Of a stretch of 32,000 bases of DNA, positions 1 to 32,000 are shown in pieces. Each line of letters opens with the position of its first letter. Position 1 is the first letter of the stretch. Source of the DNA: Candidatus Iainarchaeum sp. Lineage in GTDB: Archaea > Iainarchaeota > Iainarchaeia > Iainarchaeales > JACQJH01. The notes under the pieces were generated by a model, which was given only the letters and a program-made list of their open reading frames with translations, was not told the origin of the DNA and did no database searches. A program made the translations under genes and the position numbers. The stretch is from positions 150,001 through 182,000 of the forward strand of contig JACQJH010000002.1 of the NCBI GenBank assembly GCA_016205145.1, written 5' to 3'.

Positions 1-525
1 CTGCCTGAAAACGAGCGACAGCAGCTTGCAAGACTTTGCAGAAATGAAGTCGTCACGAGGCTGGGCAAGGGAACTTTTTCTTCGGCGAGAAACGATCTTG
101 ACCTTGGCGGAATGATTCAACTCGCTGCGAAAGCGGCGTCTGACAAATTCGTCAGGCCCGAAACCGGCAAGCGTCCGCCGGAGGCAACGCCCGGAGAAAC
201 CCCCAAGCGCCGAAAACAAAGCCCGAAAGAACAAAGGGCCCTGCAGTGCCTCCAAATCCTGGCCCAAGAGAAAGGCATAGACTTCCTAAGCCCCGAAAGC
301 ATAGCAGTAGCCAACGCAATACCCCATGACCGGCGGACCCGTGAACAGAGGCTGTTAGTCAGGATAGCCGCGGACCATATCACAAGAGAAATCTTTACAG
401 GCCGCAGCTGGGAAGAAATTGCGGCGCAGGCCGCCGAAAGCGCTCAGCATCCCCGGCAGGAAGGGCACAGGCCCGCCCGCGAGGAACACGGCGAGCCGCG
501 CAAGCCGCCGAAAAGAAGGCCCTGA
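1..525 (+). CDS. hypothetical protein, probably 5'-truncated by the window edge; Lys/Arg/Pro-rich C-terminal tail
   Basis: Frame 1 has no stop from nt 1 to the TGA at 523-525. The ORF track lists 112..525 from the first ATG. No family motif recognised. Confidence 0.4.
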   Translation: MPENERQQLARLCRNEVVTRLGKGTFSSARNDLDLGGMIQLAAKAASDKFVRPETGKRPPEATPGETPKRRKQSPKEQRALQCLQILAQEKGIDFLSPESIAVANAIPHDRRTREQRLLVRIAADHITREIFTGRSWEEIAAQAAESAQHPRQEGHRPAREEHGEPRKPPKRRP

Positions 526-593
526 AAACGCCAACGGAACGACAAAAACAGTTTTAAGCACTACACAACGGACTTTTAGCGGGGGAAAAGTTT

Positions 594-1088
594 TTGGCTG
601 AAGGAAAAGAAACACGGGAAAGCGGGCGGGGCGCAAAGCAGGCGCACTCGCATTCCGACAGGATGTCCTGGGACGATTATTTCATGGCAATCGCGGAACT
701 CGCGTCAAAGCGCGCGACCTGCCCGCGCAGGAGCGTCGGCGCGGTTCTCGTAAAGAACAAGCGCATAATCGCGACCGGCTACAACGGCTCTCCGCCGGGC
801 CAGCCGCACTGCATCGACGTCGGCTGCCTGATGGTGGACGGGCACTGCATCCGAACAATCCATGCCGAGGAAAACGCGATTGTTTTCTGCGCACGCGCAG
901 GCATTCCTGTGGAGGGGGCAACGCTTTACATCACCTCATCGCCATGCCAGCACTGCGCAAAAGTCATAATCGCCTCCGGCATAACGGAAGTCGTTTACGG
1001 CGACGAGTACTGGGCATCCGAGCACGCAAAGCAGTTCCTTGCAGGCTCCGGCATAAAGCTGCGGAAATCCGAACTCAAAAACGCCTAA
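594..1088 (+). CDS. dCMP (deoxycytidylate) deaminase, cytidine/deoxycytidylate deaminase zinc-binding family
   Basis: Zinc-ligand motifs HAEENA and PCQHCAK (PCxxC). N-terminal WDDYFMAIA...RATC is typical of dCMP deaminase/ComEB. TTG at 594 has GGGGGA (581-586) 7 nt upstream. The first ATG at 663 is an alternative start. Confidence 0.85.
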   Translation: MAEGKETRESGRGAKQAHSHSDRMSWDDYFMAIAELASKRATCPRRSVGAVLVKNKRIIATGYNGSPPGQPHCIDVGCLMVDGHCIRTIHAEENAIVFCARAGIPVEGATLYITSSPCQHCAKVIIASGITEVVYGDEYWASEHAKQFLAGSGIKLRKSELKNA

Positions 1089-1122
1089 AATTTTATTCTG
1101 CTTACTCGGCTGTTCACAACGC

Positions 1123-1253
1123 AGGGGCTAGCGCCCCTTGCAAACCCCTTGCGTGGTATTGCTTGCGCAATACCACTTATGCACAAACAGCCTACTCGGC
1201 GTATTGCGATTAGCAATACGCCTTAGTTCCGAACCAGCCGGACGGAAACGGCT
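1123..1253. repeat. cluster of tandem inverted repeats (stem-loops) in an intergenic spacer; function unknown
   Basis: Perfect stems: AGGGGC/GCCCCT (1123-1138), TGGTATTGC-TTGC-GCAATACCA (1154-1175), GGCGTATTGC-GATTA-GCAATACGCC (1198-1222) and AGCCG-N8-CGGCT (1236-1253). Direct repeat TACTCGGC at 1103-1110 and 1193-1200. Confidence 0.6.
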
Positions 1254-1268
1254 CGGCGAGGAAAAAGC

Positions 1269-1276
1269 ATTTAAAG
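1269..1276 (+). promoter_or_regulatory. TATA-box-like element (ATTTAAAG) for the lipoprotein/K+ channel operon
   Basis: AT-rich TTTAAA core about 20-25 nt upstream of ATG 1295, and about 28-35 nt upstream of ATG 1304. This is consistent with a leaderless or short-leader archaeal promoter. Confidence 0.35.
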
Positions 1277-1294
1277 TGGTAAACCAAAGGTATA

Positions 1295-1831
1295 ATGGAT
1301 TCCATGAAACCACAAACCGCATTCGCCATGGTTTTGCTTTCGGTTTTCCTGTCCGGCTGCGCGCAGGCTCCCGGGCAACAGCAAAATTCCGGCAACGGCG
1401 GATCGCAGGCAAACATCGAAGTGCCCGCCGGCATCGCGCCGCTCGCCGACGACAATTCCCTGCAGCAGTTCACGAACAACCGGCTGCCTGCGCAAATTCT
1501 GGGCGGCTTGGAAATAGCGCCGCTCGAATGCTCTTCCTCGTTCATTCCCGGAATAGGCAATTCACTGGTGTGCACCGCCGCATTCACCAACAATTCGGAT
1601 GAAATCAAGAAGTTTGCCGCAACCATTGCAGTGAAGGATTCTTCTGGCGGCTGCATAATGAAATGCGATGAAGGTTTCGAACTCAACAAGGCATTCATTG
1701 AAATCGCGCCGGATGACACGCAGGAAACCGACTTCACGTGCACGCTCAAGAGCTTTGAAAACCTGAAACCGGAGCTTGTCCTGACACAGGGCGATTACGC
1801 GGCCGAGGGCATCCAAAGGTGCGGGCAATGA
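1295..1831 (+). CDS. secreted Cys-rich lipoprotein-like protein (hypothetical)
   Basis: Signal peptide ending in the lipobox-like LSGC (Cys22), followed by a Gln/Gly/Asn-rich linker and six further Cys. The stop TGA (1829-1831) overlaps the ATG (1828-1830) of the next gene. Confidence 0.7.
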   Translation: MDSMKPQTAFAMVLLSVFLSGCAQAPGQQQNSGNGGSQANIEVPAGIAPLADDNSLQQFTNNRLPAQILGGLEIAPLECSSSFIPGIGNSLVCTAAFTNNSDEIKKFAATIAVKDSSGGCIMKCDEGFELNKAFIEIAPDDTQETDFTCTLKSFENLKPELVLTQGDYAAEGIQRCGQ

Positions 1832-2181
1832 ACTGGACGGCGAAAAAAATCCAGATTCTCAGCCTTGCCATGGCAATCCTTTTCCTGATTTTCGTCGGAA
1901 CCGCATTCTACAACCTGCACGAGGGCTTTACTCTGATCGACTCGTTCTACCTTGCGGTTTCAACGCTTTCAACAGTCGGCTTCGGGGACGTGCACCCGGT
2001 AACGGAGATCGGAAAGCTTTTCACCGCGTTTTACATCCTGTTCGGCGTCGCGGTCTTCCTCTACTCGGTCGGCGCGATTGCAGCATTATACGTGAAAAGC
2101 GAGCAGAAAGCGATAATCGGCGTAATGGAAAAAAAGCTGCACGCAAAGCTTGAAGAGCATCTTGGGAAAAAGGCAAAATAG
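1828..2181 (+). CDS. minimal two-TM potassium channel (117 aa) with no cytoplasmic gating domain
   Basis: TM1, pore helix and selectivity filter TVGFGD, then TM2, then a short charged C-terminal helix. AGGTG lies 6 nt upstream of ATG 1828. The ORF track start at 1819 is a GTG. Confidence 0.85.
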   Translation: MNWTAKKIQILSLAMAILFLIFVGTAFYNLHEGFTLIDSFYLAVSTLSTVGFGDVHPVTEIGKLFTAFYILFGVAVFLYSVGAIAALYVKSEQKAIIGVMEKKLHAKLEEHLGKKAK

Positions 2182-2226
2182 CGTTTCCGGCATATCCGCC
2201 AGTCACCAGAACTTTTGCCTGGCCGT

Positions 2227-2679
2227 TCACTCAATCATGCCGGGCGAAACGCTTTCCTTCACGATGTTGAGTATCAGGCTCGTATTGGTCCTCGTCACAT
2301 ACTCTTCGGCCAGGAGCTTCTTGACGAACGCGTTCAGCTCGGACGTGTCCTTGAACTTCGCGATGATAAGCGAGTCAAAGTCGCCGGTGACGTCGTAAAC
2401 CGAGCAGACGTTCTTGTGCCTTGCGAATTTCTGCTCGATTTTCTCCAGGTGCCCGCCCTTTATGGAAATGTTTATGAGCGCGACAACGTCGTAGCCAAGG
2501 CTTTTCGAGTCCACGACCGGCACGATTTTCGAGATTATGCCGTTTGCCTCCATCGCCTTGATGCGGTTGTGCACCGTGCCGATGGTTATGCCAAGCTGCT
2601 TTGCTATGTCCTTGTACCTCGGATTGTTGCCCTCAAGCAGCATGTTCAGGATTTTCTTGTCCGTCGCGTCGATTTCCAA
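2227..2679 (-). CDS. lrp: Lrp/AsnC family transcriptional regulator
   Basis: N-terminal HTH_AsnC (DKKILNMLLEGNNPRYKDIAKQLGITIGTVHNRIKAME) plus a C-terminal RAM/AsnC_trans_reg domain. TTG start at 2679. Divergent from glnA. Confidence 0.9.
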   Translation of the reverse strand: MEIDATDKKILNMLLEGNNPRYKDIAKQLGITIGTVHNRIKAMEANGIISKIVPVVDSKSLGYDVVALINISIKGGHLEKIEQKFARHKNVCSVYDVTGDFDSLIIAKFKDTSELNAFVKKLLAEEYVTRTNTSLILNIVKESVSPGMIE

Positions 2680-2712
2680 AAGACCGCCCCCAGAATTTCA
2701 CAGATAAGCTTC

Positions 2713-2771
2713 ATGCATTAAAAAATTTTTAAATCTGACGGTTCAGGATGCATTTTTTTAAAATTTTTTTT
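2713..2771. promoter_or_regulatory. divergent lrp/glnA control region with paired ATGCAT motifs and A/T palindromes
   Basis: ATGCAT at 2713-2718 and 2748-2753 (35 bp apart). Each is followed by an A/T dyad: TTAAAAAATTTTTAA (2718-2732) and T7A4T8 (2753-2771). A further TATA-like TATTAAATAA lies near 2817-2827. Confidence 0.4.
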
Positions 2772-2895
2772 GCCCCTCCGGCGGCACGTTTTTAAGGGAC
2801 CGGGGCATATCATTGTGTATTAAATAAGTCCGCTTCTTTCAAGGCATCAGATACCGGTCGTCCATGAAGGGAAGGCGACGGGTTTTTCGGGGGTA

Positions 2896-4335
2896 ATGCA
2901 AATGGTCCACAAAAGCGTTCTGGAATTCATAAAATCCGAAAAGCTTGACTTTGTCGACGTGAAATTCATCGACCTGCCGGGCAAATGGCAGCATTTCACC
3001 GTGCCGAGCGCAATGTTCGACGAGGGCTCCTTCGAAGCCGGCCTAGGCTTTGACGGCAGTTCCATCCGAGGTTTCCAGGACATCAACGAATCGGACATGC
3101 TTTTGATGCCGGACGCATCCACCGCGCGCGTCGACCCCTTCTTCAACAAGACACTGAGCATAATTGCGGACGTGAAGGACCCTGAAACCGGCAAATGGTA
3201 CAGCCGCGACCCAAGATACATCGCAAAAAAGGCCGAAAAGCACCTGCTCGACTCAGGAATAGCCGACACAGCATACTTCGGCCCGGAAGCGGAATTCTTC
3301 ATTTTCGACGACGTCAGATACGGCCAGAACGAGTTTTCGGCATTCCATTATATCGACTCGGATGAGGGGGCATGGAACAGCGGCAGAAAGGAAGGAGACG
3401 GCTGCTGCGGGCAAAGCCGCAACCCCGGCTACAAAATCGGCCACAAGGAAGGCTATTTTCCGGTTCCGCCGAACGATTCCCAGCAGGACATCAGAAGCGA
3501 AATGGTCCTTGCAATGCAGAGCATGGGCCTTGACATCGAAGCGCACCACCACGAGGTTGCAAGCGGAGGCCAGGCCGAAATCGACATCAGGTTCGACTCA
3601 TTGCTCAGCATGGCGGACAAGGTGATGACTTACAAGTATGTCGTCAAAAACGTTGCAAGCAAGCACGGCAAGACCGCGACTTTCATGCCCAAGCCCATGT
3701 TTTCGGACAACGGCAGCGGCATGCACTCGCACCAGTCGCTGTGGAAAAACGGCAAAAACCTGTTCTACGACCCGAAAGGATATGCAGGCTTAAGCGAAAT
3801 GGCATTGCATTACATTGGCGGCATACTAAAGCACGCGCCTGCATTGTGCGCATTCATTGCACCGACGACAAATTCCTACAAGAGACTGGTGCCGGGCTTC
3901 GAGGCACCGGTCATTCTGATTTATTCGAAGAGGAACAGGTCAGCCGCAATAAGGATTCCGATGTACTCGCAGAGCGAAAAGGCAAAGCGCATAGAATTCA
4001 GGACGCCTGACCCGAGCTGCAACCCGTACCTGGCATTCTCGGCAATGCTGATGGCAGGATTGGACGGCGTGAAAAACAAGATTGAGCCGGGGCACAGCCT
4101 TGACAAGGACCTCTACGACCTCGAAGCGGATGAGGCGAAAAGCCTTAAGACCGTGCCGAGTTCGCTGAACGAAGCATTGGACGCGCTGGAACAGGACCAC
4201 AAGTTCCTCCTCGAAGGAAACGTCTTCACAAAGGACCTCATCGACATGTGGATTGCATTCAAGCGCGTCAACGACGTGGATGCCATAAGGCTGAGGCCGC
4301 ACCCGTGGGAATTCAAGCTTTACTACGACGTGTAA
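2896..4335 (+). CDS. glnA: glutamine synthetase, type I
   Basis: Full-length GS: an N-terminal beta-grasp ([19 protein letters not shown]) and a catalytic domain ([32 protein letters not shown]). GGGGG at 2889-2893 favours the in-frame ATG at 2902 as the true start. Confidence 0.95.
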
Positions 4336-4384
4336 AGCATTTTAAATCCGGAAAGGGACACAGTATTTAGGGCATGGTGGTAAC

Positions 4385-4600
4385 ATGGCAGACGACAAGA
4401 AAAAGGCCGGAGCAAAGGACGAGGACGTGAGGCCCAAAGGCTTCAGCGAACAGTTCACAAAGGAAGTGTACGACACATTCGTCGCCTTTGGGCACATACC
4501 GTCCAAAAAAATAGAGCTTGAGCCATTCAAATACCCTTACATTTCAGAGCAGAACGCAAGGCTCATCCGCATGATAAAGCAGAAAAAAGGCGAAAAATAA
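4385..4600 (+). CDS. small Lys-rich hypothetical protein (71 aa)
   Basis: ORF 49 nt downstream of glnA, preceded by GGTGGT. It is followed by a long oligo-T tract. No family recognised. Confidence 0.5.
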   Translation: MADDKKKAGAKDEDVRPKGFSEQFTKEVYDTFVAFGHIPSKKIELEPFKYPYISEQNARLIRMIKQKKGEK

Positions 4601-4609
4601 GCATCCGCC

Positions 4610-4641
4610 TTTACTTTTTCTTTTTTTCTGTTTCTATTTTC
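4610..4641 (+). terminator. oligo-T rich archaeal-type terminator region
   Basis: TTACTTTTTCTTTTTTTCTGTTTCTATTTTC lies immediately after the small ORF. No comparable T-tract lies between glnA and that ORF. Confidence 0.5.
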
Positions 4642-4648
4642 TAGCAGT

Positions 4649-4945
4649 ATGCAAGCCGCAAACGAAATGCAAAACAAACGGCTGCACGCAACCGTTGCCG
4701 GCCACGTGCAAGGCGTTTTCTTCCGGGCGCACTGCCAAAAGGAAGCCGCAAAACTTGGCCTGACAGGCTTTTGCCGAAACCTTGCTGACGGCAGAGTCGA
4801 AGTCGTAGCGGAAGGGCCGAAGGAAAAGCTTGAAGTGCTTGAAAACTGGCTCGCTTCAGGCTCTCCGCACTCGGCAGTCGAAAAAGTCGAAAGCGAGTGG
4901 CTGGAAGCGACAGGCGAATTCCCGGCATTTGAAATAAAATATTAG
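4649..4945 (+). CDS. acyP: acylphosphatase
   Basis: Signature V-x-G-x-VQGV-x-FR (VAGHVQGVFFR), then G.V.N..DG.VE (GFCRNLADGRVEV). The size is about 90 aa. Confidence 0.9.
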   Translation: MQAANEMQNKRLHATVAGHVQGVFFRAHCQKEAAKLGLTGFCRNLADGRVEVVAEGPKEKLEVLENWLASGSPHSAVEKVESEWLEATGEFPAFEIKY

Positions 4946-4975
4946 GCGTTAACTTCATCATCGCCTATATTTCCA

Positions 4976-5455
4976 TCACGCGGTTTTTATGGAGAGCGTT
5001 GTTTCTTCCTCGAAACTCTTGCCTGCGATTTCAAGCGTGATTTTGAGCTTGTAGTCGCCGGAAGAAATGCTGCCGTTCGGATTGGGCCTAACATTGAAGT
5101 CGAAAACGCGTTTCTCGCCCCTGCCGAGGATTTCAATGCCTTTCTGCGCGGGAAAAACTATTATGTTCTGCCTGTCGACCGGCTGAACGCTTAAAACCGC
5201 GCCTTCGACGGTCTTGTCAAAAACGTTTTTCACAGTTACAGACAAGACCGCGCTCTGGCTTTCCCCAAGATTCAATGGATTCCTGTCGAAAGAAAACTCC
5301 ATCGGTTTCGGCGAAAAAAACGCGAGCAAGGTCTGCGCAAGGAAAAACAATACGACGAGCGCGACAATCGCCAGCAGCGGCTTTTTCAGCGATTCAACGG
5401 AAAAGTCGAAATCCAGGCCCGAACCGGAACCCCTGGGCTTTCCATACAACGGCAT
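4976..5455 (-). CDS. membrane-anchored protein with a single CARDB/COG1361-like beta-sandwich domain
   Basis: N-terminal TM (LLAIVALVVLFFLAQTLLAFF), then a beta-rich domain (SAVLSVTVKNVFDKTVEG...DYKLKITLEIAG). The internal ATG at 5455 is preferred. A TATA-like CTTAAAAAAAC on the minus strand lies about 30 nt upstream, inside the longer track ORF. Confidence 0.6.
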   Translation of the reverse strand: MPLYGKPRGSGSGLDFDFSVESLKKPLLAIVALVVLFFLAQTLLAFFSPKPMEFSFDRNPLNLGESQSAVLSVTVKNVFDKTVEGAVLSVQPVDRQNIIVFPAQKGIEILGRGEKRVFDFNVRPNPNGSISSGDYKLKITLEIAGKSFEEETTLSIKTA

Positions 5456-5554
5456 CAGAATCGCACACAAATATGTTCTTTGTTTTTTTAAGGGTTTTGA
5501 ATGGCGGGAATGGCCAGACCCTGCCTGCACGAACGCGTGAAAAACGCGGCAAAA

Positions 5555-5851
5555 TCACGGCAGGACGAACAGCTTGTCGTCGCCTTTGCCGTCGAGGATG
5601 CCGGAGCGGACGCCCGCGTCAAGCCAGGCATGCGCATAGCTGTAGGCCGCCAAGGCAGTCGGGAGTTCGCCTTTTTTTTCAAAATGCCCGGCATCCGAAA
5701 AATAATCTTTCGCCATTTTCAGGAAATCATCCGCGGTTTTCTTCTGTTCCACGGAAATGCCTTTCGCAACCGAAACTTTTTGCAAGGCTTTTTCAGTAAG
5801 CCTGCGGTAATGCGCAACCTTCGCCTTCAGCTCCGATTCCAGTTCAGGCAT
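5555..5851 (-). CDS. small helical protein, DUF357-like (archaeal)
   Basis: About 98 aa and all-helical. The motif AAYSYAHAWLDAGVRSGIL resembles the conserved DUF357 core as I recall it. The start overlaps the dph5 stop by 8 nt. Confidence 0.5.
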   Translation of the reverse strand: MPELESELKAKVAHYRRLTEKALQKVSVAKGISVEQKKTADDFLKMAKDYFSDAGHFEKKGELPTALAAYSYAHAWLDAGVRSGILDGKGDDKLFVLP

Positions 5852-6608
5852 TTTTCGCCAACTCCGCCAAAGCTTCCTTTTCCTTGTCCGAAAGTTTGCC
5901 GCAGACTATGAGACAGGCCGGAACGCCGAAAGAAACCTGTTTCAGTTCGGCAGCCTTGCCTGCAACAATTTTCTCGTGCGCGCTCCCGGCCTGCGAAATG
6001 CCGGCAAGCGTTGCGTTTGCAATGATTTTTGCGCTTTTGCCGCGCTTTTTTTCAATTCCCTCGAGGATTTCAATTGCCTCTTTCACTGCCATAAGCCTTG
6101 CCTTTTCCGCCTTGATGTCAAGCAGGCAGAGCGAGTGCAGGCCGGCTTTGGAGTTTTCCGCTATGGCATCGTAAAACGATTCGGGTGCAAAATTTTTCTC
6201 CGGTTCGACAATGGTTGTGGTGCGGCCGAACTTGTACTGGCTCAAACCTGTTTTTCCCAAAAAGTCGAAAACCGAGATGCCAGCGCGGACAGCGCATTTC
6301 ACGTTCTGCTTTTTGCATTCAAGCAAAATTTCTATGTGCGTCGTCGCGCTCAAAGGGTTGCCGAAGACAAGCAGGGCAATGTCCTCTTTTTTCGCGTTTG
6401 CAACAAAAGCGGCAAGGTCGTCCTCGACGCTTTTCCTGCCGGCCTGCAAAACCTTTTTGCCCAAAAGCGATTCAAGCTCGGCAACACTGCCATCCGAGTA
6501 AACGCTTGTGTAGGTTTCAAGGAAAACCTGCTTGCAGGATTTCGCCTCTTCAAGCGCCTCCAGAGTCAGGTGCTTTGGCTTCAGGCCGAGGCCGATTATT
6601 TTCAGCAT
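5844..6608 (-). CDS. dph5: diphthine synthase (diphthamide biosynthesis methyltransferase)
   Basis: Tetrapyrrole-methylase fold with the diphthine synthase pattern: MLKIIGLGL, FLETYTS, ATTH, GLSQYKFGRTTT and GLHSLCLLDIK. Confidence 0.9.
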   Translation of the reverse strand: MLKIIGLGLKPKHLTLEALEEAKSCKQVFLETYTSVYSDGSVAELESLLGKKVLQAGRKSVEDDLAAFVANAKKEDIALLVFGNPLSATTHIEILLECKKQNVKCAVRAGISVFDFLGKTGLSQYKFGRTTTIVEPEKNFAPESFYDAIAENSKAGLHSLCLLDIKAEKARLMAVKEAIEILEGIEKKRGKSAKIIANATLAGISQAGSAHEKIVAGKAAELKQVSFGVPACLIVCGKLSDKEKEALAELAKNA

Positions 6609-6636
6609 GCATCCACAACCCTGAAACGCCCAAAAT

Positions 6637-7551
6637 TCACAGGCACGTTCCGACTCCCACTGTTATCATGTCGCGCAGGCCCGGGGCCATGCCCAGAACC
6701 AAAAGCAGGAGTTTTGCGAAACCGGCAAGGTTCTCGTTCTGTATTTCGGTTTCAATGTAATGCAGGATGACCATTGCGAGAACGACTTTCACTATGACAA
6801 ACGCAATCGGGTAAACGCCGAGAATCGCGCTTGACAATGGATGCTGTTCGCCGCACGAAAAAACCTGGGTTGCGACAAACGTTGCGCTTCCGTCAAGCGC
6901 CTGCCCGGCAACCACGAGCAGGTTGAGCTGGTTTTCAAGCAGCCTGTTTTTCAAAAGCTTTTCAAGCAAAAGCTTTGCAGCAAGAACGGCAAAGCCGACC
7001 ATTGCCAGAACAAGGAAAACCCCGCCGACAGACGCAAGCCTGAAATTCAAAACGTCGAACGCAAGGACCGGCAACGAGAACAGCAGGCCGAAAGCCGCAA
7101 ACGGCTTGTGGAAACCGGTTTTGAGTTTTTTGCCCGCAAGCCACGCAAAGGCAATGCCGGCAAAGGCGATGAACGCCGTCAAGAACCAAATGCCGGGAGT
7201 GTAGGTGTAATAGCCGAATTCAAGCGGGTTAATCGAACGCGGAAAAATGCCCATGTCCTGGATGATGCGGAAGGCCGAGCCGAACAAAATGTACGGCAAA
7301 AGCGCGAGAATGAATTTGAAATCAAACTTTATTCCGCGCCTGTCAAGCAGCGGAAAAATCACGAAAAACGATAGCAGGAGCAAAATGCCGCCGTAGACAA
7401 GCGTGTTAACCGGATTGTAGCCCTGCACTCCCGGCGAAAGCGCGGGCTCCACAAAGCAGCGCTGCACAATGTCGGTCGACGTGCCCTTGCACAGGCCATA
7501 AAAAAAGTTTTCAACAAGCCCGGTCACAGCCTCACCAGAAAATTTGAACAA
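6637..7551 (-). CDS. polytopic membrane protein, DUF63-like
   Basis: About 8 predicted TM helices. The N-terminal GYNPVNTLVYGGILLL segment resembles archaeal DUF63 proteins as I recall them. TTG start at 7551. A TATA-like CCTATAAAAAATGG only about 14 nt upstream suggests the true start may be the GTG at 7527. Confidence 0.55.
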   Translation of the reverse strand: MFKFSGEAVTGLVENFFYGLCKGTSTDIVQRCFVEPALSPGVQGYNPVNTLVYGGILLLLSFFVIFPLLDRRGIKFDFKFILALLPYILFGSAFRIIQDMGIFPRSINPLEFGYYTYTPGIWFLTAFIAFAGIAFAWLAGKKLKTGFHKPFAAFGLLFSLPVLAFDVLNFRLASVGGVFLVLAMVGFAVLAAKLLLEKLLKNRLLENQLNLLVVAGQALDGSATFVATQVFSCGEQHPLSSAILGVYPIAFVIVKVVLAMVILHYIETEIQNENLAGFAKLLLLVLGMAPGLRDMITVGVGTCL

Positions 7552-7574
7552 TGCACCATTTTTTATAGGTTAAT

Positions 7575-8315
7575 TCACACGCGCCTGCCGTGTACAATGC
7601 GTTTTTTTGTTTCCAGTTTTCCAACTTTTGGCCTGCCGGCAATTTCTTGCGGGTTTTCCACAAGATGAAAAATGTCATCATAGCTTGTGGCTGATCTCAG
7701 CGCCCGTTTCGCATCGCCCACTGAAATGCCGCTCCTGTTAATTGCGTGCCAAACGGATGCCGCTTCATCACGGACCAGACACAAGTCAGGCCTTGCAGAC
7801 TGGATCATATGAACGGCATGCGCATAAGGGTATTTCACGGAAAGCCCGGTATGCTCTTCAAGCGAAAACCTGCTGCCGGGGGCAAACTGGCGGAGCCCGT
7901 TCAACAGGGCCTCACCCTGCCTCGGAACGCAATGCCCGGAATGCGTGCCATAGGCAATGATTTTCACCTGTTTTGAAAAAGACGCGCCTGTGCCGGAAAC
8001 ATGGCGGGAAAATCCGTTCCATATCCCCCCAAAATCGCGGCTGAAATCATATTTGGCACTGTCAACTATTACGGCCCGGTTTCCAAGCATGTTTGAAACC
8101 CACGAATAAAACCGGCCCGCGGAATCAAGAAAGGCCGGTGCCAACCACGGGTAATGCACAACGAAAAGCATTGAAGAAGGATCCTTTGCAATTCTCTGGA
8201 CCTGCCTCGCCCAGCTTCCCTTCCAGTCCGAACCAGCCTGTGCAAGCCTTTGGTTTGGCGGCATTCCGTCAAAAAACGGGTAAACAAGGCAGTGCACTGT
8301 CTTTATTTCCGGCAT
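7575..8315 (-). CDS. hypothetical protein, tentatively isochorismatase/nicotinamidase-like cysteine hydrolase
   Basis: VKIIAYGTHSGHCVPRQGEALLNGL resembles the Cys-bearing G-x-x-T-D-x-CV...G segment of cysteine hydrolases. Upstream FFDG and SAKYDF are possible Asp and Lys positions. The internal ATG at 8315 is chosen because the longer track ORF would overlap trm5. Confidence 0.4.
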   Translation of the reverse strand: MPEIKTVHCLVYPFFDGMPPNQRLAQAGSDWKGSWARQVQRIAKDPSSMLFVVHYPWLAPAFLDSAGRFYSWVSNMLGNRAVIVDSAKYDFSRDFGGIWNGFSRHVSGTGASFSKQVKIIAYGTHSGHCVPRQGEALLNGLRQFAPGSRFSLEEHTGLSVKYPYAHAVHMIQSARPDLCLVRDEAASVWHAINRSGISVGDAKRALRSATSYDDIFHLVENPQEIAGRPKVGKLETKKRIVHGRRV

Positions 8316-8367
8316 GAAAAAAGTATGCCGCCAAACAATAAAAGGCTTGTGCACGCATAATAGGTTC

Positions 8368-9432
8368 ATGGAAAAAAAGGCAAGCCTGCTTTTCGGCCTG
8401 GCAGTCGGATTGAAGGACGCGGAAAAAGCCAAGCGCTTCATCATAGAAAAAAATCTGTTCGTTAAAGGCATTGCGCCGAAAAAAAGCAAAGGCAGCATAA
8501 CTTTTCCCCTTGCAAAAAAGCTGTCCGCAGGCGAGATGAAAACATTTGGGGCGAAGGCAAAACATGGAAAATTCAAATTCGAGAAATCAGAATTAAAGCA
8601 GGGCAGCCTGAAGGAAAGGCTGAAGGGAAAGCTTTCCGGAAAAGAGCTTGAAAGCCTCATTTCCTCCTACGACCAGCTTGGAGACACCGCGATAATAGAG
8701 ATTCCGCCGGAACTTGAAAAAAAGGAAAAAATAATTGCAAAGGCCCTGCTGGATTCGGGGCCGAACATCAAAACCGTGGCAAAGATTACGGGCGTGCATT
8801 CCGGAGAATTCCGTGTCAGGCCGGTTGAAATCATTGCCGGCGAAAAAAAGGGTTTCGCGCTTTACAGGGAAGCCGGATGCGAGTTCAGGATTGCATTGGG
8901 GAAAGTTTTTTTTTCCCCGCGCCTCGGCACGGAAAGATTGCGAATCAGCAAACTTATAAGGCCGGGCGAGGTTGTCGGCGCGTTTTTTGCCGGAGTCGGG
9001 CCTTTTCCAATCGTGTTTGCGAAAAACTCGCCCATGCAAAAAGCGGTTGCCATTGAACTGAATCCCGAGGCGGTAAGGCTGATGCGCGAAAACGTTGTGC
9101 TCAACAGGTGCTCTGACAAAATCGAAATCATCGAAGGAGACGTGAACCGGGTTTGCCTGCCAAAGTTCGGGGAAGCCTTTGACAGGATTGTCATGCCCTT
9201 GCCGAAAGGCGGGGAAACCTTTTTGCAGACGGCGGTTGCGTGCGCGAAAAAAGGCGGCGTGATACACTTTTACAGGTTTGCCGGGAGGCAGAATCCCTTT
9301 GAACAGCCGCTGGCGGAGATAGCTGAAGCGTGCCAAAAGCAGGGCAGAAAAAGCAATGTTCTGCTAAAAAGAAGGGTGCGGTCGTTTTCCGCCTCGACAG
9401 TGCAGGTCGTGGTCGATTTCAGGGTCCGATAG
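8368..9432 (+). CDS. trm5: tRNA (guanine37-N1)-methyltransferase Trm5 / Met-10+ family (Trm5/Taw22-like)
   Basis: FSPRLGTERLRI motif, SAM site GVGPFPI, and ELNPEAVRLMRENVVLN. An N-terminal D1-like domain starts at MEKKASLLFGLAV (ATG 8368). Confidence 0.85.
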   Translation: MEKKASLLFGLAVGLKDAEKAKRFIIEKNLFVKGIAPKKSKGSITFPLAKKLSAGEMKTFGAKAKHGKFKFEKSELKQGSLKERLKGKLSGKELESLISSYDQLGDTAIIEIPPELEKKEKIIAKALLDSGPNIKTVAKITGVHSGEFRVRPVEIIAGEKKGFALYREAGCEFRIALGKVFFSPRLGTERLRISKLIRPGEVVGAFFAGVGPFPIVFAKNSPMQKAVAIELNPEAVRLMRENVVLNRCSDKIEIIEGDVNRVCLPKFGEAFDRIVMPLPKGGETFLQTAVACAKKGGVIHFYRFAGRQNPFEQPLAEIAEACQKQGRKSNVLLKRRVRSFSASTVQVVVDFRVR

Positions 9433-9457
9433 GCAATATCTGCCTTTTTTATTTTTT
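9432..9457 (+). terminator. short stem followed by an oligo-T tract after trm5
   Basis: GGCA-ATATC-TGCC, then TTTTTTATTTTTT, directly after the TAG stop. Confidence 0.45.
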
Positions 9458-9484
9458 CGCATGCTAATGGATTGTGGTTAGTGA

Positions 9485-10147
9485 ATGGAATTGAACCTGG
9501 TTTTTTTCGGCCCGCCCGGCGTCGGCAAGGGCAGCATTTCGCAGAGGCTTGAAAAAACCTACCGCGTGCCGCACGTTTCAAGCGGCCAGATCCTGCGCAG
9601 GAAAGCCGAGGAAAGCTCCATTCTTGCAATGCAGATAAAGGAAAACGTCGCAAAAGGCGAGCTTGTCGACAACCACACAGTCGCATACCTCATAGAGGAA
9701 AGGCTCGGCAAAAAGGACTGCAGGAAAGGATTCATGCTTGACGGCTTTCCGCGAAACATTGCACAGATCAGCATGCTTGACGCGATCCTGAAGCATTACG
9801 ACAAAAAGATTTCAATCGTAATCGAATTGTCCGCGCCGGAAGATGTCCTTGTTGAAAGGCTTTCGTGGAGACGGCAGTGCAGGCAATGCGGAAAAATCTA
9901 CCACATGAAGAACCTGCCGCCGAAAAAGCCGGGCGTGTGCGACGAGTGCGGCGGGGAATTGTTCCAAAGGGAAGACGATTTGCCGGAAACCATAAAGAAA
10001 AGGCTTGAAGTCTACAAGAAATCAACCGAGCCGCTGAAGGCGGAATACGAAAAGCGCGGCCTGCTTGAAACAGTCGACTGTTCCGGGGAAATAAAGGAAA
10101 ACCTTGCGAACATCAAGGCAGCGCTCAAAAAAAGGGGCCTTGCATGA
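9485..10147 (+). CDS. adk: adenylate kinase, bacterial-type long form with a Cys4 zinc lid
   Basis: P-loop GPPGVGKGS. LID with CRQCGKIYH...CDECGG. The stop overlaps the next ATG (ATGA 10144-10147). Confidence 0.9.
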   Translation: MELNLVFFGPPGVGKGSISQRLEKTYRVPHVSSGQILRRKAEESSILAMQIKENVAKGELVDNHTVAYLIEERLGKKDCRKGFMLDGFPRNIAQISMLDAILKHYDKKISIVIELSAPEDVLVERLSWRRQCRQCGKIYHMKNLPPKKPGVCDECGGELFQREDDLPETIKKRLEVYKKSTEPLKAEYEKRGLLETVDCSGEIKENLANIKAALKKRGLA

Positions 10148-11052
10148 CGGTTGACGTCGTAATAGTCGGAAGCGTTGCCCTGGATTCAGTCAAAACTCCT
10201 TTCGGAAAAGTCGAACGCGCGCTTGGCGGCTCGGCAACCTACGCGTCAGTTGCGGCAGGCTATTTCTGCAGGCCGGGAATTGTCGGCGTGGTCGGAAAAG
10301 ACTTTCCAAAACAGCACACTGATTTTTTGGAAAAGCGCGGCATAGATTTGCAGGGACTGTCGCACGCGCAAGGAAAAACCTTTTTCTGGGAAGGCGAATA
10401 CGGGTTCGATTTGAACCAGGCGGTAACCAAAAAAACCGAGGTCAATGTTTTCGAAAATTTCAGGCCGGAACTGCCGGAAGCATACCGGAAAGCCGACTAC
10501 CTGTTTTTGGGAAACATCCATCCGGAACTGCAGCTTGATGTCCTGAAACAGATGGACAGGCGGCCGAAGCTTGTCCTCGCCGACACAATGAACATGTACA
10601 TTTCCTCGCAGAGGGCAAAAGTATTGGAGGTTGTGAAAGAGGTTGACATCTGCCTCATGAACGACTCCGAGGCGAGAATGCTGTTCAACACGCCAAACCT
10701 CATCAAGGCCGCAAGGGAAATCCTCAAGCTTGACTCCGACATCGCAATCATCAAAAAAGGCGAGCACGGCAGCATAATGGTTTCCGAAAACGATTTTTTT
10801 GCCATGCCCGCATATCCCCTTGAAAATGTCATTGACCCGACCGGAGCGGGGGACTGCTTTGCCGGCGCGCTCATAGGCTATCTTGCAAAGTCAAAGGATT
10901 TGGGGGAAAAGAATTTCCGGAAAGCAATCGTGTACGCCTCCACTGTCGCATCCTTCAACGCGGAAGGATTTTCATTGGACAACCTCAAAAAAACCGGCAT
11001 TTCAGACATAGAGGAAAGGGTAAAATCGTTCAGGGAAATAGTGAGGTTTTAA
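10144..11052 (+). CDS. PfkB/ribokinase-family sugar or nucleoside kinase
   Basis: N-terminal GSVALDSV...GGSATYA and C-terminal DPTGAGDCFAGALIGYL (PfkB signature 2). The substrate cannot be determined from sequence. Confidence 0.8.
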   Translation: MTVDVVIVGSVALDSVKTPFGKVERALGGSATYASVAAGYFCRPGIVGVVGKDFPKQHTDFLEKRGIDLQGLSHAQGKTFFWEGEYGFDLNQAVTKKTEVNVFENFRPELPEAYRKADYLFLGNIHPELQLDVLKQMDRRPKLVLADTMNMYISSQRAKVLEVVKEVDICLMNDSEARMLFNTPNLIKAAREILKLDSDIAIIKKGEHGSIMVSENDFFAMPAYPLENVIDPTGAGDCFAGALIGYLAKSKDLGEKNFRKAIVYASTVASFNAEGFSLDNLKKTGISDIEERVKSFREIVRF

Positions 11053-11078
11053 GTGGCACCCCGTTCAGAAAACATGGA

Positions 11079-11513
11079 ATGTGGAACAGCATGAAACCGT
11101 TTTTTTCAAAAAAGGCCGCATGGGCATTGATTTTTGCGCTGGTTTTGTTCGACAGCCTGCTGGATTTGCTGTTTGCCCAAAATAAGGGCCTTGAGAGCAT
11201 GTTTTGGAAGCCGATAGCTGACGCGTCCGGAATAAAATTTGCCCCCTTGGGCGTGCCAATGGTCCTGCTGATTTTTTTTGTTGCCACAAAAATTCTGGCG
11301 GTTTTGGTGAAAAAGATTGATAAGACTGATTTCGCGGAAGAAATACTCTTAACGGGGCTGGCAGTTGTCTACACCGCATTTGATTTGTGGCTTGTTTCAG
11401 TTTACTTTTTCGGATTCACGCTGTTCAAAAGCCCGGTCAGTTTGATTCCATTCCTTGCAGGAATAGGAATAATTTACTGCTGGTGGGCGCAAAAAAAATC
11501 CATGGCCGGATGA
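11079..11513 (+). CDS. small four-TM membrane protein (hypothetical)
   Basis: Four hydrophobic segments. No family recognised. An alternative start is MKPFF at 11091. Confidence 0.55.
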   Translation: MWNSMKPFFSKKAAWALIFALVLFDSLLDLLFAQNKGLESMFWKPIADASGIKFAPLGVPMVLLIFFVATKILAVLVKKIDKTDFAEEILLTGLAVVYTAFDLWLVSVYFFGFTLFKSPVSLIPFLAGIGIIYCWWAQKKSMAG

Positions 11514-11598
11514 AGGATATGCAACCGCTCAAGCACAAGCCAAACCCTTAAAAATACTATTTTCGTGAAATGTTTTCAAAGACTGTTTTGGTGGTATT

Positions 11599-12849
11599 GT
11601 GGCTGATTTCAAGGTGAAGGACATTAACTTGGCCGGGCAGGGCGCCCTCAACATCGAATACGCGGAGAGCCAGATGCAGGCGCTCATGGAAGTCAAAAAG
11701 CGTTTTGAAAAGGAAAAGCCCCTGAAAGGAATGCGCGTCGGCCTTGCATTGCACGTAACGAAGGAGACAGCAAACCTTGTGCGCACTCTCAGGGCAGGAG
11801 GGGCGGAGATTGCGATTGCGGGCTGCAATCCTTTGAGCACGCAGGACGACGTTGCCGCGGCTTTGGCAAAGGAAGGCTTCAGGGTTTTCGCCTGGAAGGG
11901 CCAGACAAGCCAGGAATATTACGAGAATTTGAACAAGGTTTTGGATTTCAAGCCGAATGTTACCATTGACGACGGCTGCGACCTCGTCACAGAAATCCAT
12001 TTGCGCCAGCCCCAGCTGATAGACCAGATGGTTGTCGGCACTGAAGAAACCACGACGGGCGTGATAAGGCTGAGGGCAATGGAAAAGGACAAGGCTTTGA
12101 AGTATCCGGTCATTGCAGTGAACGACAACGCTACAAAGCACCTGTTCGACAATTATTACGGCACGGGCCAGAGCACGTTCGATGGAATCCTGCGCGCCAC
12201 AAACGCCCTCATCGCGGGCAAATCGGTTGTAGTGTGCGGTTACGGCGACTGCGGGAAAGGAGTGTGCCAGCGCGCGAAAGGCCTTTCCGCAAACGTGGCC
12301 GTAATTGAAACCGATGCGCTCAGGGCATTGCAGGCGACGATGGACGGCTTCCAGGTCATGCCAATGTCCGAGGCCGCCAGGATTGGCGACATTTTCATCA
12401 CTGTCACGGGCGACAAGCGCGTAATCCGGCAGGAGCATTTCGAAAAAATGAAATCCGGCGCGATTCTCGCGAACTCCGGGCATTTCGACGTTGAAATCGA
12501 CGTGAAAGGATTGAAGGAAATTTCAAAAAAGCACAGGAAGGTCAGGCCGTCCCTTGACGAATTCACGCTCAAAAACGGGAACAGGCTGTTCCTGTGCGGG
12601 GAAGGGAGATTGGTCAACCTTGCCGCGGCTGAAGGCCATCCGAGCCAGGTCATGGCCTTGAGCTTCTGCGGCCAGTCGCTTGCAGTCGAGTACGGCGTGA
12701 AAAACAGGCTGCCGGCGAAAGTGCACGTTCTGCCGAAAGAGATAGACAACTCGATTGCGGAATTGCAGCTGAAGGCGATGGGCATAAGAAAGGATTCGCT
12801 CACGAAAGAGCAGAAGGAATACCTTTCAAGCTGGAAGGAAGGCACTTAG
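11599..12849 (+). CDS. ahcY: S-adenosyl-L-homocysteine hydrolase (short archaeal-type)
   Basis: KVKDINLAGQG, HVTKETANL, CNPLSTQD, and the NAD site GYGDCGKG. GTG start with GGTGG upstream and a TATA-like CTTAAAAATAC near 11547. Confidence 0.95.
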   Translation: MADFKVKDINLAGQGALNIEYAESQMQALMEVKKRFEKEKPLKGMRVGLALHVTKETANLVRTLRAGGAEIAIAGCNPLSTQDDVAAALAKEGFRVFAWKGQTSQEYYENLNKVLDFKPNVTIDDGCDLVTEIHLRQPQLIDQMVVGTEETTTGVIRLRAMEKDKALKYPVIAVNDNATKHLFDNYYGTGQSTFDGILRATNALIAGKSVVVCGYGDCGKGVCQRAKGLSANVAVIETDALRALQATMDGFQVMPMSEAARIGDIFITVTGDKRVIRQEHFEKMKSGAILANSGHFDVEIDVKGLKEISKKHRKVRPSLDEFTLKNGNRLFLCGEGRLVNLAAAEGHPSQVMALSFCGQSLAVEYGVKNRLPAKVHVLPKEIDNSIAELQLKAMGIRKDSLTKEQKEYLSSWKEGT

Positions 12850-12859
12850 GCTGGTTTTC

Positions 12860-13600
12860 TTGCCCGAAGAAATCAACAGTTATTCGGAGTTCGCGGAATT
12901 CTACGACGCCATGACCGATCCCGCGGAAAAACTTTCGGATTTTATTCCGGCGTACCTTAAACGAAAAAGGCTCCGGCTGAAAAAAGCCGCCGACATCGGG
13001 TGCGGAACCGGAAAGTTTTCACTGGCGCTCGCCAGGCTCGGCTTCAAAGTCACGGGAATAGACGCAAGCGCAGGCATGCTTGAAATCGCCGCAAAAAAAG
13101 CGGAAGCCGAAAAGCTTGCGATAAAATTTGCGCAGGCGGACATGCGCAGCTTTTCCATGCCCGAAAAGCAGGAGCTGATCGTCTGCGGCGACGCAATAAA
13201 CTCGATTCTGGCGGAAAAAGATCTTGAAAGCGTTTTCAGGAATGTTTTCGCAAACCTTGGAAAAAACGGCGCGTTCATTTTTGACGCCAACACCCTCAAA
13301 GATTATTCCGGCAGGGAAAACTGGACCGGTTACGGCGGGCACATAAACGAAAACGTTTCGTTCATATGGGAAGACTATGTTTTTGGCGACAGGTGCGAAA
13401 TTGAACTCGTGTTGTTCAGGAAACAGCCGAATGGATTGTACCGGAAAGAAAAGAAAGTGCTTGTGGAAAATGGTTATCCTATCAAAACAATAAAATTCCT
13501 GCTGGAGAAAGCTGGCTTTTCAAAAATCGAAATCCTGACGGAAAAAATGAAAAAGGCGTCGGAAAAGGACACCCGCGTTTACTTCACTGCAAGGAAATGA
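12860..13600 (+). CDS. class I SAM-dependent methyltransferase
   Basis: Motif I DIGCGTGKFS and post-I GIDAS. The conserved N-terminal FAEFYDAM lies upstream of the first ATG (12911), which supports the TTG start at 12860. Confidence 0.8.
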   Translation: MPEEINSYSEFAEFYDAMTDPAEKLSDFIPAYLKRKRLRLKKAADIGCGTGKFSLALARLGFKVTGIDASAGMLEIAAKKAEAEKLAIKFAQADMRSFSMPEKQELIVCGDAINSILAEKDLESVFRNVFANLGKNGAFIFDANTLKDYSGRENWTGYGGHINENVSFIWEDYVFGDRCEIELVLFRKQPNGLYRKEKKVLVENGYPIKTIKFLLEKAGFSKIEILTEKMKKASEKDTRVYFTARK

Positions 13601-13628
13601 AAAAAAGAAAATGAACAAAAATAAAAAG
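13601..13628 (-). terminator. oligo-T tract (minus strand) downstream of purB
   Basis: The minus strand reads CTTTTTATTTTTGTTCATTTTCTTTTTT immediately after the purB stop. Confidence 0.45.
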
Positions 13629-15038
13629 TCAGAGCAGCTTGAGTTCTTTCAGCTTTTTCTCCCATTCCCTGCAGACGATTTCCGTTTTTTTCTCCGCAAG
13701 GCCGGTGTAATGTTCCGGCTTTCCAAGCAATGCAAGCTGCTGTTTGGAGAATTTCGCGAAGAACGGCTTCAACTCTTTGTCCGCGAAGGCGATTTCGGCA
13801 AGCGGCTTCTGCGCCTTCCCGGCCTGCAGTGTGAGCTGCTTCACTTTTTCGTGCGCGTCGGAATGGCCGTAAAACGCCAGAAGCAGGTACATCGGTTCCG
13901 CGATTATGCTTTGCCTGCTCTTGTTGAAATTGGCAAGCATGTTCTGCCTGTCGACAACGAGCTTTTTGCACGTGCGGTTCAGGCGGTTTGCCGCAAGGTA
14001 CAACGCCAGAATGAGTTCGGGCAAAAACCTTTGTGAGGCGCTGTTCGTCAAATCGCGCTGGTGCTCTGAAATCTCGTCCAAATAAGCCGTGATGGAACGC
14101 GGCATGAACGCTTTCCAGAGGCTCTTGACGTTCTCAAAATTAATCGGATTGCGCTTGTGCGGCATAGTCGAACTGCCGACCTGTTTCGAATCGAATGCCT
14201 CGCCCACTTCCGCGATTTCCGTTCTCTGCAGATGCCTCATGTCGTCGGAAAAGTTGGCGAGAACCGAGAACGTCGAGATAAGCGAATGCGAAAGGTCGGC
14301 CAAAGGCTCCGGCTCGGCAATCTGCGTGCTCGAAATGCTTATCCTCAGGCCGAGCTCTTCCATGACGTCGTTTTCGAATTTGAGCGGGTCCTTTATCAGC
14401 AGGCTGCTTGCGTTGTACGCGCCGACAGCCCCGGAAAACTTGCCGCACAATTTGTCCTTTGCGCGGAAAATGTATTTGGTGCGGTTGCCGAGCCTGCTCA
14501 CATACGATGACATTGCAAATCCGAAAGTTATGGGTTCGGCGTGCTGGCCGTGCGTCCTGCCGATCTGCAAGGAAGCCTTTTCGCGCAACGCAATTCCAAT
14601 GAAAGTCTTTTCGAGTTCAACCAGTTCCGGCAAAAGTATTTCCTCGACAGCCTTCTTGTAGCGGTACGCCGAAGCAGTGTCGACAATGTCGTAGGACGTC
14701 GCGCAAAAATGCACGAACGGCTTGGCTTCAATGCTTACCTTCCGCTTTATGACGTTTGCGAGCGCGCGGACGTCGTGCTTCGTGCTCTTTTCCTCTTCGT
14801 AAACCTCTTCGGCGGAAACTTTTTCGCAGGCTTTCGCGATTTCTTCGGCGATTTTCCTTGAGCAGACGCCATTTTTTGCAAGGGCTTTCGCAAGGCAAGC
14901 CTCGACTTTTGCATGCGATGCGATGCGCGCGTTCTCGGAAAGGTAAGGCGAAAGCTTTTGCACCAAGGATTCGTCTCCGCCATAATAGCGGAAATCAACC
15001 GGATTCACCAGGTCAAACAACGCGATTTTTTTAGTCAT
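13629..15038 (-). CDS. purB: adenylosuccinate lyase
   Basis: Fumarate-lyase signature GSSTMPHKRNPINFE. Full-length purB-type architecture. ATGA overlap with the purC stop (15035-15038). Confidence 0.95.
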   Translation of the reverse strand: MTKKIALFDLVNPVDFRYYGGDESLVQKLSPYLSENARIASHAKVEACLAKALAKNGVCSRKIAEEIAKACEKVSAEEVYEEEKSTKHDVRALANVIKRKVSIEAKPFVHFCATSYDIVDTASAYRYKKAVEEILLPELVELEKTFIGIALREKASLQIGRTHGQHAEPITFGFAMSSYVSRLGNRTKYIFRAKDKLCGKFSGAVGAYNASSLLIKDPLKFENDVMEELGLRISISSTQIAEPEPLADLSHSLISTFSVLANFSDDMRHLQRTEIAEVGEAFDSKQVGSSTMPHKRNPINFENVKSLWKAFMPRSITAYLDEISEHQRDLTNSASQRFLPELILALYLAANRLNRTCKKLVVDRQNMLANFNKSRQSIIAEPMYLLLAFYGHSDAHEKVKQLTLQAGKAQKPLAEIAFADKELKPFFAKFSKQQLALLGKPEHYTGLAEKKTEIVCREWEKKLKELKLL

Positions 15039-15997
15039 AAATAGCCTTTCTCTGCGAGGTTGGATTTTATCCTTTCGGTTGCGTCAAGCTGTTCGGGAAC
15101 GACGATTTCTTTGCCGGTGATTTTCTCAAAAGCCGTTATGTAGCGGCTTGCGACTTCTGCGCGGATATTGTCCGGAATTTTTGGTATCGGCCCGTCGCCC
15201 ATGAAATTCTTTTCCTTTATCAGCCACTGGCGCAGGAATTCCTTGTCAAGTATCTGCGGCTCGACGCCCTTTTCAAACCTTTCAGCGTAAGTGCCTGCAA
15301 ACCAGTAGCGCGAACTGTCGGGCGTGTGCATTTCATCGACGACAACCAGCTTTTTTCCGAGCAGGCCGAACTCGTATTTCGTGTCCACCAGAATCAGGCC
15401 ATTTTTGGCGCAAATGCGCGTGCCCTCCGCAAACAATGCCAGCGCGGTTTTCTCCATCGTTTCAAGCAATCCCTTTTCCACCACGCCCTTTTCCACGAGG
15501 CTTTCCTTTGAAACGTGCTCGTCGTGCAAGCCTGCTTCCGCTTTTGTGCTTGGGGTGACAAGCGGCCTTGCGAATTTCTGCCAGTTCCGCAGGCCTTCCG
15601 GCAAAACAATGCCGGAAATGTCCTTGCCGTCGCGGTAGTCGCGCCAGGCGCTGCCGGTAAGATAGCCCCTGACAACCATTTCAACGGGAATCACATTACA
15701 TTCCTTTGCGATGGTCACGTTTGGGTCTGGCACGTCAATAATGTGATTGTCGACTATGTGCTTTGTCTTTTCAAACCAGAAAGCGGAGCATTCGTTCAAG
15801 ACCTGGCCTTTGAAAGGAATGGTCGTCAGCACCCTGTCAAATGCGGACAGCCTGTCGGTAGTGATGATTATGCGCGTGCCGTCTCCCAAAGAATAGTTGT
15901 CGCGCACCTTTCCAGCGTACTTCCTGCCGAGGCCGGAAAAATTTGTTTCGCTCAAAGTGAATGCCAGCATTTTTTCAAGCTGAGCTTTTTCAATCAT
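15035..15997 (-). CDS. purC: SAICAR synthetase (long, about 320-aa type)
   Basis: GKVRDNY...TTDRLSAFD and LVDTKYEFG motifs. The ATG at 15997 forms an ATGA overlap with the purE stop. The upstream 50 codons of the track ORF are rejected. Confidence 0.9.
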   Translation of the reverse strand: MIEKAQLEKMLAFTLSETNFSGLGRKYAGKVRDNYSLGDGTRIIITTDRLSAFDRVLTTIPFKGQVLNECSAFWFEKTKHIVDNHIIDVPDPNVTIAKECNVIPVEMVVRGYLTGSAWRDYRDGKDISGIVLPEGLRNWQKFARPLVTPSTKAEAGLHDEHVSKESLVEKGVVEKGLLETMEKTALALFAEGTRICAKNGLILVDTKYEFGLLGKKLVVVDEMHTPDSSRYWFAGTYAERFEKGVEPQILDKEFLRQWLIKEKNFMGDGPIPKIPDNIRAEVASRYITAFEKITGKEIVVPEQLDATERIKSNLAEKGYL

Positions 15998-16821
15998 TTT
16001 CCGGCACCTGATTCCGAGTCGGACTTCAAAACAGCCTGCTTGGCCTTTGCCCTCAATTCCGAAATAAGCGGGGAAAATTTTCCGCGGCCGTTCAAAAGCT
16101 GTGCTGCGGCAAACGCTGCATTGTCGGCGCGGTTCAGCCCGACCCAAAGGCCGTTTGTGCTCAGTTCAAGCACCTTCGCCGCCAGCTCAGCCCCGCTTGT
16201 GTCAGCCGCCATAGGCACAAAAATTCGCATGTTCCTGCCAGCGGGCAAAACAATCCTGTTGGTTTTCGACAGTTCCACGAGATGAATTGAAACAGTCCGC
16301 AAATCGGGCTTTGATGTTTCACGCGTGTAAAACTCTATTCCGAACCGTTCCAGCAAAAGCTTGGCATCATTGGCCTTTTCAAACAATTCAAAATCGGAAA
16401 AAGCCGGCTGTACGATTTCAACCTTTTCAAAGCCATCCAGAAAAGCCTTGACCGCAAACGCGGCATCTTCAATGTTTTCAACTCCGGCAGAAAGCACCGG
16501 AATGCCGGACGGCATCTGCGAGCAGGAAAGAAAAGAATCCAAGCCCGAATAATTGGCGTTGACGGGAATGCCTATGACCGGCTGAATCGTTTTTGACGCA
16601 ATCACGCCGGGCAAGGCCGCGGACAGGCCTGCACCCGCCACAAAAATGCGCGCGTTGCTTTTTTCAACCGCAGCCGAAAGTTCCGCGGGAGACTTGTGCG
16701 CGGAAAGAATGCGCAGTTCGGCTTTCACACCAAAATCCGAAAGCCTTTTCATCAGGGGCCTGAAAACAGCCTCATCGGAACCGGAACCGAAAACTACAAG
16801 GCAGTCGGGCATTTGCAACAA
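15994..16821 (-). CDS. purE: PurE (AIR carboxylase / N5-CAIR mutase family) fused to a degenerate second PurE-like domain
   Basis: Domain 1 has GSGSD, SAHK, AGAGLSAALPG and QMPSGIPV. Domain 2 (from about aa 130) keeps PAFSD and NAAFAAAQLL but lacks the SAH(R/K) motif. Confidence 0.8.
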   Translation of the reverse strand: MLQMPDCLVVFGSGSDEAVFRPLMKRLSDFGVKAELRILSAHKSPAELSAAVEKSNARIFVAGAGLSAALPGVIASKTIQPVIGIPVNANYSGLDSFLSCSQMPSGIPVLSAGVENIEDAAFAVKAFLDGFEKVEIVQPAFSDFELFEKANDAKLLLERFGIEFYTRETSKPDLRTVSIHLVELSKTNRIVLPAGRNMRIFVPMAADTSGAELAAKVLELSTNGLWVGLNRADNAAFAAAQLLNGRGKFSPLISELRAKAKQAVLKSDSESGAGK

Positions 16822-16857
16822 AAGAATTGACGGAGAGAAAAAATAAAAACCCCACTT

Positions 16858-17280
16858 TTAAGGATTCAGTTTTGCAACCGCTATTCCCGACAAAACAAAG
16901 TAAACCGCTCCGGCGACAACCGAATTTATGGTGAAGCCGACGGGATAGTTCATGCTCGAAAAAACAATCCAGGCCGAGGGCAGGCCGGCCACAAGCCACA
17001 TCAACAGGCCGAAGTTCTTTCCGCGTTCAACAGCACCGCCCTTGAAGGCATGGCCAAGCTTTGCAAAAACAACCGCCAAGGCAAAGCCCAAAACAACGGG
17101 GTGCAGGAAAAACAAAATCATGACAGGGTCGTTGATGGAGCGCATTCCGCCGAGCGAAAGCACGTTGTAGGACATGCCCGGAATTGCCTGGACCACAAAA
17201 TTGACGACAGCGGAAACAATGAAAATTATGACAGCAGACACAAGGCCGGACGCAGCAAGCTTTTTCATTTCCACGGACAA
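16858..17280 (-). CDS. small four-TM membrane protein (hypothetical)
   Basis: Hydrophobic profile. A TATA-like TTTAAAT on the minus strand (about 17312-17318) lies about 32-38 nt upstream of the ATG. Confidence 0.55.
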   Translation of the reverse strand: MSVEMKKLAASGLVSAVIIFIVSAVVNFVVQAIPGMSYNVLSLGGMRSINDPVMILFFLHPVVLGFALAVVFAKLGHAFKGGAVERGKNFGLLMWLVAGLPSAWIVFSSMNYPVGFTINSVVAGAVYFVLSGIAVAKLNP

Positions 17281-17333
17281 GCACCCTCAGCCAATATTGC
17301 AGTCCAAGTGGGATTTAAACTTTTCCAGCCCGC

Positions 17334-17705
17334 CTAAGCAAGTGCTACGCACTCAATCTCGACAAGCGCGCCTTTCGGCAAGGCGGAAACCTCGACAGTT
17401 GCGCGGGCTGGCTTTGAAGCGAAATGCCTTGCATACACTTCATTCATCGCCTGGAAGTCAGCCATGCTTTTCAAAAAAACCGTTGTCTTGACGACCTTTT
17501 CCAGGGAAGAACCGGCGGCTTCGAGCACCGCCTTCAGGTTTTTGCAGGCCTGCCCCGTCTGCCCGGCAATTCCGCCAGCAACAAATTCGCCTGTCTTCGG
17601 GTCAATCGGAATCTGGCCGGAGCAGAAGACAAAACCGTTCGCCTTTATTGCCTGCGAGTAGGGGCCGATTGCGGCGGGGGCGTTTTTTGAAAAGATTTTT
17701 TCCAT
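17334..17705 (-). CDS. ridA: RidA/YjgF/UK114 family reactive enamine/imine deaminase
   Basis: [12 protein letters not shown]...GQIPIDP...[19 protein letters not shown]. The ATG at 17705 gives the canonical 123-aa length. Confidence 0.9.
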
Positions 17706-17779
17706 TATGCGGACCACAAGAAATAATTTGGGAAAACTGTTAAAAAATGCGATTGCCGCGCCCATAAACACAAAACGCC

Positions 17780-17796
17780 AATACGTTTTTCGTATT
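17780..17796. promoter_or_regulatory. inverted repeat AATACG-N5-CGTATT in the ridA/pckG divergent region
   Basis: A 6-bp perfect dyad followed by a T-run. It lies between the two start codons, upstream of the TATA-like TTTTTTTAAGG near 17805-17815. Confidence 0.25.
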
Positions 17797-17858
17797 TTTT
17801 AGTTCTTTTTTTAAGGTTTTTCGTTGACGGGTTTTAGGGACAAAAGGGGGAACAGGGA

Positions 17859-19634
17859 ATGGTTGAAACAATCAATGCCGGTCTTGCCAAAAACGCTTTT
17901 TTGAAAAAATGGGTCGAGGAATGCGCCGAACTGTGCCAGCCGGAAAGAATCTGGTGGATGGACGGAAGCGAAGAGGAAAAGGAAAAGCTCACTGATGAGG
18001 CTTACAAGACCGGGGATTTCATAAAGCTCAACCAGGAAAAACTGCCGGGCTGCAACCTGCACAGGTCCGCGGTCAACGACGTCGCAAGGACAGAACAATT
18101 GACGTTCATCTGCACTGCACAAAAGGATGATGCTGGGCCGATGAACAACTGGATGGCACCCGACGAGGCTTACGCAAAGCTTTCGGGCATTTTCAGGGAT
18201 TCTATGAAGGGCAGGACAATGTTCGTCATACCGTTTTCAATGGGGCCATTGCACTCGCCGTTCAGGAAAATCGGCGTGCAAATCTCGGACAGCCATTACG
18301 TTGCATTGAACATGCGCATAATGACGCGCATCGGAAAAAAGGTGCTCGAAGCGCTCGGCGATTCCGATGATTTCACAAAATGCCTGCACGGAAAAGCGGA
18401 ATTGGACATGGAAAAGAGGTTCATCTGCCATTTCCCCGAAGACAATGCCGTTTGGAGCGTGGGCTCCGGCTATGGCGGAAACGCATTGCTCGGAAAAAAA
18501 TGCCTTGCATTGCGCATTGCAAGCTATCTGGGCAAAAAGGAGGGCTGGATGGCGGAGCACATGCTCATAATGGGCGTGCAGAACCCGGAAGGCAAAACCC
18601 ATTTCATTGCCGCGGCATTCCCAAGCGCGTGCGGAAAAACAAATCTCGCAATGCTTATTCCGCCCGCAGAATTCAGGGGCTGGAAAATCTGGACGATCGG
18701 CGACGACATTGCATGGATCCGCATTGAAAAAGACGGCAGGATGTATGCAGTCAATCCCGAAAACGGCTTTTTCGGCGTTGCCCCGCAGACAAGCTACAGG
18801 ACAAACCCGAACGCAATGAAAACAATCGGCAAAAACACCATTTTCACGAACGTCCTTTTGAGGGACGATGGAACGGTCTGGTGGGAAGGCATGGAGGAAG
18901 CGCCAGCCAAAGGAACCGACTGGAAAGGCGAGCCATGGACTCCGCAGAAAGGCGAGCCAGGCGCGCACCCGAATTCAAGGTTTACGGCGCCGGTTTCGCA
19001 GTGCCCGTCGCTTTACCCGGACTGGGAAAACCCGAAAGGCGTTCCGTTGTCCGCAATCATTTTCGGGGGAAGGCGCGCAACGACAATGCCGCTGGTGTTC
19101 GAGGCATTCGACTGGCAGCACGGCACCTTTGTGGGCGCAACAATGTCATCCGAAAAGACTGCTGCAGCGGTCGGCAAAGTCGGGGAAGTGCGGAGAGACC
19201 CCATGGCGATGCTGCCGTTCTGCGGCTACCACATGGGCGACTATTTCAGGCACTGGCTCGACATGGGCAAAAAGGCGGAGAATTGCCCGAAGATTTTCCA
19301 CGTCAACTGGTTCAGGAAAGACGGGAATGGGAAGTTCCTGTGGCCGGGCTTCGGGGAAAACCTGCGCGTGCTCAAATGGGTAATCGAAAGGTGCGAAGGC
19401 AATGGCAGGGCGGAAAAAACCGCCATCGGATTCGTGCCGGAAAAAGGCGCGATCGACACGCATGGAATCAGCGTAAGCGAAAGCCAAATGCTCGAGCTGC
19501 TCAAAGTGGACAAGGCCGAATGGGCCGGCGAAACGAAAAGCCAACTGGAACTGCTTGACAAAATCGGCGAAAGGCTGCCAAAGGAAATCCGCGAAGAGCA
19601 CGAAAAGCTGGCGCACAGGCTGCAATCACAATAG
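17859..19634 (+). CDS. pckG: phosphoenolpyruvate carboxykinase (GTP)
   Basis: GTP-PEPCK pattern: kinase-1a FPSACGKTNLAML, plus WMAEHMLIMG and NWFRKD. GGGGG lies 8 nt upstream of the ATG. Confidence 0.95.
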   Translation: MVETINAGLAKNAFLKKWVEECAELCQPERIWWMDGSEEEKEKLTDEAYKTGDFIKLNQEKLPGCNLHRSAVNDVARTEQLTFICTAQKDDAGPMNNWMAPDEAYAKLSGIFRDSMKGRTMFVIPFSMGPLHSPFRKIGVQISDSHYVALNMRIMTRIGKKVLEALGDSDDFTKCLHGKAELDMEKRFICHFPEDNAVWSVGSGYGGNALLGKKCLALRIASYLGKKEGWMAEHMLIMGVQNPEGKTHFIAAAFPSACGKTNLAMLIPPAEFRGWKIWTIGDDIAWIRIEKDGRMYAVNPENGFFGVAPQTSYRTNPNAMKTIGKNTIFTNVLLRDDGTVWWEGMEEAPAKGTDWKGEPWTPQKGEPGAHPNSRFTAPVSQCPSLYPDWENPKGVPLSAIIFGGRRATTMPLVFEAFDWQHGTFVGATMSSEKTAAAVGKVGEVRRDPMAMLPFCGYHMGDYFRHWLDMGKKAENCPKIFHVNWFRKDGNGKFLWPGFGENLRVLKWVIERCEGNGRAEKTAIGFVPEKGAIDTHGISVSESQMLELLKVDKAEWAGETKSQLELLDKIGERLPKEIREEHEKLAHRLQSQ

Positions 19635-20036
19635 CCTTTGAAGCTTTTGCGTCGACAAAATCTTCACTTTACCCTGCCGGCTGAAATGCAGGTCATCGGA
19701 CCAAACGGCGCATTTTTCCTGCATGGCGAGCGCAAGGAAAGGCGTGTCGGCTTCATCTATTTCACGCATAATTTCGAAAGCCCCTTTCAAATAAACCGCG
19801 CTGATTTCGGTTTCATCAAAAAGCCGGATTTTCCGGAAAAACATGTCAAAAAGGGCAAGGTAATCCCGCCGTGTTATGCCTGCCTTTGAAAGGATTTCCT
19901 TTTCATGCTTTTTTATTTCAGCCTGTGAAAAGTATACGCCGAGAAAGCTGAATTTCGGGCTTAAAAGAATTTTTCTTGAAACCGAATCCCGGATCAGCGC
20001 GGCAAATATCCTGTTCGAGTCAACAACAAGTTTCAT
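19626..20036 (-). CDS. vapC: PIN-domain protein (VapC-like toxin)
   Basis: Acidic positions VVDSN, DEADTPFLALA and SDDLHF. 136 aa. The ATG overlaps the upstream antitoxin stop (ATGA 20033-20036). Confidence 0.75.
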   Translation of the reverse strand: MKLVVDSNRIFAALIRDSVSRKILLSPKFSFLGVYFSQAEIKKHEKEILSKAGITRRDYLALFDMFFRKIRLFDETEISAVYLKGAFEIMREIDEADTPFLALAMQEKCAVWSDDLHFSRQGKVKILSTQKLQRLL

Positions 20037-20257
20037 GTGCTGAACCTTTTGCTGAAGCGTTTCCAGATTTCCGCCTTGATGTTGTTCCCGATTTTTTCGG
20101 CATCCGCCTCTGAAAGCCTGCTGTTCCGCAAGGCATTGTCGGCCCATTCAAGCTCTTCAACCTTTTTTTCAAAGGCAAGCCTTGCAACCTCGCTCCAGCG
20201 GACATCCAAATGCCGCCCCATCCGCTTTTTCAGTTCCGAAGGGATGGCCAAAGTCAT
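20033..20257 (-). CDS. vapB: small antitoxin-like protein (VapB-like, RHH-type N-terminus)
   Basis: MTLAIPSELKKRM beta-strand/helix start. 74 aa and directly coupled to the PIN gene. A TATA-like TTTAAATAT on the minus strand lies about 35-40 nt upstream. Confidence 0.6.
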   Translation of the reverse strand: MTLAIPSELKKRMGRHLDVRWSEVARLAFEKKVEELEWADNALRNSRLSEADAEKIGNNIKAEIWKRFSKRFST

Positions 20258-20317
20258 GTTAGGCACAGACAACCACCAAAGCAAATTATGTGAAAACACA
20301 TATTTAAAGCAGTCGGC

Positions 20318-21316
20318 TTACGGCTTTTCCGGGAACAGAGTGTACTTGTGCAGTTTGAAAACGAGCAGGGATTCGTAGTCCTCGACCACACCGGAAAACT
20401 TGGAAGTCAATTCAGCCATTACTGCCCTGAACTGTTCCGGGCTTTCGGCTTCGACGTCAAGCTCGAAATCCCATTCGCCAAGCGACTTTATGACGTAGAC
20501 TATGCGGTCGGCAGCACTGCAATAACCGAGGAATTTTTTCACGCGTTCCGCTGAGGCAACGTTCGCAAAGACAAGGACCTTGTAATGAAGCTGGCCGATA
20601 GCGGAATGGTTTAACATTACGGTAAACTTCGTTATCACGCCCTCCTTTTTCATGCGCCGCATCCTAAACAGGACCGTGTCCGGGGAAACGCCTGTCTGCT
20701 GGGCGATTTCAACCGAGTTCATGCGGCAGTTTTGGCCCAACAGCCACAATATTTTTTGGTCAACCCGGTCAAGCGGCGTTTCCCCGGATTGCGAAGTATA
20801 GCTTGGCCGGCCAGCCGCTTTTGCGGGCACCTTTTTTGTCCCGGAAAGATAGGAACGCGGAAGGTAGTTGCCCCAGACGTTCACGGAAATTTTTTTCTTG
20901 GCGATGTTTTCATTGAATTTCTCAAGAAATGAATCGAGAAAAGCGTCAAGCGCCAGCGGGGTCGAAGCAAAGGCTGTGAACGCAATGTCGAAGTTTCCGT
21001 CTATTTCCGCAACCCATGCGGTGGCTTCGCTTTCGCACAGGAACTTTACTATGTGGCTTTTCCTGCCTTCGGCAAGGTTGTGGAGCCTGAGCAGTACCTT
21101 GAAAATTGATTTGCCGAATTTTGCAGGATTTATGACCGCAAAATACTTGAAAATGACGCCGCCATCTTCAAAACGTTTTATCCTGTACCTTACTACTTCC
21201 TGCGAAAGCCGCACGTTTTTCGCTATGGCGGAAAAAGAAGATGATGAATCCAGGTCCAGTTCGGCGAGGATCTGCCTGTCCTTCGAGTCCAAAGCCGCAA
21301 AATCCCAGCTTGCCAT
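20318..21316 (-). CDS. tandem (duplicated) Lrp/AsnC-type transcriptional regulator
   Basis: Two HTH_AsnC-like segments (DRQILAELDLDSSSSFSAIAKNVRLSQEVVRYRIKRFE and DQKILWLLGQNCRMNSVEIAQQTGVSPDTVLFRMRRMK). Each is followed by a RAM-like domain. Confidence 0.8.
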   Translation of the reverse strand: MASWDFAALDSKDRQILAELDLDSSSSFSAIAKNVRLSQEVVRYRIKRFEDGGVIFKYFAVINPAKFGKSIFKVLLRLHNLAEGRKSHIVKFLCESEATAWVAEIDGNFDIAFTAFASTPLALDAFLDSFLEKFNENIAKKKISVNVWGNYLPRSYLSGTKKVPAKAAGRPSYTSQSGETPLDRVDQKILWLLGQNCRMNSVEIAQQTGVSPDTVLFRMRRMKKEGVITKFTVMLNHSAIGQLHYKVLVFANVASAERVKKFLGYCSAADRIVYVIKSLGEWDFELDVEAESPEQFRAVMAELTSKFSGVVEDYESLLVFKLHKYTLFPEKP

Positions 21317-21411
21317 AAATTTACTAATTACCGCAAATGTATTAAAAATGCTCGGTTTTTAGTAAAAAAGCTAAAATAATTATTATATCTGTCGAACACG
21401 GCAATGTATGT

Positions 21412-21783
21412 ATGGCTTCTTTCATGCTGCTCGAAATACTGGCGCATATTCTCAGCCTTGACTTCGGCTGGATTTCTGGCTTTGCCCTGAACAACCTGCT
21501 TTGGGTTTTCATACTGCTGGCATTGGCGCATTTTTTCTGGGAAAAAACGCCCCTGCTCATTGGCTTCGGCGTTGTCGTCGTCTACGTTCTCGGCAGCGTC
21601 ACTTTCACGGACATTCTCGGCTGGGCCCTGCTCACGCCGGCATTCCTGCTCATTTCATACATTTCAAGGATCGCCATCTCAACTTTTGCCGCACACGACG
21701 AGGCTTTGGCGCCGAAACTGCCTCTAATTCTCGTCGCACAGTTTTTTGCGGCCCTAGTAATCTACAACCTTTTCCTAAGGTGA
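21412..21783 (+). CDS. four-TM membrane protein (hypothetical)
   Basis: Hydrophobic profile. An AT-rich divergent promoter region lies upstream. Confidence 0.55.
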   Translation: MASFMLLEILAHILSLDFGWISGFALNNLLWVFILLALAHFFWEKTPLLIGFGVVVVYVLGSVTFTDILGWALLTPAFLLISYISRIAISTFAAHDEALAPKLPLILVAQFFAALVIYNLFLR

Positions 21784-21790
21784 AAAAAAG

Positions 21791-21958
21791 ATGAACATCC
21801 TGAATTCAATCAATGTCCTGCTGGTTTTCATCATGGGCGTTTCAGTGGTGTCGGTACTGGCGCCGGGCATTTTCTCGCAAAACGTCTTCTCGATTGCCGG
21901 CGTCATAGGAATAGGCGTTTACTTCCAGTCGATTTCAGCGCTTTTGGGGCTGCGTTAG
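21791..21958 (+). CDS. small two-TM membrane protein (55 aa), not in the ORF track
   Basis: My own translation is [55 protein letters not shown], with stop TAG at 21956-21958. AGGTGA (overlapping the upstream stop) lies 7 nt before the ATG. Confidence 0.5.
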
Positions 21959-21993
21959 GTTTAATTATTTTCCCCAATTCAAGCTATACTTAT

Positions 21994-23766
21994 ATGGCTG
22001 AAAGAAAGCTCCGCTCTGACACGATCAAAAAAGGCTTTGAACGCGCGCCGCACCGCTCGCTTTTGAGGGCGACCGGCGTCATAAAAGACGAAAAGGATTT
22101 TGACAAGCCGTTCATCGGCATAGCCAACAGTTACACCGACACCGTGCCGGGGCATGTGCACTTGCAGGAACTTGGAAAGATTGCAAAGGAAGCCGTCAGG
22201 GAAGCGGGCGGCGTCCCATTTGAATTCAACACAATCGGCGTCGACGACGGCATTGCAATGGGCCACATCGGCATGCGCTATTCTCTTCCGAGCAGGGAAC
22301 TGATTGCGGATTGCGTCGAAACCATGATTGAGGCGCACAGGCTTGACGGCATTGTAATGATTGCGAACTGCGACAAGATTGTTCCCGGCATGATGATGGC
22401 GGCCGCGCGCATAAACGTTCCCGCGGTTTACGTTTCCGGCGGGCCGATGGAAGCAGGCCATTTGAATGGAAAGGCCGTCGACCTCATCAGCGTTTTCGAG
22501 GGCATCGGCGAAGTCAGCGAGGGAAAAATGTCGGAAAAGGAATTGAAGGAGCTGGAAAAAGTTGCGTGCCCGACGTGCGGCTCTTGCTCCGGCATGTTCA
22601 CTGCAAACAGCATGAACTGCCTTGCCGAAGCCATAGGCCTGGCCCTGCCCGGAAACGGCACGTTCATTGCAACCGGCAAGAAAAGAAGGGAGCTTGTCGC
22701 GAAGGCGGCAAAGCAGATAATGATGCTGGTCGAAAAAGACATCAAGCCGCGCGACATCATAACGCAGAAAAGCCTTGACAACGCATTCATTCTGGACATG
22801 GCGATGGGCGGCTCGACAAACACTGTCCTGCATACCCTTGCGATTGCGCGCGAGGCAGGCGTCGACTACCCGATGGAACGCATAAACAGGCTTGCGGAAA
22901 AAGTGCCTTACATCTGCAAGGTTTCTCCAGCGGAACCTGACACGCACGTTGAGGACGTTGACAGGGCGGGCGGGATTTCAGCAATATTGCACGAAGTTTC
23001 GCAGATCAAAGGCGTCCTGAACCTTGACACGCCCACGGTTACGGGGAAAACACTCGGCGAAAACATAAAGGACGCAAAGGTTCTTGACAGGAAAATCATA
23101 AGGAGCGTTTCGGACCCGCACCAGAAAAAAGGCGGCCTCCGCGTTTTGTTCGGAAACCTTGCCCCGGAAGGCGCAATCATCAAGGCCGGCGCTGTCGACA
23201 AGGACTCGCACAGGTTTGAAGGCAAAGCAGTCTGCTTCGACTCGGAAGACGAGGCAATGAAGGCAATCCTTGCGCGCAGGATAAAAAAAGGCGACGTTGT
23301 CGTCATCCGCTACGAGGGGCCGAGAGGGGGGCCCGGCATGCCGGAAATGCTTTCCCCTACAAGCGCGATTGTCGGCCAGGGCCTGGGAAAGGAAGTTGCG
23401 CTCATCACAGACGGAAGATTTTCAGGCGGCACAAGGGGAATCTGCGTGGGGCATATTTCGCCGGAAGCCGCGTCCCGCGGGCCGATTGCCGCGCTCAAAA
23501 ACGGCGATACGATTGTAATTGACATTGAAAATGCGAAAATCGACGTTTCATTGCCGGAAAAGGAGCTCAGGGAAAGGCTTGCAAAACTCCCGGAATTCGA
23601 ACTCAAAATCAGGCGCGGCTGGCTTGCAAGGTATGCCCTGATGGTTTCAAGCGCGAACACCGGCGCAATCCTGATGCAGAGCGGCCTCCAGCCCAAAACC
23701 GCAAAGCAAAGCGAAATTGAAAGGCTGAACGGCAAGTCAGGCTACCGGAAACTCGAAGACGCCTGA
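21994..23766 (+). CDS. ilvD: dihydroxy-acid dehydratase
   Basis: IlvD/Edd pattern: [28 protein letters not shown] and [10 protein letters not shown]. Confidence 0.95.
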
Positions 23767-23831
23767 ACAAACGCCGAAAAACTTATTAAAAGCACCCATC
23801 ATATTACTATTAAATCAATAGGTGTTATTTT

Positions 23832-24077
23832 ATGGACTCCTCCACTCTGACCGTGAAGTTCAAGGGAATTGAGAACGAAATACTCGACGAAATGGTCGCA
23901 TCCGGCATGTTCGCAACCAAGACTGAGGCATTAAGGTCCGCGCTGGTTAAATATGCCATTGACGCCGACATGTTCAAGGGAAAGGCGCTCTGGGAACGCA
24001 TAAAAAGCGCTCCGCGCAGAAAGGTTTCAGACAAGCAGCTTTTCCAGGACATCGGGGCAGTCAAGAATGAAGCCTGA
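23832..24077 (+). CDS. vapB: ribbon-helix-helix/CopG-like antitoxin (VapB-like)
   Basis: 81 aa. LTVKFKGIENEILDEMVASGMFATKTEALRSALVKY fits a strand-helix-helix pattern. It overlaps the downstream PIN gene by 11 nt. Confidence 0.6.
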   Translation: MDSSTLTVKFKGIENEILDEMVASGMFATKTEALRSALVKYAIDADMFKGKALWERIKSAPRRKVSDKQLFQDIGAVKNEA

Positions 24078-24492
24078 ACCGTTCATTGATTCAAGCGTTT
24101 TCATAATAGCCAAGGAACGGCCGCAGTCGAATTCGGCAAAAATAATGGAATTGCTTGCCGGCAGGGAAATAGAAGCGGTCGTTTCAGCCAAAGTCGTGAG
24201 GGAAGTTTTCGCCTACTTCAAAGGCCATTACGGGAAAGACATTGCGTCGGATTACCGCCTGTTTATAATGCAGGCGTGCCGGATAATCGAACCGTACACA
24301 ATAGAAAAGGAACTCGCGCAGTGGAAAAACAGGATAAAGGAAAAGGACTTGGAGCACATTGCCACAGCCAAGGCCGTTCACGCAAAATTTTTGGTGGGCT
24401 TCGACCGCCACTTCAAGCCGTTCCCCGAATACAGGACGCCGAAGAAGTTCCTCAAAGAAATTGGAATAAAAGAAAGGCGGACAGAATACTGA
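24067..24492 (+). CDS. vapC: PIN-domain protein (VapC-like toxin)
   Basis: Acidic positions FIDSSVF, VVREV, KDLEH and GFDRHF. 141 aa. Confidence 0.7.
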   Translation: MKPEPFIDSSVFIIAKERPQSNSAKIMELLAGREIEAVVSAKVVREVFAYFKGHYGKDIASDYRLFIMQACRIIEPYTIEKELAQWKNRIKEKDLEHIATAKAVHAKFLVGFDRHFKPFPEYRTPKKFLKEIGIKERRTEY

Positions 24493-24515
24493 AAAAAAAG
24501 GCCGCCCCCAGAAGA

Positions 24516-25496
24516 TTACTTTTCGAACATTGCCCTGATTGCCTTTCCGGTTTTCTCGATCTGGTGTTCCGAGTCAAGCTTGCGCAGCTGTGAAAAGTTT
24601 TCCCCGCCCGCCTTGTACTCGTTTATCCACTCTTCCGCGAATTTTCCGGATTCAATGTCGTCAAGGAGCTTTTGCATCGCCTTCTTGGTTTCAGGCGTTA
24701 TGATTGCCTTCCCGCGCGTCCTTCCGCCGTATTCCGCGGTATTGGAAACGACATCCCACATGTGCTCGAGGCCGCCCTCGTTTACCAAATCGACTATCAG
24801 CTTCAATTCGTGCAGGCATTCAAAGTAGGCTATTTCCGGCGGGTATCCGCGCGAAGTCAGGGTTTCAAAGCCGGCCTTTATGAGCTCCGCTGTTCCGCCG
24901 CAAAGCACGGCCTGCTCCCCGAACAAATCCGAATAGGTTTCCTGCTCGAACGTGCACTCAAACACTCCCGCTTTCGTGAAGCGCATCGCCTTCGCCATTC
25001 CCAAAGCAATGTCCTTCGCCTTTCCGCTCGCATTCTTTTTGACTGCAATGAGAGCCGGAACCCCGAACCCTTCAAGGTAGCGTTTCCTTTCCTCGGTTCC
25101 GGGCGCTTTCGGCGCAACCATTATGACGTCGACTCCTTCCGGCGGAACGATTTTTTTGAAAACAATGTTGAAGCCGTGGCTGAAAGACAATGCCTTTCCG
25201 GCCTTGAGGTGCGGCTTTATTTCCTTTTCATAGACCTGGCCCTGCACTTCATCCGGCAGGAGGATATGGACTATGTCCGCTTTCTGCGCTGCCTCCGCAA
25301 CCGGCAGGATTTTCAGGCCGTCAGCCTTCGCCTTGTCCGCCGACTTGCCGGGCCTGATGCCGACAACAACATTGAGGCCGGAATCGTGCATCATCAAAGC
25401 CTGTGCCCTGCCCTGCGCGCCGTAGCCTATGACCGCAATCGTCTTGCCCTTGACCGCATCCAAAGTTGCATCCTTTTCGTGGAAAATCTGCGCCAT
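24516..25496 (-). CDS. ilvC: ketol-acid reductoisomerase (class I)
   Basis: NADP site IGYGAQGRAQALMM, plus LLPDE, FSHGFNI, and the C-terminal knotted domain. Confidence 0.95.
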   Translation of the reverse strand: MAQIFHEKDATLDAVKGKTIAVIGYGAQGRAQALMMHDSGLNVVVGIRPGKSADKAKADGLKILPVAEAAQKADIVHILLPDEVQGQVYEKEIKPHLKAGKALSFSHGFNIVFKKIVPPEGVDVIMVAPKAPGTEERKRYLEGFGVPALIAVKKNASGKAKDIALGMAKAMRFTKAGVFECTFEQETYSDLFGEQAVLCGGTAELIKAGFETLTSRGYPPEIAYFECLHELKLIVDLVNEGGLEHMWDVVSNTAEYGGRTRGKAIITPETKKAMQKLLDDIESGKFAEEWINEYKAGGENFSQLRKLDSEHQIEKTGKAIRAMFEK

Positions 25497-25622
25497 GAAA
25501 ACCCAACCTCCAAAACCGCAATAAAATAAAAGCCAGAAAATGTTTTTTCCGATTATTTAACCCTCAAAAAGGCATTAAAACGTTGCGCAAGCGGATGCAA
25601 AATCCGGAACCGGCTGCCGGAC

Positions 25623-25898
25623 TCAAAGCTCGAACTCGTTTATGAATTCCGAGAAAACGCGGTATTTTTCCAGAAACTTGAAGCCCTTGTCCGTCAATGA
25701 AACGTATTTGCGGTTGTCCTTGTCAAACTCCTCGCGGATGAAACCCTTTGCCTTCAGCTCCTCAAAATATTCGGTGAAGCTCTGCGACGAAATGTTGGAC
25801 TGGCGCAGCAATGGCGTTGGCCTGATCGAATTGTGGTTGTCCCGCACAATTTTCAGGATGCCGTAGATTATTTCATGCCGGTTCCGTTTTTTTGCCAT
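25623..25898 (-). CDS. small winged-helix DNA-binding protein (archaeal wHTH, COG3432-like)
   Basis: 91 aa. HEIIYGILKIV...RPTPLLRQSNISSQSFTEYFEELKAKGFI...YVSLTDKGFKFL shows the typical wHTH layout. The start overlaps the upstream membrane gene by 26 nt. Confidence 0.65.
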   Translation of the reverse strand: MAKKRNRHEIIYGILKIVRDNHNSIRPTPLLRQSNISSQSFTEYFEELKAKGFIREEFDKDNRKYVSLTDKGFKFLEKYRVFSEFINEFEL

Positions 25899-26631
25899 CA
25901 GGCTCCAACCTCTTGTTGACCCTCAAAAATACCGACAGGAATACGGCCGCTGAAACAAGGTATAGCCCGACCCTTGCTTCAGGCGGAAGCCAAAAGCCCA
26001 GAGCAATCAGGCTCAGCGCCCAGAACACCACCAAAAGGGAATATGTCAGCTTGTTCGGCGAAAAAAACTTTTTTCCGGCCGACGGCTTGACGGCGAATGC
26101 GAGCGCGAACAGCGCCAAAACAATTATCGGCAGGGCTATGAGCAAAGGATAGAAGCGTGTCGCAAAAAGCGCCACGGCTACGACCAGGGAAACGACCTGC
26201 ATTGCAAGGTTTATCCTGTTGTCGCTGTAATCAACCAGCCTGACCGCAAAGGCCATGGCAAGGGAAAGCAAGGCCATCGTGCTGAAATAGCCGAAAAAAA
26301 GCATGTTGACCGCAAAAAACCCGCGTGCGGCAAAAAACCCGCCGGAAGCGAAAAAGTCAGGCTTGTCCTGGAAAAGCACTATCGCGGCGTGCGCAAGCCG
26401 GAAGAAATACGCGAGAAAAAAGTAAAGAAAAGTGTTCCTGAAATAATGCAGGCCCCTGTGCTGTGTGATGCTGTAAATTTCGCGCGTCCTGAAATAAATG
26501 ACGATGCAGAGTACCGCGACAAGCAGGAAAAAAGCCAGTTCTATCGCAAGAAACTCCTGCGGAGGGCCCGTGAAATGCGGGCCGGAAAAAGGCATGCCCT
26601 GCAGCCGTGACTGCAAAAAAGCCAGAAGCAT
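25873..26631 (-). CDS. polytopic (about 7 TM) membrane protein (hypothetical)
   Basis: Strongly hydrophobic and Phe-rich helices. No family recognised. An alternative start is Met13. Confidence 0.6.
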   Translation of the reverse strand: MLLAFLQSRLQGMPFSGPHFTGPPQEFLAIELAFFLLVAVLCIVIYFRTREIYSITQHRGLHYFRNTFLYFFLAYFFRLAHAAIVLFQDKPDFFASGGFFAARGFFAVNMLFFGYFSTMALLSLAMAFAVRLVDYSDNRINLAMQVVSLVVAVALFATRFYPLLIALPIIVLALFALAFAVKPSAGKKFFSPNKLTYSLLVVFWALSLIALGFWLPPEARVGLYLVSAAVFLSVFLRVNKRLEPDGKKTEPA

Positions 26632-26767
26632 TACCTAATTGTCCAAGGCGGATATAAAAAATCATGTGGACGCAAAGTGAACATTTCGGCTCCTTCTTGC
26701 TTTTAAACGCCGCAGACGGCAATTGGTATTAAAGCCAGATTTTCAACCAAAAAAAGGGGGCGGAAAC

Positions 26768-27343
26768 ATGGTGGAAAAAAAACATATTCTGATTCTGTTT
26801 GCACTGATTGCAATCGGAACCGGCGCCTTCGCGTTCAGCGGGGGATTCGGCCCGATTTTCGGCAGTCAGGCGGCACAGGATGCACTCAAGGCGGGCGACT
26901 ATGCAGCATTCACAACTGCAATCGCTTCTACGCCCCGCGGGGAAAAAGCCGCGCAGAACATTTCACAGGACCAGTTCAAGGCGATGTCGGCAAACTTCAA
27001 GCAGGCGGGGGAATTCAGGCAGAAGATGGATGCATGGCAGCAATCCGTGCAGAAAGCGCTGGATGACAATAATTACCAGGAATGGGTTAATGCAATGAAC
27101 GCAAAGCCCAAGCCTAAAAGCATAACCGACGTAATAACGAGCGGCAATTTCACAGTATACGTCAAATACCAGAAGGCACTGCATGACAAGGATTTCACGA
27201 CTGCAAAAACTCTTGCACAACAGCTCGGCCTTGACGCATTGCATCCGGGCGTTCTGGGCTTTCACGCTTTTGGACCCGGAAACGGCTTCCACGCGGCTTC
27301 AAAGGAAAAGTTTCGCGGAAGAATGCTCCAAAAGGCAAGTTGA
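26768..27343 (+). CDS. secreted helical protein with an internal repeat (hypothetical)
   Basis: Signal peptide ILILFALIAIGTGAFAFS. Repeats start QDALKAGDYAAF, QKALDDNNYQEW and QKALHDKDFTTA. GGGGG (26756-26760) lies 7 nt upstream of ATG 26768. Confidence 0.65.
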   Translation: MVEKKHILILFALIAIGTGAFAFSGGFGPIFGSQAAQDALKAGDYAAFTTAIASTPRGEKAAQNISQDQFKAMSANFKQAGEFRQKMDAWQQSVQKALDDNNYQEWVNAMNAKPKPKSITDVITSGNFTVYVKYQKALHDKDFTTAKTLAQQLGLDALHPGVLGFHAFGPGNGFHAASKEKFRGRMLQKAS

Positions 27344-27354
27344 CCCACATATCC

Positions 27355-27387
27355 GGAAGGGAAAACCGGAAACGGTTTTCCCCTTCC
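27355..27387 (+). promoter_or_regulatory. stable GAAA-capped stem-loop between the secreted-protein gene and the ABC ATPase gene
   Basis: GGAAGGGAAAACCG-GAAA-CGGTTTTCC(C)CTTCC forms 14 bp with one bulged C. A second small hairpin, TCAGA-AAA-TCTGA plus ATTTT, follows. Confidence 0.55.
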
Positions 27388-27422
27388 TCCAAATCAGAAA
27401 ATCTGAATTTTGCGGTGACCGC

Positions 27423-28127
27423 ATGCGGAAAACTGTTCTCGAATTGCAGGACGTCTGGAAAATCTACAAAATGGATTCCGTTGAAGTGCCGGCCGTCAAG
27501 GGAATAAGCTTCAAGGTCTCTGATGGCGAATTCGTTTCAATCATGGGCGCGTCCGGCTCCGGAAAATCCACTGTTTTGGGCATCATCGGCGCGCTTGACG
27601 TTCCCACAAAGGGAAAGGTCTTCCTTGACGGCACGGAAATAACAAGCCTGCCGGAAGACAGGCTTGCAAGAATCCGGGGGAAAAAAATCGGCTTCGTTTT
27701 CCAGACATTCAACCTCTATCCGACGCTCAATGTTTTTGAGAACATTGCCCTGCCAATGAAAATCCATGAATTCGACAAGAAGGCGCAGGAAGAGAAAGTA
27801 AGGGAGCTTGCCAGATTGGTGGGCCTTGAGCACCGCGAGCACCATTTGCCGGCACAGCTTTCCGGCGGGGAAAGGCAGCGCGTCGCCATTGCAAGGGCGC
27901 TTGCTACGGACCCTGCAATGATTTTGGCGGACGAGCCTACCGGGAACCTTGACACCAAAACAAGCCGTGAGATAATCGGCCTTTTCGTGGACCTCAACAA
28001 GCAGGGCCGCACAATTGTCATGGTCACGCACGAGCAGGACAACGCGGCGGTTGCGGAAAGGACAATCGAATTGCGCGACGGCGAAATCATTTTTGACGGA
28101 AAATTTTCCCGGAGGTCAAAAAAATGA
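27423..28127 (+). CDS. ABC transporter ATP-binding protein, MacB/LolD family
   Basis: Walker A GASGSGKST, signature LSGGERQRVAIARAL, Walker B ILADEPTGNLD and H-loop VTHE. The family-typical FQTFNLYPTLNVFENI is present. Confidence 0.9.
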   Translation: MRKTVLELQDVWKIYKMDSVEVPAVKGISFKVSDGEFVSIMGASGSGKSTVLGIIGALDVPTKGKVFLDGTEITSLPEDRLARIRGKKIGFVFQTFNLYPTLNVFENIALPMKIHEFDKKAQEEKVRELARLVGLEHREHHLPAQLSGGERQRVAIARALATDPAMILADEPTGNLDTKTSREIIGLFVDLNKQGRTIVMVTHEQDNAAVAERTIELRDGEIIFDGKFSRRSKK

Positions 28128-29650
28128 GCAAAAAAACATGGTTAATCCTGGCGGCATTGGTTGTGGCGGCGTTTTCACAGAACGCATTCGCGGCGGCATC
28201 GGAATACGTTTACCTGACTGACTTGACGGGCACGACATTCCTGCCATCAACAATTTATTCTGGAGATATCGTAAGCATTGCCGTTGACGTGAAGAACAAG
28301 GGAAATTTCACGCCGATCGTGAACATGAACGCCAGCCTCGACATCGGCAACCAGTTTGAGGCAGTTGACCTCAATGACAGCATATCGCTCATAAATGCCG
28401 GCTCGACAAAGACCCTTGTGTTCAAGATCCAGGTCAAAAACGACACACTCCCAGGATACTACCCGGTTTTCCTGATAATGGATTACACGAACAATGACAA
28501 GCAGACACGGGAAACGCACACAATCCTCGTGCCGGTGTCGAAAACCGAAAAAAGCCTCGACATCACAGTTGAGCCGAAGGTCATAAATCCAGGGAACCAG
28601 ACCGAAGCGACTTTCACGATTGCGAACACCGGCACCACTCCGGTGTCCAACATTTCCTTCAGCTGGGCGGAAGCAGGCAACCTCGTCCTTCCGGTGGGTT
28701 CGGACAACATCAGGTACATCAACAGCATTGACGCCGGAAAATCCGCAAAGGTCACTTACACGATTGCCGCGGACCCCAACATAGCGCCCGGAATCTACCC
28801 CCTGAAAGCGACGCTTTCCTTCGCCGGAGTCGATGGCACGAAAACCCAGGAATCAGACATCGGCATAATCATCGGCGGAAAAACCGACTTTGAAATCAGC
28901 GCGGAAATAACCGCGGCGGGCCAGCTTTCAATCAGCATCGCAAACATTGGGTCGAACAATGCCCAGGCAGTTGTCGTCAGAATTCCGCGCGGGCAGGGCA
29001 TTGCAATCAGCGGAAGCGATACCGCGATTCTCGGCAACCTCAACAAGGGCGACTTCACGCTCGCAAATTTCACTACGATCAGCCGCGGATTCAGCCAGGA
29101 AACAACTAACAGCGCCGGAATGCAGGGCCAATCATTCACTGACATGCATGGAACACAACAAAACCAGGGCACACAGGAACCGCAGCAGACCGGCAGCCAA
29201 AACCAGCCTGCTGGCACCCAGGGAACTGGTGCGGCTTTCCAGAGAAGGAACCCGGGAACATTGGAATTGGAAATAGATTACACGGACACTACCGGTGAGA
29301 GGCAGGCGGTCAAGAAAACCGTCAACCTGAACCTGGACACTGCGGGCGGCACAGCAGCAGGAACCGGCACAGCCGGAACGTTCGCGCAAAGGCGCGGGGC
29401 CGGCAGCAACAATCTCCTGCCATGGATACTGCTTGCGCTTGTCGCGGGCGGCGCGGCGGCATTCAACAAGTTCAAGGCGGGAAACGCAAACTGGAAACAG
29501 CTCGGCAAATTCCTCGCTGCTTCGGTTGCGCTGTTCCTCATGGCAATTTTCGTGTTCAACTCCGAATTGCTGTGGGTCGCAATAGCCGCGGCCGCGTCAA
29601 TCGCACTGCTTGTTTTCCATTTCAGGAAACAGGCGGGGGATAAGCAATGA
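28124..29650 (+). CDS. surface protein with three CARDB/COG1361-like beta-sandwich repeats, a Q/T/G-rich spacer and a C-terminal multi-TM anchor
   Basis: Signal peptide ending AFA-AAS. Repeats contain SIAVDVKNKGN, ATFTIANTGT and LSISIANIGS. At least 7 N-x-S/T sequons. 2-3 C-terminal TM helices. ATGA overlaps at both ends. GGAGGT (28111-28116) lies 7 nt upstream. Confidence 0.75.
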   Translation: MSKKTWLILAALVVAAFSQNAFAAASEYVYLTDLTGTTFLPSTIYSGDIVSIAVDVKNKGNFTPIVNMNASLDIGNQFEAVDLNDSISLINAGSTKTLVFKIQVKNDTLPGYYPVFLIMDYTNNDKQTRETHTILVPVSKTEKSLDITVEPKVINPGNQTEATFTIANTGTTPVSNISFSWAEAGNLVLPVGSDNIRYINSIDAGKSAKVTYTIAADPNIAPGIYPLKATLSFAGVDGTKTQESDIGIIIGGKTDFEISAEITAAGQLSISIANIGSNNAQAVVVRIPRGQGIAISGSDTAILGNLNKGDFTLANFTTISRGFSQETTNSAGMQGQSFTDMHGTQQNQGTQEPQQTGSQNQPAGTQGTGAAFQRRNPGTLELEIDYTDTTGERQAVKKTVNLNLDTAGGTAAGTGTAGTFAQRRGAGSNNLLPWILLALVAGGAAAFNKFKAGNANWKQLGKFLAASVALFLMAIFVFNSELLWVAIAAAASIALLVFHFRKQAGDKQ

Positions 29651-30966
29651 GGCTGTCCGACTCGTTTAAGCTGTCCGTCAACAGCATACTGCACAGGAGA
29701 CTCAGGAGCTGGCTTACGCTTCTTGGCATAATAATCGGGGTTGGGGCGGTCGTAGCAATCATTTCAATCGGCGAAGGGGCGCAGGCAAGCATAACCTCCC
29801 AGCTTTCATCGTTCGGGGCCGGCATAATAACAATCAGCCCCGGCGAAGGAGGGGCACAGCGGTTTGGGGGTGCATTCCGCATGGGCGGAGGAGGAGGCTT
29901 TGGCGGCGGAATGGAGCATGACACAAGAACAGGAACCCAGGCAAGCGCAAAAGAGCCCACGCTTACAAAAATAGACGTTGCAATCGTTTCCGCGAACCCG
30001 AACGTGCTTTACGTCAATGAAATCGTTTCCGGCAGGTCCAAGCTCACGTTTCTTTCAGAACAGACAAACGCAAGCCTTCAAGGCGTGAACCCCAATGCAT
30101 GGAAGCAGACTTCAAATCCCGGGCTTGCGGAAGGCAGATTCCTTACATCAAGCGATTCCTCCGCAATCGTCATAGGAAACCGGATTGCAAATGACATTTT
30201 CAAGCAGCCAGTCACGGTCGGAAGGAAAGTCACGCTCGAAGACCCGGACGGAAACCCGCAGGCGTTCACGGTTGTAGGCATCCTAAAAGAATCGGGAAGC
30301 GCAGGAATCGGCGCGTCAAACAGCGATTCGACTGTCTTCATGCCATACACTTCGGCATGGAACATGACAGACGTTAACAAGGACACGTTCTCTTCACTGC
30401 AGGCCAGGGTTTTAGACGCGGAAACCGTCGACCAGACAACGGAGGAACTCACGGCAGCCCTGCAGATTTCAAGAAGGGTCACTGCAGAAAACCAGGACTT
30501 TTCAATCACTTCTGCACAGGCGATAAAAGAACAGGTCAGCAGCATAACCCAATCGCTCACGCTTTTCCTCGGCGCAATTGCCGCAATCGCACTGCTCGTC
30601 GGGGCAATCGGGGTCGCAAACAGCATGTTCACTTCCGTGCTTGAAAAAACAAAACTCATAGGCATATTGAAGGCGCTCGGCTCGACGGACAACGAAATAG
30701 TCATGCTGTTCATAATAGAATCCGGCCTGTTCGGCCTCTTAGGCGGAATAATGGGCGTGGTGCTGGGCGCATTCGCTTCAATCGGAATCGCAAGCATGGG
30801 CGGGCTATCCCTGCCGATTGCACGCGGCGGGACGACAAGCCTCATAACGCCCCAGCTAGTCATAATCGCGGTCGTGCTGTCAACAGTCATCGGCATCGTC
30901 GCGGGCGCCATGCCGGCAAGGTCGGCGGCCAAACTCAAGCCGGTCGACGCGCTGAGATACGAATGA
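29647..30966 (+). CDS. ABC transporter permease, MacB/FtsX family (1 TM, extracytoplasmic domain, then 3 TM)
   Basis: N-terminal LRSWLTLLGIIIGVGAVVAIISIG, an external domain of about 250 aa, and a C-terminal FtsX domain (IGILKALGSTDNEIVMLFIIESG...AKLKPVDALRYE). Confidence 0.9.
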   Translation: MRLSDSFKLSVNSILHRRLRSWLTLLGIIIGVGAVVAIISIGEGAQASITSQLSSFGAGIITISPGEGGAQRFGGAFRMGGGGGFGGGMEHDTRTGTQASAKEPTLTKIDVAIVSANPNVLYVNEIVSGRSKLTFLSEQTNASLQGVNPNAWKQTSNPGLAEGRFLTSSDSSAIVIGNRIANDIFKQPVTVGRKVTLEDPDGNPQAFTVVGILKESGSAGIGASNSDSTVFMPYTSAWNMTDVNKDTFSSLQARVLDAETVDQTTEELTAALQISRRVTAENQDFSITSAQAIKEQVSSITQSLTLFLGAIAAIALLVGAIGVANSMFTSVLEKTKLIGILKALGSTDNEIVMLFIIESGLFGLLGGIMGVVLGAFASIGIASMGGLSLPIARGGTTSLITPQLVIIAVVLSTVIGIVAGAMPARSAAKLKPVDALRYE

Positions 30967-31009
30967 AAAAAAAATCAGAACAGCCGACTTAAGCGGGAAA
31001 AAAATTGAA

Positions 31010-32000
31010 TCAGATTTCCTTTACTATCGCTTCGCCCATTTCGTTCGTGCCGGAAATCTTCACGCCCAGCGCGCTTCCGGCAAGGTCCGCTGTACGATAG
31101 CCCTTCTCAAGCGCCTTGACGACCGCGTTTTCAATCGCCTGCGCTTCCGCCTGCAAGCCGAACGCATACCGGAGCATCATTGCGCCTGAAAGGATCTGCG
31201 CAATCGGATTCGCCTTGTTCTGCCCGGCAATGTCGGGCGCGCTTCCGTGAATCGGCTCGAACAAGCCGAAATTCTTTTCGTTCAACGACGCGGATGCGAG
31301 CATGCCGATGCTTCCGGTTATGACGCTCGCCTCGTCGCTTAAAATGTCGCCGAACATGTTTTCCGTGACGATCACGTCAAACTGTTTGGGATTGCGGACA
31401 AGCTGCATTGCGCAGTTGTCAACGTACATGTGCGACAACTCGACGGACGGATATTTTTTCGCGTAATCCGAAATTGTCTTGCGCCAGAACTTGCTGGTGT
31501 CCAAAACATTTGCCTTGTCAACGCTGCAAACGCGCTTTCCGCGCTTCAAGGCGGCCTCGAACGCCACTTTCGCAATCCTTTCGATTTCCTTTTTCGAATA
31601 TTTCATTTCGTCGCTCGCCCAGTCCCTGCCCTTGCCTTTCCTGCCAAAATAAATTCCGCCGGTAAGCTCGCGCACTATGAGAATGTCAAGAGAATCGCCT
31701 ACTATTTCCGGCTTTATTGGGGAAGAGCCTGCCAGTGGACCGTAAATGACTGCCGGGCGCAGGTTTGCGAACAGGTCAAAATGCTTGCGCAACGGAAGCA
31801 ATGCGCCGCGCTCCGGCGTCAATTCTGCGGGCAAGTTTTCCCATTTCGGCCCGCCGACGGCGCCGAAAAAAATCGAATCGCTTTTCTCGCAGACCTTCAA
31901 GGTTTCCTTAGGCAGTGGATGCCCGACTGCATCGTAAGCGCAGCCGCCTACAAGCGCGTGCGTGAACAAAAAATCGTGGCCGAACTTTTCACCGACGCGC
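31010..32000 (-). CDS. leuB: 3-isopropylmalate dehydrogenase, N-terminus beyond the window edge
   Basis: [27 protein letters not shown] and [14 protein letters not shown]. The frame stays open past 31969 and reads ...[19 protein letters not shown], so the track start is an internal TTG Leu codon. Confidence 0.9.

Follow-up and report, generated by a model that had tools for sequence, protein, structure and literature searches.

A COG1361-like beta-sandwich protein encoded within a MacB-type ABC operon of Iainarchaeia, a probable accessory protein of archaeal exporters

In a 32,000-nt stretch of DNA from Candidatus Iainarchaeum sp. (contig JACQJH010000002.1, positions 150,001 to 182,000; hereafter the window), the gene of a 508-aa COG1361/CARDB-like protein lies between the genes of a MacB-type ABC ATPase and permease, and this order is retained across archaeal phyla. 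We propose, with a probability of about 0.55, that the three products form one membrane machine, in which a MacB-like motor works with a dedicated extracytoplasmic accessory or adaptor protein of the COG1361 type. The middle protein is probably an archaeal counterpart, so far unstudied, of the bacterial pump accessory (adaptor) proteins.

Reading of the sequence confirmed the three open reading frames on the + strand, and the ATGA overlaps, the Shine-Dalgarno (SD) motifs, and all of the protein motifs quoted in the original prediction (including SIAVDVKNKGN, ATFTIANTGT, and LSISIANIGS of the middle protein) were found again at their positions (Table 1). The ATG at 27423 was taken as the start of the ATPase; from 27183, where the mechanical ORF begins, it would overlap the upstream gene. 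Among 70 related loci, the ATPase gene and the middle gene overlapped by 4 nt in 28, while the middle gene and the permease gene were separated by 20 nt or less in 58 and overlapped by 4 nt in 16. The short or overlapping junctions in most of the loci suggest that the synthesis of the three subunits is coupled and roughly equimolar.

Table 1. Features of the operon and its upstream region (positions in the window).
Feature	Position	Strand	Evidence or remark
wHTH91, 91-aa winged-helix regulator	25623..25898	-	Pfam HTH_45 7e-14; NCBIfam Sso10a-family 1e-13
TM252, 252-aa membrane protein, ~6 TMs, divergent from the ABC operon	25873..26631	-	six hydrophobic segments
Divergent intergenic region with two A/T-rich TATA-like boxes	26632..26767	.	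sequence read
HEL191, 191-aa helical protein with N-terminal anchor	26768..27343	+	one N-terminal TM
Strong RNA/DNA hairpin between HEL191 and ATPase genes	27355..27387	+	10-nt perfect arms inside 11-nt arms
ABC ATPase (NBD), 234 aa, MacB/LolD/FtsE-type	27423-28127	+	ABC_tran 9e-35
ATPase/middle gene junction	SD-like GGAGGT 28111-28116; ATGA stop/start overlap 28124-28127	+	sequence read
COG1361/CARDB-NEW3 protein (putative accessory), 508 aa	28124-29650	+	Pfam CARDB, NEW3; AF2 model
Middle protein, signal peptide	28124-28195	+	
Middle protein, domain 1	28217-28537	+	
Middle protein, domain 2	28556-28873	+	
Middle protein, domain 3	28889-29080 plus 29258-29326	+	
Middle protein, disordered Q/T/G-rich insert	29093-29236	+	AF2
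Middle protein, three TM helices	29414-29644	+	AF2; preceded by disordered linker
Middle gene/permease junction	SD-like GGGGGA 29635-29640; ATGA overlap 29647-29650	+	sequence read
MacB-type permease, 439 aa	29647-30966	+	MacB_PCD 5e-35; FtsX 4e-15
Permease, TM1	29713-29769	+	hydropathy
Permease, extracytoplasmic MacB_PCD domain	29770-30561	+	profile match
Permease, FtsX three-TM block	30562-30912	+	profile match, hydropathy

The original prediction regarded the outer genes as a MacB-type pair, and the profiles, the solved-chain matches, and the intact motifs agree with this assignment. The Walker A (GASGSGKST), signature (LSGGERQR), Walker B (ILADEPTGNLD), and H-loop (VTHE) motifs were all intact in the ATPase, of which the nearest solved chains were Spr0694 (5xu1_A, 1e-66), MJ0796 (2e-60), LolD, and MacB. 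Its best NCBIfam matches, namely DarD, LolD, FtsE, and MacB, were every one under the equivalog cut-off. The permease matched MacB_PCD over the full profile (5e-35), and its nearest solved chains were MacB (5gko, 2e-39; 5lil and 5nik, to 7e-33) and Spr0695 (5xu1_M, 3e-29). Hydropathy placed TMs at aa 23-41, 306-324, 351-369, and 404-422 with an external domain of ~264 aa after TM1, so that the expected layout of one TM, an external domain, and a three-TM FtsX block was recovered. Altogether, the outer genes appear to be a genuine and complete type VII (MacB-like; COG1136 + COG0577, 'SalXY') ABC pair.

Several known identities did not fit this pair. The scores were far from those of LolCDE (lolCE, 78.4 against a cut-off of 362 bits; LolD, 230 against 308) and FtsEX (FtsX_Gpos, 23.9 against 225 bits; FtsE, 222 against 265), and no hydrolase-activator partner of the latter was found. 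A BceAB-type module needs a ten-TM permease with the external domain between TM7 and TM8, and the permease here has four TMs. A tripartite pump of the MacAB-TolC type includes an MFP adaptor gene (MacA/HlyD family) with the pump; as the original prediction had pointed out, such a gene is missing here, and none was found among the neighbouring proteins in the window or the genes conserved around 80 related loci.

These 80 loci were collected from GTDB species genomes and comprised 75 with the upstream flank and 75 with the downstream flank. The order of ATPase, beta-sandwich protein, and permease on one strand was found in all of the loci with the flank (75/75 on each side), and two more distant family members showed the same linkage to an ABC pair. 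The three-gene linkage exceeds chance, and the co-conservation of the middle gene with the ABC pair, on which the original prediction had staked itself, thereby survived. The loci were of Iainarchaeia, Micrarchaeota, Woesearchaeota, Nanoarchaeota, Nanohalarchaeota, Methanoperedens, Methanocellales, and Methanosarcinales, the taxonomic assignment being doubtful for some of the MAG contigs; no cultured organism with the MacB-linked branch was found among the top matches. Linkage by itself would also suit a cargo, or a surface protein that is merely co-regulated.

The invariant slot of the middle gene between the ATPase and permease genes across phyla, together with the overlapping junctions, implies a functional link. 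The same position argues against an S-layer-type protein or adhesin that is functionally independent of a housekeeping efflux pump and just happens to be encoded in its operon, and we infer that a major lattice protein is unlikely to be translationally coupled within an ABC operon. Such a protein would suit the name given to the homologues by NCBI ('COG1361 S-layer family protein') and the presence of CARDB-like modules in many archaeal surface proteins (PMC5498576). However, COG1361 proteins are also found in S-layer-less archaea, Thermoplasmatales (PMC10354927), and we regard functional independence as highly unlikely.

The middle protein is 100% identical to HY394_04120 of Candidatus Diapherotrites in NCBI and matched CARDB (2e-9) and NEW3 (NPCBM_assoc; 5e-9) in Pfam. 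The AF2 model (pLDDT 84.9) comprises a signal helix, three beta-sandwiches with pLDDT >90 (aa 32-138, 145-250, and 256-319+379-401), and three C-terminal helices (aa 431-450, 457-476, and 482-507), in accord with the predicted signal peptide and three CARDB/COG1361-like sandwiches. CARDB/NEW3-type sandwich repeats behind a signal peptide are what defines the COG1361/CARDB-NEW3 proteins. The Q/T/G-rich stretch (aa 324-371) is not the spacer that it had been taken for: it is modelled as a disordered insert within the third sandwich rather than ahead of the TM block, and the conserved IDYTDTTGERQ strands beyond it complete domain 3. Seven N-x-S/T sequons were indeed counted, but composition shuffles gave 6.0 +/- 2.2 (p about 0.39), and only N158 and N176 were retained as sequons in 52-63% of the homologues. 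As the count is at the chance level, the term 'glycoprotein' is unsupported beyond chance. The C-terminal TM block also stood only in part, as the three helices of the window protein are specific to Iainarchaeia; the homologues of Woesearchaeota, Nanoarchaeota, and Methanoperedens have one TM, in many cases followed by a conserved basic cytoplasmic tail.

The subfamily comprises about 535 clusters (50% identity, E <= 1e-30), carries 3-5 beta-sandwiches, and has as its defining motifs LPxGSDN, GGxTDF, ANIGSNxA, GNLNKGD, and YTDTxGxR. In the homologue alignment, the columns conserved at >=90% amounted to 6% in domain 1, 18% in domain 2, 30-39% in domain 3, and 0% in the TMs. The conservation climbing toward the membrane fits a contact site level with the permease external domain. 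Membership in the MFPs was rejected (all-beta tandem sandwiches, a C-terminal TM block, no HlyD-type Pfam match), as was that in the MmpS family (no MmpS match; in this operon the protein is paired with an ABC transporter). Some points run against the accessory reading: Foldseek yielded generic tandem Ig-like matches only, with TM-scores <0.25 and no likeness to MFPs, the TM sequences are unconserved, and no fusion to a permease was found among the long homologues. In archaea, binding proteins often have a membrane anchor and their genes often belong to ABC operons, and the middle protein might be the membrane-anchored substrate-binding protein of an importer. The tandem Ig-like sandwiches seen with AF2 and Foldseek are, however, not a binding-protein fold, and the FtsX/MacB-type permease class has no known importers (PMC5985334), which leaves this explanation extremely improbable.

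A haloarchaeal branch was found to be homologous to and collinear with the middle protein (hhalign 99.6%, E 1e-23, 276 columns). In all 8 haloarchaeal loci inspected, including that of Haloferax volcanii, its gene is immediately followed (0-55 nt) by an RND/MMPL transporter gene, and 5 of the loci have a divergent TetR/HTH regulator; this layout resembles acrR-acrAB or mmpS-mmpL. The homologous branches beside a MacB-type pair and RND/MMPL transporters imply that one accessory family serves two exporter classes. MFPs likewise serve more than one exporter class. The original prediction left the choice between an adaptor analogue and a cargo; the RND/MMPL-linked branch, sitting in the adaptor slot, favours an extracytoplasmic accessory subunit and disfavours a cargo.

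As a cargo, the beta-sandwich protein would be extracted, positioned, or released at the surface by the MacB-type motor in a Lol-like or dispersin-like manner. Exporter genes often adjoin those of the proteins that they export, known substrates include the membrane-anchored proteins extracted by LolCDE and the dispersin exported by Aat (PMC5985334), and the single C-terminal TM anchor in most of the lineages is extractable in principle. On the other hand, the three TM helices of the Iainarchaeial members, including the window protein, are hard to square with membrane extraction, and the basic cytoplasmic tail of many one-TM members and the conservation peaking near the membrane also tell against a cargo. 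Furthermore, RND/MMPL pumps, in the operons of which the family occupies the adaptor slot, export no folded 50-kDa proteins, and we judge the cargo explanation to be quite unlikely.

The pairing of the sister branch with RND/MMPL exporters, which are true transporters, bears as well on FtsEX-like signalling, in which the ABC pair would transport nothing and its ATP-driven motion would switch the conformation or activity of the beta-sandwich protein, e.g., for adhesion, contact between cells, or organisation of the surface layer. The strict 1:1 linkage of the genes suits a dedicated partner, both the distal domain and the number of sandwiches vary among the homologues as might be expected of an outward-facing binding module, and the type VII ABC systems include non-transporting members acting on an extracytoplasmic partner, e.g., FtsEX with EnvC/PcsB/RipC (PMC5985334). 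Nevertheless, signalling of this kind seems unlikely to us: the permease external domain is of the MacB_PCD type, the FtsX models scored far under the cut-off, and neither an enzymatic nor a coiled-coil domain was found in the middle protein by profiles or AF2.

Returning to the accessory reading, we tentatively suggest, at odds slightly short of even, that COG1361-like tandem sandwich proteins are an unrecognised archaea-wide class of exporter accessory proteins that replaces MFPs for both MacB-type and RND/MMPL transporters in regulator-controlled envelope-defence operons. If true, the class spans the MacB-type motors of DPANN, Methanoperedens, and their relatives and the RND/MMPL pumps of haloarchaea.

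The locus is bigger than the triad, with a divergent membrane protein and a winged-helix (wHTH) regulator as well as a small anchored helical protein upstream, none of which the original prediction had noted. wHTH91 overlaps the stop of the TM252 gene by 26 nt, and 24 related loci have a homologue of it (54-75% identity) at this position. TM252 matched nothing in Pfam or NCBIfam but is conserved at the same position in 26 related loci of several phyla, and is a candidate membrane sensor acting with wHTH91. A divergent membrane-linked wHTH regulator of one of two types was found in 53 of the 63 related loci with >=1.5 kb upstream. The TATA-like boxes in the divergent intergenic region (GATATAAAAAAT near 26651; palindromic GCTTTTAAACGC at 26699-26710) are a putative promoter or operator. 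HEL191 bears three repeats with a GDYxAW/F motif, and in 22 loci a homologue is encoded immediately before the ATPase; no Pfam match was found for the window protein, and one homologue matched Metal_resist (CpxP/Spy/ZraP-like) at 1e-5, a weak lead. The predicted RNA fold of the region 27344-27425, which includes the hairpin, reached -32.3 kcal/mol (z = -5.3; 0 of 200 shuffles equally stable). Besides those described, ORF clustering brought out no other class of genes with conservation among the 80 loci.

As for the contacts, stoichiometry, transport direction, and substrate, we infer the following scheme. An ATPase dimer and a permease dimer would be joined by the middle protein as the third subunit, a membrane-anchored stalk of three sandwiches that may act as an extracytoplasmic accessory or adaptor and would be the archaeal counterpart, by function but not by descent, of MacA, YknX, Spr0693, and mycobacterial MmpS. 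Docking onto the permease may be through the TM segment(s) and domain 3, which is conserved and lies next to the membrane; in bacteria, the TM and cytoplasmic regions of MacA/SpMacA stimulate the MacB ATPase (PMC5985334). The ATP-driven motion of the permease external domain could then expel a membrane-located or pseudo-periplasmic substrate, e.g., a membrane-active toxin, peptide, or lipid-like molecule, with the variable distal domains as an outward guide or shield. The divergent membrane protein and wHTH regulator would set expression, as in inducible efflux/detoxification operons.

Among the known systems, the monoderm MacAB-type pumps (S. pneumoniae Spr0693-0694-0695; B. subtilis YknWXYZ) likewise have a separate ATPase and a four-TM permease with a MacB-type external domain, and their operons encode a third, membrane-anchored extracytoplasmic partner in cells without an outer membrane (PMC5768738; PMC4887032; PMC5985334). 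In contrast, the partner here is no MFP: it consists of tandem Ig-like sandwiches, lacks the alpha-hairpin, lipoyl, and beta-barrel domains, has the anchoring TM segment(s) at its C-terminus instead of its N-terminus, and is encoded between the ATPase and the permease. The MmpS-MmpL systems of mycobacteria resemble the operon in that a TM-anchored beta-sandwich accessory is encoded beside an exporter. MmpS binds the periplasmic loop of the exporter and is required for export, as exemplified by MmpS4, which is a two-layer beta domain with a TM anchor and binds the loop of MmpL4 encoded in the same operon (PMC3561183). Nevertheless, MmpS has one small domain, is anchored at its N-terminus, and showed no detected sequence relationship to the middle protein, its motor is an RND rather than an ABC transporter, and it is the haloarchaeal sister branch, not the window protein, that lies directly upstream of MMPL/RND genes. 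FtsEX and LolCDE have a type VII ABC architecture like that of the window pair and share with it the principle of acting on an extracytoplasmic partner or substrate, albeit no LolA-type partner was found here. By sequence, the middle protein belongs to the COG1361/CARDB-NEW3 surface proteins, of which the putative S-layer role is implied by the name, and its subfamily is set apart from the others by its own motifs and the obligatory linkage to a MacB-type pair. In Methanococcales, Archaeoglobi, and Thermococci, SalXY-family (MacB-type) ABC genes were noted near those of predicted S-layer proteins and small membrane proteins, and were suggested to transport antimicrobial peptides or to serve in membrane-associated defence (Makarova et al. 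2014, 2015; PMC4158269, PMC5898192). Those surveys contain neither the ATPase-COG1361-permease triad as a unit, its regulators, the RND-linked branch, nor an experiment.

The original prediction tied the middle gene functionally to its flanking ABC genes and named co-conservation as one test of that tie. Screening one genome from each GTDB species with the family profile yielded 206 relatives, and the window's three proteins were searched by tblastn against the best 80 of these 206. The ATPase gene was found upstream in 75 of the 75 loci with an upstream flank, and the permease gene downstream in 75 of the 75 with a downstream flank. In every testable locus, the three genes were adjacent and on one strand, so the middle gene is clearly co-conserved with the pair. 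The loci were labelled as Iainarchaeia/Diapherotrites, Micrarchaeota, Woesearchaeota, Nanoarchaeota, Nanohalarchaeota, Methanoperedens, Methanocellales, Methanosarcinales and others. When the start codon of the longest ORF is taken, the ATPase-middle junction was 20 nt or shorter in 48 of 70 loci (a 4-nt overlap in 28) and the middle-permease junction in 58 of 70 (a 4-nt overlap in 16), while 14 long ATPase-middle gaps contain an additional small gene. About 18 Iainarchaeial loci carry a small gene between the ATPase and middle genes (e.g., L009:3618-4001, in coordinates local to that related locus); in the encoded protein, G/P/D-rich repeats come after a signal anchor, and no family match was found for it. 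MacB_PCD permeases also adjoin two more distant members recovered by protein search, and an exhaustive profile search at E <= 1e-30 put the family at 535 clusters when grouped at 50% identity. That the middle protein is a surface protein unrelated to the transporter is very improbable, as both the invariant linkage of the triad and the occurrence of COG1361 genes in archaea lacking an S-layer (PMC10354927) count against it. We propose, with a probability of roughly 0.55, that the middle protein serves the pump as a dedicated accessory subunit, being a functional counterpart, and not a homologue, of the membrane fusion protein (MFP) adaptors and of MmpS4.

Table. Features of the triad and its upstream genes in the window.
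Feature	Coordinates	Strand	Evidence or remark
Winged-helix protein, 91 aa (wHTH91)	25623-25898	-	HTH_45 7e-14; overlaps stop of membrane-protein gene
Membrane protein, ~6 TMs	25873-26631	-	No family match
Helical protein HEL191, three GDYxAW/F repeats	26768-27343	+	N-terminal anchor; directly before ATPase gene
Hairpin, 14-bp stem	27355-27387		Between HEL191 and ATPase genes; very stable, z = -5.3
ABC ATPase gene	27423-28127	+	ORF list, sequence, Pfam ABC_tran 9e-35
Middle gene, 508 aa	28124-29650	+	Pfam CARDB 2e-9, NEW3 5e-9
Permease gene, 439 aa	29647-30966	+	Pfam MacB_PCD 5e-35, FtsX 4e-15

The ATGA overlaps at 28124-28127 and 29647-29650 and the SD-like motifs GGAGGT (28111-28116) and GGGGGA (29635-29640) were confirmed in the sequence, and every peptide motif quoted earlier was found in the three proteins. 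The longest ATPase ORF begins at 27183; we placed the start at the ATG at 27423, because homologues align from there and the stretch before it overlaps the gene upstream. The assignment of the outer genes to a MacB-type pair holds, with Pfam, NCBIfam, solved chains and permease topology in agreement. The nearest NCBIfam models were DarD, LolD, FtsE and MacB for the ATPase and MacB for the permease, all under the equivalog cut-offs, and no NCBIfam model matched the middle protein. The nearest solved chains of the pair were the pneumococcal MacAB-like Spr0694/Spr0695, MJ0796, LolD and MacB, and hydropathy gave the permease the canonical 1 + 3 TM topology with an external domain of ~264 aa. A non-transporting, FtsEX-like switch acting on the beta-sandwich protein is conceivable for such a pair, although we regard it as unlikely. 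Separately, TM1 of the permease is followed by a low-complexity loop rich in glycine (GGAQRFGGAFRMGGGGGFGGGMEHD; aa 66-98, window 29842-29940), and G-rich stretches like it are seen in the other secreted proteins encoded at the locus. Anti-phage defence was considered and rejected, the PADLOC matches being limited to generic ABC-ATPase and LolE-TM. Neither Rfam RNA elements nor tRNAs were found in the window.

In a Candidatus Diapherotrites MAG, HY394_04120 matches the middle protein at 100% identity. The AF2 model of the middle protein, which rests on 83 homologues (mean pLDDT 84.9), comprises a signal helix; three beta-sandwiches, which occupy aa 32-138, 145-250, and 256-319 plus 379-401; a linker (aa 409-428) that is disordered; and three helices (431-450, 457-476 and 482-507). 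The three sandwich domains that had been predicted are thus borne out. The Q/T/G-rich segment, formerly read as a spacer, is a disordered insert inside the third sandwich (aa 324-371) in the model; the label was misplaced, since the near-invariant IDYTDTTGERQ strands after the insert belong to domain 3. The insert and all three sandwiches recur in a second model, that of a Methanoperedens homologue, which has one long TM helix. By hydropathy across the 80 loci, the C-terminal block of 2-3 TMs, recovered as three helices in the window protein, is typical of Iainarchaeia, and one TM is typical of the other lineages. A basic tail of approximately KKKLxNPxFKxKDLFKKKK forms the C-terminus of many homologues with one TM (loci L042-L077), and this conserved cytoplasmic tail could touch the ATPase or the cytoplasmic face of the permease. 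In domain 1, 6% of the columns were conserved at >=90%, as against 18% in domain 2, 30-39% in domain 3 and 0% in the TM helices, so that conservation increases towards the membrane through domains 1-3; the family motifs are LPxGSDN, GGxTDF, ANIGSNxA, GNLNKGD and YTDTxGxR. The glycoprotein claim was not upheld: few of the seven sequons are conserved, and their number matches that in shuffled sequence (6.0 +/- 2.2), for which reason we rejected the count as evidence. A profile search of PDB sequences with the middle protein gave nothing under E 0.02, and Foldseek against PDB returned only generic tandem Ig-like proteins with TM-scores <0.25, such as integrin legs and alpha-2-macroglobulin; both results were set aside as uninformative on function. 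Longer homologues (514-683 aa), considered as Rosetta-stone fusions, were discarded as well, as they carry merely extra beta-sandwiches and neither FtsX nor MacB_PCD.

A tblastn search of PLSDB plasmids with the middle protein gave one distant match (25% identity, E 2e-7), on a Haloplanus plasmid. This protein carries four sandwiches between a signal peptide and a C-terminal TM; its gene precedes an RND/MMPL transporter gene by 55 nt and lies opposite a divergent HTH regulator. The Haloplanus query in turn detected 38 haloarchaeal plasmids or megaplasmids, of which eight records were inspected, namely Haloplanus and seven more: Haloferax volcanii pHV4 (L084:5133-9004), Halobacterium salinarum PHS3, Haloarcula marismortui pHMA133, Salinigranum marinum, Haloarcula pelagica, Natronorubrum bangense and Haladaptatus sp. 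The RND/MMPL gene was directly downstream in 8/8, following the COG1361/CARDB gene after 0-15 nt in all of the seven further loci, and a divergent TetR or HTH regulator was annotated in 4/7 of these (5/8 overall). Profile-profile comparison aligned the MacB-linked and RND-linked branches collinearly over 276 columns spanning domains 1-3 (99.6% probability, E 1e-23). This match, together with the neighbourhoods, means that one superfamily of anchored beta-sandwich proteins adjoins two exporter classes; large external domains are common to both classes. The middle protein could alternatively be the cargo of the transporter, an option we find rather improbable: the forms with three TMs, the conservation of the cytoplasmic tails and the existence of the RND-linked branch all count against it.

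The locus exceeds the triad, as clustering of ORFs from the 80 loci and follow-up searches identified conserved upstream genes, which the original prediction had left unmentioned. The arrangement of the window was found in 25 of the 63 loci with at least 1.5 kb upstream, and in 28 of the 63 a divergent gene encodes instead a protein in which two N-terminal TMs are fused to a C-terminal wHTH (DUF7343, 1e-9). Altogether, a membrane-linked regulator faces the operon in 53/63 loci, with no detectable similarity between the two regulator types. This is the pattern of an inducible, membrane-sensed envelope module. One HEL191 homologue matches Metal_resist (CpxP/Spy/ZraP-like) at 1e-5, which we take only as a lead to a CpxP/Spy-like stress protein. 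The hairpin could serve as a terminator, an attenuator or an RNA-stability element. In the Methanoperedens locus L058 (1975-3218), and likewise in L071 and L076, two genes directly before the ATPase gene replace the wHTH regulators; in L058, one of the two encodes a small protein bearing a CxxCH motif and a PGF-CTERM signal (1e-5), and the other a protein with a membrane anchor and a Lon_C (S16) protease domain (8e-18). The triad is surrounded by genes for ordinary metabolism (glnA, purB, purC, PEPCK, ilvD, ilvC and leuB), and therefore the locus belongs to the chromosomal core and not to an island. Between ilvD and ilvC (23832-24492), a small ORF overlaps that of a 141-aa PIN-domain protein (PIN_3 3e-7), a pair that looks like a VapBC-type toxin-antitoxin.

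All of the MacB-linked members found are from MAGs, and the protein searches, which gave MAG proteins alone, found no cultured host for this branch among their top hits. The labels of such bins can be mistaken. The middle proteins of a 'Methanosarcinales' bin (L044:3893-5251) and a 'Woesearchaeota' bin (L065:3890-5239) are 87% identical, which points either to a recent transfer linking methanogens and DPANN archaea or to mis-binning; L001, labelled Gammaproteobacteria, is probably mis-binned too. The Methanoperedens copies reside on contigs of up to 747 kb, supporting a real euryarchaeal presence. A 4-kb metagenome contig (L081:83-3946) encodes, in this order, a distant member (27% identity), an uncharacterised 140-aa protein, a MacB_PCD permease and a Por_Secre_tail (T9SS) protein, and hints that a bacterial (Bacteroidota-like) version of the system may exist.

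To our knowledge, archaea possess MacB-type and RND exporters and essentially lack MFP adaptors, and we know of no studies on how exporters operate across the archaeal pseudo-periplasm and S-layer. MacB-type transporters work by ATP-driven movements of the external domain. In the proposed complex, domain 3 and the TM segment(s) of the middle protein would contact the permease, the variable distal domains would project outward, and the whole would remove a membrane-active or lipid-like substrate under the control of the divergent regulator. That the middle protein is the binding protein of an importer seems to us scarcely credible. For an accessory subunit of a pump, the monoderm MacB-type systems are instructive: they still have an MFP partner (YknX, Spr0693), and the TM and cytoplasmic part of the adaptor stimulate the ATPase (PMC5985334; PMC5768738). 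In MmpS4, a TM-anchored two-layer beta domain binds a periplasmic loop of MmpL4, and export needs MmpS4 (PMC3561183).

If correct, this proposal would re-assign a family annotated as 'S-layer protein' to pump subunits, add a new kind of partner to mechanotransmission ABC systems, and define a defence/efflux module for the envelopes of DPANN archaea and methane-oxidising Methanoperedens. Haloferax volcanii (HVO_RS03915/HVO_RS03920, pHV4), Halobacterium salinarum and Haloarcula marismortui carry the RND-linked branch, making genetics and biochemistry feasible. The literature searched contained no report on the function of COG1361 proteins, archaea are absent from a major review of the MacB family (PMC5985334), and RND, MMPL and CARDB go unmentioned in a survey of open annotation problems in Haloferax. 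In some euryarchaea, Makarova et al. observed ABC transporters of the SalXY type close to small membrane proteins and predicted S-layer proteins, and they suggested a part in transporting peptides or in membrane-associated defence; their surveys, however, include neither the triad, its regulators nor the RND-linked branch (PMC4158269; PMC5898192). An exporter with an accessory subunit would be known in kind, and the class of the accessory would be new, though partly anticipated in annotation. The layout of the haloarchaeal operons resembles that of acrR-acrAB or mmpS-mmpL. A possible bacterial parallel is M. tuberculosis Rv0986-Rv0988, which comprises an ABC protein, an FtsX-type permease and an exported protein.
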